DNA of 64,000 bases from Candidatus Saccharicenans sp. (lineage in GTDB: Bacteria; Acidobacteriota; Aminicenantia; Aminicenantales; Saccharicenantaceae): NCBI GenBank assembly GCA_035416665.1, contig DAOLNQ010000007.1, positions 17,063 through 81,062 of the forward strand, in the 5' to 3' direction. The notes below the pieces were generated by a model. It did not search any database and was not told where the DNA came from. It saw only the letters and a list, made by a program, of their open reading frames with translations. Within the stretch, counting starts at the first letter, position 1; every line of letters starts with the position of its first letter. Below, one piece after another: positions 1 through 64,000 of the stretch. Made by a program: the position numbers and the translations under genes.

Positions 1-257
1 AAGCAGAATGGCCGCCGCTGCTACCTTCAGCCAGTGAGTATAACCGGATAGATTTATGGAAATGTGGAAAAAACCAAAAAGAGAAACAAGACAGAAAGTC
101 ATATCAAGCAAAGCTGTAAAGAGACCGGCTATCATTCCATGGAAAAAATCTCTTTTAAGCGTCTGGGAAATTATGTAGATATTTACGGGACCAACCGGGA
201 CCGCCGCAAAAAATCCAATCAAAAAGCCTATCAAGATAAACATTAAAATTTCCAGGA

Positions 258-305
258 TTAAAATATAAAAAATAAAAATACCCTAAAACAGGGCCTTTGG
301 CAAGG
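258..305 (-). terminator. Putative intrinsic terminator downstream of the 385-624 gene: short GC hairpins (281-305) followed by a T-rich tract on the minus strand (plus-strand A-run 258-280).
   Basis: Seen in sequence: gcctttggcaaggc / ccctaaaacaggg inverted repeats followed on the minus strand by TATTTTTATTTTTT. The stems are short. Confidence 0.3.
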
Positions 306-384
306 CAAAACCTGCTTTCAGGGTCAACTCTGATTGACTGGAAAAAGTGAGGCTCTGGCCAGGTTGCTTCTATAAAGACGATGA

Positions 385-624
385 TTACATCTTCGGAATA
401 GTCGTTTCTGTTGAATCTTCTTCCAGATCGCTTTCAATTCCAAGCAGCTTGGCAATTCCCTGATAGACCATCTTCAATGATTTCTTCTGCTCCTGCAGCT
501 GAGCCAGAGTCTGCCTGACCCGCTGCAATTCTCTTTCAACTTCGGCGTCAATAGCTGCGAGCTGGCCGCGCACATCTTCCAGAGTCTTCTTATAAAGGTC
601 TTCTTGTTCTTTTGAGATGCCCAT
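385..624 (-). CDS. Small (79 aa) charged, predicted coiled-coil protein of unknown function. Likely co-transcribed downstream of the receiver-TonB_C gene.
   Basis: ORF with AAGGAG 8 nt upstream of the ATG, and 27 nt after the upstream stop. Heptad-like EL/QL-rich sequence. Confidence 0.55.
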   Translation of the reverse strand: MGISKEQEDLYKKTLEDVRGQLAAIDAEVERELQRVRQTLAQLQEQKKSLKMVYQGIAKLLGIESDLEEDSTETTIPKM

Positions 625-651
625 CTCTTTGACTCCTTACTTTGCTCCGGT

Positions 652-2457
652 TTATTTATTTAAACCGAAACCAATGGTAATTGGTTTCCAAACCTTTACT
701 TTAACACCATCCTTTTCTGCTGGCAAGAACTTCCATTTCTTAATGGCTGAAATAGCCTCTTTTTCCAGAGCTACAGAGCCTTTAATCCCCCGGACAACAA
801 CCGCCTCCAGCACATCGCCATTTTCTGAGATCAGGGCATTGACGACAATATTTCCCTTGACGCCTGCCCGTCGGTCAACTTCGGGATAGACGGGATCTAC
901 ACTTCTGATCAATTTAGGTTCGACATCAACCATGGAGAGAGGAACGATCTCACCTGGCCTGGCTTTCTGCACGGTTATATTAACTGGCTGTTCTTCCTGT
1001 TTAGTCTGAGCGGACGCCGGAAGTGTCTCCATCTGCTCCACTTTAATCTCTTCGATTTGACCGGTAGCGGCGGTGGCCGACTGTTCCTGAGCAGAGAGGG
1101 TCTGTCCGCTCTCTATATTGACTTCAATCTTTGGCGTTTCTTGAGGAATTATAGGGGCAACTGCTGCCGCCGAGGGTTGATTTCTGGGCTGAGTTTTACC
1201 AGCCTGACTGTCTTTGATATTCTGGCCGCCAGTTGTTCCCTGACTTTTTTCTGTCCGGTTCTGCTGGTTACGGTAGGCAGCCATCTGTTTTTCAATCTCT
1301 TTGTTTATATCTTCTTCTCTTGGCTGGTTTTCTGTGACAGCGGTTGTTGTCGGCTGGTTGGTTTCGGTGGCCTGCAGGGCAGCTGTCTGATTAACCGGCT
1401 GGGGCGAAAAGTCAGGAGACTTTTTCCTGCCCAGAGTCAGAAAGGCAATCAGACTGATGACGGCCAGAGAAGCAGCGGCCAGACCGATATATTTAGTGGA
1501 TGACTTCTTACCGGTCTTTTTCTCTTCACTGCTGGCGGTATAAGCCTTGAAAGGATTGACCGTCGGTGCCATTGGCTTCGGGTTTTCTTCAAAATCAAAG
1601 GGCGAGGTGGAAGAACTTCTCTCCGGTTCTAATTTTGGACCAATTTTTGGTTCGGACTGGGGTGGTTGACCGAGTCCAGCTGGTTTTGTTTCCCTGTCGA
1701 CGGGCTTTTTGGCGGTCGGACTGATAGCCGGTGTCTGACCGACGGCTGGCTGTGGTTTTTTGACTTCACCCCCGGCTACCTGCCTGCCGGGTTCTGCTTT
1801 TTTGACTGGATTGGCAGCCGGTCGCTCATGGCTGGTTTCTGGTTGTGGTTTTTCACCAGGGGTTGAAATCAGATCCTTGAGCTTTGATTTTAAAATTAGA
1901 TCTATTTCGTCATCCTGGGAAGGTGCCGGTGGAGTTTTCCTGATTTCCTCTCTCTTGGGTGTCCTGCCGGTCGGCTGGTTAGTTTCTGCTGTCTGGCCAG
2001 GGGTGTAAGCTGAGGCCAGAGCTTGTTTAAGTAATTCATCAAGGTCTTCTTCTTCCTTTTTAGTCTGGTGCTTTTTTACCTCTGGTTTGCCGATCAGCTC
2101 ATAGACCTTAGTCAGCAGAGCTTCAAGATTTAATGGCTTTTCAAAAAAGGCCGAAGCTCCCAGGCTTCTTAAAGCTTCTGTCTTATAGACAGCGTCTTTG
2201 TAAATGCCGGTAACAATAATCACGGGTGCTTTCTTGGTTGGATGAGAGGTAATGCGTGAACAGAGTTCAAAACCATGAAATTTCGGCAGCATAGCTTCCA
2301 TGATGACCAGATCCGGCTGAAATTCTGAAAATTTTTCAAAGCCAGCCAGTCCATCGGTGGCCGTCTGAACTTCATAGCCTTCATCCCCCAGAGCCCGGCT
2401 GAGGAACTTCAAGAACTCGTTATCAAAGTCTATGAGCAAAATTTTGTTCTTTGCCAT
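652..2457 (-). CDS. Fusion protein: N-terminal response-regulator receiver-like domain (Glu at the phospho-acceptor position), then a long P/Q/T/E-rich low-complexity region with one predicted TM helix, then a C-terminal TonB_C domain.
   Basis: Receiver motifs are present (ILLIDFDNEF, VIIVTG, FEKP). DLVIME replaces the usual DLVxxD. The last ~90 aa (PKLIRSVDPVYPEVDRRAGVKGNIVVNALISENG...KWKFLPAEKDG) match the TonB C-terminal domain. The ATG at 2457 is preferred over the TTG at 2475 because GAGGG lies upstream. Confidence 0.8.
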   Translation of the reverse strand: MAKNKILLIDFDNEFLKFLSRALGDEGYEVQTATDGLAGFEKFSEFQPDLVIMEAMLPKFHGFELCSRITSHPTKKAPVIIVTGIYKDAVYKTEALRSLGASAFFEKPLNLEALLTKVYELIGKPEVKKHQTKKEEEDLDELLKQALASAYTPGQTAETNQPTGRTPKREEIRKTPPAPSQDDEIDLILKSKLKDLISTPGEKPQPETSHERPAANPVKKAEPGRQVAGGEVKKPQPAVGQTPAISPTAKKPVDRETKPAGLGQPPQSEPKIGPKLEPERSSSTSPFDFEENPKPMAPTVNPFKAYTASSEEKKTGKKSSTKYIGLAAASLAVISLIAFLTLGRKKSPDFSPQPVNQTAALQATETNQPTTTAVTENQPREEDINKEIEKQMAAYRNQQNRTEKSQGTTGGQNIKDSQAGKTQPRNQPSAAAVAPIIPQETPKIEVNIESGQTLSAQEQSATAATGQIEEIKVEQMETLPASAQTKQEEQPVNITVQKARPGEIVPLSMVDVEPKLIRSVDPVYPEVDRRAGVKGNIVVNALISENGDVLEAVVVRGIKGSVALEKEAISAIKKWKFLPAEKDGVKVKVWKPITIGFGLNK

Positions 2458-2699
2458 GGTCTTACCCTCTTTCAAAAATTAACCCCAAAACTGGGATTTC
2501 GGCCAATGCACCATATATATCTCACTTCAATTACTCATCTTCAATCACCCTTAGAGGTGATTATCCAGATGAAATTCCCCCTGTCTCGAAAGCTACTTTT
2601 CTTTCAAGCTAAGATGAGTCTCTATTATATAAAAACGTCTGGAATCTCACCATGGGAATTGCCCCTGATATACTATATAAGGATTAAACATTTTTCCCA

Positions 2700-4430
2700 C
2701 TATTCATCCCGGCCCTGGAAGAGAATCTGTAAAATTTCCAGTTCATCTGGCTCAAACCAGATCAGCTGGCATTTATAACATTTGTGGACAGGAAAAACAT
2801 AATAATAATTAAAAGGCTTGACAGTCAGCTGCAGACCGCACTGCGGGCAGAGCAACGGTTTCTTTTCTGGGAAAAGGGAGGCTCTCTTCCCTGGATTGAG
2901 CAGAGCTTCCTTATAATGGCTGGCTTTTGCTTTAAGGCCCGGTGAGAAATCATATTCCTGACGGGACAGAATTTTTTCCATGTCTTCTATCCTGACCAGG
3001 CGGCCGGAACAAAGAGGGCAGGTTTTAGTCTGAACTCCTTCATAAAAAGACTCTTGAAGTGGCGTCTGGCAAACAGGGCAGAGATGGGCTAAAATCGGGT
3101 CAACGGGTTGATCTTTCCCCTGGCGATAAAGGGCAAATCTAATCTGAGGAAATTCATGGGCTCGACCTTCCCTGTTTTCTTTGAGGTTTCTGACCCTGAC
3201 CGCCGGACTGAAAGCAGGCTGGGAAATCAAGGCGCCCAGAGTAAAAGGCCCACCCCATTGCCCTGAGGCCAGTCTTATTTCCCAGACCGCAGCTTTATGG
3301 AGTTCATTCTCAGCCTGTTCCTTCAATTTCCGGATAGCTTTTTCTTTTTCAGGACTATCAATTTCAGAAGAAGACTTGATGACCAGACGGCTGTCCTGTC
3401 TTAGCTTCTCCTGTTCTCTGACCGTATTTTTTGTTTCTTCGACAGTTTGGTGAGTCATACTGGCCAGCAGCTTTAACCTCTTTTCCAGCGGTGGATGAGT
3501 ATTGAATAACCGGCCCCAGCTGTTGCCAGCAATCTCTTTTGAGTCAGGGGGGACCAGAAAAAGAGGTGTTAGCAAAGTTGAGTCACCCAGATAAGAATTG
3601 GCCAGCCAGGCCTTATAAATAATCCGGGCCAGGGCGGCTGGATCCCGGCTCAATTCAACGGCGGTGGCATCAGCCAGCAGCTCTCGATTCTGCGAAACCA
3701 GCATGGTAAAAAATTTGATCATTAGAAAGGAAATAGAGTTGACCACATAGGCTAACGGAGCTGAAGCCGTTTTTTGAGTTGAGCGGAAAAGCTGAAAGCC
3801 AGGTTGGTAGTCTGGCTCCTTTTCCAGGGAATCCAGGAAGTTTTCATAAAAAGCTGTCAGAGAACAAATTAGAGTCAAAAGAAAAGTGTCACCTTTCTGG
3901 ATATGAGCAGCCTCATGGGCGACCACTGCCTGCAGTTCATCCCGGCTGGCTTCAGCCAGCAGTCCTTCTGTTACGGCTATGGCTGGAACATTATCGCGGT
4001 CATAAAGCGATAGCGAATTGACGTTGACCGAAGGGATAACGTAAGTTTTAAGACGAGGAAGGCCGGAAGAAATTTTCATTTCCTCAGCCACATTCATAAA
4101 ACTCAGATGATACCGGTCAGCAGGATCAGGAGGATAAGCCCGGAGATTGCTCAAAATATAGCTGGCTCCAGCCCTTCGGGCCTGGAGAAAGTTAATGACG
4201 GTGACTGCGCCTGAGAGCAGAATCGCCAGGGTTGCATATAAAGATAAATGCGGAGCGGAAAAAGGATTCAAGCCGGGCAGAAAAACCTGTATCCCCAGAA
4301 GAACGACAGCCAGTAGCAGGCCAAAGGCGACCAGATAAAAGATAAAAAGCAGAATAAACAGAAAGCCAGAAATAGCCTTTTGCTTCTTTTGCAGCTCCCA
4401 GTAAGAGATGGGCAGATTTGATTTAACCAT
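2700..4430 (-). CDS. M48 family (HtpX-like) zinc metallopeptidase with N-terminal TM helices and two C-terminal YfgJ/TFIIB-like zinc-ribbon modules.
   Basis: HEAAHIQKGD HExxH motif. Four CxxC pairs (CPVCQ, CPLCSG, CPQCG, CYKCQ) with a WFEPDELE-type tail. Confidence 0.8.
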   Translation of the reverse strand: MVKSNLPISYWELQKKQKAISGFLFILLFIFYLVAFGLLLAVVLLGIQVFLPGLNPFSAPHLSLYATLAILLSGAVTVINFLQARRAGASYILSNLRAYPPDPADRYHLSFMNVAEEMKISSGLPRLKTYVIPSVNVNSLSLYDRDNVPAIAVTEGLLAEASRDELQAVVAHEAAHIQKGDTFLLTLICSLTAFYENFLDSLEKEPDYQPGFQLFRSTQKTASAPLAYVVNSISFLMIKFFTMLVSQNRELLADATAVELSRDPAALARIIYKAWLANSYLGDSTLLTPLFLVPPDSKEIAGNSWGRLFNTHPPLEKRLKLLASMTHQTVEETKNTVREQEKLRQDSRLVIKSSSEIDSPEKEKAIRKLKEQAENELHKAAVWEIRLASGQWGGPFTLGALISQPAFSPAVRVRNLKENREGRAHEFPQIRFALYRQGKDQPVDPILAHLCPVCQTPLQESFYEGVQTKTCPLCSGRLVRIEDMEKILSRQEYDFSPGLKAKASHYKEALLNPGKRASLFPEKKPLLCPQCGLQLTVKPFNYYYVFPVHKCYKCQLIWFEPDELEILQILFQGRDE

Positions 4431-4521
4431 AACTCAACCTGGCTTGAATTTTACAACTTAATTCCGGGAGAAAAAAGAAATAAATTAATAAAAAGACACT
4501 GGCCGCTTAAAAGAGTCAGGC

Positions 4522-5508
4522 TTATCTGTTGACAGCCGGCATGGTCTCTTCTGGGTACCTAAGTCCTCTGGTTGCTCCGATCGGAGCCACCTCATTAATT
4601 CTCTTTAAATCCTGTTCAGTTAAAACTACTTTCAGGGCACCCAGGTTTTCTTCCAGGTAGGAACGGCGCTTTGTTCCGACAATAGGCACGATATCCTGTC
4701 CCTGGTGGAGCAGCCAGGCCAGGGCTAACTGCGAAAGAGTACAGCCTTTCTCGGCGGCAATTTTTTCCAGTCCCTGGATAATTTTTAAATTCTCTTTTAA
4801 ATTTTCTTCCTTAAATCTGGGATTAAAACGGCGCCAGTCATTTGGGGCGAGGTCTTCTACCGTCTTTATTTTCCCGGTTAAAAAACCACGTCCCAGAGGG
4901 CTATAAGCAACGAAGCCAATCTGTAGCTCACGAACAGCAGGCAGAATTTCCGGCTCGATGTCTCTTGTCCAGATAGAATATTCTGTCTGCAAAGCTGTAA
5001 TGGGGTGAACGGCATTTGCCCGGCGAATCGTGGCCGCTGAAGCCTCGGATAAACCCAGATATCTGACCTTGCCTTCCTCGACCAGCCTGACCATCGCGCC
5101 GACCGTTTCTTCAATTGGCGTGTTGGGGTCAACCCGGTGCTGATAATATAAATCGATGTAATCAATATCAAGCCTTTTCAGGCTGGCTTCGCAAGCCTGC
5201 CGCACATATTCCGGGCGGCCATTAATCCCCAGATAGCTACCGTCCTGGCCGCGGACATTGCCAAATTTGGTGGCGATGATGACCTGGTCTCTTTTCCCTT
5301 TAATCGCCCGGCCAACCAGCCTTTCATTGTGGCCAACGCCATACATATCGGCTGTATCCAGAAAGTTGATGCCCAGCTCAATCGCCCGGTGAATGGTAGC
5401 AATTGATTCTTCATCATTGAGCTGCCCATAAAATTCTGACATACCCATGCAGCCCAGTCCCAGGGCTGAGACTTTTAAATCACTTTTACCCAGTTGTCTG
5501 TATTCCAT
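4522..5508 (-). CDS. Aldo/keto reductase family oxidoreductase.
   Basis: AKR N-terminus LGLGCMGMS...DTADMYG. GGGGAG RBS. Confidence 0.9.
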
Positions 5509-5543
5509 CGTTTTATTCTCCCCGAAAAATTTTATTTTATTCC

Positions 5544-6608
5544 TTAGTTTTTTGCCCTCAAATATTGAGCTGGCCAGTCAATTTCAGACTTTAACCTTTT
5601 AGCAGCTTCGAGCGGCCAGTAAGGATGACGCAGCAGTTCTCTACCCAGTAGAATAATATCAGCCTGCCCGCTCCGGATCACGGTTTCGGCTTGCTCGGGT
5701 GAAGTAATAAAGCCGACTCCACCCGTCAGAATTTTCACTTCTTTTTTTATTCGCTCTGAGAAAGATAGTTGATAGCCAGGCCCGGCTGGGATTTTAGCGT
5801 CGGGAACGTTGCCACCGGAGGAGCAATCAATTAAATCTACACCAGCCTCTTTGAGCCCCCTCGCCAGGTAGATGGATTGCTCAATGTCCCAGCCGTTTTC
5901 TACCCAATCGGTTGAGGATAACCTGACCAGAAGAGGCATATTGTCCGGAATATTGTCCCTGATCGTTTTAGCTATCTCCAGTGCCAGGCGACATCTATTC
6001 TCCAGGTTGCCTCCGTAGCTATCAGTTCTCTTGTTGGAAATAGGAGAAAGGAATTGATGGACAAGAAAGCCATGAGCCTGGTGAATTTCGATAAGCTCAA
6101 AACCGGCTTTAACAGCCCTGATTGCAGCTTCACTGAATTTTCTTTTAATAAGTTCAATGTCCTCAAGTGACATTTCAATCGGGGTAGGGAAGTGGCGATC
6201 AAAAGGAATGGCGGAGGGAGCGATGACCGGCCAGGCTCCATCTTCAGGGCTGAGTGGCCCCTCCCCCTTCCAGGGTGCATAAGTCGACGCCTTGCGGCCA
6301 GCATGGGCTAACTGAATCCCGGGAACAGCCTTCTGAGCTTTAATAAAATCTGTCACTCTTTTGAAGGCCGGGATAAAATCATCAGACCAGAGGCCCAAGT
6401 CATCGGGCGAAATCCGGCCTTCAGGTGAAACAGCTGTAGCTTCCATAATCAGGCAGGCTGCCCCACCCACCGCCCGGCTGCCATAATGAACTAAATGCCA
6501 GTCAGTCGGCCGGCCGTCTCTGGCTGAGTATTGACACATCGGGGAAACGAAAATTCTATTCTTAAATTCCAGCCCTCGAATTTTTATTGGGGAAAACAAT
6601 TGACTCAT
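5544..6608 (-). CDS. NADH:flavin oxidoreductase of the Old Yellow Enzyme family (NamA/YqjM-like).
   Basis: [22 protein letters not shown]...HLVHYG OYE signature. GGAGGA RBS. Confidence 0.9.
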
Positions 6609-6823
6609 AACTATTATCCTCCTCTAATGTTTATATCGCTCTATTTCTTTGCTTTATTTCCGCTGTTGCTTCAAGATTTCCTATTAATTATATCATTAAT
6701 GTATTCTTTTATAACGCAACCGTTATGGTTGGTAACCTTCTTATTTTCTTTATTTTCTGTTTTACTTTTTTCCCTTCTTCTGGCATGATAGAAAACTCAT
6801 TACAGGGAAAGGAGAAGACCAGC

Positions 6824-7807
6824 ATGATAAAGAGAAATTTTCGGTGTTTTGGCCTCCGGTTGTTTCTGGTGAGTCTATTGAGCTGGCCTGTCCTTGCTCT
6901 GGCTCAGGAGAGGGCCGGGAGCGGCGGGGGACAGGGCCGTCAGGCGGCGCCAACGTTTCTTCAGTTTTTAATGAGACCTAAGTTCCTGACCATGCTCATC
7001 ATTGCCGCCCTGGTTCTAATTTTGCTCCTCTCCAGAAAAATGAATGACCGGCTGAAAGTGCTGATTTTGCTGGTTTCAACTTTCCTCTATGGGGTTTCAG
7101 CCAATTTAGGGATTAAGTTGTTTTCCGGTTTTTCCATGCATCCCTCTCCGGTCTGCACCGTAACCAAGTCAATCCTTTATGGCTTTGGCCGGCCGATGAT
7201 GGTCTTTCTGGCTGTGATTCTATTTCTGACCTTAATCGGGCCAAAATTATTTTGCGGCTGGGTCTGCCCGGTCGGGGCGATTCAGGAGCTGATCTCCATG
7301 CTGGCCGATAAATTGAAAATAAAAAGACACAAGCTCAATTTCCGGCTGACTCAGACGGTCAGGATCCTGATTTTTCTGGCCTTTATTTTTCTGAGCTGGA
7401 CGGCCGTTATCCACACCGTTTCTAACGGCCGGGTGGTGCCGCTGTCGCTTTATGATTATATCAATGCCTTTCATGGCTATGAATGGAGCTGGGCAGCTGC
7501 TTTGATTGACAATCTCATCAACTTTTTGCCGCTTATTTTAACTATTATCTTTGCTTTTTTTACCTATCGGCCTTTCTGTTATTTAATCTGTCCGGTTGGC
7601 CTGATGACCAACGTCGTTGAACAGATCGCTTTTTTCCGGGTGACTAAAAAGAAAGATGACTGCACCGACTGTCAGGCCTGTGTGATTAAAGCTCCCTGCC
7701 CGGCGGTAGCCGAGATTGTTAAGGACTCAGTTCTGAGACCTGATTGCTTTTCCTGCACCAGATGCACCGGCAGTTGCAGCCGGGGGTTACTGCGCTTCGG
7801 ACGCTAA
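6824..7807 (+). CDS. NapH/MauN-type integral membrane protein with 4Fe-4S ferredoxin motifs and a Cys-rich C-terminus.
   Basis: CGWVCPVGAIQE and CYLICPVGLM motifs plus a CxxCxxC tail. Start placed at the ATG at 6824 with GGAGAAG upstream. The ORF track starts at 6725. Confidence 0.7.
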   Translation: MIKRNFRCFGLRLFLVSLLSWPVLALAQERAGSGGGQGRQAAPTFLQFLMRPKFLTMLIIAALVLILLLSRKMNDRLKVLILLVSTFLYGVSANLGIKLFSGFSMHPSPVCTVTKSILYGFGRPMMVFLAVILFLTLIGPKLFCGWVCPVGAIQELISMLADKLKIKRHKLNFRLTQTVRILIFLAFIFLSWTAVIHTVSNGRVVPLSLYDYINAFHGYEWSWAAALIDNLINFLPLILTIIFAFFTYRPFCYLICPVGLMTNVVEQIAFFRVTKKKDDCTDCQACVIKAPCPAVAEIVKDSVLRPDCFSCTRCTGSCSRGLLRFGR

Positions 7808-7868
7808 TTCTATCGCCGTTTGTATCTTAAAATATAAGGAGCTATGATCCAAAAAATACCAGACGAGA

Positions 7869-8999
7869 ATGAAACATCATTTCTTTTTGACCAACCTGGT
7901 TCTCGCCGCGATAATTTTATTGCTCACTTTGAATTTATTTTCTGCTGATAAGCTCCTCTGGGTCCACCCTTCCTGCCAGTCTCTCGATATCACCAAAAAA
8001 GGGCCTTTTGTTTTGATGGCTGATGAAGCGCTGGCCACAGTTGATGAAAAGGGATTTTACTTAAGTTATGATGGTGGCCGCAGCTGGTCGGAGCCGGTCT
8101 TTGTTTGCTCGGGCCTCAATTCTAAAGAACCTGCTTCTTATTATCTTCTCCGCACAAAAAACAATGTCCTCATTCTCGTTTATCTTAATTTTAACGGTAA
8201 GAAATTCAGCTGGGACCAGGACAAGAATGAACCTGGCGACTGCCAGCTGGAAGTCTGGTCAATCCGGAGCCTGGATGGCGGAAAAACCTGGGTTGATAAT
8301 CAGAGGCTTCTCTCCGGCTACAACCCGAACTTTTTTGGCCTGATTCAGACCTCTTCTGGCCGGGTGGTGGTGCCTCTCCAGCATTTAGTCTCTAATCCAG
8401 GACGGCTGGTCGTTTGCTCCTTTTATTCTGACGATGAGGGACTCTCCTGGAGCCGCAGCAACTGGATTGATTTAGGTGGGCATGGCCATCACGATGGAGC
8501 CTTTGAACCAACTTTAGCTGAACTGCCGGATGGAAGGCTGTTGATGCTGATTAGAACCGGTCTGGACCGCTTCTGGCAGGCTATCTCGGAGGATGGTTGC
8601 TACTGGCGGAGAATCGAGCCATCTTCAATTGAGGCCAGCAGCTCGCCCGGATATCTTCTGAAGCTTCAAAGTGGCCGCTTTGTTCTCGTCTGGAACAGAT
8701 TAAATCCTGAGGGAGGAACCTGGCCAAAAACCAGACCAACTCCATTTCATTCTGAGCTGCCGGCTTCCTGGCACCGTGAAGAACTGAGCCTGGCCTTTTC
8801 TGATGACGGCTTTAACTGGTCCGCGCCAGTGGTCATTGCCCGGCAGCCAGGTGGTCAGCTCAGCTATCCTTATGTTTTTGAGCCGGAGCCAGGAGTTATC
8901 TGGGTTATCGCTGGCTTTGCTTTTAAAAAAACCTGGGAAGAACCTTTTGAGCTGAAATTAAAGCTTCTGGAAAAAGACTTTATTCCAAAAACTAACTGA
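7869..8999 (+). CDS. Secreted BNR/Asp-box repeat protein (sialidase / exo-alpha-sialidase-like beta-propeller).
   Basis: Signal peptide. Four Asp-boxes (SYDGGRSWSEP, SLDGGKTWVD, SDDEGLSWSRS, SDDGFNWSAP). Confidence 0.7.
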   Translation: MKHHFFLTNLVLAAIILLLTLNLFSADKLLWVHPSCQSLDITKKGPFVLMADEALATVDEKGFYLSYDGGRSWSEPVFVCSGLNSKEPASYYLLRTKNNVLILVYLNFNGKKFSWDQDKNEPGDCQLEVWSIRSLDGGKTWVDNQRLLSGYNPNFFGLIQTSSGRVVVPLQHLVSNPGRLVVCSFYSDDEGLSWSRSNWIDLGGHGHHDGAFEPTLAELPDGRLLMLIRTGLDRFWQAISEDGCYWRRIEPSSIEASSSPGYLLKLQSGRFVLVWNRLNPEGGTWPKTRPTPFHSELPASWHREELSLAFSDDGFNWSAPVVIARQPGGQLSYPYVFEPEPGVIWVIAGFAFKKTWEEPFELKLKLLEKDFIPKTN

Positions 9000-9066
9000 T
9001 CTACCTGACGCTACGCCTCGCTTCAAGAATGGAGACAGCCTGTTTGCCACATCCACGGTGCTTTAT

Positions 9067-10971
9067 TTATTGTTTAAATGCAAAGTGTTTTTCTCTGAAG
9101 ACGAGCAAGCAGGCATCAACCACCTCCGGGTCATAAAGCCGTCCCCTATTCTCAACCAGTTCTTTCAGAGCCTGGTCAATGCCCAGTGGCGGCCGGTAGG
9201 GACGGTGAGAAACCATGGCCTCGACCACATCAGCTACCGCCAGAATTCTGGCCTCAAGCAGAATATTCTGGCCTGACAGACCGCGAGGATAGCCAGAGCC
9301 ATTCCATCTTTCGTGGTGCTCATAGATAATTTCGGCCACCGGCCAGGGAAATTCTATGTCTTTGAGAATATTGTAGGCTACCTGGGGATGAACTTTGATA
9401 AAATTAAATTCTATCTCAGTCAGGCTGCTGGGTTTATTGAGGATATCTGCAGGAACATTTATTTTGCCCAGGTCGTGAATGATAGCGGCTGACCTGATGG
9501 CTTCAATCGAGTCTTTGGGCAATCCCATTTCCGTGGCTATGGCCCGGGCTAAATCAGCCACTCGCCGCTGGTGACCGGAAGTGAAGGGATCACGGGCTTC
9601 AACCGTCAAAGCGATGACATTGATGGTGCCGTCCAGAGCTTTACGCAGGTTCTTCATCATCTCCTGATTAAGCTCTTCAGCTTTTTTACGGTCAGTAATG
9701 TCCAGAAGCTGAGCTACTGTCCTCATTTTACCGGCCGCATCCTTAATCACCTCGGAGCTGATTTCCACTCTTCTTTTGGTTTCGTCTTTTCTAACTACGT
9801 TAAATTCATAACGAGGAGGGACTTTTTCTCCTCTCTGCCTTCGGCGATAACGGTCAGCCACCAGTGGCCGGCTTTCTTCATCCAGAAAGTCCCGGAAATC
9901 ATGGCCGGTGATCTCATCGGGGGCATAATCTAACATCCCGCTCAGCTCTCGATTGCAGTAAATGATTCTGTAATTCTCATCAATCAATAAAATCCCATCA
10001 TGGGAATGCTCAACAATAGCCTGGTAGAGACCCTCGCTCTCCCTTAAGGTTTCTTCTGCTTTTTTGCGCTCGGTAATATCCCAGAGGTAAGATCTGGTTC
10101 CAGCTGCCTGCCCACCTTCTTTTATAGCTGCACTGTTGACTTCGACATAAATAATGGAGCCATCTTTCTTCGTTCCTTTAAATTCATACCTGTCCGGCAC
10201 TTTTTTCCCCGCCAAACGTCCCCGGTGATAGGACCTGACTTTCTCCAGGTCATCAGGATGAACCACTGAAAAAATTGATAAGTTTTTTATCTCGTCGGCG
10301 GAATAGCCAAAAAGTTCAGCATACCTCTTATTGGCGTAGATAAAATTTCCCTGCTGATCATCGATGAGAATCGCAATTCCGGCTTTTTCCACCAGGTCCT
10401 TGTAGCGCTCTTCGGTTTTCCTCAGGTCGGCTTCTATCTTCTTATAATCTGTTATATCGAACATGGTGCCATAAACAGCAGTTGGCTTCCCCTGGTCATC
10501 CCGCTCAATCAGGTCATTGACTGCCAGCTGGATTTTTGAACCATCCTTTTTAACCATAATTCTGTCTTTGGCTCTTGGCAAAGACTTTCCAGCTAATTGT
10601 TGCTGAAATCGTTTTTTAGCTTCTGGCCGCTGCTCAGGCAAGATAAAATCGAAAATTGATTTGCCAACCATTTCTTCTTTTCTATAACCAAGCAGCCTGG
10701 CCTCTGTTTGATTTACTTTGGTGATGATTCCTTCCGTGGTCAAAATATGGCAGGCTACGGGAAGATTTTCCCATAAATTCTGGAAAGAGTTTAAAGCCGG
10801 GGCAAAGTATTCCTCTGCTTTGTGGCTTTCATTTCCTTGCTTTTTAATCACTTTCATAAAGGAAGTTCTTTCCTGATTAGAGACCCTTATTAAAAGAGAC
10901 TGGACTGATAACGATATTGTAGTGGAAAGCAAAGTAAAAAGAAATAAAAATATAAAGATGGCCAGCGACAA
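9067..10971 (-). CDS. Membrane-anchored sensor with three PAS/PAC domains and a C-terminal HD-GYP phosphodiesterase domain (c-di-GMP hydrolase type).
   Basis: HDLGKI and HHERWNGSGYP (HD-GYP) motifs. Three PAS-like blocks ending DITDYKK/DITERKK/DITDRKK. Start is TTG at 10971 (uncertain). Confidence 0.85.
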   Translation of the reverse strand: MSLAIFIFLFLFTLLSTTISLSVQSLLIRVSNQERTSFMKVIKKQGNESHKAEEYFAPALNSFQNLWENLPVACHILTTEGIITKVNQTEARLLGYRKEEMVGKSIFDFILPEQRPEAKKRFQQQLAGKSLPRAKDRIMVKKDGSKIQLAVNDLIERDDQGKPTAVYGTMFDITDYKKIEADLRKTEERYKDLVEKAGIAILIDDQQGNFIYANKRYAELFGYSADEIKNLSIFSVVHPDDLEKVRSYHRGRLAGKKVPDRYEFKGTKKDGSIIYVEVNSAAIKEGGQAAGTRSYLWDITERKKAEETLRESEGLYQAIVEHSHDGILLIDENYRIIYCNRELSGMLDYAPDEITGHDFRDFLDEESRPLVADRYRRRQRGEKVPPRYEFNVVRKDETKRRVEISSEVIKDAAGKMRTVAQLLDITDRKKAEELNQEMMKNLRKALDGTINVIALTVEARDPFTSGHQRRVADLARAIATEMGLPKDSIEAIRSAAIIHDLGKINVPADILNKPSSLTEIEFNFIKVHPQVAYNILKDIEFPWPVAEIIYEHHERWNGSGYPRGLSGQNILLEARILAVADVVEAMVSHRPYRPPLGIDQALKELVENRGRLYDPEVVDACLLVFREKHFAFKQ

Positions 10972-11120
10972 AGGCTTAAGTGGTTAGTGGATCCTATAGA
11001 CTTTTTGCCTGATCAGCTGTTGAGTGGCTTACTTAAAATATCTCTATTGCACCAAGAACAGTCAATTATCATTGAATAGGGCTCTTTATCCATAAGGCTA
11101 ATGGGCAGGAAAGTGGTTGA

Positions 11121-11149
11121 TTGCAGTTAGCAGATAAGTAAGTTAATAT
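11121..11149 (+). promoter_or_regulatory. Putative sigma70-like promoter for tRNA-Arg (TTGCAG-17-TAATAT).
   Basis: Hexamers with 17-nt spacing about 20 nt upstream of the tRNA 5' end. Confidence 0.3.
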
Positions 11150-11168
11150 TAGGTTAATATAAAGCCAG

Positions 11169-11242
11169 GCGCCCGTAGCTCAGCTGGATAGAGCGAAGGA
11201 CTTCGAATCCTGAGGTCGGGAGTTCGAATCTCCCCGGGCGCA
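11169..11242 (+). tRNA. tRNA-Arg (anticodon TCG). CCA not encoded.
   Basis: Cloverleaf read manually. The 7-bp acceptor stem GCGCCCG/CGGGCGC pairs fully. D-arm GCTC-AGCTGGATA-GAGC. Anticodon loop CTTCGAA. T-arm GGGAG-TTCGAAT-CTCCC. Confidence 0.85.
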
Positions 11243-11326
11243 TTTTATCCCTCCCTTTTTTGCCCCTGATGTTAACTGATTTGACTTTAGGCGGTGAGGG
11301 CATTAGATTTAAAGCGGGAGGGGAAA

Positions 11327-11794
11327 ATGGATGATTCAACCGCCAGGGAAAATCAACTGAGTCCCTTTTCACGGAAGCTGGTGGAACTGATAGAGAGGGA
11401 TGCACGAGAACTGGCTTTAGCTTATCTCCGTGAAGTTAAGAAAAATCCTAATATGGCGACCTATCAATCGTTTCCAGAAAAGGAGGTTTATGACCGCACC
11501 TATGCGGTCTACAGTCAGCTTGGGCGCTGGATTTCTTACAAACTGGATTCAGAGGAAATGAAAAATCACTGGATAGCCCTGGGCCAGAAAAGGCGGCAAG
11601 AAGGCTTTACACTACCAGAAATATTTCTCTCCCTCTGTCTGGAACGAAAGCAGGTCTGGCATAAGATTCAGTCAGAAGGCCTGCTGGATAACGCTCTTGA
11701 CCTTTATCAGGCTCTGGAACTTTATGACCGGCTGGTAACCTTTTTTGACCGCGCACTTTATTATGCTATTATAGGTTATTATCACCAGGTTTGA
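11327..11794 (+). CDS. Hypothetical protein (about 155 aa) with no recognisable motif.
   Basis: ORF with GGGAGGGG RBS before the ATG at 11327. The ORF-track start at 11294 overlaps the tRNA region. Confidence 0.45.
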   Translation: MDDSTARENQLSPFSRKLVELIERDARELALAYLREVKKNPNMATYQSFPEKEVYDRTYAVYSQLGRWISYKLDSEEMKNHWIALGQKRRQEGFTLPEIFLSLCLERKQVWHKIQSEGLLDNALDLYQALELYDRLVTFFDRALYYAIIGYYHQV

Positions 11795-11842
11795 TCTTAT
11801 CCTTCAACTCAGGCGTTCCTGAATTTGAAATTTCAAGCGCAA

Positions 11843-13018
11843 ATGATAATCACTCCATCTGAACTGGACAAAAAACTCAAATTCAACGAGCAAAGCCTGC
11901 AGGTCGGAGTTTATTTTCACTACCCCTTCTGTCGGAAGAAATGTCCTTATTGCCATTTCTATAGCTATCACGGTGAGAAAAAAGACCATGACCTCTGGTG
12001 GCAGACCGTTCAGAGGGAAATAAACCTGCTGGCCGGCGAAATGGCTGCCAGGATGGAAATTGATACAGTTTATTTTGGTGGTGGAACTCCCTCCAGTCTG
12101 CGGCCGGAAGAAATAGAGCAACTCCTTGCCAGGCTCGGAGAGAATTTCAACTGCAATCTCAAGGAAATAACACTGGAGTTTAACCCTGGAAGTCATACTC
12201 CGAAAATTGCCGGGTTTAAGCAAGCCGGTATAAATCGCCTCAGCCTTGGGGCTCAGTCTTTTTCTGAAAAAATTCTTAAGATACTTGGCCGTCTTCATTC
12301 TGTTGAGGACATTTTTGCCGCCGCCAGTGAAGCCAGAAAAGCCGGTTTTAAAAATCTTAACCTCGACCTGATGATTGGACTTCCCGGAGAAGACGAATCC
12401 ACTTTTGAAGCTAATATCCTTGGAATCAAAGCCATCGGTCCCGAGCATCTATCTGTTTATATGCTGGAAGAACTCGATGAGGTTCCCTTTAAACAGATCT
12501 TGGAACAAAATCCGGTTTCCGAAGACAGGCTGGTTGAAACCTATGAGAGATACCAGAAGACGCTCTCAGAACTTGGTTATAAGCAATATGAGATTTCTAA
12601 TTACTCCCGGCCAGGGTTTTCCTGCCGTCACAACCTTAAATACTGGGAATATCAGCCAGTTATTGGTTTTGGACCTTCAGCTGCCTCGCATCTGGCTTTT
12701 AACCGCTGGCAAAATGTCTCTGATCTGAAACTCTGGGCCGAGGCCATTCTTGAGGGTAAGTTAAATCTGTCTGAACTTCTCATCTTGAGCCCGCAGGCCG
12801 CCTTGAAGGAAAAACTCATGTCCGGCTTGCGCCTGGCAGCTGGGGTTGACTGGGAGCTTATCAAAGAAGAATATCCCGGCCTGGATTTTTTTCCTTATGA
12901 AGAAAGAATCAGGGAACTAAGCGCCGCTGGCTGCTTGGAGATGTCTGGTTCCAAACTCAGGATTCCCTCGGGCCGCTTTCTGGTGACCAATTCTATCCTG
13001 GGTGAACTTTTGTTCTAG
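11843..13018 (+). CDS. hemW: Radical SAM heme chaperone HemW (HemN-like, oxygen-independent coproporphyrinogen-III oxidase family).
   Basis: YFHYPFCRKKCPYCHF (CxxxCxxC) near the N-terminus. HemN-like length. ATG at 11843 (the track's 11825 start is TTG). Confidence 0.8.
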   Translation: MIITPSELDKKLKFNEQSLQVGVYFHYPFCRKKCPYCHFYSYHGEKKDHDLWWQTVQREINLLAGEMAARMEIDTVYFGGGTPSSLRPEEIEQLLARLGENFNCNLKEITLEFNPGSHTPKIAGFKQAGINRLSLGAQSFSEKILKILGRLHSVEDIFAAASEARKAGFKNLNLDLMIGLPGEDESTFEANILGIKAIGPEHLSVYMLEELDEVPFKQILEQNPVSEDRLVETYERYQKTLSELGYKQYEISNYSRPGFSCRHNLKYWEYQPVIGFGPSAASHLAFNRWQNVSDLKLWAEAILEGKLNLSELLILSPQAALKEKLMSGLRLAAGVDWELIKEEYPGLDFFPYEERIRELSAAGCLEMSGSKLRIPSGRFLVTNSILGELLF

Positions 13019-13086
13019 TGGCCGTCTGTTCTTGTCTTTAATCTGTCCCACCGTTAAAATATAAGAAAGATAGAGGTGATAGGAAC

Positions 13087-13527
13087 ATGGAAGATAAAAA
13101 AGTCAAAGTCAGCTGTACCAATTGCGGGCAGACTAATTATTACCCCGAGGGAGCTCAGGAGAAAAAAGTTGTCTGTGGACGCTGCCACCTCCCTCTACCG
13201 GCGCCAGGAGAGGTCGTCGAGGTGGGGCCGGAGCAGGCTCTTAATCTGATATCGAGGTCCAGTCTGCCAGTTCTGGTCGATTTCTTCTCGCCAACCTGTG
13301 GTCCCTGCCAGATGATGGCTCCTGTTCTTGACCGATTGGCTAAAAGGCGGGCCGGAGAAATCATGGTCGTTAAAGTCAATGTTGATAAATATCCTGAGCT
13401 GGCCGCCAGATTAGGCATTCAGGCTGTCCCCACTCTCATTGTTTTTCATCGCGGTACCGAAAGAGGCAGGACTGCCGGGGTTATGCCCGAAACGGATCTG
13501 GCCCTGTGGGTGGCTAAATTAGCCTGA
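13087..13527 (+). CDS. trxC: Thioredoxin with an N-terminal zinc-finger extension (Trx2/TrxC-like).
   Basis: N-terminal CTNCG...CGRCH zinc ribbon. The CGPC active site lies in a thioredoxin-fold sequence. GAGGTGA RBS. Confidence 0.85.
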   Translation: MEDKKVKVSCTNCGQTNYYPEGAQEKKVVCGRCHLPLPAPGEVVEVGPEQALNLISRSSLPVLVDFFSPTCGPCQMMAPVLDRLAKRRAGEIMVVKVNVDKYPELAARLGIQAVPTLIVFHRGTERGRTAGVMPETDLALWVAKLA

Positions 13528-13575
13528 ACAGATTGTTTTGTTTGATTTTCTGTGAAGTCTGACTTTAAGAAGAAA

Positions 13576-13663
13576 TGCCGAAGAGGGGACTCGAACCCCT
13601 ACTCCCATTTTTGCGGGAACTAGCCCCTCAAGCTAGCGTGTCTGCCAATTCCACCACTTCGGC
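13576..13663 (-). tRNA. tRNA-Leu (anticodon GAG) with a long variable arm. CCA not encoded.
   Basis: Reverse complement reads GCCGAAGTGGTGGAATTGGCAGACACGCTAGCTTGAGGGGCTAGT...GGGGTTCGAGTCCCCTCTTCGGCA. Anticodon loop TTGAGGG. Immediately downstream of secG. Confidence 0.8.
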
Positions 13664-13677
13664 ATAAAATTAACCGT

Positions 13678-14079
13678 TCAGTTTTTGGTCTGTTCAGCTG
13701 GCGTCTGGTCCGTCTTTCCCGGTTCTGTCTGAGCGGCTGGTTTATTGGTTTCAGCCGGAGCTGTTTTGCCGGCTGGAGCTTTGTCTTCTGCTTTCTGCTG
13801 GGTTTCGGTAGCCGCCGGTTGAACCGGAATATCTTTGGCCACTGAGGTAATTTTACCGGATAAAATCCATAATCCAATCGAAGTCAGCATAAACAAAACA
13901 GCACAGACCGTCGTAATTTTGCTCAGAATAGTCTGGCTACTCCGTGGTCCAAAAGCTGTCTGGCTGCCGCCTCCACCGAAAGCTCCGGCCAGGTCAGCCG
14001 CCTTGCCCGACTGAAGCAGGACAGCCAGAATCAACACGATACAGATAATTACGTGGACAATAATCAATAAAATAGTCAC
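13678..14079 (-). CDS. secG: Preprotein translocase subunit SecG, with a C-terminal Ala/Pro/Thr-rich tail.
   Basis: LLQSGKAADLAGAFGGGGSQ SecG signature. Position after tpiA. GTG start with GAGGGATAG RBS. Confidence 0.85.
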   Translation of the reverse strand: MTILLIIVHVIICIVLILAVLLQSGKAADLAGAFGGGGSQTAFGPRSSQTILSKITTVCAVLFMLTSIGLWILSGKITSVAKDIPVQPAATETQQKAEDKAPAGKTAPAETNKPAAQTEPGKTDQTPAEQTKN

Positions 14080-14081
14080 TT

Positions 14082-14861
14082 CTATCCCTCGTCTGCCCGG
14101 CAGGCTTCCCTGACCAGGCCCATAAAGGACTCAGCCTGGAGAGAAGCACCACCGACTAAAAATCCATCTACGTCCTTTTCTTTTTTTAAGGAAAGGGCAT
14201 TGGCTGGCTTAACTGAACCGCCGTAGAGGATTATAGCACAGGCTGCTATCTCTTGACCATAGTTCCCGTCAATTAACTGGCGGATGTAACTGTGAACCTC
14301 TTCGGCCTGTTCGGGGGTGGCATTCTGCCCGGTGCCAATGGCCCAGATCGGTTCATAGGCCAGAATGACCTGTCTGAAATCTTCAGCCGGCAAATCAAAC
14401 AGACTATTTTCCAGCTGGCTTTTTATCTTTTTCAGTGTTTCGCCACTTTTCCGTTCTTCCAGATTTTCACCAATGCAGACAATAGGTCTAAGTTCGTGGC
14501 GGAGCGCAGCCAGGACTTTTTTCTTGACCGTTTCATCTGTTTCGCCGAAATACTGTCTTCGCTCTGAATGGCCAACAATAACAATGTCGCAACCTGCTTC
14601 TTTTAATTGACGAGCAGAGATTTCACCGGTGAAAGCCCCTTCTTCTTCCCAGAAAAGGTCCTGACCACCGACCAGAAGGCGGCTGCCGCTGACCGTCTTT
14701 TTAACTTCCTGGATGGCGGTAAAAGGCGGAATAAGAATAAGAGTGCCCTGGCCCAGAGAAGCTACCTGGCTGACAATTTCCGCTGCTAATTGCCTGGCCT
14801 CGCTTATGGTTTTATGCATTTTCCAGTTGCCGGCTATCACCGGTCTGGTCAATTTTTCCAT
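14082..14861 (-). CDS. tpiA: Triosephosphate isomerase.
   Basis: AGNWKMHKT and IVGHSERR motifs. ATG at 14861 with GGAGTGAG RBS (the track start at 14882 is an upstream alternative). Confidence 0.9.
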   Translation of the reverse strand: MEKLTRPVIAGNWKMHKTISEARQLAAEIVSQVASLGQGTLILIPPFTAIQEVKKTVSGSRLLVGGQDLFWEEEGAFTGEISARQLKEAGCDIVIVGHSERRQYFGETDETVKKKVLAALRHELRPIVCIGENLEERKSGETLKKIKSQLENSLFDLPAEDFRQVILAYEPIWAIGTGQNATPEQAEEVHSYIRQLIDGNYGQEIAACAIILYGGSVKPANALSLKKEKDVDGFLVGGASLQAESFMGLVREACRADEG

Positions 14862-14892
14862 CGTTCTCACTCCAAGCTCCATCCGGCAAATA

Positions 14893-16071
14893 TTATTTTA
14901 GAGCTTCAATGCCCGGCAGCGTGCCGTAAGCGATATATTCGAGCGAGGCGCCGCCACCGGTCGAGATATGACTGATGCGATCAGCCACACCGGCCTGGTG
15001 GATAGCCGCAATAGAATCTCCACCGCCCACCACAGAAAAAGCACCTGACTCGGCTACAGCCCTGGCTATTTCCACCGTGCCTCTGGAAAAAGGCTTAATT
15101 TCAAAGATCCCCAGCGGTCCATTCCAGAATATGGTTTTAGCTGATTTAATGTGTTTTTCATATTCAGCGATGGTCTTGGGCCCGATATCAACACCCATGA
15201 GATGCTCAGGCAACGGATAAGAATCAGCTATCAGGGCTATTTCTTGGCTATCAGGAGCAGTGGCCATCACATGGTCAAGAGGAAGGATTAACTTCACACC
15301 GCTATTCTCGGCTTTTTTCATGATATCGGTAGCAATCTGCAACTTGTCCTGTTCAACCATTGATTTACCAACTCCTTTGCCCTGTGCCTGGAGGAAGGTG
15401 TAAGCCATAGCGCCGCCAATGAGTAAAACATCTGCCTTATTAATCAGACTTTCCAGGACCGGAATCTTGTCTTCAATTTTTGCCCCGCCCAGGATAGCGA
15501 CATATGGTTTTTCCGGGTTATGGGTGATCCGGCTGAGATGATCTACTTCTTTTTTGAGCAGAAAACCAGCCGCCTTCTCCGGCAGGTAAGAGGCAATACC
15601 CACAACCGAAGCGTGGGCCCGATGACAGGAGCCAAAAGCGTCATTGACAAAAACCTGGCAGCCTTGGGCCAGCTTTTTAGAAAACTCCGGGTCATTGTCT
15701 GTTTCTTCTTTATAAAACCTGACATTTTCCAGAAGCAGTAGTTCGCCCTCTTTCAGGCTGGCTTTTAGCCGGTCAACTTCCGGTCCGATAACATCGGGAG
15801 CCATAATAATATTGCTTCCGGGCAAAAGCTCGCGCAGCCGCTCAGCCACTGGTTTTAGACTCATTTTGGGATTGAATTGACCCTTGGGTCTCCCCAGATG
15901 AGAAGAAACTACCAGCCGGGCACCCCTTTCCAGCAGATATTTAATGGTCGGCAGAGAAGCCTGAATTCTTGTTTCATCCCGAATCTTGAGGTTCTCATCC
16001 AACGGCACATTGAAATCAACCCGCAGGAAAACCACCTTACCTTTGAAGTCAATATCCTCCAGGAACTTCAT
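14893..16071 (-). CDS. pgk: Phosphoglycerate kinase.
   Basis: VVFLRVDFNVP and LENVRFYKEE PGK signatures. GGAGGG RBS. Confidence 0.95.
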   Translation of the reverse strand: MKFLEDIDFKGKVVFLRVDFNVPLDENLKIRDETRIQASLPTIKYLLERGARLVVSSHLGRPKGQFNPKMSLKPVAERLRELLPGSNIIMAPDVIGPEVDRLKASLKEGELLLLENVRFYKEETDNDPEFSKKLAQGCQVFVNDAFGSCHRAHASVVGIASYLPEKAAGFLLKKEVDHLSRITHNPEKPYVAILGGAKIEDKIPVLESLINKADVLLIGGAMAYTFLQAQGKGVGKSMVEQDKLQIATDIMKKAENSGVKLILPLDHVMATAPDSQEIALIADSYPLPEHLMGVDIGPKTIAEYEKHIKSAKTIFWNGPLGIFEIKPFSRGTVEIARAVAESGAFSVVGGGDSIAAIHQAGVADRISHISTGGGASLEYIAYGTLPGIEALK

Positions 16072-16088
16072 GCTGCCCTCCTTTTGCC

Positions 16089-17153
<1,065 letters not shown>

Positions 17154-17189
17154 TCAAGGTTTAGCGGGACTTAAATTGTCGTAAAATCT

Positions 17190-17219
17190 GTTATCTACGG
17201 TCTGATTTTATGATAGAAT
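17190..17219 (+). promoter_or_regulatory. Putative extended -10 promoter (TGaTAGAAT) upstream of nnr.
   Basis: TG-n-TAGAAT at 17211-17219, about 26 nt upstream of the nnr ATG, with AAGAGG RBS in between. Confidence 0.3.
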
Positions 17220-17244
17220 TTTTTCTCAAGAAAAGAGGTCTAAA

Positions 17245-18825
17245 ATGAAAATTCTAACAGCTGCTCAGATGAGGGAAATTGACCGTCAGGCCATAGAAGA
17301 ACTGGGTTTGCCGGGACTGGTCTTGATGGAAAATGCCGGCCGGGAAGTGGCCAACCTTGTCTTGAATGAGCTTGAAATTGACCTGGATTGGCCGATTCTG
17401 GTTATTGCCGGAAAGGGGAATAATGGGGGAGACGGGTTGGTAGCCGCCCGCCATCTTGTCAATCAGGGAGCTACCTGTGAGGTCCTTCTCCTCGGCCGGC
17501 AGGAAGAGGTCAGAGGTGAAGCCCTGGTCAATCTGGAGATAGCCAGGAAAATTGGTATAAAGATTACAGAGGTTCCGACTGAAACTCTGTGGGATAAAAA
17601 TTGCCATCGGCTGAAGGAGTCAACGGTTATTATCGATGCTATGTTTGGCACAGGCTTGTCAAATCCTTTGACCGGACTGATGGCCCGGGTGGTTGAGGAC
17701 ATAAACAATTCGGGAGCAGTAGTTGTCTCTGTTGATATCCCCTCGGGCCTGTCAGCTGATACTTTCGAAATTATCGGGCCGACAGTCAGGGCTGATTTTA
17801 CCGTGACCATGGCTGCACCCAAAATTGCCCATATTTTTCCGCCAGCTGAAGCTTATGTGGGTGAGCTCTATCTGGCTGATATTGGCGTTCCTCCTTCTCT
17901 TTTTGAGCGGCCGGATTTTTCTCTGGAACTGGTCGAAGTAGAATCTCTTCAGCCCTATTTTGGTCCTCGCTCCAGAGACTCTCACAAGGGGAATTACGGC
18001 CATCTTTTGATTCTGGCCGGCTCTTTGGGCAAAACAGGAGCAGCGGCTATGTCAGGCCAGGCTGCTCTGAAAATGGGTGCTGGCCTGGTCACTGTGGCCA
18101 CGGCCGAAAGCTGCCTGCCGATTGTAGCCAGCATGATGCCTGAACTGATGACCGAACCTCTGCCTGAAACCGCGGCCAGAACTATTTCCAGTCAGGCTCT
18201 CGGGCGGATCCTCGAGCTCGTGGAGGGAAAAGATGCCCTGCTTCTTGGCCCGGGGCTGTCCACCCATCCCGAAACCTCCTCACTGGTTTTGAATTTACTG
18301 GAGCGAATGAAAAATGCTACCATTCCGGTCATCATTGATGCTGATGGACTGAATATCATTTCGACCCGGCTAGAAATTCTATCATCGCTTCCACCAAAAA
18401 CAGTTTTGACTCCTCACCCCGGCGAGTTCTCCAGACTGTCTGGAATTCCAACCGGAGAAGCCCTGCGGCGGCGGCTCCAGGTGGTGCCTGACCTGGCTCG
18501 AAAATACATGATCCATCTCGTATTTAAAGGCTATAAAACGCTGATTGTTTCACCGGAAGGAACAACCTATGTTAACCCAACTGGTAATCCTGGTATGGCT
18601 TCCGGTGGCAGCGGCGATGTGCTGTCAGGTTTTATAGGTTCAGAAGTTATGCAGACAGGAGAGCTTACCCGGGCAGTAATTAATGCTGTTTATGTCCATG
18701 GACTGAGCGGCGATTTAGCTGCAGCTGAAATCGGGGAGAAGCCGCTGACTGCAACTGATATTATTCATTACCTGCCACAAGCTCTCTCTTTTATCGCCAG
18801 AGGTGGGCAGGATGACGAAGATTGA
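17245..18825 (+). CDS. nnr: Bifunctional NAD(P)H-hydrate repair enzyme Nnr (YjeF-N epimerase plus YjeF-C ADP-dependent dehydratase).
   Basis: Both YjeF halves are present (GKGNNGGDG; GPGLS...DADGL...GSGDVLSG). Confidence 0.9.
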   Translation: MKILTAAQMREIDRQAIEELGLPGLVLMENAGREVANLVLNELEIDLDWPILVIAGKGNNGGDGLVAARHLVNQGATCEVLLLGRQEEVRGEALVNLEIARKIGIKITEVPTETLWDKNCHRLKESTVIIDAMFGTGLSNPLTGLMARVVEDINNSGAVVVSVDIPSGLSADTFEIIGPTVRADFTVTMAAPKIAHIFPPAEAYVGELYLADIGVPPSLFERPDFSLELVEVESLQPYFGPRSRDSHKGNYGHLLILAGSLGKTGAAAMSGQAALKMGAGLVTVATAESCLPIVASMMPELMTEPLPETAARTISSQALGRILELVEGKDALLLGPGLSTHPETSSLVLNLLERMKNATIPVIIDADGLNIISTRLEILSSLPPKTVLTPHPGEFSRLSGIPTGEALRRRLQVVPDLARKYMIHLVFKGYKTLIVSPEGTTYVNPTGNPGMASGGSGDVLSGFIGSEVMQTGELTRAVINAVYVHGLSGDLAAAEIGEKPLTATDIIHYLPQALSFIARGGQDDED

Positions 18826-19300
18826 TAGCTGCGATTTAACCTTCCTGGCCCGCTCGGAAGAAGAAACTTTCGAACTGGCCAGAAGACTCGGTCAAAGTCT
18901 TCAAGGGAATGAGGTTATTCTCCTCATTGGAGAACTGGGAGCTGGAAAAACACTGATGGTGGCTGGCCTGGCTGCCGGTCTGGGCGTCGGCGACGATACC
19001 TATGTTTGCAGTCCGTCTTTTACCCTGATCAATATCTATCAAGGGCGCGTGCCTCTTTATCATCTTGATCTTTACCGTTTATCCGACCCGGCAGAAATTG
19101 TTGATCTGGGACTGGAGGACCTGCTGGGGAACGGGGTGGTGGCTATTGAATGGGCAGAAAAATTGCCCTATGAAATTAGAGGGATTAAGGTGATAAAGAT
19201 TTTTATCGAAGTCATAAATGAAGACCAGCGTCGAATAACAATTTCTGGATTGGAGCCCGAATCTGATTTCATCTGCGGTCAGGATCACCGGAAGACCTGA
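18812..19300 (+). CDS. tsaE: tRNA threonylcarbamoyladenosine biosynthesis protein TsaE (YjeE ATPase).
   Basis: GELGAGKTLMVAGL P-loop and SPSFTLINIY motif. ATG at 18812 overlaps the nnr end by 14 nt. GGTGGG RBS. Confidence 0.85.
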   Translation: MTKIDSCDLTFLARSEEETFELARRLGQSLQGNEVILLIGELGAGKTLMVAGLAAGLGVGDDTYVCSPSFTLINIYQGRVPLYHLDLYRLSDPAEIVDLGLEDLLGNGVVAIEWAEKLPYEIRGIKVIKIFIEVINEDQRRITISGLEPESDFICGQDHRKT

Positions 19301-19438
19301 TTGGCCAGACAGAGTGGCCGGATAGAGCCGGATAGAGCCTTGATCAGCTATTCTAGTCTGGTAAAAAATTTTTGGATGAATTAATAAAATATATTAAATT
19401 GATAAGCAGACAATTTCCTAATTGAAAGGATGGGCATC

Positions 19439-19966
19439 ATGTTAGACCTTAAATCAATGATTGTTGACGTTCCTGATTTTCCCAAAAAAGGAGTGATCTT
19501 CAAGGATTTGACGCCGGTTATCCAGGACCGGCAGGCCTTTAATCAAGTGATTGATGAGCTGGCAGAAATAGCCAGGCAGTATTCGCCGGACAGAATTACA
19601 GCTGTCGAGTCGCGTGGTTTTATTTTTGGCGCCGCTCTGGCCCGGGATCTCAAGCTTGGTTTCAGCCTGATCAGGAAAAAAGGCAAGCTTCCCCGGAAAA
19701 CTATTACGATCCTGGCTCCCAATGAATATGCGGTCGAATATTTTGAGGCTCATGTAGACAGCATCAGGCCAGGAGAAAAGGTGATCATCGTTGATGATTT
19801 GATTGCCACCGGCTCTTCTGGTATCAGCGCCATCGAGATAGTGGAGCAACTGGGAGGGCAAGTAGCGGCTTTTGAGTCAGTAGTTGAACTGACTTCGCTC
19901 GAAGGGGTTAAACGTATGAGGGCTGCTCGTCCCGAAGTTCCTGTTTATACCCTGATCAAATTCTGA
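19439..19966 (+). CDS. apt: Adenine phosphoribosyltransferase.
   Basis: DFPKKGVIFKD and VIIVDDLIATGSS PRTase motifs. AAGGA 8 nt before the ATG at 19439. Confidence 0.9.
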   Translation: MLDLKSMIVDVPDFPKKGVIFKDLTPVIQDRQAFNQVIDELAEIARQYSPDRITAVESRGFIFGAALARDLKLGFSLIRKKGKLPRKTITILAPNEYAVEYFEAHVDSIRPGEKVIIVDDLIATGSSGISAIEIVEQLGGQVAAFESVVELTSLEGVKRMRAARPEVPVYTLIKF

Positions 19967-20062
19967 AGGGTCAGGCTGGAAGAAGTCTGGCGAATGGAAA
20001 TTGCCTGACCCGGACAAAAGATAACTATCTAAAAATTTCCTGTCCTAAAAGGAGGAAAGAGA

Positions 20063-21388
20063 ATGAAGTCCTGGTTGGAAAAAACCTTTCACTTACAGGA
20101 AAACCAGACTGATGTCAAAACAGAATTCCTCGGTGGGCTAACTACCTTTATGACCATGTCCTACATCATTTTTGTCCAACCAGCAATCATGGGCGGAATC
20201 GGAATGAATACCGGGGCAGTGATGGTGGCCACCTGTTTGGCCAGTGCCATCGCTACTCTGCTTACGGGATTGCTGTCCAATTATCCCATTGCTCAGGCGC
20301 CAGCCATGGGCCATAACGTTTTCTTTGCGGTCACTGTTTGCGGTCTGATGGGTTATACCTGGCAGGTGGCCCTGGGAGCCAGTTTTATCTCCGGCTGCCT
20401 TTTTACTCTTCTGGCTTTGCTGGGTATGGCGGGCAAGCTGGTAGATATTGTCCCCGATTCCCTAAAACAGGCTATTGCCGCCGGCATCGGACTGCTGATC
20501 GCCTTGATTGGTCTTGAATATGCCGGTCTGGTGGTGGCCACCCCGGGTGTCTTAGTTGGCCTGGGCCACCTGGGCAGCCGGCCCGCCCTCGTGGCCCTGT
20601 TCGGATTGGTCATGACTGCTGTCCTTATGACCAGAAGAATTCCTGGAGCCTTACTCTGGGGGATCCTTTCTTCAGCTCTTCTCGGACTGGCTCTGGGCGT
20701 GGTCAAATTTCATGGTCTATTTTCCGCTCCTCCCTCCCTTTCTCCAACTTTTTTGAAGCTGGATATCAGTGGCGCCCTGAAGGGCGGTTTGATTCCGATT
20801 ATTTTTGTTTTTTTCTTTCTGGATGTATTTGACACAGTTGGAACGCTGGTCGGGGTGTGCAGTCCGGTTGGTTTCTTCAAGGGGAAAAAACTACCGCGGG
20901 CTAATGAGGCCATGCTGGCCGACGCTATCGGTACTGTCACCGGCACGCTGCTCGGGACTTCCACCGTCAGCAGCTATGTGGAAAGTTCAACCGGTATTGC
21001 CCAGGGAGCGCGGACCGGACTGGCTAACGTCTTTACCTCTATTTTTTTCCTGGCTGCTTTATTTTTAAACCCGCTGGCAGAAATGGTCGGAGGCAGCTAC
21101 GAGTTTGACGGTCAGGTGCTGCGTCCGGTAATTGCTCCTGCTCTTATCATAGTTGGTTTCATGATGATGAAGACTCTGGGCCGGATTGACTGGGAAGATA
21201 TAAGCGAGGCTATACCGGCTTTTTTGACTCTGGTGGTCACACCGCTAACTGTAAGTATCACTGATGGCCTGGCTTTTGGCTTCATCAGTTATTCGCTGCT
21301 GAAGATATTTAAAGGAGAAGGTAAAAAAGTTCACTGGCTGGTCTATCTTATCTCGCTATTGCTTCTGGCCAGATATTTCTTGGGTTAG
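20063..21388 (+). CDS. NCS2-family nucleobase permease (AzgA-like adenine/guanine/hypoxanthine transporter).
   Basis: N-terminus KTEFLGGLTTFMTMSYIIFVQP is typical of AzgA. Multi-TM protein. AGGAGG RBS. Adjacent to apt. Confidence 0.85.
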   Translation: MKSWLEKTFHLQENQTDVKTEFLGGLTTFMTMSYIIFVQPAIMGGIGMNTGAVMVATCLASAIATLLTGLLSNYPIAQAPAMGHNVFFAVTVCGLMGYTWQVALGASFISGCLFTLLALLGMAGKLVDIVPDSLKQAIAAGIGLLIALIGLEYAGLVVATPGVLVGLGHLGSRPALVALFGLVMTAVLMTRRIPGALLWGILSSALLGLALGVVKFHGLFSAPPSLSPTFLKLDISGALKGGLIPIIFVFFFLDVFDTVGTLVGVCSPVGFFKGKKLPRANEAMLADAIGTVTGTLLGTSTVSSYVESSTGIAQGARTGLANVFTSIFFLAALFLNPLAEMVGGSYEFDGQVLRPVIAPALIIVGFMMMKTLGRIDWEDISEAIPAFLTLVVTPLTVSITDGLAFGFISYSLLKIFKGEGKKVHWLVYLISLLLLARYFLG

Positions 21389-21494
21389 GTTAAATGGAAC
21401 AAGAGCCAGATTGATGATAAGTTAATTAGCTGGCTGTCGTTTGGAGTCAACGATTTTAAAGAAAAAATATGAGTTATTCCTGACGGGGAGTGAG

Positions 21495-23267
21495 ATGAAT
21501 ATCAAATCAATTCTCAAAAGTTTAATTCCTACTATTTTAGTAGTATTTATGGCTGGCTGTCTGACTGCGGTTAAACCGGTGGAGGAACCTGACCGGCTGG
21601 CTGATCAGCAAAAATGGGTCGAAAAGACAATGAAAAAAATGAGCCTGGAGGAAAAAATCGGGCAGCTTGTAATTGTCCGCTATCACGGGGAATTCTATAA
21701 TCGACAGGATGAAGATTTTAAGCAGCTGGAGCAACTTGTCCATGACTATCATCTGGGTGGATTGATCCTTTTTGGCGGGGAGCCTCTGGAGACTGCTTAC
21801 TTTACCAACCATTTTCAGCGCCTGGCTAAGGTTCCTCTTCTTATTGCCTCGGATCTGGAAAGAGGAACCGGTAACCAGGTGACTGGAGCGACTCTCTTCC
21901 CGCCGCTCATGGCCCTGGGGGCGGCTGGCTCAGAGCAACTGGCGTACGAGATGGGCCGGATTACCGCTATCGAGGGCCGGGCTCTCGGGATTCATATGAC
22001 TTATGCCCCGGTGGTTGATGTTAATATCAACCCTGATAATCCCATCATAAATACCAGGTCGGTCGGCGAAGATCCAGAGCAGGTGGCTCGCCTGACCGGA
22101 GCTTTTATCCGGGGCTGCCAGTCAAACGGGATGATAGCTACAGCCAAACATTTCCCCGGCCATGGCGATACTGACCAGGATTCGCACAGTTTGCTGCCGG
22201 TCATCAAGGCTGATCTTGACCGGCTGCAAAAAGTTGAACTTTATCCCTTCCAAAAGGCTATAGAGCAGGGCGTGGAAGCCATCATGACCGCCCATCTCTA
22301 TGTTCCTGCTCTTGAACCTGAGCCTGGCCTCCCGGCCACTCTGTCGCCGCGCATTTTAACTGATTTACTCAGAAACAAAATGGGTTTCAAGGGGCTGATT
22401 GTCACCGATGCCCTGGAAATGGCCGGTATCTCCCGTTACTATAGCCAGGAAGAAGCGGCTCTGCGGGCTTTAAAGGCCGGCGTTGATCTTCTCCTTCTTC
22501 CCCTTGATCCGGTCAAAGTCATTAACTATCTGAAAGAGGCGGTTGAACAGGGAGAACTACCTGTGGAACGGGTGGATGAATCTGTTCGCCGGCTGCTGGC
22601 GGCTAAAGCCAGGCTCGGACTTCATCATCAATCTCTGGTTTCGATCGATCGCTTGCCGGTCGTCCTTGGACAACCAGAATTTAAAAAAATAGCCCGGCAA
22701 ACCTTCGAATCGGCTCTGACCCTGGTCAAAAACGAGAATAATCTTCTGCCTGTACCACCTGAAAAAAAGATAGTTATTCTGTCGCTTAGTAGCGATCCAG
22801 GGGATTTTTACGCTGGCAGAAGATTGGCGACAGCCCTGACCAGGCGATATCCTTCGGCCCGAACTTTTTATGCCGATGGCGATACGGGGCGGGAAAAATT
22901 AGAAGAAGCTCTCGCTGCTTCCCTTCAGGCTGAGGTGGTTATAGCTGCTCTTTTTTCCAGCCTTCAGGCCGGCAAAGGAAGTGTTGATCTTGAACCGGGC
23001 CAGGTTGAACTGCTTCAAAAAATAAAAGAAGCTGGACGTCCGGTTGTTGCTCTTTCTTTTGGCAGCCCTTATTTTATCCGTCATTTGCCCGGGGTGGACA
23101 GCTATCTATGCCTTTATCGCAACACACCGGAAACGCAGGAGCTGGCTGCCCGGGCTATTTGTGGAGAGATTGGAATTTCTGGTAAATTACCTGTTTCGAT
23201 CCCGGGACTTTACCCCCGTGGCCAGGGAATTATTCTGGAAAGAAAAATTACACAGGAGGAAAAATGA
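21495..23267 (+). CDS. Glycoside hydrolase family 3 lipoprotein (NagZ-like beta-N-acetylhexosaminidase / beta-glucosidase).
   Basis: KHFPGHGDTDQDSH GH3 signature. Lipoprotein-like signal (...FMAGC). GGGGAG RBS before the ATG at 21495. Confidence 0.85.
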   Translation: MNIKSILKSLIPTILVVFMAGCLTAVKPVEEPDRLADQQKWVEKTMKKMSLEEKIGQLVIVRYHGEFYNRQDEDFKQLEQLVHDYHLGGLILFGGEPLETAYFTNHFQRLAKVPLLIASDLERGTGNQVTGATLFPPLMALGAAGSEQLAYEMGRITAIEGRALGIHMTYAPVVDVNINPDNPIINTRSVGEDPEQVARLTGAFIRGCQSNGMIATAKHFPGHGDTDQDSHSLLPVIKADLDRLQKVELYPFQKAIEQGVEAIMTAHLYVPALEPEPGLPATLSPRILTDLLRNKMGFKGLIVTDALEMAGISRYYSQEEAALRALKAGVDLLLLPLDPVKVINYLKEAVEQGELPVERVDESVRRLLAAKARLGLHHQSLVSIDRLPVVLGQPEFKKIARQTFESALTLVKNENNLLPVPPEKKIVILSLSSDPGDFYAGRRLATALTRRYPSARTFYADGDTGREKLEEALAASLQAEVVIAALFSSLQAGKGSVDLEPGQVELLQKIKEAGRPVVALSFGSPYFIRHLPGVDSYLCLYRNTPETQELAARAICGEIGISGKLPVSIPGLYPRGQGIILERKITQEEK

Positions 23268-24259
23268 AATATAAAAATTTTGGCCAGACCGGTCTTAAAA
23301 TTTCGGAGCTCTGTTTTGGAACCATGTCCTTTGGAGTTGAAGCTGATGAAAAAACCTCAGCTCAGATGTTTGCCGCCTGTCGTGAACAGGGTATTAATAT
23401 CTTCGATTGTGCTGATCTTTATGCTCATGGCCGGGCCGAAGAAATACTTGGACGTTTGATTAAAGACATCCGGGAAGAGGTCATCATTACGAGCAAAGTT
23501 TACTTCCCAACCGGCCCGGATATAAATGCCATGGGAGCCAACCGGCGGCATATCATGTATGCGATTGAGGGCAGTCTGCGGCGGCTTCAGACCGACCGGC
23601 TGGATATTTATTTTATTCATCGTTTTGATGATATAACTCCCCTCGAGGAGACCCTTCGAGCTCTGGATGACCTCGTCCATCAGGGGAAGATTGTCTATCT
23701 GGGGCTGAGCAATATGGCTGCCTGGCAGGTAGAAAAGGCTCTGGGGCTCTCGGCGCTTCATGGACTGGCGCCCCTAGCCTGTATCCAGCCGATGTACAAT
23801 CTGGTCAAACGCCAGGCGGAAGTGGAAATTTTACCCATGGCTGAGGCCGAAAGACTTGGCGTCCTGACTTACAGCCCGCTGGCCGGTGGCTTGCTCACCG
23901 GAAAATACGGGAAAAACCGGCGTCCCTCTTCTGGTCGGCTGCTGGAAAATAAAGTTTATCAAACCAGATATCAGGATGAGATGGGTCTGGAGGTGGCTGA
24001 AAAATTTACAGCCCTGGCTGCCGAGCTGGGTTTTAATCCGGTCAGTCTGGCTATTGCCTGGGTGGGCAGCCATCCGGCAGTGACGGCTCCCATTGTCGGG
24101 GCGAGAAACGTCGAACAGCTTAAAGATATTTTCGCCGCAACTGAAATAAATATGACAGCTGAACTTCGTCAGCAAATCTCCAGCTTATCGCCAGAACCGC
24201 CGCCAGCGACTGACCGCAGTGAAGAAAGAACTGATGTTCACTTTCCTATTAGGAAGTAA
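23264..24259 (+). CDS. Aldo/keto reductase family oxidoreductase.
   Basis: AKR motifs (ELCFGTMSFG, DCADLYAHG). 4-nt overlap with the upstream gene. Confidence 0.9.
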   Translation: MKYKNFGQTGLKISELCFGTMSFGVEADEKTSAQMFAACREQGINIFDCADLYAHGRAEEILGRLIKDIREEVIITSKVYFPTGPDINAMGANRRHIMYAIEGSLRRLQTDRLDIYFIHRFDDITPLEETLRALDDLVHQGKIVYLGLSNMAAWQVEKALGLSALHGLAPLACIQPMYNLVKRQAEVEILPMAEAERLGVLTYSPLAGGLLTGKYGKNRRPSSGRLLENKVYQTRYQDEMGLEVAEKFTALAAELGFNPVSLAIAWVGSHPAVTAPIVGARNVEQLKDIFAATEINMTAELRQQISSLSPEPPPATDRSEERTDVHFPIRK

Positions 24260-24270
24260 ATCTAAAGCTC

Positions 24271-26811
24271 TTATTTCCTGACTTTAGCTTCAGCCCAGTC
24301 TGCCAGATCAAAGCGGGGTCCATCCCCACCATCTTCGACAATCAGCCGCAGTTCTTTTACTCCGCTGATATTTACCCTGGCTTTTTTAGCCGGTTCCTGG
24401 CCTTTGATCAGCCCGCTTCTCCAGAGAAGCTGGCCATCACCGAAGACTTTAAACTCAACCGATCCTTTTCCGCCTGCAGCTGCATCCAGACCGACTTCCG
24501 CTTCAAAAACTTTAAATATTCCACCCAGGTTAAAGACAGCTTCCGACCCAGCATTGGTTCCAATTCCAGTGCGGTAGGTCTTCTCTCCTATTTTAAGTTG
24601 AGTTCCACGGGCAGAGCGATTCATCCTGGGCTGACCCCAATTTGAAGTTAGACGTTCAGGTTCAAGATCAGATAAGTAGACTTCAGCTGGCAGCTCGTCA
24701 GCCAGTCTGAATCTGGTCGAAGCAGCTTCTTTACTGGTTGAGCCATCAAGCCAGATCGTCCTGACTTCAACCAGATATTCCTCTCGGGGATCAAGTCCGC
24801 TTAGCTCTCCTCGATTTACAGGCGTATAGAGATATGGCTCTCCATTGAGATAAATCAAATAACCGGCATTTAAATAGTAAAGCGGCTGCCAGTCAAGTTT
24901 GACCTTGTTCAGGCTTTTGATTTCTGTCTTCAGTCCAGATGGAGTTCTTGGTGGAAAATTATAGACATCACCTGCCTCAAAATAGACTTCCCACGAAACG
25001 ACGTCGTTTGACTGGCTGAGAATAGTCACACTGGCCCAGCCGTCATGGTTTTCCAGGCTGAAATTGTAGCCAGGCGCTTCGACTCTTTTTATTCTCAGGT
25101 AGCGTTCATTCCGGGGGAAAGCAAATCTCAATTCATAGGGATCTCCTTTTATTACCCGGCTCTGGCCTCTAATCACTCTATTTTCAGGTTCGTAGCTCAA
25201 TGCTTCCAGCTCCACCCAGCCCTGGGTAATGTGACGGGAAGTGGAGATAAGCTGGGGCTGGCCATTATCTTTGACCAGGGTTAAAACTCTAACTCCGGCT
25301 GGTGGAATGGTGACATAAATACCCTTCTCGAAGCAGCCCAGATATTCTTTATTCCAGAAATCAAAGATATGATAAAGGGAGTTATCTTCCAGACCGAGGT
25401 CAGCCCACCTGACCTGCAGGTCCTGACTTTGATCCTGATCATAGTTGAAACAGCCAACAACATCATATTGACGGCCAAGATGATTAATTTTAAGATCCCA
25501 GATTTTTTTAAGGCGATTGGATGAGAACAAATCCAGAGGCCGGATATCAACAGCTGGATAAACACGCTTCAGGATCTCAACTCTTTCTGCTGGCAGGTCA
25601 TACATCCGGTCTGAAGCCATCAAGGCCTGTCCGGTCAAACCCTGCAAGCTGGCCCAGGCTCTGGCCATATCCAGGGTCAATGGATAGCGAACAAGCAAAA
25701 CATCCGGGTCACAATACCAGAGAATATTATGAAGATAATAATATCTCATAGTCGCTTGAGCAGCTACCAGAAAGCCTTCCCAGGAAGGGACTATATCACC
25801 ACCTGTCCTGGAGCCATTGTATATGCCGGCTCCTTCCAGGGGAGTTCCCCAGCAGCCCAGCAGATAGCGATTGGGTCCAATAGTCTGTCTTATCGTCTCA
25901 AGAGTTCGGCGGTACAGCTGTTCGGGATCACCTGGAGAAGACATAAATTGCTGCTTCTGGCGATACTCTTCGACAACAATTGGTTGACCGTCAATTTTGA
26001 AGTACTCGAATCCCCAGTCGGCTGAAAGTCTGGAGAAAAGCTGGCGTAAATAGTCAAGAGCTTGTGGCTTGGAGGGGTCGAGTAAAAATTTGCCTTCCCA
26101 GGTAGAGGAGGCTGACTGTCCATCTGGAGTCAGAAGAAAGGCCCCGGTAGCCTTGACCACCTCTTCGTTGCTCTGGCCATGGGGAGCCAGCCACAGGCCG
26201 GGGACGAGCCCTTGAGCCTTTATAAATCTGGCCAGACTATCCAGGCCTTTGGAAAAACGTGGATTAACATTTGACCAATCACGATGATCAACCGGACTGC
26301 CCAGGCCGCGCCCCTGCCAGCCGTCATCTATCTGGCAGTATTGCAACCCATAATCTTTAAGATTTTTAGCTAACCAGACTGCATTTTTCTCGACTTCTTC
26401 CTGATTAATTTCTCCGTAATAATAATACCAGGTACACCAACCCGAAGGCGGCAGCGGGAAAATAGTTTTATCCAGTGGCTGGTAATATTTTATGCCCAGT
26501 TTATTTTTAAAATAGCCAGCTATTTCGTGGCCGTTGTGAAGAACAATTTTGTCCTCATAAGGATAAAAAGTTCCCTCGGCCAGAGGCGTGTTGACCTGTC
26601 CCAGAGTCATAACCATCAGCTCCTGGTTAGGCCCGTCATTTATTCTGGCTGGCAACCTGTCCGGAAGCCTCATTTCAACCTGCTGTCCTGATGTCTTTTT
26701 GATCTGCTTTGTCCCCTGGCAGCTCGAATTCAAACCAGCTGATAAAACAAGAATGGCCAGAAGCCAGAGGATATTGATTTTGAGGCCTGAGAAATAAAAG
26801 CAACTTTTCAT
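24271..26811 (-). CDS. Secreted multidomain glycosidase: GH27/GH36-like alpha-galactosidase catalytic domain, then FN3-like region(s), then a C-terminal NPCBM carbohydrate-binding module.
   Basis: Signal peptide. GWCTWYYYYGE...YCQIDDGWQ melibiase-type motif. C-terminal YLSDLEP...WGQP block typical of NPCBM. Confidence 0.65.
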   Translation of the reverse strand: MKSCFYFSGLKINILWLLAILVLSAGLNSSCQGTKQIKKTSGQQVEMRLPDRLPARINDGPNQELMVMTLGQVNTPLAEGTFYPYEDKIVLHNGHEIAGYFKNKLGIKYYQPLDKTIFPLPPSGWCTWYYYYGEINQEEVEKNAVWLAKNLKDYGLQYCQIDDGWQGRGLGSPVDHRDWSNVNPRFSKGLDSLARFIKAQGLVPGLWLAPHGQSNEEVVKATGAFLLTPDGQSASSTWEGKFLLDPSKPQALDYLRQLFSRLSADWGFEYFKIDGQPIVVEEYRQKQQFMSSPGDPEQLYRRTLETIRQTIGPNRYLLGCWGTPLEGAGIYNGSRTGGDIVPSWEGFLVAAQATMRYYYLHNILWYCDPDVLLVRYPLTLDMARAWASLQGLTGQALMASDRMYDLPAERVEILKRVYPAVDIRPLDLFSSNRLKKIWDLKINHLGRQYDVVGCFNYDQDQSQDLQVRWADLGLEDNSLYHIFDFWNKEYLGCFEKGIYVTIPPAGVRVLTLVKDNGQPQLISTSRHITQGWVELEALSYEPENRVIRGQSRVIKGDPYELRFAFPRNERYLRIKRVEAPGYNFSLENHDGWASVTILSQSNDVVSWEVYFEAGDVYNFPPRTPSGLKTEIKSLNKVKLDWQPLYYLNAGYLIYLNGEPYLYTPVNRGELSGLDPREEYLVEVRTIWLDGSTSKEAASTRFRLADELPAEVYLSDLEPERLTSNWGQPRMNRSARGTQLKIGEKTYRTGIGTNAGSEAVFNLGGIFKVFEAEVGLDAAAGGKGSVEFKVFGDGQLLWRSGLIKGQEPAKKARVNISGVKELRLIVEDGGDGPRFDLADWAEAKVRK

Positions 26812-26974
26812 TTAGAGCTCCTGAAATATTAGATTGGATTTTAGATTATAGCTTATATCACAGGCTGGGGGAAAATAGGAAATAAATTTGAAGATGACAA
26901 TTGGCTCAATCTGGTTTATGATTGAATCAAACAAAGAGGGAAAACCCAAAACCCCGGGGACGAAGGAGGGCAGG

Positions 26975-27613
26975 GTGAAAAAATTTTTCGTTTCGTTTTT
27001 GATAGGCTTTTTCTTCTTGACCCTGGCTGGTAATTTGGTCGGAATGACGGTCGGTCTTAAAGCTGGATTTAATCTGGCCAGCCTCAAGGTCAGTCCGGCC
27101 ATGCCTGATCTACCTCAGTTCAAGAACCGCTCCGGCTTTACTGGCGGGATCTTTGTTTCCTTTGATCTGGGGCCTTTAGCTATTGAGCCAGAGATTCGCT
27201 ATGCGCCTTACGGGGCGAAATTTAATCTGATTATTGATGATCTGCCTTACCAGGCACAATATCAATTTGATTATCTGGAAGGGTTTCTCCTTCTAAGATG
27301 GAGGGTAGTCAGGATCGGGCCGGTGAAGCCGGTCATTATGGTCGGGCCTTCTTTTGGCTTTCTGACCAGAGCTAAAGCTGTTCTCAACCCGGCGGCCGGC
27401 GGCTCAGGGGAATCCGTTGATATGAAAGATATGTATAAAAAAAGTGAAATTGGCTTGAGCCTCGGGGCGGGAATTGAAGCTAAAGTAAAAAAATTAAAAT
27501 TATCACTTGAGGCTCGTTATCATCTTGGCCTGACCAATATTGCTGCCTCCAGTTTTGAAGGTAACAGCATCAAAAACAAAGGGGTGTGCGTCCTGGCCGG
27601 TTTAGGTTTTTGA
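26975..27613 (+). CDS. Outer-membrane beta-barrel protein (OmpA-like/porin-family beta-barrel domain).
   Basis: Signal peptide VKKFFVSFLIGFFFLTLAGNLVG. Alternating amphipathic strands. C-terminal ...VCVLAGLGF. GTG start at 26975 with GAAGGAGGG RBS (the track start at 26888 is TTG). Confidence 0.6.
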   Translation: MKKFFVSFLIGFFFLTLAGNLVGMTVGLKAGFNLASLKVSPAMPDLPQFKNRSGFTGGIFVSFDLGPLAIEPEIRYAPYGAKFNLIIDDLPYQAQYQFDYLEGFLLLRWRVVRIGPVKPVIMVGPSFGFLTRAKAVLNPAAGGSGESVDMKDMYKKSEIGLSLGAGIEAKVKKLKLSLEARYHLGLTNIAASSFEGNSIKNKGVCVLAGLGF

Positions 27614-27735
27614 CCGACAGATGCAGCGGGTCGCGGGAGGGGCCACGGGCACTTCCTGGCCAGAGCTAATCAGACACTTACGATTAAGAAGAAAGTCCAG
27701 ATTTTTAATGGAATCCAGGGTAGATAGAAGAAAGG

Positions 27736-27812
27736 TGGGGTGAGTGAGGGGAATCGAACCCCCAACCACTGGATCCACAGTCCAGTGCTCTAACCGTTGA
27801 GCTACACTCACC
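27736..27812 (-). tRNA. tRNA-His (anticodon GTG) with the extra 5' G(-1) and a genomically encoded CCA.
   Basis: Reverse complement: G-GTGAGTG-TA-GCTC-AACGGTT-AGAGC-A-CTGGA-CTGTGGA-TCCAG-TGGTT-GGGGG-TTCGATT-CCCCT-CACTCAC-C-CCA. All 7 acceptor pairs are Watson-Crick. Confidence 0.85.
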
Positions 27813-27913
27813 ACCGGGAGGATTAAAATTCTCTCATCAATTACCCGGGTTGTCAATAAGTTGAAGTTGGTTCTGACTTAAAGTCCAGGACAAAAATCAC
27901 CGGAATAGGGCTA

Positions 27914-28888
27914 TTATTCTTTTTGTTCCTCGATGAGATCAAGAACTTCTTCAGAATCTCGCCATTTCTCTCTAACTCTGACGCTCAACTCCAGAAAGAC
28001 CTTGGTTTCCAGAATTTCTTCTATTTCTCTTCTGGCCTGACTGCCGATGGTCTTGATCATAGAACCCTGATGGCCAATAATGATCCCCTTATGATTTTCT
28101 TTTTCGACCAGTATGTCGGCTCTGATCCTGGTTAGCGGCCGCCCGCTGGAAGGCTTACTGCTTGAACCTGCTTCTCCTTCTGGTTGGTCAGTTTTACTTT
28201 CCGGGCGTTCAATTGAGCGGATAACCACCGCCGTTGTATAGGGTAGTTCCTCCTCCACCAGATTTAAAATCTTTTCTCTTATGATCTCCGACAGTAAAAA
28301 CTTCTCTGATTGATCGGTTATTTCTTCATCTGAATATAGTTTTTCCGCCCGGGGCAGATAATCATAAATCAGGCTTTCCAGCCGGTCGAGATTATCGCCC
28401 TTTAAAGCTGACAGAGGAATGATTTCCCGGAAGGGATAAAGATCTTTATAGTGGTCAATGATAGGCAATATTTTTTCTTTTTTAACCAGATCAATTTTGT
28501 TAATAAGAAGAAAAACCGGCCGGTCGACATTTTTCAGCATCTCCAGGACATATTTATCGCCCTGGCCAAATTTTTTATTGGCTTCGATCAGCAGTAAAAT
28601 CAAATCAGCCGTTTCCAGGGAGGAATAGACATAATTCATCATTCTTCTGTTCATCAGGTGCAAGGGCTTATGAATTCCAGGGTTATCAATAAATATAATC
28701 TGGCCACGGTTGGTGGTCTTAATGCCCAGCAAGCTGATTCTGGTTGTCTGCGGTTTGTCAGAGACAATAGCAATTTTCTGACCGATAAGGTTATTAAGCA
28801 GAGTGGATTTACCAGTATTGGGACGACCGATTAAAGCCACATAACCGGTTCGATACTGGCCTTTTTTCTCTTTTTTTCTGGCTGGCAT
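27914..28888 (-). CDS. era: GTPase Era, with a low-complexity insertion in the KH domain.
   Basis: GRPNTGKSTL, DKPQTTR, DNPG and NKID G-motifs. C-terminal KH domain. Confidence 0.9.
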   Translation of the reverse strand: MPARKKEKKGQYRTGYVALIGRPNTGKSTLLNNLIGQKIAIVSDKPQTTRISLLGIKTTNRGQIIFIDNPGIHKPLHLMNRRMMNYVYSSLETADLILLLIEANKKFGQGDKYVLEMLKNVDRPVFLLINKIDLVKKEKILPIIDHYKDLYPFREIIPLSALKGDNLDRLESLIYDYLPRAEKLYSDEEITDQSEKFLLSEIIREKILNLVEEELPYTTAVVIRSIERPESKTDQPEGEAGSSSKPSSGRPLTRIRADILVEKENHKGIIIGHQGSMIKTIGSQARREIEEILETKVFLELSVRVREKWRDSEEVLDLIEEQKE

Positions 28889-28893
28889 GTTGC

Positions 28894-30159
28894 TCAGTCC
28901 TCCTGTTCGCTTTCATCTGGTGATTCTGAGGGGCTTCTGGTTAGCCTCACTTTTTTGATACTTTTATCGTTTACTTCCAGAACTTCAAAATTAAGCTCGC
29001 CTATTTTGACCGTTTCGCCCTTTCTTGGTAGCCGACCCAGACATTGATTAAGCAGACCGTTGACGGTCAAAAAATCGTCTTCGGCCAGTTCCGTTCCTGT
29101 TATTTCTTCCAGATCTTCAATTTCGGCTTCACCTCTAACCAGGTAAGTATCCGGTTTTTCAACTATAATTGGCGGTTCTTCCACATCATATTCATCCTGG
29201 ATATCACCGACTATCTCTTCCAGCAGGTCTTCCATGGTGACCAGACCGGCCACCCCTCCGTATTCGTCAACCACAACGGCCATTTTTTGCCTGGCCTTTT
29301 TAAATTCCTTCAGCAGCTCTTTGACCATCATGGTTTCCGGGACAAACATGACTGGCCTGATCAGAAAATCTATCTTACGGTTGGCCTGCTGTTCATCGCT
29401 GTATTCCAGCAAGTCTTTGGCTATGACCATGCCTTCAATATTGTCCAGGCGCTCTTTATAAACAGGTATTCTGGAATATTTTTCACGACAAATTAACTCT
29501 TTTAACTCTCTAATCGTAGCTTCTCGCTCAATAGCCACGATTCTGGTTCGCGGAGTCATAATTTCCCGGACCAGCCGATCCCCAAACTCCACCACGCCAC
29601 GCAGCAGTTCATTCTCATCTTTTTCAATGATGCCTTCTTCTGTAGCTTCATCAATGAATGTTTCTATTTCCTGATCAGAAGCTTCGTGACTGCGATCGGT
29701 GGCCTGTCTGCTTTCTTCTTTTTTTAACAAGAAACGAGGTAAAAGAAGAATCGGAGTCAGAAGCCAGATCAAGACTCTCAGGACCGGCAAAAAGATGGCG
29801 AGTCCTCTGCCCTTCAGGCAATAAAAAGTAAGACGTGGCAAATAGTCAAAAAGAACTATATAAATAAGGACCAGCCCCAGAAAAAGCCATAAAGGCCAGA
29901 GGTTAACCTTCGGCCAGAGGCGATAGGTATAAACCACAAAGGCCAGAAAAAAAATCAAGCGGGCATAATCAACGGCGATTTTGAGCTCATCATAGTGATC
30001 AAGGACTTTCTGTTTGATCTCGCTCTTTTCATGATCCAGTAACCGCGAAAAACCTATTCTGGAGTGGTAAGAAAAAATTATGTAAAAAACTGACATCAGA
30101 AAACAGATCAGGGCGATGATTACCAGACCAAACAGTTCAAGCGCTGAAGACGAACTCAT
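28894..30159 (-). CDS. CorC/TlyC-family hemolysin-like protein (DUF21 TM domain, CBS pair and CorC_HlyC domain).
   Basis: Four N-terminal TMs, tandem CBS and a C-terminal transporter-associated domain. Typical position between ybeY and era. Confidence 0.9.
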   Translation of the reverse strand: MSSSSALELFGLVIIALICFLMSVFYIIFSYHSRIGFSRLLDHEKSEIKQKVLDHYDELKIAVDYARLIFFLAFVVYTYRLWPKVNLWPLWLFLGLVLIYIVLFDYLPRLTFYCLKGRGLAIFLPVLRVLIWLLTPILLLPRFLLKKEESRQATDRSHEASDQEIETFIDEATEEGIIEKDENELLRGVVEFGDRLVREIMTPRTRIVAIEREATIRELKELICREKYSRIPVYKERLDNIEGMVIAKDLLEYSDEQQANRKIDFLIRPVMFVPETMMVKELLKEFKKARQKMAVVVDEYGGVAGLVTMEDLLEEIVGDIQDEYDVEEPPIIVEKPDTYLVRGEAEIEDLEEITGTELAEDDFLTVNGLLNQCLGRLPRKGETVKIGELNFEVLEVNDKSIKKVRLTRSPSESPDESEQED

Positions 30160-30605
30160 CTGGATTTCTGCCCTCCAGGCAGCTGTGATTTATAAGCTTT
30201 TAATAACCATGACCTGACTTTTTCTTCTTCTTCTTCCATTTCAGCCGAATGTTCTAAGCCCAGAAGATGAAGAAAGCCGTGGATAGCCAGAATTTCCAGT
30301 TCGCGGGTTAGAGAATGGCCTTGCTTCCTGGCCTGACGACTGGCCACCTCCGGACAGATAATTATATCACCTAAATAATACTGCCCATCGGGCCCTTTTT
30401 CTTTCAGGGCAAAGCTCAGGACGTCAGTTGGCTTATCCTTATGACGGTATTGCCTGTTAAGGCGGCGCATGGTTTGCTGGCCAACAAAACTGACCACCAC
30501 TTCGGCCTGCTCCATCTTATATCTTTTGCTTAGTTTTTCCAGCATCTCTTTAATTTTTCTGGCTGGTACCTGTTTTTTCCTCAGCTTGTTTATTATTATG
30601 ACCAT
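30156..30605 (-). CDS. ybeY: rRNA maturation endoribonuclease YbeY.
   Basis: HGFLHLLGLEH H3xH5xH zinc motif and VLSF motif. 4-nt overlap with corC. Confidence 0.9.
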   Translation of the reverse strand: MVIIINKLRKKQVPARKIKEMLEKLSKRYKMEQAEVVVSFVGQQTMRRLNRQYRHKDKPTDVLSFALKEKGPDGQYYLGDIIICPEVASRQARKQGHSLTRELEILAIHGFLHLLGLEHSAEMEEEEEKVRSWLLKAYKSQLPGGQKSR

Positions 30606-32937
30606 TATTCTTTTTCACCTCTTCTTTTTTCTCGGACTTATCAGCCTTTTTTTCAAAATCAAATCCAGGATAAGTGGGGCGTGGATGATAAATAGCATAA
30701 AGAGTGATCAGGTAAGAATTGGCAATGACGCGCAGGTCCTTAAGGGAAAAGCCGCATTCATCCAGCTGGCCGTCTTGAAGATGAGTATTGAAAATCTCAG
30801 TAATGACCCGCTTGAGATTTTCTCTGGTTGGTGATTTAAGACTTCTGGCTGCTGCCTCGACTGAATCAGCCAGCATGATTAAACCAGCTTCCTTGCTTTT
30901 GGGTAAAGGCCCTGGATAACGAAAATCTTCGGCCTCAATTTTATGCAGCTCCGGATCATATCTCTCTTTAGCCTTATGATAAAAATAACGGACAATGGAG
31001 GTGCCATGATGCTGTCCAATGATATCAATAATTCTTCGAGGCAGCCTGAGTTTTCTGCCCATCTCCACTCCATCCCTCACATGATTGATAATGACCAGCG
31101 TGCTGAGGGAGGGAGTCAGCTCACGGTGAACATCATAGCCAGGGGTCTGATTCTCGCTGAAATATTCGGGTCGTTTTAGCTTGCCTATATCGTGATAAAG
31201 ACCACCAGCTCTGACCAGAGCAGCATCAGCTTTGATTTCTTCGGCTGCCTTTTCAGCCAGAGTGGCCACAATTAAAGAATGATGATAGGTGCCCGGCGCT
31301 TCCAGGGCCAGACGGCGGAAAACTGGCAGGTCAGAATTACTGAGTTCATACAACTTGGAAGGAGTCAGAAAGCCAAATATACTTTCAAAAACTGGTATTA
31401 AGACATAGGCAATCGCCGCTCCGAGCAATCCTCCAATTATCGCGCTTAAAATCTCTGTACCCAATAAAGAGATATTCTGGAAGCTCTGTTTAATCAGGCC
31501 AATTATTAAGACCAGAATAACCTGGAAAGGAGCCAGGACCATCAGGCCGGTCTTCAGGACAGTACTCCGGCTCTGCGGGAAAAAGTATTTAAGGCCGTAA
31601 ATGACTGAGATTCCGCCCAGAAGAATATAGATGATTAAAAAATAATCGCCGTTGAGAAGGTAGCCGGTGAGCAGGCTGTTGATCACACAATAAACGACCG
31701 CTGTTTCAGCTGAAGCAGCCAGGGTAATCAGAAAAGCTCCAAACTGAAGAGGAAAGGCAAAGACCAGAGCTTCTTTTTCCAGGGTAACAGCCAAGGACGA
31801 GCTGCTCAGAGCCTCGGCCAGGAAAAGGCTGGCTTTGGTTATCAGAAAGCTGATAAGAAGAGTCAAGCCCATCATAACCAGAATGGATAACTTGTTTTCG
31901 GCTGCCGAGGCCGACTGAATAACCAGCCAGATGAAATAGAAAAAGATAAAATATAAAATAGCCAGACCGGCAAAATTAAACAACCAGTGAGGTCGCTGGC
32001 TGATCTTCTGGTTAACAAGCATAATCTGCTGAAGGCTTTCAGAAGTTACTTCATCGCCCTTTCTGATGATGACTTTGCCTTTTTTGATGGTATAAAAAAC
32101 AGGCTCAACTGAATTTCTGATTCTAAATTTTCTGGCCTCGGTTTCGGCCTGGTCATAACTGATGGTCGGTGCCAGCAGAATTGGTAGGAAGGATTTCAGT
32201 ATGGACTTGGTCCTGGTCGGAATTTCCAGGCTATCAATCTCATTTAAAAGTTTTTCTCTGGCTTCTTTAAGGTCAATGATTTCTCCAGCTTTAAACAGTT
32301 TTTCTTCTTTCCCTCTAATGATCAGAAGGCCCCTTTCTATCTCACCATGATTCATCAGCTCCCGTGACAGAATTATTTCCTGATTGAGAATAGAAGCTAT
32401 AATTTGGGTTGATAGATTCTCCAGTTCAACCGGGAACTTTAGTTTTAGCAGCTGGTCAACAGTCCGGTTATCGAGATCAATAGCCAGGTTCTCGGACAGT
32501 GATTTTTGCAACTCTTTAATAGTGCTGTCGGTGGGGCTGGCAGCGGCCAGCCGGCCCAGGCTGAACATCTGTTTTATTTTTTCCTGAACACTGGAAATAA
32601 TCCTCTGGTTATAAAAATAGACGGGAGGAACTGTTTCTTCAGCCTGGCTTCTTCTTTTTTCGGTCGCCTGGACATCTTCGACAGTAATTTCTATTGGCGA
32701 GACAATATCCTTGGTGGCAATTTCGCCGACTCTGGGTAGTGGCAAAGGCCTGGCCGGGAAAAAAGAAATAACAAAGGATAGAAGAACAGAAAAAATTGCG
32801 ATGTAAAAAAACGGGCTGGAAATAATGTTTTTAATCCAGTTGAATTTTCCCTTAGAAGAGGGCTGGGTTTTTTTACGGAAAGGTATTATTTCATCGGCTT
32901 TAAACAGGCGGAGTTGCCGGAAACGAATAATTTTCAT
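30550..32937 (-). CDS. pgpH: 7TM-receptor HD-domain phosphohydrolase (PgpH/YqfF-like, a putative c-di-AMP phosphodiesterase).
   Basis: Extracellular N-domain, 7 TM helices and an HDIG domain (GTYHHSLIVATLAE...GGLYHDIGK). Lys-rich C-terminal tail overlaps ybeY by 56 nt. Confidence 0.85.
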   Translation of the reverse strand: MKIIRFRQLRLFKADEIIPFRKKTQPSSKGKFNWIKNIISSPFFYIAIFSVLLSFVISFFPARPLPLPRVGEIATKDIVSPIEITVEDVQATEKRRSQAEETVPPVYFYNQRIISSVQEKIKQMFSLGRLAAASPTDSTIKELQKSLSENLAIDLDNRTVDQLLKLKFPVELENLSTQIIASILNQEIILSRELMNHGEIERGLLIIRGKEEKLFKAGEIIDLKEAREKLLNEIDSLEIPTRTKSILKSFLPILLAPTISYDQAETEARKFRIRNSVEPVFYTIKKGKVIIRKGDEVTSESLQQIMLVNQKISQRPHWLFNFAGLAILYFIFFYFIWLVIQSASAAENKLSILVMMGLTLLISFLITKASLFLAEALSSSSLAVTLEKEALVFAFPLQFGAFLITLAASAETAVVYCVINSLLTGYLLNGDYFLIIYILLGGISVIYGLKYFFPQSRSTVLKTGLMVLAPFQVILVLIIGLIKQSFQNISLLGTEILSAIIGGLLGAAIAYVLIPVFESIFGFLTPSKLYELSNSDLPVFRRLALEAPGTYHHSLIVATLAEKAAEEIKADAALVRAGGLYHDIGKLKRPEYFSENQTPGYDVHRELTPSLSTLVIINHVRDGVEMGRKLRLPRRIIDIIGQHHGTSIVRYFYHKAKERYDPELHKIEAEDFRYPGPLPKSKEAGLIMLADSVEAAARSLKSPTRENLKRVITEIFNTHLQDGQLDECGFSLKDLRVIANSYLITLYAIYHPRPTYPGFDFEKKADKSEKKEEVKKNNGHNNKQAEEKTGTSQKN

Positions 32938-32949
32938 CTGGTTATATAA

Positions 32950-33894
32950 TTAAAGCGATTGGGATTCTGCCTTGGCATAGGCTTTGATGATCCTGGCCAC
33001 CAGGGGATGGCGGACCACATCCTTTTCCGTGAAGTAGACGAAGGCAATCTCCTTTATCGAGGACAGGACTTTAATGGCCTGAAGTACACCCGATTTTTTT
33101 GGCTGAGGAAGATCAATCTGGGTAATGTCGGCGGTAACCACCAGCTTGGAATCAAAACCCAGCCTGGTCAGAATCATTTTCATCTGCTCCCGGCTGGTGT
33201 TTTGAGCTTCATCCAGAATGATAAAAGCATTATTTAAGGTGCGGCCTCTCATATAGGCCAGGGGGGCAATTTCAATTACTCCCTTTTCTAACAGGCGATT
33301 AGCCTGTTCATAGGAAGTTAGATCAAATAGCGCATCATATAAAGGTCGCAGGTAAGGATTTACTTTTTGAAACATATCGCCCGGCAGGAAACCAAGCTTT
33401 TCACCAGCTTCAACCGCTGGCCTGGTTAAAATGATGCGGGTTACCTGCTTGCTCTGTAAAAAAGACAGGGCCAGAGCCATGGCCAGATAGGTTTTACCTG
33501 TTCCGGCCGGGCCTATACCGAAAACCAGATCAAAGTTTTTTATAGCTTCCATGTACTCTTTCTGGTTCAGGCTCTTAGGCGCCACTGATTTTCGCTGGAG
33601 GTATAGAGGCTCAGCCGGCGAATATTCTTCGAGTTGACCTCGATTTTCCTCCATCAAATCCAGAGCTATCTGGAAATCTTCTTCCTTTAGATGGTAGCCT
33701 TTTTCTTCCAGTTCCTGCAGTTTGTCAAAAAACTTCCTGGCCAGCTGGACTTTTTCAGCCGGTCCCTCGATAATTAGTTTATCTCCTCGAAGGGATAAAG
33801 TGATTCCTAACCGGCCTTCAAGGCGTTTGAGGCTTTTGTCCAGGCTACCTGAATAAGAAATGCCCTGCAGAAAATGATGGGTTGTTTTTTCCAT
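32950..33894 (-). CDS. ybeZ: PhoH-like ATPase (YbeZ).
   Basis: GPAGTGKTYLAMALA Walker A. PhoH family. Classic neighbourhood with ybeY. Confidence 0.9.
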   Translation of the reverse strand: MEKTTHHFLQGISYSGSLDKSLKRLEGRLGITLSLRGDKLIIEGPAEKVQLARKFFDKLQELEEKGYHLKEEDFQIALDLMEENRGQLEEYSPAEPLYLQRKSVAPKSLNQKEYMEAIKNFDLVFGIGPAGTGKTYLAMALALSFLQSKQVTRIILTRPAVEAGEKLGFLPGDMFQKVNPYLRPLYDALFDLTSYEQANRLLEKGVIEIAPLAYMRGRTLNNAFIILDEAQNTSREQMKMILTRLGFDSKLVVTADITQIDLPQPKKSGVLQAIKVLSSIKEIAFVYFTEKDVVRHPLVARIIKAYAKAESQSL

Positions 33895-34056
33895 CTTAGA
33901 AGGCCAATTTACCTCTTTCCTATATTATCCTCATATCAGCTTATAGAAGCTAAACTGAAAAAATTAAATCATGCCTCTAAACTTTTGTCAAGGAAACCTG
34001 GCTGAGGTGAAATAGTGCCGGCTTCAATTTTGTCTGTAAGTCCAGCCTCAATTCGG

Positions 34057-34085
34057 TTGAAAAAAAACTCAGTCTGTTATATAAA
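34057..34085 (+). promoter_or_regulatory. Putative promoter TTGAAA-17-TATAAA upstream of the small RHH-like gene and sat.
   Basis: Hexamers about 20 nt upstream of the CAGGAGGA RBS and the ATG at 34104. Confidence 0.35.
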
Positions 34086-34103
34086 AACTTCTCAGGAGGA
34101 ATA

Positions 34104-34319
34104 ATGGAAAAAGAGTTCACTTCAGTTTCGATTCCAACATCCCTTTATAAAAAAATTGAAGAAAAGATCAAGGGCACCGACATCAGCTCAGTTTCCAGTT
34201 ATGTAGCCAAAGTCCTTAGAGAAAGTCTGGCCAGGGAACAAGACAATAAAGAAGTTTTTACACCGGAAGAAGAAGAAAAGATCAAGGAAAGGCTAAAGGC
34301 TCTCGGCTATATTGACTGA
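34104..34319 (+). CDS. Small (71 aa) protein, possibly a ribbon-helix-helix (CopG/Arc-like) regulator.
   Basis: Strong RBS. N-terminal beta-strand-like FTSVSIPTSLYKKIEEKIK followed by helices. No direct motif proof. Confidence 0.45.
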   Translation: MEKEFTSVSIPTSLYKKIEEKIKGTDISSVSSYVAKVLRESLAREQDNKEVFTPEEEEKIKERLKALGYID

Positions 34320-34363
34320 ACAACCAGGACCAGATTATCAGCACCACTTAGAAGGAGAAAACA

Positions 34364-35512
34364 ATGATCTCACCACACGGGGGAAAACTCATAAATCGCT
34401 TCCTGGAGGAAGATGAAAGACAAAAGGTACTGGAGGAGATAGACCGTCTGCCCTCTCTGACTCTTGACCCGGATCTAATTTCTGACGTGGAGAATATCGC
34501 CACGGGAGTTTATTCACCTCTGGTCGGCTTTATGAACAGGTCTGATCTGGACAGTGTTCTGCAGAACATGAGGCTGGCCGATGATCTGCCCTGGACTATG
34601 CCTATTGTCCTGGATGTTGACCGCCAAACGGCAGACCGGCTGAAAATCGGAGAAAGAGTAACCCTGCGCTCAGAAGATGGTCAGCCGGTAGCAGTGCTCA
34701 ATATTGAGGACAAATACACTTATGATAAAGAGCAATTTGCTTTGAGAGTTTATGGCACGACTGACCTCAAACATCCGGGAGTAGCCAGGCTGTCTGCTAT
34801 GAAGGAGTTTTTGCTGGGCGGCAAACTGGAAGTGGTCAATCTGATTCCTACTCCTTTCGACCGCTATCGTCTGACCCCCAGAGAAACCAGGCTCCTGTTT
34901 CGGGAGAAAGGCTGGAAAACAGTCGTCGGTTTTCAAACCCGAAATACACCCCACCTGGGCCATGAATATGTTCAAAAAACCGCTTTGACCTTTACTGATG
35001 GCCTGTTTATTAACCCGGTGATCGGTCGCAAAAAAAAGGGTGATTTTAAAGATGAGGTCATTCTGGCTGCCTACGAAGAGCTTATCAAGCACTACTACCT
35101 TAAAGACCGGGCGGTCATGGCCATCTTAAAGATGGAAATGCGTTATGCCGGGCCGCGTGAGGCCATTCATCACGCCATTATAAGAAAGAATTTTGGCTGT
35201 ACACATATCATCATCGGACGGGATCATGCCGGGGTTGGAAATTATTATCCTCCTTATGCGGCTCAGGAAATTTTTGAGCAGTTTCCGGATCTGGGCATTG
35301 TTCCTCTTTTCTTTACCTCTTTCTTTTTCTGCCGTCAATGTCAGTCAGTAGAAAATGAAAAAACCTGTCCTCACGACCGGTCCATGCATGTGGAATTTTC
35401 CGGAACCAGAATCAGAGAAATGCTTGTTAAAGGAGAAGTGCCTCCGCCAGAGTTAATGCGACCGGAAGTGGCCAGGGTGATCTTGTCCTTTGAGCAGCCT
35501 TTTAATGATTGA
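34364..35512 (+). CDS. sat: Sulfate adenylyltransferase (ATP sulfurylase, homo-oligomeric type).
   Basis: QTRNTPHLGHEY and GRDHAG motifs. GAAGGAGAA RBS. Confidence 0.9.
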   Translation: MISPHGGKLINRFLEEDERQKVLEEIDRLPSLTLDPDLISDVENIATGVYSPLVGFMNRSDLDSVLQNMRLADDLPWTMPIVLDVDRQTADRLKIGERVTLRSEDGQPVAVLNIEDKYTYDKEQFALRVYGTTDLKHPGVARLSAMKEFLLGGKLEVVNLIPTPFDRYRLTPRETRLLFREKGWKTVVGFQTRNTPHLGHEYVQKTALTFTDGLFINPVIGRKKKGDFKDEVILAAYEELIKHYYLKDRAVMAILKMEMRYAGPREAIHHAIIRKNFGCTHIIIGRDHAGVGNYYPPYAAQEIFEQFPDLGIVPLFFTSFFFCRQCQSVENEKTCPHDRSMHVEFSGTRIREMLVKGEVPPPELMRPEVARVILSFEQPFND

Positions 35513-35552
35513 TTGAGGATTAAAGCCGGTTAGATAATGAAAGGTAGCTGAA

Positions 35553-36926
35553 TTGAAAGACAAAAGACTTCTGATTATTGGTCTCGATTGTGCTCCGCCT
35601 TCTTTGATCTTTGACCGGGCAGAAAAGTTGCCGCATCTCCGACAACTTATGGCCAATGGGATTTATGGACCGCTGCGCAGTTGTGACCCGCCAATTACGA
35701 TCCCGGCCTGGATGGTCATGGCCACCGGTCGCGATCCAGGCGAACTCGGTCTGTATGGCTTCCGGCATAGAAAGGGTTATGAGTATAACAGGATGTGGAT
35801 TGCCAACTCAACGGCGGTCAAAGAGAAGACTGTCTGGGATTATCTGGGGGAGCAGGGGAAAAAGAGTATCCTGGTTGGTGTTCCACCCAGTTATCCGCCC
35901 AGGCCGGTCAAGGGCGAGCTCATATCCTGCTTTATAACGCCTTCCAATGAAAAGTCATATACCTATCCGGAAGAGCTCAGAAAAGAAATAGAAGAGCATT
36001 TTGGACCTTTCCTTTTTGATGTCGTTTTCAGGACAGAAGATCGCTCTGAAGTCCTGAAAGAAATTTACCGCATGACTGAAAATCATTTTCAGGTGGTTGA
36101 TTATCTTCTTGACCGCCAGGATTGGTCCCTGTTCTGGCTGGTGGAGATCGGGGTGGATCGTATGCACCATGCTTTCTGGAAGTTTATGGATAAAAACCAT
36201 CACCTCTACCAGCCCGGTAATCCTTTTGAATCAGCTATCTATGATTATTATCAATTTCTTGACGAAAAAATCGGACAGCTCTTGAAGAAAATAGACGAGA
36301 GCACTGCCGTCCTGGTTGTTTCGGATCATGGGGCGAAGGGAATGAAAGGTGCTTTCTGTGTCAATGACTGGCTGATCGAGCAGGGGGATCTGGTAATTTC
36401 AGAGCCGCCAGCCCGTGGTCAGAGCATCGATCATCTGAAAATTGACTGGAAGCGGACAAGGGCCTGGGGCTGGGGTGGTTACTATGCCCGCATTTTCTTA
36501 AATGTCGAAGGGCGGGAACCTCAGGGCATCATCCAGCCCGATGATTATGAAACGGCGCGCGATGAACTGGCTGCACGTCTGAAAGCTATCCGTGGGCCAA
36601 AAGGAGAAGAATGGCAGACGGTTATCATCAAGCCTCAGGAGCATTATCCCGTGGTTAACGGCGATTATCCTGATCTGATGGTTTATTTTGATGATTTATA
36701 CTGGCGTTCGGCCGGCACCCTTGGCTATGGCAGTCTTTATCTTGAGGAAAATGATACCGGGCCGGATGACGCTGTTCATGATTACAATGGAATCTATATT
36801 CTTTATGATCCAGATTCTCCAGGTAGGAAGGTAAAGCCGGCCAATATTATTGATATAGCTCCGACTGTTCTTCAGCTCCTGGAGGGACCGGTTGTATCTG
36901 ATTTAAAAGGGAAAGTTATAAGCTGA
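35553..36926 (+). CDS. Alkaline-phosphatase-superfamily enzyme of the type-I phosphodiesterase / nucleotide pyrophosphatase (NPP) family.
   Basis: LLIIGLDCAPPS and TIPAWMVMATGRDPGELGLYGF (Thr nucleophile motif) match the Phosphodiest family. Later DHGAKG metal-site motif. No signal peptide. Confidence 0.75.
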   Translation: MKDKRLLIIGLDCAPPSLIFDRAEKLPHLRQLMANGIYGPLRSCDPPITIPAWMVMATGRDPGELGLYGFRHRKGYEYNRMWIANSTAVKEKTVWDYLGEQGKKSILVGVPPSYPPRPVKGELISCFITPSNEKSYTYPEELRKEIEEHFGPFLFDVVFRTEDRSEVLKEIYRMTENHFQVVDYLLDRQDWSLFWLVEIGVDRMHHAFWKFMDKNHHLYQPGNPFESAIYDYYQFLDEKIGQLLKKIDESTAVLVVSDHGAKGMKGAFCVNDWLIEQGDLVISEPPARGQSIDHLKIDWKRTRAWGWGGYYARIFLNVEGREPQGIIQPDDYETARDELAARLKAIRGPKGEEWQTVIIKPQEHYPVVNGDYPDLMVYFDDLYWRSAGTLGYGSLYLEENDTGPDDAVHDYNGIYILYDPDSPGRKVKPANIIDIAPTVLQLLEGPVVSDLKGKVIS

Positions 36927-37170
36927 TTTTAATTTCCTGAACAAGAGCCGGCGATAAGTTTAATCGGCCGGGCTTCAGTGATGGAGAACATCTTACAAAT
37001 GGTTTTAGATGGAACAGACAGAGAAGAAAGATATAGGCTGGAAGTCTGATCAGGGAAACTCAATTCCAAAAATTAAGGAAACGGAGCAGAATACAATGTT
37101 CTGGACGCCAGGAAATGAGAAAGAAAAATCAAAATTGATTTAGGATAAAAGACAAAAAAGGAGCAGTTTT

Positions 37171-37716
37171 ATGTGTCAGGAACAAAAAGGATTTACCTTG
37201 TGGTTTACCGGCCTGCCCTGTTCGGGCAAGACGGCCATTGCTGACCGTTTAGCCCAGGTTCTTAAAGAGAAAGGTTTAAAAGTTGAGCGTCTGGACGGGG
37301 ATGTGGTTCGCCAGAGCCTCTGCCGCGATCTTGGCTTTTCCCGCCACGATCGAGACGAAAATATCCGGCGGGTGACTTTTGTGGCCAAGCTGCTGACCAG
37401 AAATGGTGTGGCTGTTCTGACCTCTTTTATTTCACCTTACCGGGAGATAAGAGATGAAGCCAGGCGCGAAATAGGTGACTTCATTGAGGTCTATGTGAAA
37501 TGTCCGCTGGAAGTCTGCCTGGCCAGAGATGTCAAGGGGATGTATCAGAAAGCCATAAGGGGAGAAATTAAAGAGTTTACCGGTATCTCTGATCCCTATG
37601 AAGAGCCACTTCAGCCGGAACTGGTTTTAGAAACAGACCGGGAGACTATTGAAGAAAGTGTCAGTAAGGTCCTCAATTATCTCCGCCAGACAGGCTACCT
37701 CGAAGACCATATCTAA
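37171..37716 (+). CDS. cysC: Adenylyl-sulfate (APS) kinase.
   Basis: GFTLWFTGLPCSGKTAIA P-loop. APS kinase length and motifs. Confidence 0.9.
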   Translation: MCQEQKGFTLWFTGLPCSGKTAIADRLAQVLKEKGLKVERLDGDVVRQSLCRDLGFSRHDRDENIRRVTFVAKLLTRNGVAVLTSFISPYREIRDEARREIGDFIEVYVKCPLEVCLARDVKGMYQKAIRGEIKEFTGISDPYEEPLQPELVLETDRETIEESVSKVLNYLRQTGYLEDHI

Positions 37717-37729
37717 CCCTGGAAATAAA

Positions 37730-38680
37730 ACAATGGCCGAGTATAAAAAATATCTGGTGACAGGTGGTGCCGGCTTTATTGGTTCACATCTGGTGGAAGA
37801 ACTGGTCAGACGTCAGTATCAGGTCAGAGTCCTTGATGATTTTTCAAGCGGTAAAGAAGAAAATCTGGCTCCTTTCAGCTCAAAAATAGAAATAATCAGG
37901 GGTGATATCAGGGACAGGGAAACCTGCCGGCGAGCAGCCGCCGGTATGGAGGTAATTCTTCATGAAGCGGCGCTGGCCTCGGTACCCAGATCGATATCCG
38001 AACCTTTTCTGGCCCATGAAATAAATTTAACCGGAACGCTAAATTTGCTCCAGGCGGCGGTCGAAGCCGGGACCAAGAGCTTTGTTTTCGCTTCTTCCTC
38101 GGCGGTCTATGGCGATGATCAGGTCTTTCCCAAGCAAGAAGGAAGCGAAGGTAAGCCCCTCTCTCCCTATGCCGCCCAGAAGCTGGCCTCTGAAAAATAC
38201 TGTCAGGTTATGAGTCTGCTAGACGATTTCAATGCTGTTTCGCTGCGGTATTTTAACGTCTTTGGCCCTCGTCAGGACCCGAATTCTCAATATGCGGCTG
38301 TCATTCCCATTTTTATCAAGCGCCTCCTGGCCGGACAATCACCGGTCATATATGGTGACGGTAAGCAGACCCGCGACTTTATCTACGTTGGCAATGTGGT
38401 CAAAGCTAACCTGCTGGCGGCTCAGGCCGAGTGTTTCCGGGGAGAGGTTTTTAATATCGGTTCTGCGGAGAGAATTACCATCAACGATCTGGCCAGAGAA
38501 ATTGCCAGCTACCTGGGACAATCGGTCAAACCAGAATATGCTCCACCGCGTCCGGGTGATATCAAGAATTCCTATGCCAGCCTGGAAAAAGCCAGAAAGC
38601 TTCTTGGCTTTGAGCCGGAGATTGATTTCAGACAGGGCTTGAAGCTGACCGTTGACTGGTATAAAAAGCGAAGTGGGTAA
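37730..38680 (+). CDS. NAD-dependent nucleotide-sugar epimerase/dehydratase (UDP-hexose 4-epimerase-like, extended SDR).
   Basis: YLVTGGAGFIGSHL Rossmann motif. YxxxK (YAAQK). The internal ATG at 37730 is preferred because the track start overlaps cysC. Confidence 0.85.
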   Translation, partial: TMAEYKKYLVTGGAGFIGSHLVEELVRRQYQVRVLDDFSSGKEENLAPFSSKIEIIRGDIRDRETCRRAAAGMEVILHEAALASVPRSISEPFLAHEINLTGTLNLLQAAVEAGTKSFVFASSSAVYGDDQVFPKQEGSEGKPLSPYAAQKLASEKYCQVMSLLDDFNAVSLRYFNVFGPRQDPNSQYAAVIPIFIKRLLAGQSPVIYGDGKQTRDFIYVGNVVKANLLAAQAECFRGEVFNIGSAERITINDLAREIASYLGQSVKPEYAPPRPGDIKNSYASLEKARKLLGFEPEIDFRQGLKLTVDWYKKRSG

Positions 38681-38713
38681 TATCGGGTAATACTGATTAA
38701 AAGGTTATCAGTT

Positions 38714-39700
38714 TCAGCAAATTCTGGGAAGAAGCTCTGAAGTCAGAGGCTCAAGCAGCCGTAAGCCCCCGGTCAGAGTTTCGAGTAAAGCTTCTCCCGG
38801 CCGGCCAATCTTATCCTGAACTTCACCGATAATGGCGGCATTTTTCCCTTCCGGCCGGGACCTGAGTTTTTTTAGAATTTCATCTGCTTTTCGGGCAGGA
38901 ACAACCATCAGCGCCCGGCCTTCACAGGCCAGATAAAGAGGATCAATGCCCAGAATTTCGACCGCTCCTTGCAGTCTGGTAGAGCAGGGAATTTTTTCTT
39001 CTTCTACCAGCAGTGGAAATGAAATGGTCTGAGCCAGCTCGGCCAGAACAGTAGCCAGCCCACCCCGGGTAATATCCCTCATCCACAATACACCTTCCTG
39101 CCAGAGGGGAAGAAGAAAAAGAAGAGGGGCACAATCACTTTTAACCCCGGTTTTCAATGGAAATTTATTTCTGCTCAGGAGAATGGCCAACCCATGCTCT
39201 CCAATCTGGCCGGTCACCAGAAGCTTATCACCGGGTCTTATTTTAGCTGGCCGCGGTCTGCCCAGCAGGCGGCCGACTCCGGCCGTGTTGATATAAATTT
39301 TGCCTCCCTGTCCCTGGGGTACAACCTTGGTATCACCGGTTACAATTTCAACTGAGGTGGCCCTGGCCGTTTTTTCTATCGACTCCAGTATTCTTTCCAG
39401 CTCTTCGAGCTCAAGGCCCTCCTCTATAATGAGAGCCAGAGAGAGATAGGACGGCCTGGCTCCTGAGACTACCAGATCATTAACCGTGCCGTTAACACAG
39501 AGTGTCCCGATATCTCCTCCCGGGAAAAATAGTGGATCGACCGTATAAGAATCAGTGGTCAGGGCAATTCCCCACGGAAGGTGAGCAGCATCATGAAGTT
39601 CGCCTAAAACCGGATTCTTAAACCGCGGCACAATTCTGCTGGCAATAAAATCCCTCATCAACCGACCGCCGCTACCCATTTCAAGACTGATTTTAGTCAT
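38714..39700 (-). CDS. hypE: Hydrogenase maturation factor HypE (carbamoyl dehydratase).
   Basis: AIR-synthase-related fold sequence. C-terminal ...PRIC motif. Confidence 0.9.
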   Translation of the reverse strand: MTKISLEMGSGGRLMRDFIASRIVPRFKNPVLGELHDAAHLPWGIALTTDSYTVDPLFFPGGDIGTLCVNGTVNDLVVSGARPSYLSLALIIEEGLELEELERILESIEKTARATSVEIVTGDTKVVPQGQGGKIYINTAGVGRLLGRPRPAKIRPGDKLLVTGQIGEHGLAILLSRNKFPLKTGVKSDCAPLLFLLPLWQEGVLWMRDITRGGLATVLAELAQTISFPLLVEEEKIPCSTRLQGAVEILGIDPLYLACEGRALMVVPARKADEILKKLRSRPEGKNAAIIGEVQDKIGRPGEALLETLTGGLRLLEPLTSELLPRIC

Positions 39701-40835
39701 GGCTTTCCGCTCCGGAAAACTTGTATTCTATAAGACAGGCTCCCTCATAAGAAACCATACAGGGCCCCTGGGGGCTGTCTGGCCGGCACTGCCGACCAAA
39801 CAAAGGACAGTCAGTCGGGCTGATCAGCCCTTTGAGCACATCTCCGCACCGGCAGGCTGTTTTTCGTGTTCTGGAATCTGGCTCCAGCTTGAGTGAAAAT
39901 CTCCTGACCGCATCGAAATCAGAGTATTCAGGTCTTAATTTAAGTCCGCTATCCGGGATAATTCCCAGTCCTCGCCAGTCAGCGGCTGTTTTGGTGAGAT
40001 ATTTTTCCATAATAGCCTGAGCCCTAACATTACCTTCCGGTTTGACCACTCTCCGGTATTCGTTGGCTACCCTGGCCTGCCCACTTTTTATCTGTTTGAC
40101 CACGGCCAGAATACCGAGAAGAATGTCGGCTGGTTCAAAACCGGCGATCGCCCCCGGCAGATGATATGTTTCTGCGACAAAATCATAGGGTTTTTCACCA
40201 ATGATAGCACTGACATGTCCAGGATAGATAAAACCGTTTATGGCCAGCTCTCCCGATTCAATGATGGCTTTCAGGGCAGGTGGAATGAGCCAGAAGGCCG
40301 TCAAAAGGGAATAATTTTTGAGCTTGTCCTCAGCCGCTTCTTTAACTGTAAAAGTTATACCAGGAATGGTGGTTTCGAAGCCAGCCCCAAAAAAAATCAC
40401 CTGTTTTTCTGGCTGGTTATGGGCTTCAGCCACCGCTTCCTCGGGAGAATAAACTATTTTTAGTCGGGAGCCACGCCCTGGCACGACTGTCTGCAGAGAG
40501 CCTTTTCTGGTCGGTACTCTGGTCATATCACCGAAGGTACAGACCAGTATATCGTCTCGTGCGACCAGAAGGTCAATTAATGCCTCATGAAAATAATCGG
40601 GTGTAATACAGACCGGACAGCCGGGCCCTGAAATCATGTCAATTCCAACCTGGTGTAAGCGGGCTTTTAAGCCTGAGCGATGGAGCGTCATGGTATGGGT
40701 GCCGCAGACTTCCATCAGCTTTAAAGGTGTGTGGAGACCACTGGTTTCAGCCTCAATGGCCCGCAGGAGACGGTCGGCAGTCTCTTTAGTCCTCCAGTTA
40801 GAAAAAGGCAGGTGAGTCGGAGCTGACGGGGACAT
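39693..40835 (-). CDS. hypD: Hydrogenase maturation factor HypD.
   Basis: MEVCGTHT, GPGCPVC and CxxC...CPxC motifs. ATG at 40835 lies just after the hypC stop. Confidence 0.9.
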   Translation of the reverse strand: MSPSAPTHLPFSNWRTKETADRLLRAIEAETSGLHTPLKLMEVCGTHTMTLHRSGLKARLHQVGIDMISGPGCPVCITPDYFHEALIDLLVARDDILVCTFGDMTRVPTRKGSLQTVVPGRGSRLKIVYSPEEAVAEAHNQPEKQVIFFGAGFETTIPGITFTVKEAAEDKLKNYSLLTAFWLIPPALKAIIESGELAINGFIYPGHVSAIIGEKPYDFVAETYHLPGAIAGFEPADILLGILAVVKQIKSGQARVANEYRRVVKPEGNVRAQAIMEKYLTKTAADWRGLGIIPDSGLKLRPEYSDFDAVRRFSLKLEPDSRTRKTACRCGDVLKGLISPTDCPLFGRQCRPDSPQGPCMVSYEGACLIEYKFSGAESHD

Positions 40836-40845
40836 AGCTACTGTC

Positions 40846-41067
40846 CTAAGATTGTCTTTCCAGTTCTTGAAAAAGTTTGAGCGTTCGGCGCGCTTCTTTT
40901 TGGTCAAGCCTGGAGATAGCAAAGCCAGCATGGACTATGACCCAATCGCCAACCTTAATATCCGGTAAAAGCGAAAAATTAGTCAAGACCTGGCTGCCTA
41001 AATAATCAACCTGGCCTGTCCCATTATCATTCAGGCTGACGACTTTCCCTGGAATGGCCAAACACAT
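40846..41067 (-). CDS. hypC: Hydrogenase maturation factor HypC.
   Basis: N-terminal MCLAIPGKV. About 73 aa. Confidence 0.85.
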   Translation of the reverse strand: MCLAIPGKVVSLNDNGTGQVDYLGSQVLTNFSLLPDIKVGDWVIVHAGFAISRLDQKEARRTLKLFQELERQS

Positions 41068-41129
41068 TTCATCCTCTTTTAAAAAATACTACCATAGACC
41101 TGCCAGCCTGTCTATAAAGGCTGCTCTTT

Positions 41130-41158
41130 TTGACAAATTTCTTCTGGCTACTTATAAT
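41130..41158 (+). promoter_or_regulatory. Consensus sigma70 promoter TTGACA-17-TATAAT. The predicted +1 falls at or next to the uppS ATG (leaderless mRNA).
   Basis: Exact TTGACA (41130-41135), 17-nt spacer, exact TATAAT (41153-41158). ATG at 41166 with no Shine-Dalgarno. Confidence 0.55.
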
Positions 41159-41165
41159 GTTTGGC

Positions 41166-41948
41166 ATGCTTGATAGCCTTAAAAACTATATCCAGCCAGG
41201 CAGTCTGGAGGAAGAACTGGTTGGTCGGATAGATTTCTACCGTTTGCCTGTTCATGTAGCGATCATTATGGACGGTAATGGCCGCTGGGCGCTCCAAAGA
41301 AATTTACCGCGGACAGAGGGACATCGGGCAGCCAGAGTAGCTGTCCAGGAAACAGTCGAAGCTTCGGCCCGCCTGGGTATTAAATGTCTTACTCTTTATG
41401 CCTTTTCCAAGGAGAACTGGAAAAGACCGGCCGATGAGGTTAAAACCCTGTGGACATTGCTGGCAGAAAATCTCAAGCAGGAAGAAAAAACCCTGATTGA
41501 TCAGGATTTAAAGCTAAAAGTCATCGGAGAAAAAAGGGGCATCCCTCTTTTTGTCCGCCAGGAACTTAACCGCCTGGAAAAATTGACCAGAAATAATAGC
41601 CGGATGGTGCTGGTTGTTGCCCTTAATTATGGTGGACGGCAGGAAATTCTTAGGGCCTGTCAACAGTTGCTTAGAAAGAATATCAGGCCGGACAGGCTGG
41701 ATGAGAAAACTTTTTCTCGCTACCTGGACACGGCAGAGCTGCCTGATCCTGATCTCCTGATCAGAACGAGTGGCGAGATGAGGTTATCCAATTTTTTGCT
41801 CTGGCAATGTGCCTATACAGAATTCTGGATTACGCCTGTCCTCTGGCCTGATTTTCGAAAAAAAGACCTGCTGGAGGCCATAATTGATTATCAGAAAAGG
41901 GAGAGAAGATTCGGTGGCCTCGGCCAGAAGGAAGATCAGCTGACATGA
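41166..41948 (+). CDS. uppS: Undecaprenyl diphosphate synthase (ditrans,polycis-UPP synthase).
   Basis: HVAIIMDGNGRWA and LTLYAFSKENWKRP motifs. The N-terminal extension in the track is a TTG read-through of the promoter. Confidence 0.9.
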   Translation: MLDSLKNYIQPGSLEEELVGRIDFYRLPVHVAIIMDGNGRWALQRNLPRTEGHRAARVAVQETVEASARLGIKCLTLYAFSKENWKRPADEVKTLWTLLAENLKQEEKTLIDQDLKLKVIGEKRGIPLFVRQELNRLEKLTRNNSRMVLVVALNYGGRQEILRACQQLLRKNIRPDRLDEKTFSRYLDTAELPDPDLLIRTSGEMRLSNFLLWQCAYTEFWITPVLWPDFRKKDLLEAIIDYQKRERRFGGLGQKEDQLT

Positions 41949-42754
41949 GCTTAGTCGAAAGAACAAAATCCGCCCTGATAATGATAGTTGTTCTGTTTTT
42001 AATTATACAGTTTACGCCACCCTGGATATTTTTTCTGCTTATCCAGGCGATTATCATTGGCGGGCTGCTGGAATTCTATAATTTAAGCAACCGGCGCAAA
42101 TTCTATCCGAAAAAATTGCTGGGTTGCTTGTTTGCTTTGATCGTCGGAGCCACCTTTTACTTTGACTCGTTTCCTTTTTTACTTGGCTTCACCCTGATTA
42201 CTATTATTGCCTTTGTTTATTTTGTGGTTGACACCAACAGCCTGGAAAAGCTGGCTCTTTTCCCTGGCTCCTTCAGCGTCACTGTCTCGGGAGTTATTTA
42301 CGTCAGTCTGACCATAAACTTTTTTTACTGGATAAGAAGGGATTTCGGCCTGCTCTGGCTCTACCTGCTGTTTGCGGTTGTTCTTCTTGGTGATACGGGA
42401 GCTTTCCTGATTGGCAAGCGATTTGGGCGGCACAAAATGACCCCGATCGCCAGTCCCAATAAGACCTGGGAAGGAGCTATCGGCGGAATTATCTGGGCGA
42501 TAGCCGGAGGCTGGCTGGCCAGAACCATTCTTTTGCCCCGTTTTCCTGCCCTGGAAGTGATGGCTTTAAGTGCGGTGGTCCATGCCGGCGCTCAGGTGGC
42601 TGATCCCTTAGAGTCTCTTTTTAAAAGGGCAGCTGGCGTCAAAGATTCGTCCAATCTAATTCCCGGTCATGGCGGAATTCTGGACAGGATTGATAGTTTT
42701 ACTCTGGCCTGCCCGCTTTTTTATTATCTGATGAAGCTTTTAATCTTCAAATAA
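41945..42754 (+). CDS. cdsA: Phosphatidate cytidylyltransferase.
   Basis: Multi-TM protein. C-terminal SLFKRAAGVKDSSNLIPGHGGILDRIDS CdsA signature. Confidence 0.85.
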   Translation: MSLVERTKSALIMIVVLFLIIQFTPPWIFFLLIQAIIIGGLLEFYNLSNRRKFYPKKLLGCLFALIVGATFYFDSFPFLLGFTLITIIAFVYFVVDTNSLEKLALFPGSFSVTVSGVIYVSLTINFFYWIRRDFGLLWLYLLFAVVLLGDTGAFLIGKRFGRHKMTPIASPNKTWEGAIGGIIWAIAGGWLARTILLPRFPALEVMALSAVVHAGAQVADPLESLFKRAAGVKDSSNLIPGHGGILDRIDSFTLACPLFYYLMKLLIFK

Positions 42755-42779
42755 ACATTTGATCAGCTGTAAACCGAAG

Positions 42780-43967
42780 ATGTCAAAGACCAGAAAAAGA
42801 ATAATTATCCTGGGGAGTACTGGCTCCATTGGCAGCAGCACGCTCGATGTGATTCGCCACCATCCTGAAGAATATGAAGTAGTTGGTCTGGCTGCCGGGG
42901 AAAATATCGGGCTTTTGAGTGAGCAGATTCAGGAGTTCAGGCCACGACTGGCAGCAGTCAAGACCAGGACCGACTCGCTTGTCCTGCAGAAAAAATTTTC
43001 GAAGACAGAAACAGATATTTTAGCCGGTGAGGCTGGATTACTCGAGCTGGTAACTGAGCTGGAAGCTGATCTGGTTGTTTCGGCTATCACCGGTATTGCT
43101 GGGTTAGAGCCCACCAGGGCCGCGCTGGAGGCCGGTAAGAATCTGGCTCTGGCTAACAAAGAATCAATGGTAGTAGCCGGACAATTTTTAAAAAAAATAG
43201 CAGCCCGAACGGGGGCCAGGATAATCCCGGTTGATAGTGAACATTCGGCTATCTTTCAATGTCTGCATGGACAGAAGAAAAGATATCTAAAAAGAGTTTA
43301 TTTAACTGCCTCCGGTGGTCCTTTTTTCCGGTTACCAGTGAGCGATCTGGCTGAACGTAAGGCAGAAGAAGCACTAAAGCACCCCCGCTGGGCCATGGGG
43401 AAAAAAGTGACCATTGATTCGGCTACCCTGATGAATAAGGGCCTGGAGCTCATTGAAGCCAGGTGGCTATTTGATTTGCAGCCAGAGGAGCTACAGGTGC
43501 TAATTCACCCTCAGAGCGTTGTCCATGGACTGGTCGAGTTTCAGGACGGTTCAGTCCTGGCCCAGTTGAGCCAGACTGATATGCGAATTCCGATCCAGTA
43601 TGCTTTGAGCTATCCTGAGCGGCAGCCCTCTTTTTTGCCTGCCCTGAATCTGGCTGAAATAGCCTGTCTGGAATTTTACCCGGTTGATGATGAGCGAAGA
43701 TATCCGCTATTTTTTCTGGCCAGGAAAGCCCTGCAGGCCGGAGAGAGTTATCCTGTTGTGCTCAATGCGGCCAATGAGGTAGCAGTGACTGCCTTTCTTG
43801 AGGGCAAAATTATGTTCGGCCAGATCAATTCTATCGTCGAGTACTGCTATCGTCAGCATCAACCAGTTGAGCTGACCTCGCTGGATGATGTCTTCAGCCT
43901 AGATCGTCAGACGAGAGTTATAGCCACTCAATTTTTAAATCAATTAGTCAATTTGAAGGGAAAATAG
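42780..43967 (+). CDS. dxr: 1-deoxy-D-xylulose 5-phosphate reductoisomerase.
   Basis: ILGSTGSIGSSTLDVI NADPH motif. Dxr family. Confidence 0.9.
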   Translation: MSKTRKRIIILGSTGSIGSSTLDVIRHHPEEYEVVGLAAGENIGLLSEQIQEFRPRLAAVKTRTDSLVLQKKFSKTETDILAGEAGLLELVTELEADLVVSAITGIAGLEPTRAALEAGKNLALANKESMVVAGQFLKKIAARTGARIIPVDSEHSAIFQCLHGQKKRYLKRVYLTASGGPFFRLPVSDLAERKAEEALKHPRWAMGKKVTIDSATLMNKGLELIEARWLFDLQPEELQVLIHPQSVVHGLVEFQDGSVLAQLSQTDMRIPIQYALSYPERQPSFLPALNLAEIACLEFYPVDDERRYPLFFLARKALQAGESYPVVLNAANEVAVTAFLEGKIMFGQINSIVEYCYRQHQPVELTSLDDVFSLDRQTRVIATQFLNQLVNLKGK

Positions 43968-43969
43968 AG

Positions 43970-45343
43970 ATGACCATCCTCGGGACAATAGTAGCCTTTA
44001 TCATCGTTTTTGGTGTGCTGGTTTTTATTCATGAATTCGGACATTTTTTTACCGCCAAGCTGGTTGGGGTCAGGGTCGAAGTTTTTTCTCTGGGCTTTGG
44101 TCGTCGCCTGTTTGGCTTTAAAAAAGGGGAAACTGATTACCGAATTAGCCTTATTCCACTAGGTGGCTATGTGAAGCTGCTGGGAGAAGGCATGTTTGAG
44201 AAAGACCGGGAATTAGCGCCAGACGATTTCATGGCCAAGAACAGATTCCAGCGATTTTTGATCCTCGTTATGGGTTCAGTTATGAATATTGTCCTGGCCA
44301 TTGTGCTGGTGGCCATTATTAATATGGCTGGCGTGACTGTGCCGGAATATCTGGATCAGCCGCCGGTTATTGGTTATATTGACCCCGGTTCTCCAGCGGA
44401 AAGAGCCGGACTGATGATTGATGATGAAATTCTGAAAATAAATGGCCGTCCGGTTAAAAGCTGGAATGAGGTCGAAATTACCATTGGCTCCAAGCCTGAC
44501 CGGGAGATAACTCTGGAAATCAGGAGAGCCGGACAAATCCTTGATGTCCCGCTCAGGACTGACAAAATTACCAGATATGAGATGGGTTATGCCGGTTTTC
44601 GAGCTAAAATTCTGGCTCAGATTATGATGGTTAGCCCTGGTTCCCCGGCAGAGAAAGCCGGTCTTAAACCAGGAGACGTCATCCTGGCTATCGATGGTCA
44701 ACCGGTCTTTTTATATAATTTCGTCGAGAAAATAGAAAAGAGCCCTGATATTCCTGTTACTATCACTGTTGACCGACAGGGACAAAAACTTGATCTGATT
44801 GTTGTCCCGAGGAAAGAAGGTAATGTTGGCAAAATTGGCATCATGCAGGGAGCAAAATCTGTCACTCAGAAATATTCCTTTTTCCCGGCTCTGGCTCGGA
44901 GTTTCGAGGAGAATGCCAGGAACACTTTTCTCGTTATGAATTTTCTAAAAGATTTGTTTACCGGTGAGGCTTCAGCTAAACAACTGGGTGGCCCGCTGGA
45001 AATTGCCAATTTTTCCTATGCCGCCATGAAAATGGGGCTGCTGGCCATGTTGAGCTGGATTGCTATTATTAGCCTGCAGCTGGGCATTCTGAACCTGTTG
45101 CCAATTCCAGTCTTTGATGGCGGTCAGATTTTCGTCCTGATGATTGAAGCCATTATCAGAAGAGATCTCAGCCCGAAGATGAGAGAAATCTGGTTGCAGA
45201 TTGGCTTTTTACTGGTTATTTTTATTATGGGCTTTGTTATCTTGAATGATTTAATGAAGACTATGCCGGCTGGCTGGAAAAGCCTGGGTGACCTTTTTAA
45301 GAAACTGGCCAGCAGCCTGAGCAGCGTCTTTAATAAAGGGTAA
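43970..45343 (+). CDS. rseP: Site-2 protease RseP (regulated intramembrane proteolysis M50 zinc metalloprotease with PDZ domains).
   Basis: HEFGHFF HExxH in TM1. Two PDZ-like blocks. C-terminal LDG motif region. Confidence 0.9.
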   Translation: MTILGTIVAFIIVFGVLVFIHEFGHFFTAKLVGVRVEVFSLGFGRRLFGFKKGETDYRISLIPLGGYVKLLGEGMFEKDRELAPDDFMAKNRFQRFLILVMGSVMNIVLAIVLVAIINMAGVTVPEYLDQPPVIGYIDPGSPAERAGLMIDDEILKINGRPVKSWNEVEITIGSKPDREITLEIRRAGQILDVPLRTDKITRYEMGYAGFRAKILAQIMMVSPGSPAEKAGLKPGDVILAIDGQPVFLYNFVEKIEKSPDIPVTITVDRQGQKLDLIVVPRKEGNVGKIGIMQGAKSVTQKYSFFPALARSFEENARNTFLVMNFLKDLFTGEASAKQLGGPLEIANFSYAAMKMGLLAMLSWIAIISLQLGILNLLPIPVFDGGQIFVLMIEAIIRRDLSPKMREIWLQIGFLLVIFIMGFVILNDLMKTMPAGWKSLGDLFKKLASSLSSVFNKG

Positions 45344-45365
45344 AATATAGCGGTAAACTATCGAG

Positions 45366-46472
45366 ATGAATGAACCTCTTTTTCCCCGGCGAAAGACAAA
45401 GCTAATCAGAATTGGCCAGGTGGAAATTGGCGGAGGGCGTCCGATTGTTGTTCAATCGATGACCAAGACGAGGACCGCCCGGATCGAGCCGACCGTCAGG
45501 CAAATCAAAAAATTGGAAAAGGCTGGCTGCCAGCTCGTTCGGCTGGCCGTGCCGGAGATGGACGATGCACTGGCCATTAAGGAAATCAAGAAAAAAGTTA
45601 GCCTCCCACTGGTGGCTGATATCCATTTTGACCCTCGCCTGGCCATTGCCTCGATTGAAGCCGGGGTGGATGGTCTGAGGATTAATCCCGGGACTTTCGG
45701 GTCAAAGAGCAAGCTAAAAGAAGTGGTGGAAAGAGCTGGTGAGAGAAAAATCCCGATTAGAATTGGCATAAATTCAGGTTCGCTGGACAAAGATCTAAGG
45801 TCAAAATATGGCGAGGTTACACCGGAAGCCATGGTTGAGAGTGCACTGCGAGAAATCAAGCTGCTGGAAGATCTTGGCTTTTATGATATTAAAATCTCCC
45901 TTAAGGCTTCGGATATCCAGAGGACACTCCGAGCTTATCAGCTGCTGGCTACCCGGGTTGATTATCCTTTCCACGCTGGCATTACTGAGGCTGGGACCCT
46001 GTTCAGAGGTAGCCTGAAGTCAGTAGCCGGTCTGAGCTTGCTGATCAGGGAAGGATTGGCTGATACCATCAGGGTTTCTCTGACTGCCCCACCAGAAAGA
46101 GAAGTGGAAGTGGCTAATCTCCTTTTGCAGGACCTTGGCCTGAAAAAAGGGGGAATAAATTTTATTTCCTGTCCTGGTTGCGGCCGCAGCCAGGTTGATA
46201 TTCAGAAACTGGCCACTCAGGTAGAGCGGAGAATTTCAACCCTTAAAAGCAGTCTGACCGTGGCCGTCATGGGCTGCCCGGTCAATGGTCCAGGCGAAGC
46301 TAAAGAGGCTGATCTGGGGGTGGCCTGCGGGCAAGGGACAGGCGTCATCTTCAAAAAGGGAAAAGTTATCAAGAAAGTTCCGGCCGATATGATTGTTGAT
46401 GAACTGGTTAAGGAAGTCTTCAAACTGGTAGATGAAAAGGGAAAAGCAGAAGAGGGGAATACTCGTGGCTGA
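45366..46472 (+). CDS. ispG: 4-hydroxy-3-methylbut-2-en-1-yl diphosphate synthase (IspG/GcpE).
   Basis: FISCPGCGRSQVD and CPVNGPGEA cluster-binding motifs. Confidence 0.9.
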   Translation: MNEPLFPRRKTKLIRIGQVEIGGGRPIVVQSMTKTRTARIEPTVRQIKKLEKAGCQLVRLAVPEMDDALAIKEIKKKVSLPLVADIHFDPRLAIASIEAGVDGLRINPGTFGSKSKLKEVVERAGERKIPIRIGINSGSLDKDLRSKYGEVTPEAMVESALREIKLLEDLGFYDIKISLKASDIQRTLRAYQLLATRVDYPFHAGITEAGTLFRGSLKSVAGLSLLIREGLADTIRVSLTAPPEREVEVANLLLQDLGLKKGGINFISCPGCGRSQVDIQKLATQVERRISTLKSSLTVAVMGCPVNGPGEAKEADLGVACGQGTGVIFKKGKVIKKVPADMIVDELVKEVFKLVDEKGKAEEGNTRG

Positions 46473-47361
46473 CACCAGGAGCCGATCCAGCAGAAGTCGG
46501 TCAAAAAGCAAGCCGAAGGCGGTCAAATCCAGAAGAATTTCGGAACAGCTGGGAGCAGACTTAATTCAAAAGTATGAAAGATTAAAAGAGGAAATAAAAT
46601 CAACTGAAAGTGCTCTGGTGGCTTTTTCAGGCGGGGTGGACAGCAGCCTTCTCCTGCGGGTGGCGGCCGATGTGCTTGGAGATAGGGTTAAAGCTGTTAT
46701 TGTTGATAGCCCCCTTTTCAGCCGCCAGGAAATTCAGGCAGCCAGAAGACTGGCTGCTGATCTTAAAGTTTACCTGATGACTGTCCAGGTTAACAGTCTG
46801 GAAGTACCCGGGGTAACTAAAAATACTGATCAGCGCTGTTATTACTGTAAATTTTCTATTTTTCCCAGGTTAAAGGAAGCAGCCAGAGAGATGGGCCTTA
46901 ATCAAGTCCTGGAAGGCTCCAACCTGGATGATGCCGCCGACTACCGTCCGGGGAGAAAAGCCCTCCGGGAGCTTGGCATCTCTTCACCTCTGGCGGAAGC
47001 GGGTTTGACCAAAGCAGAAATCAGACAGCTGGCCAGATATCTTGGTCTTCCTAACTGGAATAAGCCTCAAGCCGCCTGTCTGGCTTCCAGAATTCCTTAT
47101 GGGCAGCCACTTGATCGAGCTATCCTGGAGAAAATTGAAAAAGGGGAAAAGATAATCAGACAGCAGGGCTTCAGTCAGGTCAGGTTAAGACACCATGGAG
47201 AGCTGGCCAGAATTGAAATTGACTGGAAAGAATTTCCACTGTGGCTTAAACCCGGGATAAGGGAAAAAGTGGTCGCCAGTTTGAAAAAACTTGGCTATCG
47301 CTATATAACTCTTGATCTGGACGGCTATCGCACTGGCAGCCTTAATCCTTCCCATAGGTGA
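46432..47361 (+). CDS. PP-loop ATP pyrophosphatase of the LarE/TIGR00268-like family, with an Arg/Ser-rich N-terminal extension. The start is uncertain (a GTG at 46465 is possible).
   Basis: LVAFSGGVDSS PP-loop. CYYC plus AACLASR cysteine motifs. Overlaps the ispG 3' end. Confidence 0.65.
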   Translation: MKREKQKRGILVADTRSRSSRSRSKSKPKAVKSRRISEQLGADLIQKYERLKEEIKSTESALVAFSGGVDSSLLLRVAADVLGDRVKAVIVDSPLFSRQEIQAARRLAADLKVYLMTVQVNSLEVPGVTKNTDQRCYYCKFSIFPRLKEAAREMGLNQVLEGSNLDDAADYRPGRKALRELGISSPLAEAGLTKAEIRQLARYLGLPNWNKPQAACLASRIPYGQPLDRAILEKIEKGEKIIRQQGFSQVRLRHHGELARIEIDWKEFPLWLKPGIREKVVASLKKLGYRYITLDLDGYRTGSLNPSHR

Positions 47362-47381
47362 GTGGCAACCTGCTAACAGTC

Positions 47382-48347
47382 TCAGCTGTCTTTGACCAGG
47401 TTAGCCGGCGTCTTTCCGGCCAGCGCTTCCAGCAAATTGTTGACTGCCATCAAGCTCATCTGGAGCCTGGTTTCATAAGTGGCGCTGCCAATATGGGGCA
47501 GCAGAACCACATTTTGGAGTGAAAGTAAATCCGGCTCGATTTGTGGCTCGTGTTCATAGACATCGAGACCGGCTGCCCAGAGCTGGCCGGTTTTTAGAGC
47601 TTCGATCAGAGCTTTCTCCTCAACAATCGCACCGCGAGCGACATTGATCAAGACGGCAGATTTTTTCATCAGAGCTAGCTTGTCCCGGTTAATCAGGTGG
47701 TCCGAATCTGGATTAAGTGAAGCATGGATAGAAACTATATCAGCTTCGCTTAATAGAGCATCAAGCTGGCGATACTCAGCTTTTAAGGCAGCTTCCCTGT
47801 CCGGGCTTAAGCGGTGGCGGTTATAATAGATAATTTTCAAGCCGAAAGCCTGAGCTCTTCGGGCTACAGCCTGTCCGATCTGGCCAAAACCGATTATCCC
47901 CAGGGTTTTTCCCTGCAGTCCCTGGCCGAGGAAAAGATCTATTCTCCAGCCTTGAAACCGGCCCTGACGGCAGAATTCATCGGCTTCCACTATCCGTCTG
48001 GTCGTGGCCAGGATCAAGGCCATGGTCAGGTCAGCTGTCGGTTCAGTCAGAATATTGGGGGTATTGGTGACCATAAGGCCACGGCTCCTGGCCAGTTTCA
48101 GATCAATGTTATTGATTCCAACCGCACAATTGGAAATCGCCCTAAGGGCGGGAGCATTATCTAATACCTCCCGGTCAATAGTATCAGACAAAAAGCAGAG
48201 CAAACCTTCTTTATCCTTAATTTTTTGGACCAGCTCAGAGTGCGGCAAAAAATCCTGGCTGGTAGCCAGCTCCAGATCGGTGTATTCGGCCAGATAATTC
48301 ATGGCCTCCTTCAGCAGAGGGTGAGTTAAAAGGACTTTTGGTTTCAT
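47382..48347 (-). CDS. D-isomer-specific 2-hydroxyacid dehydrogenase (glyoxylate/hydroxypyruvate reductase-like).
   Basis: GIIGFGQIGQAVA NAD motif. Catalytic RGA/His region. ATG at 48347 with GAGGTAGG RBS. Confidence 0.85.
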   Translation of the reverse strand: MKPKVLLTHPLLKEAMNYLAEYTDLELATSQDFLPHSELVQKIKDKEGLLCFLSDTIDREVLDNAPALRAISNCAVGINNIDLKLARSRGLMVTNTPNILTEPTADLTMALILATTRRIVEADEFCRQGRFQGWRIDLFLGQGLQGKTLGIIGFGQIGQAVARRAQAFGLKIIYYNRHRLSPDREAALKAEYRQLDALLSEADIVSIHASLNPDSDHLINRDKLALMKKSAVLINVARGAIVEEKALIEALKTGQLWAAGLDVYEHEPQIEPDLLSLQNVVLLPHIGSATYETRLQMSLMAVNNLLEALAGKTPANLVKDS

Positions 48348-48357
48348 TGGACCTACC

Positions 48358-49062
48358 TCAGGATTCAAAGATAAGTGGCCTGAAATATTTTTCAGTGGCC
48401 TTAAAAACTACCTGGCTGCTCATCAAATTGCGCCAGAGAGATTGAGACAGTTCGTCGGAGACTATAAACAGACCGGCTGTGTCCAGGCCATAGAATTCCG
48501 AAAAAGCCAGAACGGCCGAGATTTCCATATCAACCGCCATTGCCCCTCTTTTCTGCATTTTTTCCACCCAGGAGCGGGTCTCACGATAAGGAGCATCAGT
48601 GGAAACTATGGTGCCTTCGGCATAAGGCAAATCTCTGGCTACAAGATAATCAACCAGTCGCTGGCGCCTGGTGGTTGAAACCCGGAAGAGCCCATCTTCT
48701 CCGGGCAGATAATGGCTGGATGTTCCTTCGTCAGAGAGAGCGCAAAGGGGTAGAAAAGCCTGGCCAATCCTAAGAGATTCAGACAGCGAGCCGCAGTAAC
48801 TGAGGACAATTATCTCCTTCAAATTCCCCAGCCTGATTTTTTCCAGTGTACTAACACTGGCAGAGGCCCCGACCGGGCCGTAGAGGACAGCCTGCTCTTT
48901 GAAATAAAAAAGCTGGGACTGGTGAAGATTGACCTTCTGGCTGGCTTTTTTCCTCAGGTCTGAGGCAAAGGACTTGAAAGGCATAAAAGGGATAAATATT
49001 AGACGACCAGCTGGTATTTCTGGTCCGGAAAAAGAAGGTCTGGCAATAGATTCTTCTCTCAT
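48358..49062 (-). CDS. Nucleoside phosphorylase-family protein (PNP_UDP_1 fold; an MTA/SAH nucleosidase or futalosine-hydrolase-like enzyme is possible).
   Basis: GPVGASASVSTL (GxGxxxAA-like) and AVDMEISAV (MTAN-like ME motif). Confidence 0.55.
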   Translation of the reverse strand: MREESIARPSFSGPEIPAGRLIFIPFMPFKSFASDLRKKASQKVNLHQSQLFYFKEQAVLYGPVGASASVSTLEKIRLGNLKEIIVLSYCGSLSESLRIGQAFLPLCALSDEGTSSHYLPGEDGLFRVSTTRRQRLVDYLVARDLPYAEGTIVSTDAPYRETRSWVEKMQKRGAMAVDMEISAVLAFSEFYGLDTAGLFIVSDELSQSLWRNLMSSQVVFKATEKYFRPLIFES

Positions 49063-49118
49063 GTTCAAAATAAGTTAGCAAATTTAGCTCTGGCTGGCAA
49101 CCCCTCAGGCTGACGTTG

Positions 49119-49147
49119 TTTACAAAATTCCAGTCGTTCCGTAGAAT
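49119..49147 (+). promoter_or_regulatory. Putative promoter TTTACA-17-TAGAAT. The +1 is predicted at the ATG of the ParB-like gene (leaderless).
   Basis: Hexamers with a 17-nt spacer. The -10 ends 6 nt before the ATG at 49154. No SD sequence. Confidence 0.4.
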
Positions 49148-49153
49148 TAAAGC

Positions 49154-50119
49154 ATGGAATTGAGGCCAATTAGTCTGGAGGAAATTAATTTTGATGATAC
49201 CAGGTTCAGGTTTTCCCTCGATAGAGCCGATGAGAAGCTAATCTTTTCAATCCAGCGAGCAGGACTGATTGAACCGGTCATTGTCAAAAGCGCTGGCCGG
49301 GCTTTTATTCTGGTGACTGGTTGGAGGAGGGTAGAGGCTTCCCGGGAAGCTGGTTTAAAAGAGATCCCGGCGCTGGTCATGCCTTCAGGGTGGACAGATC
49401 TCTCTCTTTTCAGCCTGGCTTTTTTTGAAAGTTATCCCAGGAAGGATTTCTCCTTAGCAGAGAAAGCTTTGATCATTAAGAAGTTCATAGAGTTCGGGCT
49501 CAGCCCGGAAGAAGTAATCGAGGAATTTCTTACCCGGTTAGAGTTACCACCGGAAAGGCAGACGATTGATCTTCTCAGACAACTGGCCAGTTTAGACTGG
49601 GCTTTGCCATCTATCCATCGCGGCCGCTGGAAAATCTCGACAGCCAGGCTTTTTTTATCCTTCTTTCCTGAAGAAAGAAGAGCTATTCTTGACCTGGGTG
49701 AGGCCTTGAACCACAACCAGCAGGCTGAGCTGATTGAACTTCTCTTTACTCTTAAGAAAAGGCAGAAGGTGGGGCTGGACACCATTCTGACTGAAGAAGA
49801 GATTAAACCACTGGTTCAGGCAGTCAGAGAAAAACAGCCTCGCGCCGGACTGGAGCTGCTGACCGCCTTGAGGAAGAGGACTTTTCCTCTGGTGACTGAG
49901 ATTAACCGGCAGATGCAAGCTGCTTTAAGGCAAATTAACCTGCCAGGGAATAGTCGTCTCGACTACGATCATTCACTCGAAAAGAGCTCTCTCACTATCA
50001 GTTTTGAAGCCAGAACAAGGGAGGAAATGGAAGTTGTGGTTGAACAGCTAAAGCAGAAGGTAAAGGAAGGCGAGTTAGATGTTTTATTTGGACTTTTAAA
50101 CAAAAAGATTGGTAAGTAG
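49154..50119 (+). CDS. ParB/Sulfiredoxin N-terminal-domain protein (ParB-like nuclease/CTPase fold) with a helical C-terminal region of unknown function.
   Basis: ParB-N signature ...IQRAGLIEPVIV...ILVTGWRRVEASREAG (GxRR motif). Confidence 0.65.
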   Translation: MELRPISLEEINFDDTRFRFSLDRADEKLIFSIQRAGLIEPVIVKSAGRAFILVTGWRRVEASREAGLKEIPALVMPSGWTDLSLFSLAFFESYPRKDFSLAEKALIIKKFIEFGLSPEEVIEEFLTRLELPPERQTIDLLRQLASLDWALPSIHRGRWKISTARLFLSFFPEERRAILDLGEALNHNQQAELIELLFTLKKRQKVGLDTILTEEEIKPLVQAVREKQPRAGLELLTALRKRTFPLVTEINRQMQAALRQINLPGNSRLDYDHSLEKSSLTISFEARTREEMEVVVEQLKQKVKEGELDVLFGLLNKKIGK

Positions 50120-50127
50120 CTAATTGT

Positions 50128-51216
50128 ATGCAGCAGAATAATTGGATAAAAAAGATCTACGTCAACAGGCAGGTTGAAAATTCTCCGCTGGTGGAAAGAA
50201 TAATAAGCCGGCTAAAACCAACTCCTGTTCAGCTGGTTGACCGGTTGGAGGAAATTCAGGCGGAGCTACGTCTGGCCACTGACCCCATCGCCGAGAGCAA
50301 AAGAGTTTTGTTTTTAACCGGTGAGAAGGCTTTTATTCGTCCCTGTCCCTGCAGTCCGGGGGCTGTTCCCTGTGGCTACTGGACTGTTGACCTTAATCTT
50401 AACTGTCCGTTTGATTGTAGCTATTGCATTCTTCAGGTCTATTTTAACCTGCAACCTCTAACCATAGCTGTCAACCAGGGAGATCTGGAGAGCGAACTGG
50501 ATGCTTTTCTGGCTGACACCAGAAATAATTTGCTTAGAATTGGTACAGGTGAACTGGGAGATTCCCTGGCTCTGGAGGCAATATCCGGCCAGGCTTCTTT
50601 CCTGATAGATTTATTTCGAAATAAAAAGGGAGTCTGGCTTGAGCTCAAGACAAAGACGGCGGCTATTAATTCTCTGCTGACCTCTCCGGCCTCAGAAAAC
50701 GTAATTTTTGCCTGGTCGCTTAATACAGAGAGAATAATCAAGATGGAGGAAATTGGCTCGGCCAGTCTGGCGGAAAGACTCAGGTCAGCTGAAAAAGCAG
50801 TTGAACGCGGTTTTAAGGTGGCCTTTCACTTTGACCCGATAATTTATTATTCAGGCTGGGAAAAAGAATATGGCGAAGTCTGTGAAGCTTTATTAAAAAA
50901 GATACCGCTGGCGGCCATAGCCTGGGTCAGCCTGGGAACTCTACGTTTTCCGGGAAAACTAAGGGAAATAGCCAGGCATAGATTTCCCCGTAGTTCGATC
51001 TATGAAGAAGAAATGGTTAGATCGTGGGATGGGAAATTCAGATACCCGCGGCCTTTAAGGATGAAAATATATCAAACGCTGACAGATATATTTAAAGCTC
51101 ATGATGCTGGCGATAAGCTTTATCTTTGTATGGAATCACCTGAGGTCTGGCAGAATTTTTCCAAACAAAATAAAAAGGGGAAGCAACTCGCTTCCCCTTT
51201 TTTCTGGCATAAATAA
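50128..51216 (+). CDS. Radical SAM protein of the spore-photoproduct-lyase (SplB/COG1533) family.
   Basis: CPFDCSYCILQ CxxxCxxC motif in an SPL-like context. About 360 aa. Follows the ParB-like gene by 8 nt. Confidence 0.65.
   Translation: MQQNNWIKKIYVNRQVENSPLVERIISRLKPTPVQLVDRLEEIQAELRLATDPIAESKRVLFLTGEKAFIRPCPCSPGAVPCGYWTVDLNLNCPFDCSYCILQVYFNLQPLTIAVNQGDLESELDAFLADTRNNLLRIGTGELGDSLALEAISGQASFLIDLFRNKKGVWLELKTKTAAINSLLTSPASENVIFAWSLNTERIIKMEEIGSASLAERLRSAEKAVERGFKVAFHFDPIIYYSGWEKEYGEVCEALLKKIPLAAIAWVSLGTLRFPGKLREIARHRFPRSSIYEEEMVRSWDGKFRYPRPLRMKIYQTLTDIFKAHDAGDKLYLCMESPEVWQNFSKQNKKGKQLASPFFWHK
51177..51203. terminator. Bidirectional intrinsic terminator. An 8-bp GC stem (GGGGAAGC/GCTTCCCC) is flanked by TTTTTT on the plus strand and TTTTT on the minus strand.
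   Basis: Sits inside the last codons of the 50128-51216 gene and 38 nt downstream of the convergent exbD stop. Confidence 0.5.
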
Positions 51217-51234
51217 AAAGGTTCAAATCAAAAA

Positions 51235-51660
51235 TCAAGATTCCTCAGTCGCTTTCTTCTCTGTGATAATGCCAACCAACTCGACGCCAGCCTGCTGGAT
51301 GCCGTAAATAATATCAACTATCTTGCCAAATTCCAGATTCTGGTCGGCTCTTAAATAGACCTTCTTCTCTGTAGCAGAAATGAGGGCCTCCTCCAGAGCT
51401 GCTGGCAAAGCTTCCATGGTGATCCGCTGTTCCTTAAGAAAAAGACTGCCATCGGCCTTAACGGATAAAACCACTTCCGGGTTGTCAGGCATGTTAGAGC
51501 TGTTAAGGGCGGTTGGCAACTGGACATCAACGCCTTTTTGGACCAGCGGGGTAACGACCATGAAAATGATCAGCAAAACCAGAAGAACGTCACAGAGAGG
51601 AACGACATTAGGTTCAGATTTTACAGTTTCTTTTTCGTCCCTTGATACTGAAAAAGCCAT
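51235..51660 (-). CDS. exbD: Biopolymer transport protein ExbD/TolR.
   Basis: N-terminal single TM (PLCDVLLVLLIIFMV). ExbD family. Confidence 0.9.
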   Translation of the reverse strand: MAFSVSRDEKETVKSEPNVVPLCDVLLVLLIIFMVVTPLVQKGVDVQLPTALNSSNMPDNPEVVLSVKADGSLFLKEQRITMEALPAALEEALISATEKKVYLRADQNLEFGKIVDIIYGIQQAGVELVGIITEKKATEES

Positions 51661-51697
51661 TGTGTTTCTCTCTTTTTAAAAAAAATTTCAAAAAACG

Positions 51698-52375
51698 TTA
51701 TTTAGATTCGCCCATTCGCACAAAATAATCAGTCAACTGAGAGGCCGTGTTTTCCATCTCAGTGTTGTAGACTTCGATTCTGGTGTTCAGCGTATTAAAT
51801 GTCCACAGAGCAATAACAGCCACAGCGATACCAAAAGCGGTAGTGACCAGGGCTTCAGCGATACCAGACGCCACAGCTCCGATTCCGCCAGAACCAGTCA
51901 GAGCCATACCGCGGAATGCATTGATAATACCAAAAATGGTTCCAAAGAGACCAATGAAGGGGGAAGAGGTGGCAATGGTGGCCATGACACTCAATCCTTT
52001 TCTCAGCTCTTGAGTGAAAAGAGACTGAGCCCGTTCACAACCTCTCTGGGCGGCTTCTAACTGCTCTTCCACAGTCAGGTTAGCTGACTTGCCTTCCAGG
52101 TATTCTTCAATGCCGGCGGCGGTAACTCTGGCCAGATGGCTACCTCTGAATTCCTTCTTGGAAGCGAGAGCCAGAGCTTCTTTCAGCTGTCCATTTTTCA
52201 ACAGTTCAGCCAGTTTCGGGGCCACTTCCATTGATTTTTTTCTGGCCCGTGAAAAGGCAAGCTGTCTTTCAATAAACAGATAAATAGTGATAACAGAAAG
52301 AGTGATCAGAATTATGGCAACTGTTTTAGCCACAGCGCCCATCGACTGCCACATTTCAATCAAACCGAATTGCAT
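51698..52375 (-). CDS. exbB: MotA/TolQ/ExbB proton-channel protein.
   Basis: Three TMs. Conserved GLFGTIFGIINAF region. Confidence 0.9.
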   Translation of the reverse strand: MQFGLIEMWQSMGAVAKTVAIILITLSVITIYLFIERQLAFSRARKKSMEVAPKLAELLKNGQLKEALALASKKEFRGSHLARVTAAGIEEYLEGKSANLTVEEQLEAAQRGCERAQSLFTQELRKGLSVMATIATSSPFIGLFGTIFGIINAFRGMALTGSGGIGAVASGIAEALVTTAFGIAVAVIALWTFNTLNTRIEVYNTEMENTASQLTDYFVRMGESK

Positions 52376-52420
52376 GTTGAAAACCTCCTTTTAAATATCG
52401 AAAGCCATTATAAGCTTTTC

Positions 52421-53200
52421 TTACTTTAGTTTGAACTGAACAGTAACCGTAAAGATAACGCCCCGTGGACGGCCATTGATTATCATCGGTTCATAAACCC
52501 ACTGTTTGACGGCATCAATAGCTGCTTGATCGAGCAAGGGGACAGATCTCAAAACTTTAACCTGCTGGACTCGACCATAGATATCAGTGGTCGCTTCCAG
52601 AATAACTGTACCTTCTACTCTGGCCTGGCGGGCGATTTCGGGATAAACGGGCTCAACCCTGTGTATTAACTTCGGCTGTTTAATTTCGCCAATAGCTCTT
52701 ACCGGTTCCTCTTGCTGAATCTCGCTGCCAATAACTCCGCCCAGGACTCCACCGACAACTCCACCCAGGACTCCGCCAACGACTCCACCTTCAACTCCAC
52801 CTTCAACTCCGCCTTCAACTCCAAAATCAGAAATTGCTTCTTGAGCAATCTGATCAGGTATTTCAACTGGAGCGACTAATCTACCAGGCTCAACAGAAGT
52901 CGTAGCCTGGACAGCTTTAATGGTTCTCGTGGATGTACTCTTTTTCTTGGCTGGTGGTGGTGGCGGTGGCGGCGGTGGCGGGGGGGGAGCCAGGAAGGCG
53001 CTATAGACCTCTACTTTTGGTAGATCATCTACAGACAGCAGAGGAATAACAATAATAGCGGCAATAAAAACAGCGTGGAGGATAATAGCAATGGGTAAAG
53101 CCAGCGCTTTTCTTTTAATCCCCGACTCGGCCTGGAAGAAGGAATCCTTGAAGAGTTCAGGTAACTCTTCTCCTTGTTTAGGCCTTTTTGCTTCTGGCAT
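52421..53200 (-). CDS. tonB: Energy transducer TonB (canonical: TM with His, poly-Pro spacer, Gly-rich repeats and a TonB_C domain).
   Basis: TM ...IAIILHAVFIAAII. P14 tract. C-terminal IHRVEPVYPEIARQARVEGTV...VKQWVYEP. ATG at 53200 (GAGG RBS). The track's 53212 start is GTG. Confidence 0.85.
   Translation of the reverse strand: MPEAKRPKQGEELPELFKDSFFQAESGIKRKALALPIAIILHAVFIAAIIVIPLLSVDDLPKVEVYSAFLAPPPPPPPPPPPPAKKKSTSTRTIKAVQATTSVEPGRLVAPVEIPDQIAQEAISDFGVEGGVEGGVEGGVVGGVLGGVVGGVLGGVIGSEIQQEEPVRAIGEIKQPKLIHRVEPVYPEIARQARVEGTVILEATTDIYGRVQQVKVLRSVPLLDQAAIDAVKQWVYEPMIINGRPRGVIFTVTVQFKLK
52731..52822 (-). repeat. In-frame tandem 15-nt repeat inside tonB encoding (GGVEG)3-(GGVxG)n.
   Basis: Repeating ...ccaccttcaactcc... 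units on the plus strand. Translates to GGVEGGVEGGVEGGVVGGVLGGVVGGVLGGVIG. Confidence 0.7.
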
Positions 53201-53277
53201 GTTAAACCTCACGCTCTTAATTTAGATTAGACTAAATTATAAGTTAAAAAAATCTATTTTACAAGTCAAATATTTAA

Positions 53278-54447
53278 CTATTTTCTAACTTTTTTCTGTT
53301 TTTTAAATAGCCGATTCCAGAAGATAACAACGGGACAGGCCATAAAAATTGTGGAGTAAACACCTTCAATAGTGCCAACCAGCATGATGAAGGCAAAATC
53401 GTTAATGACTTTACCGCCGAAGAGAAAGAGTGACAGGACAGCAATAAAAACAGTTCCGGAAGTAATTATAGTTCTGGTCAGGTTGATATTAAGAGAGAGA
53501 TTCATAATTTTTTCCAGCGGCTCCCGTCGCATGGTCCTTCTCAGTTCGCGAATTCTATCAAAGATAACAATGGTATCATTAATAGAATAACCTACAATTG
53601 TCAGGAAGGCGGCGATAATCGGCAGATTAATTTCCCGGTTTGTAAAAGAATAGATGCTAAGGCAGATCAAAACGTCCTGGGTCAGAGTTAATATAGCGGC
53701 TGCTCCAAACTCAATTCCTTTAAATCGGAAAGCGATGTAAACGAGCATGGCAATTAGAGACCAGATAACTGCCTGAGTCGCTTTTTTCCTCAACTCTTTT
53801 CCAGCCTGAGGGCCAACCGTCTCCTTACTCAAAACAGTCATCTGCCCCAGAAAGGTTCTGGCCTGAAGCTTATTGAGCACCTCATCGGGCAGGGAAACTG
53901 GCTCTTTTTTAAGTTCGCTCCAGTCGACGATAATACCGTGCTCGTTCCGATAGGTCATAATACGACTGGCCAGCTCTTCTCCCTGTTCAGGTGATATTTC
54001 CAGAAGCAGCGCGGTTAGCGAACGACTATCAATATTATTCAAGTCAATCAGCCCCTGAGCCAGACGCTGCTGGTCTTCTTTGCTCTGCAAGGCGGAAATG
54101 ACTCTATTGGCCAGGATTTGGTGACTTTCCAGTTCCTCACTCGTCTGCCTGGTTGATCTGGCTTCCACTGTTCTGATCTGAAATTCCCGGCCACTTTTTC
54201 CGGATTCCTGGATAACACTATCACCCAGGCCGACATCACCTAGCAGTTGCCTGATGTTTGAAACGGAAACTGGTTCTTTGAACATAACCCGAATGAGCGT
54301 TCCTTCGCCAAAGTCAACGCCCATCTTCAGCCCATGGCCGAGGGTTATGTTCAGGATGCCGGCCAGAATGATGGCAATGGTCAAAGCCAGAGCAAACCAT
54401 TTGAATTTGAGAAAATCAATATTGGGTGTTTTTTTGAAAATTTCCAT
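53278..54447 (-). CDS. secF: Protein translocase subunit SecF.
   Basis: SecF family, 6 TMs. Follows secD. Confidence 0.9.
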   Translation of the reverse strand: MEIFKKTPNIDFLKFKWFALALTIAIILAGILNITLGHGLKMGVDFGEGTLIRVMFKEPVSVSNIRQLLGDVGLGDSVIQESGKSGREFQIRTVEARSTRQTSEELESHQILANRVISALQSKEDQQRLAQGLIDLNNIDSRSLTALLLEISPEQGEELASRIMTYRNEHGIIVDWSELKKEPVSLPDEVLNKLQARTFLGQMTVLSKETVGPQAGKELRKKATQAVIWSLIAMLVYIAFRFKGIEFGAAAILTLTQDVLICLSIYSFTNREINLPIIAAFLTIVGYSINDTIVIFDRIRELRRTMRREPLEKIMNLSLNINLTRTIITSGTVFIAVLSLFLFGGKVINDFAFIMLVGTIEGVYSTIFMACPVVIFWNRLFKKQKKVRK

Positions 54448-54448
54448 G

Positions 54449-55984
54449 TTAGATACTCAACTTCTTAGCATTAGTTGGGACGGTTAAATCAAAGATCAGG
54501 CGCGAAACGAAGACTGCCGTAAACAGGTTGGCAACCAGGCCGCAGATTAAAGTCACTGCATAACCCTTGATTGGTCCGGTGCCAAACTGAAAAAGGAAAA
54601 CACCTGAAAGAATCGTGGTCAGGTTCGAATCGAAAATAGCCGAAAAGGCCCGACTGAAACCAGTGTTAATAGCACTGCCAGCATTCTTTCCCAGGGCCAT
54701 TTCCTCCTTTATTCTTTCAAAGATAAGGATATTGGCGTCAACAGCCATGCCAATGCTCAGGATAATACCAGCAATACCTGGCAGGGTCAGAGTGGCTTTA
54801 AAATAACTGAGTGCGCCAAAAGTCAGAAGGGTGTTGAGAAGCAGGGCTGCTACCGCATTCAGTCCGGTCAGTCTATAGTAGAAAACCATAAAAACCATAA
54901 CTCCGAAAATAGCCACCAGACCACTCATCAGGCCCTGGCGGATGGAATCCGTTCCGAGTGAGGGGCCGATTGTTCTTTCCTCGAGATATTTAATTCCAGC
55001 AGGTAGAGCTCCGGCTTTTAAAATAACCACCAGGTCGTCAGCCTCCTCAGGAGTAAATCTTCCCTGGATAATGCCAGAGTCAGAAATGCGGGAATTAATG
55101 ACCGGTGCCGACTGCAGCTTTCCATCGAGAATAATTGCCAGCTGTTTACCAATATTTTGCCCGGTGACCTGCTCAAAACGCCTGGCTCCATCCGGAGTCA
55201 GGGTAAAACTCACTGCAGGATTATTCCATTCATCAGTTCCTCGCCGGACACTTCTTAAATCTTTGCCGGTGATCGAGGCTACCTTGCTGACTAAATAATA
55301 GCCTTGCAGGCCTCTTCTAGGATCTCCTCTAACTATTTCCGCATCATCCGGTACTTTGCCTCCAAACTCCTGCAGCAGGGTTTGCTCATCAGGAGCTGGT
55401 CCGGCCTTGACCAGCTTAAATTCGAGGACAGCGGTCACTTTAATTAAATTTTTGACTCTCTCCGGATCATCTATGCCGGGCAGCTCAACCACAATACGAT
55501 CACTACCCTGTCGCTGGATAACCGGTTCAGCCACACCGAACTGGTCAACTCTATTTCTGATTGTTTCGAGTGTTTGCAGTACCGCCTGTTCCCGGAGGTA
55601 CTGCTCGGCGGTCTGCTTTAGTTTAAAATTGACCCTGTCGCCGGTAAAGGTGTAATCCCAATCTCTGGTGTACTGATCTATCAGGTCCCTGATTTTTGCT
55701 TCCTGGTCAGCACTGGTGCCCTCAAAATAGAATTGCCCGGGTTTTTCTTTGGTGGCCCGGGTAAAAGTAATGTTATTCTTCTTAAAAACCTCTTCAAAGC
55801 GGGCTATTTGCTGATCAGTTTCAACATTGATAGCATCATCAGTTATAACCTGCATCAGCAGGTGAGTCCCGCCTTTGAGGTCAAGTCCAAGCTTAATTTT
55901 TTCCTTGGGCGGATAAATCAAAAAGATACAGAGAGCAATAATGGCCAGGGTTAATCCTATTTTCCACTTGACATTCTTTTTCAT
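54449..55984 (-). CDS. secD: Protein translocase subunit SecD.
   Basis: SecD family with a large periplasmic domain. Confidence 0.9.
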   Translation of the reverse strand: MKKNVKWKIGLTLAIIALCIFLIYPPKEKIKLGLDLKGGTHLLMQVITDDAINVETDQQIARFEEVFKKNNITFTRATKEKPGQFYFEGTSADQEAKIRDLIDQYTRDWDYTFTGDRVNFKLKQTAEQYLREQAVLQTLETIRNRVDQFGVAEPVIQRQGSDRIVVELPGIDDPERVKNLIKVTAVLEFKLVKAGPAPDEQTLLQEFGGKVPDDAEIVRGDPRRGLQGYYLVSKVASITGKDLRSVRRGTDEWNNPAVSFTLTPDGARRFEQVTGQNIGKQLAIILDGKLQSAPVINSRISDSGIIQGRFTPEEADDLVVILKAGALPAGIKYLEERTIGPSLGTDSIRQGLMSGLVAIFGVMVFMVFYYRLTGLNAVAALLLNTLLTFGALSYFKATLTLPGIAGIILSIGMAVDANILIFERIKEEMALGKNAGSAINTGFSRAFSAIFDSNLTTILSGVFLFQFGTGPIKGYAVTLICGLVANLFTAVFVSRLIFDLTVPTNAKKLSI

Positions 55985-56033
55985 GTGAACTAACTCTTTC
56001 TTTCTTTGATAGATTAAGCCTACCTAAAGTTAT

Positions 56034-56378
56034 TTAACTTTCTTTGCTTTCAACCTTTTCCTTTTCAGAGAGAACAATTCCCACTGCGCTTTTCAGTATA
56101 TCAACCTTAACATTGGAAGCAATTTTCAGCTCAATCCGGTCAGGATGGACATCCATCACCGTACCGAAGATACCGCCGCTCGTAATTATGCGGTCACCAG
56201 GGCGCAAGTTGTCGACCATCTTTTGATGCTGCTTCTGTTTTTTTCGCTGGGGGAGGATGATCAAAAGATAAAAGATAACAAAAACAAGAATCAAAGGCAG
56301 AAGTGTCAGAAGGGCATTACCCTGAGCTGGTGCAGCTGCCTGTTGCTCAGAAACGCTAAACATAGTTAATAAGCTCAT
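56034..56378 (-). CDS. yajC: Preprotein translocase subunit YajC.
   Basis: Single TM. GDRIITSGGIFGTVMDV motif. Confidence 0.85.
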   Translation of the reverse strand: MSLLTMFSVSEQQAAAPAQGNALLTLLPLILVFVIFYLLIILPQRKKQKQHQKMVDNLRPGDRIITSGGIFGTVMDVHPDRIELKIASNVKVDILKSAVGIVLSEKEKVESKES

Positions 56379-56387
56379 CTTTTCTCC

Positions 56388-58579
<2,192 letters not shown>

Positions 58580-58660
58580 GATTTAAGTAAATTCCTAATC
58601 AGCCTGTCTGTCAAGGTTTTAAAGCCAGAGCTCCCCGCTCCGACTAAATTCTTGTTGAAT

Positions 58661-58689
58661 TTGAAAGGCGATTTTTTTTAGAGTATATT
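58661..58689 (+). promoter_or_regulatory. Putative promoter TTGAAA-17-TATATT upstream of lepB.
   Basis: Hexamers with a 17-nt spacer, about 27 nt upstream of the ATG, with AAGGA RBS. Confidence 0.4.
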
Positions 58690-58715
58690 AAATAAACTAA
58701 AAAGGATAGAAATAA

Positions 58716-59471
58716 ATGACGGCAAACGAGAAAAAGAAGAAAATCGAAGACGAAGATCAGCTGCCGGACGGGCAGTCAGGCAAGAAAAAAAGGGAAAAAA
58801 GCCTTTTCCGTGAATACTTTGAACTGATTGCTGAAACAGCTATCTTTGTCTTTTTTGTCATGACTTATGTTGTTCAGGCCTTTCAGATTCCCAGTGGTTC
58901 GATGGAGCCGACTCTGCTGGTCGGAGATTTTTTACTGGTCAATAAGTTCATCTATGCCCGGCCGATAGATTCATTTGAGGCGGCGGTCATGCCGAGCCGC
59001 GAGCTTAAAAGAAAGGATATTATCGTCTTTAAATATCCTAGAGATTTAAGCAAGGACTTTGTCAAAAGAGTGATTGCCCTGGAGGGAGAAAAAATAGAAA
59101 TCAAAAACAAGCAGGTTTTTATTAATGATAGGCCGATTGATGAACCCTACAAGGTCCATAATGATTCGCAGATTTTTGAAAAGGGCAATTACTATCAATA
59201 TGATGATGTCATAAGAGATAATTATGGGCCGGTTGTTGTTCCCCCGGGCCACCTTTTTGCCATGGGGGATAATCGGGATAACAGTCTTGACAGCCGTTAC
59301 TGGAGTTTTGTGCCTCTGTCTTATGTTAAAGGTCGGCCCTGGGTTATCTATTTCTCCTATCAAGCTGAAAAAGACGCTTACCTGAAAAATGGAGTGCGGG
59401 ATCGGTTTAAAAAATTCTTCCGTTTTATCTTTAAGACTCGCTGGAATAGAATATTAAGGGTAGTTTCCTGA
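58716..59471 (+). CDS. lepB: Signal peptidase I.
   Basis: SGSMEPTL (Ser nucleophile) and GDNRDNSLDSRYW boxes. Confidence 0.9.
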   Translation: MTANEKKKKIEDEDQLPDGQSGKKKREKSLFREYFELIAETAIFVFFVMTYVVQAFQIPSGSMEPTLLVGDFLLVNKFIYARPIDSFEAAVMPSRELKRKDIIVFKYPRDLSKDFVKRVIALEGEKIEIKNKQVFINDRPIDEPYKVHNDSQIFEKGNYYQYDDVIRDNYGPVVVPPGHLFAMGDNRDNSLDSRYWSFVPLSYVKGRPWVIYFSYQAEKDAYLKNGVRDRFKKFFRFIFKTRWNRILRVVS

Positions 59472-59549
59472 TTGTCCCGGCCAGAGCAGAGCTTTGATTG
59501 ACTGACCGGTCCAGTTAAAATAAGATGAGGGGAGCGGGGTCTCACCCTA

Positions 59550-60347
59550 ATGGGCAAAAAGATAATTGCGCTTTTGACTGATTTTGGACTTAAAGATTAT
59601 TTTGTCGCTTCTCTTAAAGGGGTTATTTTGTCCATCAATCCTGAAGTCAGTCTGGTGGATATAACTCATGATCTTCCTGATTACGGTCTGCCGGCGGCAG
59701 CTTTTGTACTGCAGGCCTGTTACCGTTTTTTCCCTGCTGGCACCATTTTTTTGACAGTGGTTGATCCTGGGGTTGGCAGCGAGAGGCACCTGCTGCTGGC
59801 TAGAAGCGAACGCTATTATTTCATTGCTCCTGACAACGGGCTTTTATCGCCAATTATTGATGCTGAAAAAGCTGAGGTGATGGAAATAACCGGCGAGAAT
59901 TATTTTCTTACCACCAGAAAGACAAGTTTCGAAGGCCGGGATAAAATGGCACCGGTCGCTGCCTGGTTAAGTCTGGGAATAGATCTGTCAGAGCTGGTCA
60001 GACCGGCTAAATCGTGGGAAAGGCTAAACTGGCCGGAGCCGCAGACGAGCGAGCGGGAAATCAGGGGGAACATTATCTATCAGGATAAATTTGGCAATCT
60101 TATTACCAATATCCCGCAGCACTTAATTGCCAGTTTTCTTAATTCCAACCACGGCTCAAGCCTGGTTCTTCTGGCCGGTCGGAAAAGAATTGCCGAGATG
60201 GCAGCGACTTATTCTCAGGCGCCACGAAATAAGCCTTTTTTTATGATTAACAGTCTCGGTCTTCTGGAAATTGCCGTTTATGAGAATTCAGCGGCCAGCC
60301 TGCTGGGACTCAATCCGGGCGATAATGTTGTTCTTAAGATTGAATGA
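59550..60347 (+). CDS. SAM hydroxide adenosyltransferase family protein (DUF62; fluorinase/chlorinase-like fold).
   Basis: IALLTDFGLKDYFV...VVDPGVGS...APDNGLL signature. Confidence 0.8.
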   Translation: MGKKIIALLTDFGLKDYFVASLKGVILSINPEVSLVDITHDLPDYGLPAAAFVLQACYRFFPAGTIFLTVVDPGVGSERHLLLARSERYYFIAPDNGLLSPIIDAEKAEVMEITGENYFLTTRKTSFEGRDKMAPVAAWLSLGIDLSELVRPAKSWERLNWPEPQTSEREIRGNIIYQDKFGNLITNIPQHLIASFLNSNHGSSLVLLAGRKRIAEMAATYSQAPRNKPFFMINSLGLLEIAVYENSAASLLGLNPGDNVVLKIE

Positions 60348-60392
60348 ACGGCGGGCAATAGCGGGTGACGGAGGCCGCGTTCAGGACGAGCC

Positions 60393-62576
60393 ATGGAACA
60401 GCTGGAAGGAACAATCGAACAGGTCGTTTATTATAACCCGGACAATGGTTATTCTGTTTTCAAGCTGGGGACAGAAACGGGTGAAGTCACCGTAGTCGGC
60501 ATTTTCCCGCCGCTATCTCCGGGTGAGCATCTAAAGCTCACCGGTCATTTTGAAGTCAATCAAAAATTCGGCCGGCAGTTCCAGATGGAAGCCTTCAGTC
60601 TGGCTTTACCTCACTCGACCACAGGGCTCGAGAAATTCCTGGCTTCCGGGCTGATCAGGGGGATCGGGCCGGTTCTGGCCAAAAGAATTATCAAAAAGTT
60701 TGGTGTGGACACAGCCAGAATTCTGGATGAACAACCGGAAAAATTAACAACTGTGCCCGGCATTGGCCAGAAAAAACTGGCTGAGATCCTTCTCTCCTGG
60801 CAGGAACACCGGGAAATAAAAGATCTGATTATATTTCTTCAGGAACATGGAATTTCCACTACCATGGCTTATAAAATTTACCGCACCTATCGTGCTTCCT
60901 CTTTTGATGTTCTGAAAAGGAATCCTTATCAGCTCTGCCTTGATATCTGGGGAATCGGCTTTAAAACAGCTGATCAGATTGCCCTCAAGCTTGGGCTACC
61001 AGAAGACTCCCTGGACAGGGTCAAGGCTTTTGTCCTCTACCTTTTAGAAAAGGACAATGATGACGGCCATGTCTATTCCGAGCAGGCAGAAGTGGTCAGA
61101 AAATGCCAGGAAGAACTGGGAGCTGAGACCGGACGGGTGGAGGCTGCTCTGGCTGCTCTGGTCAAAGACGGATCGATCATAGCCAAAGAAACACCTGCTG
61201 GCATTCATCTTTACCGGCCTTTTTTCTACCAGGCAGAAGAAGAAGTTGCCAGGCGAATCATCAGCCTGACCGGGCGCGACTGTCCACCGCCCGATTTTGA
61301 TCTTGACCGGAAAATCGAGGAGATAGAAAAAAAGTCTGGCCTGGTTTTTTCAGCCCTGCAGAAAAAAGCAATCAAAAGCAGCTTGCAAAAAAGGATTCTC
61401 ATCATCACCGGTGGTCCGGGTACCGGCAAAACCACCATTATTAGAGCCGTGGTTGATATTTTTGAGAGCTGGCCGAAAAAGGTTCTGCTGGCTGCTCCAA
61501 CCGGTCGGGCGGCTAAAAGGCTGGCTGAGGCTACTGGCCGGGAAGCTAAAACAATTCACCGCCTGCTTGAGTATCAGCCGCATGATGGCCGGTTTAAAAG
61601 AGGTCCTGGCCATCCGCTGCGGGCCGAAGCTCTCATTGTTGATGAAGTTTCAATGGTTGATTTACCTTTAATGTATCACTTATTGCAGGCTCTGCCGCCT
61701 GAGATGAGGTTAATCCTGGTTGGTGACCAGGATCAGTTGCCGCCAGTTGGCCCCGGTCATCTCCTGAGAGATTTGATCAGCTCCGGGGCCATTGAAGTGA
61801 TCAGATTGAATGAAATCTTCCGTCAGGCCAAAGAAAGTTTGATTGTGGTCAACGCTCACCGGGTAAACCAGGGCCAGCCCATCATATATCCTCCTCATGG
61901 AGATCCCGACTCTGACTTTTATTTCATTCACCAGGAAAATGAAGAAAGGGTCCTCAACTTGATTTTAAAACTGTGCCGTTTCAGCCTGCCCCGAAAACTC
62001 GGTCTGAGCCCGCTCTCCACCCAGATTCAGGTCATCAGTCCGATGTATCGGGGACTGGCCGGAGTTGATCATCTCAATGTTGAACTGCAGCAGGCCCTCA
62101 ATCCCGGTTCAGCTTCCTTCAAATTAGGCTCCAAAGAATTCAGAAGTGGCGATAAGGTTATGCAGACCAGGAACAATTATGAGAAGGAAGTCTTTAACGG
62201 TGATCTCGGCACCATTGTCCAGATTGATCCGAAAAAACTGAGCCTGCTGGTTGACTTTGATGGACGTCTTGTTTCTTATGAAAAAGACGAGCTATCTGAA
62301 ATTGTCCTGGCCTATGCTATTTCTGTCCATAAAGCTCAGGGTAATGAATACCAGGCGGTGGTCATGCCGCTTCTAACCCAGCATTATATTATGCTGCAGA
62401 GAAACCTTTTTTATACCGCTCTGACCAGAGCCAGAAAATTGAGTGTGATCATCGGCTCCTACCGGGCTCTTCATATTGCTATCAAAAATGACCGACCGGT
62501 CAACAGGAATTCTGACCTGAAAGATAATATTCAGAATTTGATGAAAAACCAGCTGCCAAATTTTCGTTTGTATTAA
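60393..62576 (+). CDS. recD2: RecD2-type SF1B ATP-dependent DNA helicase (RecD-like with N-terminal domains).
   Basis: ITGGPGTGKTT Walker A, DEVSMVD Walker B, and a C-terminal SH3-like/2B region. Confidence 0.9.
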   Translation: MEQLEGTIEQVVYYNPDNGYSVFKLGTETGEVTVVGIFPPLSPGEHLKLTGHFEVNQKFGRQFQMEAFSLALPHSTTGLEKFLASGLIRGIGPVLAKRIIKKFGVDTARILDEQPEKLTTVPGIGQKKLAEILLSWQEHREIKDLIIFLQEHGISTTMAYKIYRTYRASSFDVLKRNPYQLCLDIWGIGFKTADQIALKLGLPEDSLDRVKAFVLYLLEKDNDDGHVYSEQAEVVRKCQEELGAETGRVEAALAALVKDGSIIAKETPAGIHLYRPFFYQAEEEVARRIISLTGRDCPPPDFDLDRKIEEIEKKSGLVFSALQKKAIKSSLQKRILIITGGPGTGKTTIIRAVVDIFESWPKKVLLAAPTGRAAKRLAEATGREAKTIHRLLEYQPHDGRFKRGPGHPLRAEALIVDEVSMVDLPLMYHLLQALPPEMRLILVGDQDQLPPVGPGHLLRDLISSGAIEVIRLNEIFRQAKESLIVVNAHRVNQGQPIIYPPHGDPDSDFYFIHQENEERVLNLILKLCRFSLPRKLGLSPLSTQIQVISPMYRGLAGVDHLNVELQQALNPGSASFKLGSKEFRSGDKVMQTRNNYEKEVFNGDLGTIVQIDPKKLSLLVDFDGRLVSYEKDELSEIVLAYAISVHKAQGNEYQAVVMPLLTQHYIMLQRNLFYTALTRARKLSVIIGSYRALHIAIKNDRPVNRNSDLKDNIQNLMKNQLPNFRLY

Positions 62577-62630
62577 AAGCAGAGTCCATTATAATAGGTA
62601 ATTAAAGTAGGAAGGAAAGGAGAAAAAGGT

Positions 62631-62801
62631 ATGGGAAAATGGGAATGTACAGCTTGCGGTTATATTTATGATCCGGATGTCGGCGATCCCGAACATAATA
62701 TTCCGCCCGGCACCCCTTTTGAGTCTCTTCCTGATGACTGGGTTTGTCCCCAGTGCGGGGTAAGCAAAGAGTTTTTTCAAAAAATAGACTGAGCCTCTAA
62801 T
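62631..62801 (+). CDS. rd: Rubredoxin (56 aa as encoded). Absent from the ORF track. The C-terminus is likely altered by a G5 homopolymer.
   Basis: [15 protein letters not shown]...DDWVCPQCG, two CxxCG knuckles. AGGAGAAAAAGG RBS. Confidence 0.8.
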
Positions 62802-62840
62802 TCTGCTGCCGGACATCGCCGGCAAGATGGAGTGTAAAAT

Positions 62841-64000
62841 ATGAAAGCTATTATTCTAGGCAATGGTGTGGCCGGCACCATGACTGCCAGGACATTGAGA
62901 GAACTTGATTCATCAGCTGAAATAATGATCATCAGCCAGGAGAGATATCCCTACTATCCCCGTCCTAATCTTATTGATTTTCTGGCTGGCGATCTGCCTT
63001 TAGAGCGGATATTTGCCTTTCCAGCCGACTGGGCAGCAAAACAAAGAATAGAGGTCCAGCTGGGCAAGGAAGTGACGGGTCTTAATGCAGCCAGAATGGC
63101 GGTCGAAGTTGACCGAAACGAGTGGGCCCAGGGAGATAAGATCGTCCTGGCCACCGGGGCCAGTCCGCTTCTCCCGGGCATCCCCGGCATTGACCGAAAG
63201 GGCGTCTTCAGTCTAAGAACCCTGGAGGATGCGGTCTTACTTCTGGAGTTTCTAGCCAGGGGGCCGGAGGTGGTTATCCTGGGTGGCGGTCTGCTTGGTT
63301 TGGAAATAGCCCGGGCGATTCTTAAACGGGGCTTAAAACAGGTGACCGTAGTTGAGTATTTCAACCGGCTGCTGCCCAGGCAGCTGGATGAAATTGGAGC
63401 CAGGCTTCTTCAGAGTCAGCTGGAAAAGATGGGTTTGAGATTTCTTCTGGGAAAAGAAGCATTAGAAATTTCTGGCCAGGAGACGGTTAGCCAGGTCAAA
63501 TTTAAGGATGGCAGCTCACTTTCGGCCGGGGCCGTGGTCGTAGCCTCAGGCATCAAGCCCAGACTGGAGCTGGCTTCGACGGCCGGACTGGCTGTTAACC
63601 GGGGTATCCTGGTAGATGATTACCTGCAGACGAGCCAGCCAGGAATTTATGCAGCCGGGGATGTATCTGAACACCGGGGACGAATTTACGGGCTAATCCC
63701 AGCGGCCTTTGATCAGGCCAGGGTCGTGGCTTATAACCTGGCCGGGCAGATAAAAAAATATGAAGGCACCGTTCCAGCTAATACACTTAAAGTTGCCGGG
63801 ATTTTTCTCACTTCTGCCGGCCAGATTTTACCGGAAGGGGAAGGCTTTGAAGTTCTATCCAGACTGGATGAGGAACACGGAGTTTACAAAAAGCTTGTCC
63901 TTAAAGACGGCCAGCTGGTTGGTGCTATCTGGTTAGGCACTAAAAAGGGCAGTGTGGAAATCACCCGGCTGGTTCAGGCCAGGAAGAATCCGGGTCCATA
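62841..64000 (+). CDS. FAD-dependent pyridine-nucleotide-disulfide oxidoreductase, probably NADH:rubredoxin oxidoreductase. Partial: runs off the window end.
   Basis: MKAIILGNGVAGTMTA FAD GxGxxG and VVILGGGLLGLE NAD motifs. GGAG RBS. Located immediately after rubredoxin. Confidence 0.75.
   Translation, partial: MKAIILGNGVAGTMTARTLRELDSSAEIMIISQERYPYYPRPNLIDFLAGDLPLERIFAFPADWAAKQRIEVQLGKEVTGLNAARMAVEVDRNEWAQGDKIVLATGASPLLPGIPGIDRKGVFSLRTLEDAVLLLEFLARGPEVVILGGGLLGLEIARAILKRGLKQVTVVEYFNRLLPRQLDEIGARLLQSQLEKMGLRFLLGKEALEISGQETVSQVKFKDGSSLSAGAVVVASGIKPRLELASTAGLAVNRGILVDDYLQTSQPGIYAAGDVSEHRGRIYGLIPAAFDQARVVAYNLAGQIKKYEGTVPANTLKVAGIFLTSAGQILPEGEGFEVLSRLDEEHGVYKKLVLKDGQLVGAIWLGTKKGSVEITRLVQARKNPGP

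What the first reader, a model, noticed from the sequence alone, without database searches (positions are those of the whole stretch)
34104..38680. NPP/alkaline-phosphatase-superfamily enzyme embedded between sat and cysC, followed by a 4-epimerase: a sulfation module rather than assimilation
sat, then a 457-aa type-I phosphodiesterase/nucleotide-pyrophosphatase-family protein (Thr-nucleophile motif TIPAWMVMATG, no signal peptide, so cytoplasmic), then cysC, then an NAD-dependent sugar-nucleotide epimerase. A small RHH-like protein leads the cluster. No cysH, cysNDI or sulfite-reductase genes are nearby, so the APS/PAPS made here more plausibly feeds a sulfotransfer or sulfo-nucleotide pathway. 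The epimerase hints at sulfated sugars. An NPP-fold enzyme acts on nucleotide phosphodiester or phosphosulfate bonds, and some show sulfatase promiscuity. Inside a sat-cysC pair it may hydrolyse or remodel APS/PAPS/PAP, or act as an unconventional sulfo-group-handling enzyme. I do not know of a characterised enzyme in this position.
Basis: partly seen in the sequence, partly recalled or inferred. Interest (0 to 1): 0.6.

Follow-up and report, generated by a model that had tools for sequence, protein, structure and literature searches.

The report
Unknown enzyme fixed inside sulfate-activation operon
A cytoplasmic alkaline-phosphatase-superfamily enzyme of unknown function sits between the two genes that make the activated-sulfate donor PAPS; this layout recurs, also as fused proteins, in many bacteria and archaea, which makes it a strong candidate for the missing non-canonical sulfotransferase (or a new helper enzyme) of microbial sugar sulfation.

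Summary
Window 34104-38680 encodes, on the + strand, a small RHH-like protein, sat, a 457-aa PF01663 (NPP-type) protein, cysC and a WbpP/WbgU-type 4-epimerase.

The NPP protein has no signal peptide and keeps the Thr nucleophile and the two-metal ligand set. It has no close solved or characterised relative.

The order RHH-sat-NPP-cysC is conserved in about 80 genomes, mostly Aminicenantes plus about 25 archaeal MAGs (Bathyarchaeia, Asgard, Thermoplasmatota, Hadarchaeota). The NPP domain is also found fused to Sat, to CysC, to a pyruvate-kinase barrel, and in one 1680-aa protein to Sat, PK, CysC and PHP together.

Some archaeal operons also carry a homologue of the characterised PAP phosphatase MtPAPP, so the NPP is probably not the PAP phosphatase. 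The neighbours are glycan-synthesis genes, not sulfite-reduction genes.

Best reading (about 0.4): a PAPS/APS-dependent sulfuryl transferase that works through a sulfo-Thr intermediate. Main rival (about 0.25): a pyrophosphatase that pulls ATP sulfurylase. Neither can be settled by computation.

I found no description of this enzyme in the literature I could search.

A conserved C-terminal "RLKxLGY(I/L)" tail is shared by the RHH leader, by mini-ORFs, by APS kinases and by neighbouring enzymes. It remains unexplained.

The parts
34104..34319 (+). Small RHH-like leader protein (71 aa) with an acidic linker and a conserved C-terminal tail ...EEEEKIKERLKALGYID
   Evidence: ORF. Fold evidence is weak: RHH_1 and NikR hits and an AF2 single-sequence model with pLDDT 61 showing helices 12-22, 27-44 and 54-67. 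Homologues lie directly upstream of the operon or of the NPP gene in nearly all related loci. 84 of 87 homologues end in LGY plus 0-3 residues.
34364..35512 (+). sat, homo-oligomeric-type ATP sulfurylase (382 aa)
   Evidence: PF14306 plus PF01747 (E=7e-92). NF003166 scores 539.7 bits against a cutoff of 387.
35553..36926 (+). Cytoplasmic NPP-type alkaline-phosphatase-superfamily enzyme (457 aa; 'core NPP', annotated in JGI/IMG records as predicted AlkP-superfamily phosphohydrolase/phosphomutase). Candidate residues: nucleophile T49; metal ligands D12, D202, H206, D258, H259, H409; conserved cationic set R73, R160, R203, R313, R321, R385
   Evidence: PF01663 E=3e-47. No NCBIfam or PDB sequence match. 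AF2 pLDDT 88, pTM 0.91. Best folds are ENPP1/3 and Xanthomonas NPP, TM about 0.55-0.66 at 13-16% identity. A profile alignment to Xac NPP places D12, T49 and D258-H259 on its ligands. Conservation.
36927..37170 (.). Unusually long (244-nt) A-rich spacer between the NPP gene and cysC
   Evidence: Relatives have spacers of about 25-120 nt, for example 67 nt in L001. No Rfam match. Folding z-score -2.1. Function unknown; it may be nothing.
37171..37716 (+). cysC, APS kinase (181 aa), ending ...VLNYLRQTGYLEDHI
   Evidence: PF01583 E=2e-63. NF002059 scores 263 bits against a cutoff of 244. TIGR00455 scores 245 bits against a cutoff of 139. PDB 5CB6 E=7e-58.
37733..38680 (+). Extended-SDR nucleotide-sugar C4-epimerase, WbpP/WbgU/TviC-like (315 aa from the ATG at 37733)
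   Evidence: PF01370 E=4e-64. Closest solved structures are WbpP 1SB8 (E=8e-76) and WbgU (E=6e-74). Below the equivalog cutoffs for TviC and GalE. Directly downstream of cysC or the NPP gene in 49 of 50 evaluable bacterial loci.

Best explanation
The segment is a horizontally mobile sulfate-activation and sulfation cassette, made of RHH-like regulator, Sat, core NPP and CysC. In Aminicenantes it is joined to UDP-sugar-modifying enzymes. It supplies sulfate for glycan or sugar sulfation, not for cysteine synthesis.

Proposed pathway:
1. Sat makes APS.
2. CysC makes PAPS.
3. The NPP-fold enzyme is the PAPS- (or APS-) consuming step. Its metal-activated Thr49 attacks the sulfur of the phosphosulfate anhydride. 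PAP (or AMP) leaves on the second metal. The resulting sulfo-Thr enzyme passes the sulfuryl group to a hydroxyl of a sugar acceptor, most plausibly a UDP-(N-acetyl)hexuronate or hexosamine made by the adjacent epimerase and dehydrogenase, or a lipid-linked sugar.
4. PAP is then recycled by an MtPAPP-type DHH phosphatase or a PHP phosphatase, which is encoded in the same operon or fusion in some lineages.

Shown: gene identities, conservation of the arrangement, the fusions, the intact NPP-type catalytic set, cytoplasmic location, and the glycan context.

Inferred: that the enzyme transfers sulfuryl groups, which donor it uses, and what the acceptor is.
For: 1. **Conserved order.** Among the 80 best GTDB loci, Sat lies upstream in 37/48 bacterial and 22/23 archaeal evaluable loci. 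CysC lies downstream in 44/50 and 16/21. NPP, Sat, CysC and RHH all show similar cross-domain identity of roughly 40-68%, so the cassette moves as a unit.
2. **Rosetta-stone fusions.** Sat-NPP (P0246, P0395, P0397); CysC-NPP (P0261); NPP-CysC (L060, Desulfotomaculum copahuensis, 777 aa); NPP-PK-Sat (P0322, P0391); a 1680-aa NPP-PK-Sat-CysC-PHP protein (P0394); NPP-GT2 (P0252); NTP_transferase-NPP (P0324).
3. **The PAP-phosphatase slot is filled by other proteins.** A DHH gene lies between Sat and NPP in 7 archaeal loci and matches the characterised MtPAPP (PDB 8A8K, E=5e-40). A PHP domain is present in P0394. My memory, not tested here, is that PHP-family pAp phosphatases are known.
4. **The sulfate reducer case.** In D. 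copahuensis the cluster has RHH plus an NPP-CysC fusion and no Sat, which ties the NPP to the PAPS side rather than to Sat.
5. **Persistence without Sat and CysC.** Six Aminicenantes loci at the same syntenic site have lost Sat and CysC but keep RHH-NPP-Epi-Ugd.
6. **Glycan context.** Fusion loci lie in glycan clusters with flippases, glycosyltransferases, NeuB and Ugd+Epi. Archaeal loci carry TauE transporters and sugar-1-P nucleotidyltransferases.
7. **Catalytic set.** The NPP-type nucleophile and metal set is conserved family-wide, together with six Arg residues suited to a polyanionic nucleotide.
8. **Precedent and open question.** AP-superfamily sulfatase-like proteins Agl30 and Agl31 behave genetically as sulfotransferases in Halobacterium (PMC11980604). 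Jespersen et al. 2023 explicitly postulate an unidentified 'non-canonical sulfo-transferase' in archaea that have ATPS, APSK and PAPP (PMC10322725).
Against: - There is no biochemical evidence. No sulfotransferase of the PF01663 branch is known, and the donor used by Agl30/31 is unknown.
- The protein is as conserved across domains (52-60% identity) as Sat and CysC. That fits a universal small substrate (PPi, PAPS) better than a variable glycan acceptor.
- Many clusters also contain divergent PF01663 paralogues or sulfatase-like genes. These look like better acceptor-specific transferases and leave the core NPP a more general role.
- Three fusion partners release PPi (Sat, NTP_transferase, PF01507/ATP-PPase family), and the pyruvate-kinase fusion resembles the classical in-vitro PAPS-synthesis mix of ATPS, APSK, PPase and PK. 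This points to a pyrophosphatase.
- MtPAPP also occurs in Methanococcales cassettes with no PAPS consumer encoded beside it, so the 'missing slot' argument is not tight.
- A related NTP_transferase-NPP fusion lies in a phosphonate (PEP-mutase) cluster with no sat or cysC.
Confidence: 0.4

Rival explanations
1. The NPP-fold enzyme is a dedicated inorganic pyrophosphatase, or another PPi-consuming enzyme, of the PAPS-supply cassette. It removes the PPi released by ATP sulfurylase and by neighbouring sugar-1-P nucleotidyltransferases. This pulls the very unfavourable APS-forming reaction forward. The actual sulfotransferases are the divergent PF01663 paralogues or sulfatase-like proteins, or are encoded elsewhere.
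For: - Fusions to three PPi-releasing enzyme types: Sat, NTP_transferase and PF01507.
- The NPP-PK-Sat and NPP-PK-Sat-CysC-PHP fusions resemble the classical PAPS-synthesis enzyme set (own knowledge).
- No canonical family I PPase lies in any of the 88 loci examined.
- Cross-domain conservation equals that of Sat and CysC.
- The conserved Arg cluster and AP-like Arg next to the metal ligand (D202-R203) suit a small polyanion.
- Separate acceptor-specific candidates lie in the same clusters.
- Natural Sat-CysC-PPase fusions are known in some eukaryotes (own knowledge, not tested).
Against: - No PPase of this fold is known as a physiological cytoplasmic enzyme.
- A 457-aa enzyme with a large, highly conserved cap domain is more than PPi hydrolysis would need.
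- It is fused to CysC, without Sat, in a sulfate reducer's polysaccharide cluster.
- It is kept with Epi and Ugd where Sat and CysC have been lost.
- It is kept next to a GTP-driven CysN(C)-type sulfurylase in L019.
- An NPP-GT2 fusion exists.
Confidence: 0.25
2. The enzyme is a nucleotide hydrolase acting on PAP, PAPS or APS. It could be a CysQ-like PAP 3'-phosphatase in lineages that lack the DHH enzyme, or a phosphosulfate hydrolase that buffers toxic or inhibitory APS, PAPS or PAP.
For: - Fold and catalytic set of nucleotide pyrophosphatases.
- Mammalian ENPPs are reported to hydrolyse PAPS and APS (own knowledge).
- No DHH or CysQ homologue lies in the bacterial loci or in the window.
- The Arg-rich, AP-like active site would suit a phosphomonoester.
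Against: - It co-occurs in one operon or polypeptide with MtPAPP-type DHH or a PHP phosphatase, which would make it redundant.
- Hydrolysis of APS or PAPS next to the genes that make them would be futile, yet the arrangement is among the most conserved features of the cassette.
- The GT2 and NTP_transferase fusions and the retention with Epi and Ugd are left unexplained.
Confidence: 0.1
3. The family is a general cytoplasmic group-transferase or phosphohydrolase of glycan tailoring. It could act on nucleotide-sugars or transfer phospho-, phosphono- or other anionic groups. Its chemistry is not specific to sulfate. Sat and CysC are linked to it only because both serve the same glycan.
For: - A related NTP_transferase-NPP fusion lies in a PEP-mutase/LicD phosphonate cluster without sat or cysC.
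- Six RHH-NPP-Epi-Ugd loci lack sat and cysC.
- Haloarchaeal 25-31% paralogues lie in varied contexts.
- Membrane-bound AP-superfamily transferases such as EptA and LtaS decorate glycans through a covalent Thr intermediate (own knowledge).
Against: The core subfamily (at least about 45-50% identity, full Arg set) is almost always adjacent or fused to Sat or CysC specifically. Such tight and repeated physical fusion to sulfate-activating enzymes is hard to explain without a sulfate-related substrate.
Confidence: 0.12

Closest known systems
Nucleotide pyrophosphatase/phosphodiesterases (Xanthomonas NPP, ENPP1/3; Pfam PF01663)
   Same: Same fold (Foldseek E about 1e-17, TM up to 0.66 on the target). 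Same Pfam family. The Thr nucleophile sits at the N-terminus of a T-x-P...TG helix. The Asp/His two-metal ligands align.
   Different: Only 13-16% identity. Cytoplasmic, with no signal peptide. It has an extra cap of roughly 130 residues (about 270-400). The aromatic residue after the nucleophile that stacks the base in NPPs is Ile/Val here. Extra conserved Arg residues (R73, R160, R203, R313, R321, R385) make the site look more monoester- or sulfuryl-like. Its operon and fusion context with sat and cysC is unknown for NPPs.
Agl30/Agl31 (VNG1056C/VNG1057C), alkaline-phosphatase-superfamily sulfotransferases of Halobacterium salinarum N-glycosylation (PMC11980604)
   Same: AP-superfamily proteins, not classical sulfotransferase folds. 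They are encoded in glycan clusters and are genetically required and sufficient for sugar sulfation. One is soluble and cytoplasmic. Sulfatase-like genes of this kind lie beside the cassette in several related loci (L060, L062, L088, L090).
   Different: They belong to the sulfatase-like (PF00884) branch, not PF01663. They are not reported next to sat and cysC. Their donor and mechanism are unknown. No sequence similarity to the window protein was detected here.
Sulfate-activation modules: bifunctional PAPS synthases (Sat-CysC), and the M. thermolithotrophicus ATPS/APSK/PAPP set (PMC10322725)
   Same: Sat and CysC are orthodox. Archaeal versions of this cassette include a clear MtPAPP homologue (E=5e-40). 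The module supplies PAPS.
   Different: Those systems have no AP-superfamily component. In M. thermolithotrophicus, PAPS goes to a PAPS reductase for assimilation. Here no reductase is present and an NPP-fold enzyme is an integral, often fused, part.
Classical PAPS-dependent sulfotransferases (Sulfotransfer_1/2/3; NodH, Stf, RaxST)
   Same: The proposed overall reaction (PAPS plus acceptor-OH gives PAP plus sulfated acceptor) and genetic linkage to sat/cysC-type genes, as with nodPQ-nodH and raxPQ-raxST (own knowledge).
   Different: Unrelated fold. Classical enzymes transfer directly, without metals or a covalent intermediate. The protein here would need a metal-dependent ping-pong mechanism.

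Membership tests
PF01663 type I phosphodiesterase / nucleotide pyrophosphatase (NPP branch of the alkaline-phosphatase superfamily) | Pfam HMM match above the gathering score over the whole catalytic domain | tested here: met
   162.2 bits against a cutoff of 23; residues 6-404 cover profile positions 1-341 of 342.
PF01663 type I phosphodiesterase / nucleotide pyrophosphatase (NPP branch of the alkaline-phosphatase superfamily) | Thr (or Ser) nucleophile plus six Asp/His ligands for two metal ions | tested here: met
   D12, T49 and D258-H259 align to the Xac NPP ligands. D202, H206 and H409 are assigned by position and by at least 90% conservation in 105 family representatives. T49 is Thr in 85 and Ser in 8 of 105.
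PF01663 type I phosphodiesterase / nucleotide pyrophosphatase (NPP branch of the alkaline-phosphatase superfamily) | NPP-type nucleotide slot (aromatic residue directly after the nucleophile; Asn contacting the phosphoryl oxygen) | tested here: not met
   Position 50 is Ile/Val. The position aligned to Xac Asn is F70, although this lies in a low-confidence region. The residue roles in Xac NPP come from my own knowledge.
PF01663 type I phosphodiesterase / nucleotide pyrophosphatase (NPP branch of the alkaline-phosphatase superfamily) | Hydrolysis of nucleotide phosphodiester or pyrophosphate bonds | not testable with these tools
   Needs an enzyme assay.
Sulfatase (PF00884) / formylglycine sulfatases | PF00884 match and the C/S-x-P-x-R formylglycine motif | tested here: not met
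   No PF00884 hit at E<0.01. The only match is a 16-bit fragment to choline sulfatase. The motif is T-I-P-A-W.
AP-superfamily sulfotransferases (Agl30/Agl31 type) | AP-superfamily core, location in a glycan cluster, and a genetic requirement for sugar sulfation | tested here: inconclusive
   The AP core is present. The glycan context is present in related loci, but in the window only through the epimerase. The protein belongs to a different branch (PF01663, not sulfatase-like). The genetic requirement cannot be tested here.
Classical PAPS sulfotransferases (Sulfotransfer_1/2/3) | Pfam match with the 5'-PSB and 3'-PB motifs | tested here: not met
   No such Pfam or NCBIfam hit.
PAP phosphatases (CysQ/FIG family; DHH MtPAPP/NrnA) | Homology to a known PAP phosphatase family, and being the only candidate for that step | tested here: not met
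   No homology. An MtPAPP homologue (E=5e-40) sits next to the NPP gene in the same operon in 7 archaeal loci. A PHP domain is present in fusion P0394.
Inorganic pyrophosphatases (families I, II, III, M-PPase) | Homology to a known PPase family | tested here: not met
   No Pfam hit. A functional analogue is not excluded. No family I PPase lies in any related locus.
   The only match is a 15-bit C-terminal profile hit to iPGM (E=0.06). The adjacency to sat and cysC is conserved.
ATP sulfurylase (Sat) and APS kinase (CysC) | Curated NCBIfam and Pfam models above their cutoffs | tested here: met
   Sat: NF003166 539.7 bits against 387. CysC: NF002059 263.3 bits against 244 and TIGR00455 245.1 bits against 138.7.
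UDP-hexose / UDP-HexNAc(A) C4-epimerases (WbpP/WbgU/TviC group of extended SDRs) | Extended-SDR fold with closest similarity to characterised C4-epimerases | tested here: inconclusive
   Closest solved structures are WbpP (E=8e-76) and WbgU (E=6e-74). However, the protein is below the TviC (247 against 760) and GalE (188 against 262) equivalog cutoffs. The substrate is not defined.

The most novel reading that the evidence does not exclude
A protein-borne sulfo-relay. The core NPP would use PAPS to load sulfate onto the invariant Tyr of the C-terminal '...EEExVKERLKxLGY(I/L)' tail. This tail is carried by the RHH leader protein and by tail-only mini-ORFs. The resulting aryl-sulfate (Tyr-O-sulfate) would then be the donor for the arylsulfatase-like and divergent NPP-like enzymes of the same clusters, which sulfate specific glycan positions. 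Alternatively, the sulfation state of the tail could report PAPS availability to the RHH regulator. This would be a new sulfotransferase class together with a carrier-protein logic for sulfation.
Probability: 0.05. Interest if true: 0.95.

Novelty: new variant of a known kind. Interest (0 to 1): 0.68.

Why it matters
Many anaerobic archaea and bacteria carry sat and cysC but cannot assimilate sulfate and have no recognisable sulfotransferase. What their PAPS is for, and which enzyme uses it, is an open question raised explicitly for methanogens (PMC10322725).

This family is large. About 3,000 cluster representatives match at E<1e-30. It is physically welded to sulfate activation in both domains and has no assigned function.

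If it is a sulfotransferase, it defines a new metal-dependent, covalent-intermediate class. It would also open microbial glycan sulfation, in Aminicenantes, Bathyarchaeia and Asgard archaea, to prediction from genomes.

If it is a pyrophosphatase, it is a new PPase family and a natural equivalent of engineered PAPS-synthesis cascades, which would be useful for enzymatic PAPS production.

Either answer can be obtained with a few in-vitro assays on one soluble protein.

Tried and rejected
- **Agl7 lead.** I tried to check whether Haloferax Agl7 (HVO_2046, needed for sulfation of DolP-hexose) belongs to PF01663. The papers held do not state its family and the supplement is not held. A homologue search seeded with a haloarchaeal paralogue returned no protein named Agl7. 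The lead stays unverified and is not used as evidence.
- **Haloarchaeal paralogues.** Plasmid-borne paralogues are 25-31% identical. One lies in a sulfatase/GT4/PAPS-reductase-family cluster. The conserved 448-aa haloarchaeal orthogroup stands alone, so it is not informative for the core subfamily.
- **PAP-phosphatase role.** Considered first and downgraded after the MtPAPP match and the PHP-containing fusion.
- **RNA element between NPP and cysC.** Rfam found nothing and folding gave z=-2.1. The promoter and terminator scan was at background.
- **Literature.** Searches on COG3379, on AP superfamily with sulfotransferase and PAPS, and on type I phosphodiesterase with archaea and sat found no description of this enzyme.
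- **HD-NPP and PF01507-NPP fusions.** Their contexts were on short contigs or uninformative.
- **HbYX reading of the tail.** A proteasome-docking reading of the LGY tail was rejected, because the Tyr is often at position -3 and is preceded by Gly.

Full report
**1. What is in the sequence**

Window 34104-38680 carries five co-directional ORFs separated by short gaps.
- A 71-aa protein (34104-34319).
- sat (34364-35512).
- A 457-aa protein (35553-36926, TTG start).
- cysC (37171-37716).
- An extended-SDR epimerase. Its mechanical ORF starts at 37649 inside cysC, but its real start is almost certainly the ATG at 37733 (MAEYKKYLVTGGAGFIG).

Sat and CysC pass curated NCBIfam cutoffs (540 against 387 bits; 263 against 244 bits). 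The 457-aa protein matches PF01663 end to end (E=3e-47) and does not match PF00884. No NCBIfam model claims it.

The epimerase is closest to WbpP and WbgU (E about 1e-75). It is below the equivalog cutoffs for TviC and GalE.

The small leader protein is only weakly RHH-like. It gives sub-threshold RHH_1 and NikR hits, and a low-confidence model with an extended N-terminal segment and three helices.

Homologue names place the organism in Aminicenantes (Acidobacteriota). The flanks are housekeeping genes: phoH, HD-7TM, ybeY and a CBS protein upstream on the other strand, and hypE/D/C, uppS, cdsA and dxr downstream. tblastn and inspection found no CysN, PAPS-reductase-family, PAP-phosphatase, TauE, sulfatase-like, NTP-transferase, Ugd or second NPP gene in the 64 kb.

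**2. The NPP-fold protein**

It starts directly with the first beta-strand, which carries the first metal ligand (LIIGLD12C). It therefore has no signal peptide and is cytoplasmic.

The AlphaFold2 model is confident (pLDDT 88, pTM 0.91). The best solved matches are ENPP1, ENPP3 and Xanthomonas NPP, at only 13-16% identity and TM 0.55-0.66. phmmer finds no PDB sequence. A family profile just reaches Xac NPP (E=0.003) and aligns D12, T49 (motif PPIT49IPAW) and SD258H259G onto its ligands and nucleophile.

In 105 representatives spanning 33-55% identity, the following are conserved:
- D12, T/S49, D202, H206, D258, H259 and H409;
- W53 (100%), N271 and N317;
- a set of arginines: R73, R160, R203, R313, R321 and R385.

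The aromatic residue that follows the nucleophile and stacks the base in NPPs is Ile/Val here. An Arg directly follows the ligand D202. The site therefore looks more suited to a PO3- or SO3-type transferred group than to a classical diester. That is an inference from general AP-superfamily knowledge.

**3. Conservation of the arrangement**

A scan of one genome per GTDB species found 564 relatives, and the best 80 loci were kept. tblastn with the five window proteins gave the following.

| | Bacterial loci (n=53, mostly labelled Aminicenantes/Acidobacteriota) | Archaeal loci (n=25) |
|---|---|---|
| RHH upstream | 47/48 | in almost all (by motif) |
| Sat upstream | 37/48 | 22/23 |
| CysC downstream | 44/50 | 16/21 |
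| Epimerase within 1.5 kb | 49/50 | not adjacent |
| UDP-sugar dehydrogenase present | 34/53 | - |

The denominators are the loci evaluable for each feature. The archaeal loci come from Bathyarchaeia, Baldr-, Jord-, Njord- and Odinarchaeota, Thermoplasmatota, Hadarchaeota, Nitrososphaerota and Methanomethylicota.

All four core proteins show similar cross-domain identity: NPP 52-60%, Sat 52-64%, CysC 49-60%, RHH about 40-68%. The cassette has therefore moved as a unit.

**4. Fusions**

An exhaustive search of 1.8 billion cluster representatives found 13,850 relatives (3,015 at E<1e-30). Several were over-long proteins. Pfam scans and a follow-up search show:
- Sat-NPP (three architectures);
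- CysC-NPP;
- NPP-PK(barrel)-Sat;
- NPP-PK;
- PK-Sat;
- a 1680-aa protein combining NPP, PK, Sat, CysC and a PHP phosphoesterase domain;
- NTP_transferase-NPP;
- NPP-GT2;
- HD-NPP;
- PF01507-NPP.

In the cultured sulfate reducer Desulfotomaculum copahuensis, a single 777-aa ORF joins NPP and CysC through a low-complexity linker. An RHH gene precedes it. It lies in a polysaccharide cluster with flippases, a methyltransferase, a cytoplasmic sulfatase-like protein, RmlB and RmlC. Most fusion NPP domains keep the catalytic set and most of the Arg set.

**5. What the neighbours say**

In seven archaeal loci a DHH gene lies between sat and the NPP gene. It matches the biochemically characterised, PAP-specific phosphatase MtPAPP (8A8K) at E=5e-40. 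The PAP-recycling step is therefore already covered there, and by the PHP domain in the mega-fusion. This argues against the NPP being the PAP phosphatase.

Other recurrent neighbours are TauE/SafE anion transporters, sugar-1-P nucleotidyltransferases, epimerases, GT2/GT4, Wzx-type flippases and, in one locus, Pst genes.

The fusion loci L086, L088 and L089 are glycan clusters with NeuB, Ugd+Epi, glycosyltransferases, radical-SAM enzymes and methyltransferases. Each also has a second, divergent PF01663 paralogue and/or a sulfatase-like gene. These paralogues keep the metal and nucleophile set but not the Arg set, and they are only 24-31% identical to each other and to the core.

Within Aminicenantes:
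- six loci at the same syntenic site (next to phoH) have lost sat and cysC but keep RHH-NPP-Epi-Ugd;
- three keep RHH-NPP-CysC-Epi;
- one shows a decayed sat remnant;
- one has a CysN(C)-type GTP-driven sulfurylase instead of Sat.

No reduction genes appear in any locus. The module-level reading, sulfation of sugars rather than assimilation, is well supported.

**6. Mechanism: best reading and rivals**

The steps of a PAPS cycle are sulfate uptake, Sat, PPi removal, CysC, PAPS consumption and PAP hydrolysis. In these cassettes every step except PPi removal and PAPS consumption has an orthodox candidate.

I favour PAPS (or APS) consumption, that is, a sulfuryl transferase working through a sulfo-Thr49 intermediate on the two-metal centre (confidence about 0.4). 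The reasons are:
- The NPP stays linked to the sugar-nucleotide genes when sat and cysC are lost.
- It is fused to CysC without Sat in a sulfate reducer.
- It is fused to GT2 and NTP-transferase domains.
- AP-superfamily proteins (sulfatase-like Agl30 and Agl31) were recently shown genetically to be sulfotransferases of archaeal N-glycans (PMC11980604).
- The M. thermolithotrophicus study explicitly postulates an unidentified non-canonical sulfotransferase in archaea with ATPS, APSK and PAPP (PMC10322725).

The main rival (about 0.25) is a dedicated pyrophosphatase. In its favour:
- Three fusion partners release PPi.
- The PK fusions resemble the classical ATPS+APSK+PPase+PK cocktail.
- Its conservation equals that of Sat and CysC.
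- The divergent paralogues and sulfatase-like proteins look like better acceptor-specific transferases.
- No family I PPase was found in any of the 88 loci examined.

A PAP/PAPS/APS hydrolase (about 0.1) and a glycan-tailoring enzyme not specific to sulfate (about 0.12) remain possible. The second is suggested by an NTP_transferase-NPP fusion in a PEP-mutase phosphonate cluster without sat or cysC. None of these can be separated further with the tools available. Model coordinates could not be inspected and two structure libraries were offline.

**7. An unexplained feature: the C-terminal tail**

The leader protein's C-terminal tail, [FY][ST]xE[ED]EEx[VI]KxRL[KR]xLGY[IL][DE], is present in 84 of 87 homologues.

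A regex for the last part of the motif at ORF C-termini gives 97 hits in the collected loci and none in three shuffles. Besides the RHH proteins, the hits are:
- tail-only mini-ORFs next to Sat (L089), next to a sulfatase-like gene (L090) and after an NPP paralogue (L086);
- the C-terminus of the NPP-PK fusion (L089);
- a Halopiger 'sulfatase' and a PAPS-reductase-family protein (L082);
- the C-termini of many CysC proteins.

Solved APS kinases also end this way (...KLGYL in 8A8H...ELGYL in 7YQ0). The RHH tail therefore resembles the native APS-kinase C-terminus.

In L089 the RHH gene lies between sat and NPP-PK, so it follows the NPP gene rather than sat.

A shared docking motif for a multi-enzyme sulfation complex is the conservative reading. 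A Tyr-sulfate carrier or sensor is the adventurous one.

**8. Comparison with known systems and novelty**

By fold and catalytic residues the protein belongs to the PF01663 branch of the AP superfamily. It does not meet the nucleotide-slot features of characterised NPPs. It is not a sulfatase, a classical sulfotransferase, a known PAP phosphatase, a known PPase or an iPGM.

The literature searches I could run found no description of an enzyme in this operonic position.

I rate it a new variant of a known kind: an AP-superfamily enzyme recruited into sulfate activation and sulfation. Interest is 0.68. It bears on a stated open question about PAPS use in non-assimilating archaea. It concerns a very large, cross-domain family. 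It can be tested directly with one soluble protein.

Noticed in passing
window 34260-34319 (tail of the RHH protein); also L086:16530-16652, L089:7316-7459, L090:3955-4149, L089:8992-11361 (C-terminus), L082:1-117 and 6706-7698 (-), window 37660-37716 (cysC C-terminus): A C-terminal motif ...E(E/D)EEx(V/I)KxRL(K/R)xLGY(I/L)(D/E)-COOH is shared by several protein types: the RHH leader (84/87), tail-only mini-ORFs, an NPP-PK fusion, a Halopiger sulfatase, a PAPS-reductase-family protein, and many APS kinases, including the solved 8A8H and 7YQ0. There are 97 hits in the loci against 0 in shuffles. It may be a docking motif for a sulfation complex. Its function is unknown.
   Followed up: partly
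L060:5992-8325 (Desulfotomaculum copahuensis); P0246, P0261, P0322, P0391, P0394, P0368, P0252, P0324, P0399, P0404: The NPP domain occurs naturally fused to CysC, Sat, a pyruvate-kinase barrel, PHP, GT2, NTP_transferase, HD and PF01507 domains. One 1680-aa protein combines NPP, PK, Sat, CysC and PHP.
   Followed up: yes
L088:10001-13462 and L089:7531-11361: Clusters with Sat plus NPP-PK (pyruvate-kinase barrel only, no PK C-terminal domain) show no CysC within 9-10 kb. The PK-like domain might regenerate ATP or replace CysC. This was not resolved.
   Followed up: no
L012, L014, L016, L017, L026, L028 (RHH-NPP-Epi-Ugd); L034, L042, L050 (RHH-NPP-CysC-Epi); L013:5549-5974; L019:3129-5633: At the same syntenic site next to phoH, some Aminicenantes have lost sat and/or cysC but kept RHH-NPP-Epi. 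L013 retains a decayed sat remnant. L019 has a CysN(C)-type GTPase sulfurylase upstream instead of Sat.
   Followed up: partly
L048:7841-9421, L054:1776-, L063:2564-, L052:1467-, L057:1814-, L086:15048-16529, L088:8033-9577(-), L089:11347-12753(-); sulfatase-like L060:2706-4130, L062:3287-4417, L088:5812-7296, L090:4146-5444: Divergent PF01663 paralogues (24-31% identity) recur beside the cassette. They keep the catalytic set but lack the core Arg set. Cytoplasmic sulfatase-like proteins without a canonical CxPxR motif (checked in L060) also recur there. Both are candidate acceptor-specific transferases.
   Followed up: partly
window 36927-37170: The spacer between the NPP gene and cysC is 244 nt and A-rich, with an imperfect GC hairpin just after the NPP stop codon. 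Relatives have spacers of about 25-120 nt. There is no Rfam hit and the folding z-score is -2.1.
   Followed up: partly
L090:9001-11175 and flanks: An NTP_transferase-NPP fusion lies in a phosphonate-type cluster (PEP mutase-NTP_transferase, LicD, CTP_transf-PPDK_N, aminotransferases) with a sulfatase-like gene preceded by a tail-only mini-ORF. No sat or cysC is present. This hints that the wider family may serve other anionic glycan decorations.
   Followed up: no
L081:8017-10311, L085:6710-9344, L083:8001-9350, L082:8971-10317: Haloarchaea have a well-conserved 448-aa PF01663 orthogroup, about 27% identical to the window protein. It usually stands alone. It is close to a family I pyrophosphatase gene in Natrinema and Natronomonas. 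On the Halopiger plasmid it lies in a sulfatase/GT4/PAPS-reductase-family/PiT cluster.
   Followed up: partly
L065:398-1048, L069:4072-4812, L072:1492-2139: In some Bathyarchaeia the RHH-tail protein is the C-terminal part of a 215-246-aa ORF. The N-terminal part of that ORF contains another RHH-like segment (TTIQISExLRRRIKVLAS) and an unassigned domain.
   Followed up: no
window 37649-37733: The mechanical ORF of the epimerase starts at a TTG inside cysC and adds 28 residues. Homologues and the Rossmann motif indicate that the true start is the ATG at 37733, 16 nt after the cysC stop codon.
   Followed up: yes

Follow-up and report, generated by a model that had tools for sequence, protein, structure and literature searches.

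A conserved operon of a ParB paralog and a radical SAM enzyme of the spore photoproduct lyase superfamily points to a possible, as yet undescribed system for the repair or modification of DNA

ParB proteins have lately been recognised as CTP-dependent molecular switches. Noc, KorB, VirB and PadC recruit membranes, repressors or cytoskeletal partners. Noc and KorB are paralogs with a partner other than ParA, and PadC of Myxococcus xanthus (PDB 6RYK) is an adaptor for ParA and bactofilin. We know of no ParB paralog for which an enzyme, such as a radical SAM (rSAM) protein, has been described as the partner. In Bacillus subtilis ParB, the CTP-binding residues include G77 and R80, and in PadC an aromatic residue at the ParB E78 position, beside the gamma-phosphate, accompanies CTP binding without hydrolysis (PMC8494293). 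DndB, another protein of the ParB superfamily, regulates Dnd DNA phosphorothioation; it is encoded with this DNA-modifying enzyme system and acts on it (PMC10853773).

Among rSAM enzymes, spore photoproduct lyase (SPL; SplB, TIGR04070, PDB 4FHC) acts on DNA. It uses a fourth conserved cysteine, Cys140 of Bacillus, as H-atom donor (PMC3467042).

Here we analyse a locus in which a ParB-like gene precedes an rSAM gene of the SPL superfamily. The host is a Saccharicenans-like Aminicenantes bacterium, and the window, the whole stretch of DNA that was analysed, is 64,000 nt long. The features of the locus are:

48358..49068, minus strand: PNP_UDP_1 family ORF, 236 aa (Pfam), divergent from the pair
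49119..49147, plus strand: promoter-like site TTTACA-17-TAGAAT (consensus scan, prediction only)
49154..50119, plus strand: ParB paralog ORF, 321 aa (read from the sequence; Pfam ParB_N)
50128..51216, plus strand: SPL-superfamily rSAM ORF, 362 aa (read from the sequence; Pfam SPL)
51172..51202, no strand given: strong hairpin between an A-run and a T-run, terminator-like in both directions (terminator scan; sequence)

Both ORFs have the lengths given in the initial annotation, and the rSAM ORF begins after a spacer of 8 nt (50120-50127). The predicted promoter, whose first position is also the start coordinate of that annotation, agrees with the consensus at 10 of 12 positions and ends 6 nt upstream of the ATG of the ParB-like gene. 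It suggests a leaderless or near-leaderless transcript. At the other end, a bidirectional terminator had been proposed. A hairpin of 14 pairs does exist (A5-GGGGAAGC...GCTTCCCC-T6), 33 nt past the stop of the convergent exbD gene, but it lies inside the 3' end of the rSAM ORF and not after it: it falls within the last ~15 codons, and the stop codon is at 51214-51216. The neighbours of the pair in the window are the PNP gene, a 2-hydroxyacid dehydrogenase, LarE and ExbD/B.

A ParB paralog, full-length by alignment

Judged by its alignments, the partner of the rSAM protein is a divergent full-length ParB paralog, and we propose that it represents a new class. A ParB N-domain had been proposed for this protein, which carries VTGWRRVEASREAG at residues 54-67, and Pfam agrees (ParB_N, 38.9 bits against a cutoff of 26.3, residues 4-77). 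The homology extends well past this domain. In hhalign against canonical ParBs (99.5%, E 1.6e-22), query residues 8-313 align to template 30-290 over 258 columns, a span that takes in the N-domain, the HTH and the C-terminal domain. By alignment the protein is homologous to ParB/Spo0J, Noc, KorB and VirB over all three regions. Profile searches of the PDB return ParB, Spo0J and Noc at 1e-21 to 1e-22, whereas the matches to SerK and SbnI are weak (~1e-3, compared with ~1e-22 for ParB and Noc). The AF2 model (pLDDT 91.9) finds ParB-CTPgammaS (probability 1.00), Noc and KorB in Foldseek, with PadC also among the structural matches.

At its N-terminus the protein has a domain of the nucleotide-binding CTPase fold. 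A helical/HTH region occupies the centre, and an insertion of ~45 residues separates it from a C-terminal beta-beta-alpha unit, which hhalign aligns to the ParB dimerisation domain. Pfam ParB_C has no match in the ParB-like proteins scanned, and the isolated C-terminal domain model has no PDB match in Foldseek. Pfam HTH_ParB matches 1 of 15 partners; the profile-profile and PDB profile alignments do cross the HTH region. Across the family, which comprises about 1210 clusters at 50% identity, the middle region shows little conservation and no consistent basic character.

The nucleotide-binding glycine and arginine of ParB clamps are invariant here too: the equivalents of G77 and R80, G56 and R59, are present in all 64 members. 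The box I arginine (R19) is kept in 49 of the 64, and E92, N93 and R97 of box III are ~90% conserved. E92, the equivalent of E111 in ENLQR, is found in 58/64 members including the window protein. In this protein and its own clade N93 is a serine, a degenerate form of box III that may weaken nucleotide hydrolysis and perhaps also gating. The glutamate of GERR (E78) is replaced by Trp in 54/64 members and by Phe or Tyr in the others. An aromatic residue at this position is shared with PadC. PadC, however, has neither an ENLQR box nor the HTH/C architecture of ParB, whereas the family described here keeps box III in about 90% of its members and, by alignment, the full ParB architecture.

Further differences from ParB clamps are the insertion, which precedes the C-domain, and two motifs specific to the family, RYPxL and PFFEG. 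The N-terminal ParA-interacting peptide LGxGLxAL is absent, the hhalign alignment beginning only at template column 30, and the window contains neither a ParA gene nor a parS-like repeated palindrome. Nor did we find a motif common to the upstream regions of the pair. A plasmid-partition or ParAB locus, which the initial annotation had named as the case that would speak against its reading, is not what the window holds: there is no ParA or canonical ParB, and the flanks are housekeeping genes. DndB belongs to another subfamily. The Dnd system has no rSAM-superfamily enzyme and is mobile and defence-type, in contrast to the housekeeping-like module here.

The operon across phyla

The ParB-like gene and the rSAM gene form a dedicated conserved operon, and they are paired far beyond chance. 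The pairing is found in 68 of 80 loci of GTDB species representatives and in 49 of the 56 informative metagenome loci, which were seeded with an rSAM protein from outside the Aminicenantes. Starting from the ParB side, six out of six look-ups recovered the pair. It occurs in Aminicenantes, Thermodesulfobacteriota, Zixibacteria and KSB1. The two genes often overlap, and the flanking genes vary from phylum to phylum. In eight loci (L001-L008) the ParB-like gene lies directly upstream of the rSAM gene, commonly with an overlap of 1-35 nt. The two proteins also co-evolve. Their pairwise distances correlate at r=0.89 (partial correlation 0.87), compared with 0.35-0.46 for either protein against ExbB or ExbD and 0.67 for ExbB against ExbD.

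Hence the pairing proposed in the initial annotation is genuine and dedicated, and homologs of the two genes do co-occur elsewhere. The pairing had not been recognised there as a known one, and we found no description of it in the searchable literature. Within Aminicenantes, adjacency by itself proves little because the entire neighbourhood is syntenic: isoprenoid, Sec and Ton genes are kept nearby across the whole class. In Omnitrophota, Sumerlaeota, Nitrospinota, Auribacterota and some Desulfobacterota the rSAM gene is present without a ParB-like partner, so the enzyme should be able to work alone. No homologs of the module were found in viral contigs, and the PADLOC defence-system models gave no significant match for the ParB-like protein, the rSAM protein or the glycosyltransferase described below.

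The pair had also been called an isolated two-gene unit. It is indeed the constant core, but in many genomes a PNP-family or GT2 gene travels along, each of the two being missing from many loci. The divergent gene of the window was correctly seen as a member of the nucleoside phosphorylase family (PNP_UDP_1, 74 bits in Pfam). Its product resembles DeoD-type PNP and archaeal MTA phosphorylase (PDB matches 2ac7 and 1jds), and all its NCBIfam scores are under cutoff, the best being AMP nucleosidase (56 bits against 264). In about 45 loci a PNP gene adjoins the pair; in some of these it lies on the same strand, and two of them are outside the Aminicenantes. In Sumerlaeota, a different, MTAN-like PNP_UDP_1 gene overlaps the rSAM gene, and its product is again under the cutoffs (MTAN 69 against 169, HpnG 60 against 187, MqnB 58 against 125). 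Two distinct PNP_UDP_1 subfamilies have therefore been recruited beside the rSAM gene. From its adjacency, the gene in the window is a probable accessory component. It possibly encodes a nucleosidase or phosphorylase that acts on 5'-deoxyadenosine or on an adenosyl product related to it. Known parallels to an rSAM gene recurrently beside a PNP_UDP_1 gene are the pairs MqnE/MqnB and HpnH/HpnG, together with the clearance of 5'-deoxyadenosine by Pfs/MTAN.

The GT2 gene encodes a soluble glycosyltransferase and is absent from the window's own lineage. GT2, ParB-like and rSAM genes stand together as a triad in 28 loci from metagenomes and 7 from genomes, and in one locus (L086) the rSAM gene is displaced while GT2 remains with the ParB-like gene. 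Matches of GT2 to TAGT and glucosyl-HMC transferase models are weak, under cutoff and generic for GT2. The arrangement, a soluble GT-A/GT2 enzyme encoded with putatively DNA-directed proteins, can be likened to DNA base glycosylation systems, namely phage hmC glucosyltransferases and TET/JBP-associated glycosyltransferases; no TET/JBP oxygenase accompanies it. One lineage also has a small basic HeH/Rho_N protein alongside the module.

An SPL-like enzyme with altered residues

The assignment of the second gene to the SPL family, first made from CPFDCSYCILQ (residues 93-103), is borne out by Pfam (SPL, PF20903: 83 bits, cutoff 27). All listed rSAM homologs carry PF20903, and SPL (4fhc/4rh0, 1e-31 to 1e-33) is the only solved relative in PDB profile searches. 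Yet the protein scores only 93 bits against the SplB equivalog TIGR04070, far under the cutoff of 400. It also differs from SplB in having a dedicated ParB-type partner and in being carried by anaerobes not known to sporulate. An SPL-family protein in a genome that appears not to sporulate had been thought notable. In itself it is not, as thousands of members occur in such lineages.

We mapped residues across 89 family members. With SplB the family shares the fold, Tyr96 and the cluster motif CxxxCxxC. C93, C97 and C100, as well as K176 and S197, are kept in 88-89 of the 89 members; the last two correspond to the SAM ligands K174 and S195 of SPL. The phosphate ligand R273 corresponds to R273 here and is 100% conserved. 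The basic-aromatic hairpin seems to be shared as well. K303-x-R305-Y306 is invariant and no more than one residue away from R304/Y305, the hairpin tip of SPL, and the invariant R311 is within 1-2 residues of the expected position of Lys309, a further phosphate ligand of SPL; we infer both equivalences from position, as the HMMER alignment with SPL ends at residue 298.

The residues for SPL catalysis and thymine recognition are replaced. At the position of Cys140 stands Glu142 of GTGExxDS in every one of the 89 members, and at that of Tyr98, which SPL conserves strictly beside the third cluster cysteine, stands Ile101 in 86 of them. Among the thymine contacts, R193 becomes Ser or Ala (position 195) and E268 an invariant glycine (Gly270), and Tyr339 is beyond the alignment. 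SPL-type chemistry, on which the initial annotation had leaned, should not be assumed. Other signature motifs, besides GTGExxDS and K-x-R-Y, are HFDP and CME, and the median pI of the family is 8.9.

In addition, the family has four conserved cysteines on or near the substrate loop that SplB does not have: C73, C75 (C81 in other phyla), C82 and C334. In 19 of the 89 members position 75 is glycine, and in these a cysteine stands at position 81. As a sequence pattern, this swap is more in keeping with a metal ligand than with an H donor. Ser76, the position of the Clostridium-type donor cysteine, is paired with C75 by HMMER and with P72 by MAFFT, which aligns SPL Lys77 and Ser79 with C73 and C75. 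Together the four cysteines suggest a second metal site.

Proposed mechanism and alternatives

We propose that the operon acts on nucleic acid, most likely DNA, through a chemistry other than spore photoproduct repair, a reading in which we have middling confidence. DNA repair or DNA modification, as the initial annotation had suggested, appears to be the best reading, and it is reinforced by the partner being a complete ParB paralog. A UV lesion is improbable as the target, since the lineages that carry the module inhabit dark and anoxic environments. The ParB paralog would dimerise through its C-terminal domain, bind nucleotide (probably CTP) in the N-domain and contact DNA via its HTH region. 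It may serve as a clamp or adaptor that is gated by nucleotide, hydrolyses it slowly or not at all, and recruits, positions or activates the rSAM enzyme on DNA. The rSAM enzyme would then flip a nucleotide into an SPL-like pocket, using the K-x-R-Y hairpin and the phosphate-binding Arg273, and cleave SAM to a 5'-deoxyadenosyl radical that abstracts a hydrogen atom. The putative Cys4-bound metal site, replacing the SPL loop that holds the 3'-thymine, could help to finish the reaction. SAM is probably consumed stoichiometrically because the Cys140/Tyr98 relay that regenerates it in SPL is absent. The neighbouring PNP/MTAN-family enzyme may dispose of 5'-deoxyadenosine or the adenosyl product. 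In other phyla, the soluble GT2 of the operon may glycosylate the radical product, which would point to modification of DNA, and not its simple repair, in those lineages.

A more specific and more speculative form of this proposal is, in our view, rather unlikely as it stands. The ParB paralog would be a new class of ParB-type nucleotide-gated DNA clamp with an enzyme as cargo, a two-metal-site rSAM protein that functionalises a flipped base without oxygen. For example, hydrogen could be abstracted from the methyl group or ring of a pyrimidine, with a glycosylated product in lineages that carry GT2. The outcome might be an anaerobic chromosomal route to a hypermodified, base-J-like DNA base, or the reversal of radical-induced cross-links in anoxic cells.

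Sugar or nucleoside chemistry would account for the GT2 and nucleosidase partners just as well, and a non-DNA substrate is possible. The leading alternative is accordingly a small-molecule or glycoconjugate pathway, which we consider unlikely while giving it some weight. Here the rSAM enzyme would act on a nucleotide, nucleoside or NDP-sugar, perhaps by adding the 5'-deoxyadenosyl radical, as MqnE and HpnH do to their substrates. Removal of the adenine would fall to a PNP/MTAN-family enzyme and transfer of the sugar to GT2, with the ParB/Srx-fold protein as an NTP-dependent enzyme or regulator and not a DNA clamp. The presence of GT2 in the operon (28+7 loci) and its staying with the ParB-like gene in L086 fit this pathway, as do the PNP-family partners that score best against MTAN, HpnG and futalosine hydrolase, the loss of the SPL thymine contacts and the ability of the R273/K309 site of SPL to hold pyrophosphate. 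ParB/Srx-fold kinases (SerK and SbnI) do exist, but the partner matches them far more weakly than it matches DNA-binding ParB, to which it is homologous in full length, HTH and dimerisation domains included. Moreover, GT2 and PNP are often missing from around a constant ParB-rSAM core, the vicinity has no other conserved genes for sugar nucleotides or polysaccharides, and the rSAM protein is unrelated to MqnE or HpnH (NCBIfam). An RNA target (tRNA or rRNA) is improbable. Certain two-cluster rSAM enzymes modify RNA, and the predicted Cys4 site resembles their general layout; the enzyme is basic, and its context is housekeeping, vertically inherited and syntenic. The two-metal-site enzyme would act on a flipped RNA base, with the ParB-like protein as an RNA or ribonucleoprotein adaptor, but ParB-family proteins are dsDNA binders, SPL as the closest relative with a known substrate acts on DNA, and domain scans detected no RNA-binding domains.

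Less probable still is a self/non-self epigenetic mark or anti-phage module resembling restriction-modification, with the ParB paralog regulating as DndB does. The ParB superfamily has precedents in DNA modification and defence systems, and GT2 could glycosylate DNA, as phage and kinetoplastid enzymes do. The stable synteny with isoprenoid, Sec and Ton genes throughout the Aminicenantes class argues against such a module, as do the lack of PADLOC matches for the three proteins, the lack of viral-contig homologs and the fact that no conserved nuclease or restriction partner and no mobile-element context was seen. Only a very slight chance is left for a genuine spore photoproduct lyase repairing 5-thyminyl-5,6-dihydrothymine. 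The Pfam match, the solved relative, the SAM ligands and R273 are what one would expect of it; the equivalog score, the replacement of Cys140, Tyr98, R193 and E268 and the extra Cys4 motif are not, and they all but refute it. The host lineage is not known to sporulate. The same very slight chance applies to coincidental adjacency, in which the ParB-like protein would have an ordinary role in partition or regulation and no connection with the rSAM enzyme. Synteny would explain it within Aminicenantes, but it is contradicted by overlapping genes that stay paired across phyla between unrelated flanks, by the distance correlation well above that of the neighbours and by the ParB-seeded look-ups, and neither ParA nor the canonical N-terminal peptide is present.

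If the module does act on DNA, as we favour, a widespread ParB paralog dedicated to an rSAM enzyme would extend the CTP switch to the delivery of an enzyme on DNA. The role that the thousands of SPL-family proteins play outside spores could be approached by experiment in this subfamily, where the enzyme comes with a defined partner, with a putative second metal site that can be tested and with glycosyltransferases and nucleosidases as recurrent companions. With DNA as the target, the operon might represent an oxygen-independent pathway of DNA modification or repair in abundant uncultured bacteria of sediments and the subsurface.

The locus and its surroundings

The initial annotation had paired a ParB-fold ORF with a radical SAM ORF of the spore photoproduct lyase (SPL) type. 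Both ORFs are present, separated by the 8 nt it gave (ORF list and sequence), and Pfam recognises both. The divergent nucleoside-phosphorylase-family gene is also where it was described. The features of the locus are as follows.

48358..49068, minus strand: PNP_UDP_1 family gene, divergent, upstream of the ParB paralog
49119-49147, plus strand: promoter-like -35/-10 pair, ending 6 nt 5' of the ParB paralog ATG
49154..50119, plus strand: ParB paralog ("the partner"), 321-aa ORF containing VTGWRRVEASREAG; Pfam ParB_N 38.9 bits (cutoff 26.3)
50128..51216, plus strand: radical SAM enzyme, 362-aa ORF with CPFDCSYCILQ; Pfam SPL 83 bits (cutoff 27)
51172-51202, both directions possible: terminator-like hairpin within the last codons of the enzyme ORF, 33 nt beyond the stop of the convergent exbD

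The locus had been given a start at 49119 because the -35/-10-like pair begins there. No Shine-Dalgarno sequence is visible before the partner's ATG (49119-49154), and the layout suggests that the transcript may be leaderless. The bidirectional terminator said to close the unit is a real hairpin that could work in both directions, but it sits inside the end of the enzyme ORF. It is encoded by the codons for KKGKQLASPFF, the C-terminus of the enzyme. Relatives keep the KGK...PF protein motif with a spacing that would give a much larger hairpin loop. Plus-strand termination at this hairpin would fall before the enzyme's stop codon (51214-51216).

The pair is embedded in housekeeping genes, with dxr-rseP-ispG-larE to one side and exbD-exbB-tonB-secF-secD-yajC-tgt to the other. 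The nearest homologs carry the names Candidatus Saccharicenans or Aminicenantes. LarE, an ATP-dependent sacrificial sulfur transferase, is encoded at 46432-47361 on the plus strand (TIGR00268 equivalog, 320 bits, cutoff 150); in its longest form the ORF shares 41 nt with the end of ispG. Since larE follows ispG throughout the Aminicenantes loci and not in other phyla, it is unlikely to belong to the module. The TonB-like protein downstream of ExbB/ExbD (52421-53212, minus strand) contains 13 consecutive prolines and a (GGVx)n repeat. In an Rfam scan of the window only three tRNAs reach threshold (Arg-TCG 11169-11242, Leu-GAG 13575-13664 and His-GTG 27736-27811), and there is no riboswitch near the operon.

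The pair across phyla

In Aminicenantes the entire neighbourhood of the pair is syntenic. Adjacency within this group is therefore little proof of a connection, and we surveyed more widely. Co-occurrence of ParB-like and SPL-family genes in other genomes, on which the initial annotation had made its proposal depend, is common. Among GTDB species representatives, the ~320-aa partner family lies directly upstream of the enzyme in 68 of 80 loci, usually with an overlap of 1-35 nt; four of the other 12 loci have upstream DNA too short to judge. A metagenome scan seeded with a non-Aminicenantes enzyme recovered the partner in 49 of the 56 loci whose upstream sequence reached 1 kb or more. Searching from the ParB side gives the same picture: an SPL-family gene is immediately downstream in six of six cases, including members just 21-24% identical to the window protein. 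Outside Aminicenantes the pair occurs, among other lineages, in Desulfaltia, Syntrophobacterales, other Thermodesulfobacteriota, Zixibacteria, KSB1 and unclassified MAGs, and there the flanking genes are unrelated. The partner family is large, with ~1,210 clusters at 50% identity in an exhaustive HMM search (E<=1e-30). Nearly all of the best 150 listed are ~320 aa long and match over nearly their whole length.

The two proteins have also co-evolved. Pairwise distances of partner and enzyme correlate with r=0.89 across 52 loci, and the partial correlation is still 0.87 once the ExbB/D signal is removed. Either protein correlates with the adjacent ExbB or ExbD at 0.35-0.46, and ExbB and ExbD, which interact, reach 0.67. 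Against the value for the pair, coincidental adjacency is a poor explanation. Because the pair recurs across phyla with unrelated flanks and its distances correlate, partner and enzyme form a functional unit.

Partner-less copies of the enzyme are found in Omnitrophota, Sumerlaeota, Nitrospinota, Auribacterota and some Desulfobacterota. Two such genes, in Nitrospirae and Nitrospinota MAGs (L072 and L084), are near dnaN. In L072 a canonical parB (ParB_N + HTH_ParB + ParB_C), itself next to a probable parA, lies 2 kb from the enzyme gene. These locations may be a coincidence of origin-proximal position. Elsewhere, a gene of the staphylococcal nuclease family overlaps a partner-less enzyme gene at its 3' end (L088:7077-7772), and a lysine-2,3-aminomutase-like radical SAM gene abuts the enzyme gene on its upstream side (L077:4801-5973). 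In one metagenome lineage, the next gene after that of the enzyme is an ORF of ~186 aa that belongs to the IS200-like Y1 transposase family (L102:6051-6608 and 13 other loci).

Residue patterns in the two proteins

The profile of the partner family, built from 15 diverse members, matches solved ParB, Spo0J and Noc structures at 1e-21 to 1e-22 over the N-domain and HTH region. An AlphaFold model of the partner (pLDDT 91.9) has ParB-CTPgammaS, Spo0J, Noc and KorB among its structural matches. Compared profile against profile with 11 canonical ParBs, the family scores a probability of 99.5% (E 1.6e-22, 258 columns); partner residues 8-313 align with positions 30-290 of 294 in the canonical template, and the C-terminal beta-beta-alpha unit falls on the ParB dimerisation domain. 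Because the alignment runs through this domain, the partner reads as a complete ParB paralog. Beyond ParB_N, Pfam recognises only HTH_ParB, in 1 of 15 of these proteins. Foldseek matched an isolated model of the C-terminal domain (pLDDT 83) to nothing in the PDB; we do not read it as a novel domain, since hhalign aligns it with the ParB C-domain.

The partner differs from canonical ParB in two respects. It lacks the N-terminal LGxGLxAL peptide, a region that in canonical ParB contacts ParA, and it carries an insertion of ~45 residues before the C-domain. The window contains neither ParA nor a canonical ParB, which speaks against the plasmid-partition or ParAB locus that the initial annotation had considered. 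Nor was a parS-like site found in the window, sought as a repeated perfect 7+7 palindrome. Comparing 10-mers across 64 upstream regions returned only AT-rich words in common. Three palindromes lie in coding sequence inside the operon, for example over the RFPGK codons, a count not clearly above expectation.

In Bacillus subtilis ParB, G77 and R80 serve CTP binding and E78 and E111 serve hydrolysis; PadC has Phe at the E78 position and does not hydrolyse (PMC8494293). The corresponding G56 and R59 of the partner are invariant in 64 of 64 members. At the E78 position the family has Trp in 54 of 64 and otherwise Phe or Tyr. Box III (E92, N93, R97) is ~90% conserved, with Ser at position 93 in the window's clade. 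We infer that the partner binds a nucleotide, probably CTP, with slow or absent hydrolysis.

For the enzyme, SPL is the sole solved relative (1e-31 to 1e-33, PDB profile search). We mapped the defining residues of SPL, which include the cluster cysteines, Tyr96, Tyr98, Cys140, Lys174/Ser195, Arg193, Glu268, Arg273 and Arg304/Tyr305 (PMC3467042), over 89 family members. The three cluster cysteines, Tyr96, the SAM ligands Lys174 and Ser195, and Arg273 are kept, and a K-x-R-Y motif falls within one residue of the hairpin tip Arg304/Tyr305. Cys140 is replaced by Glu in all 89 members and Tyr98 by Ile in 86; Arg193 becomes Ser or Ala, and Glu268 becomes Gly. With these defining residues replaced, and an SPL equivalog score of 93 bits against a cutoff of 400, the enzyme is not a genuine SPL.

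The family, whose median pI is a basic 8.9, has three additional cysteines in essentially all members: C73, C82 and C334. A further cysteine sits at position 75 in Aminicenantes (PCPC) and at position 81 elsewhere (CPG...CC), a compensatory shift of the kind typical for a metal-binding set. The extra cysteines fall on the SPL loop Ser76-Ser79, which holds the 3'-thymine, and C334 lies a few residues before the position matching the pocket residue Tyr339. Their placement, together with the shift, suggests that a second site, for a metal or an Fe-S cluster, may lie at the substrate pocket.

Accessory genes and possible function

A PNP_UDP_1 gene adjoins the pair in ~45 loci, mostly divergently. 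In L028, L066 and L068 it has the same orientation as the pair and immediately precedes it; L053 and L071 carry the gene as well. The protein in the window is similar to DeoD-type PNP and archaeal MTA phosphorylase. In Sumerlaeota, which lack the partner, the enzyme gene is overlapped at its 3' end by a gene of another PNP_UDP_1 subfamily, which scores best against MTA/SAH nucleosidase, HpnG and futalosine hydrolase, in each case under cutoff. Because two subfamilies were recruited independently, these proteins may cleave 5'-deoxyadenosine or an adenosyl product. Such a role would fit stoichiometric SAM use, which the missing Cys140/Tyr98 relay would imply.

Outside Aminicenantes, 28 metagenome loci and seven genome loci have a gene for a soluble GT2 glycosyltransferase (~277 aa, intact DxD motif) ahead of the partner gene. 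At one locus (L086:914-2766) GT2 and the ParB paralog are adjacent and the enzyme gene is 3.2 kb off, behind two opposite-strand genes, which hints at a direct link between GT2 and the paralog. In 22 loci of one Desulfobacterota-like lineage, a small, very basic protein that starts with a Rho_N/HeH motif and has a coiled-coil tail rich in Lys and Arg is encoded just upstream of GT2:

L101:2767-3105 and 21 other loci, also L075:3713-4096: HeH/Rho_N protein, 113 aa, pI ~10.5

The remaining flanking genes are lineage-specific housekeeping. LarE, a 2-hydroxyacid dehydrogenase and ExbBD/TonB co-occur with the pair only within Aminicenantes synteny, and a block of ClpX, GH57, SDR, Liv transporter and IS200-like ORF reflects synteny in one lineage; we count none of these as module parts.

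The best-supported reading is a ParB-type dimer, its binding to DNA gated by nucleotide and possibly clamp-like, dedicated to a radical SAM enzyme of the SPL superfamily. The enzyme would act on a flipped nucleotide in DNA with a chemistry unlike that of SPL, and the presence of GT2 suggests that the product is glycosylated in some lineages. The main rival puts GT2 and the nucleosidase at the centre of a nucleotide, nucleoside or sugar pathway, with the ParB-fold protein as an NTP-dependent enzyme or regulator. This rival is less likely, as the partner is homologous to DNA-binding ParB over its full length, and it is the ParB-enzyme core that stays constant while the accessories vary. The combination of a radical SAM enzyme and GT2 could also recall RiPP or peptide modification; we rejected this, as the window has no precursor-like small ORF and the context is housekeeping and vertically inherited. 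A defence system appears improbable; defence-system models gave no match, and viral contigs yielded no homolog.

Both proteins belong to known superfamilies, and their database names are generic ('ParB/RepB/Spo0J family partition protein', 'SPL family radical SAM protein'). Neither the partner family nor the enzyme subfamily has a curated model, and we found no description of the pairing in the searchable literature. What appears to be new is that a ParB paralog has an enzyme as its partner, and that this SPL-like enzyme has its catalytic residues remodelled and probably contains a second metal site. In anaerobes the pair likely serves to repair or modify DNA, and it has a reasonable chance of representing a new type of DNA-directed system.
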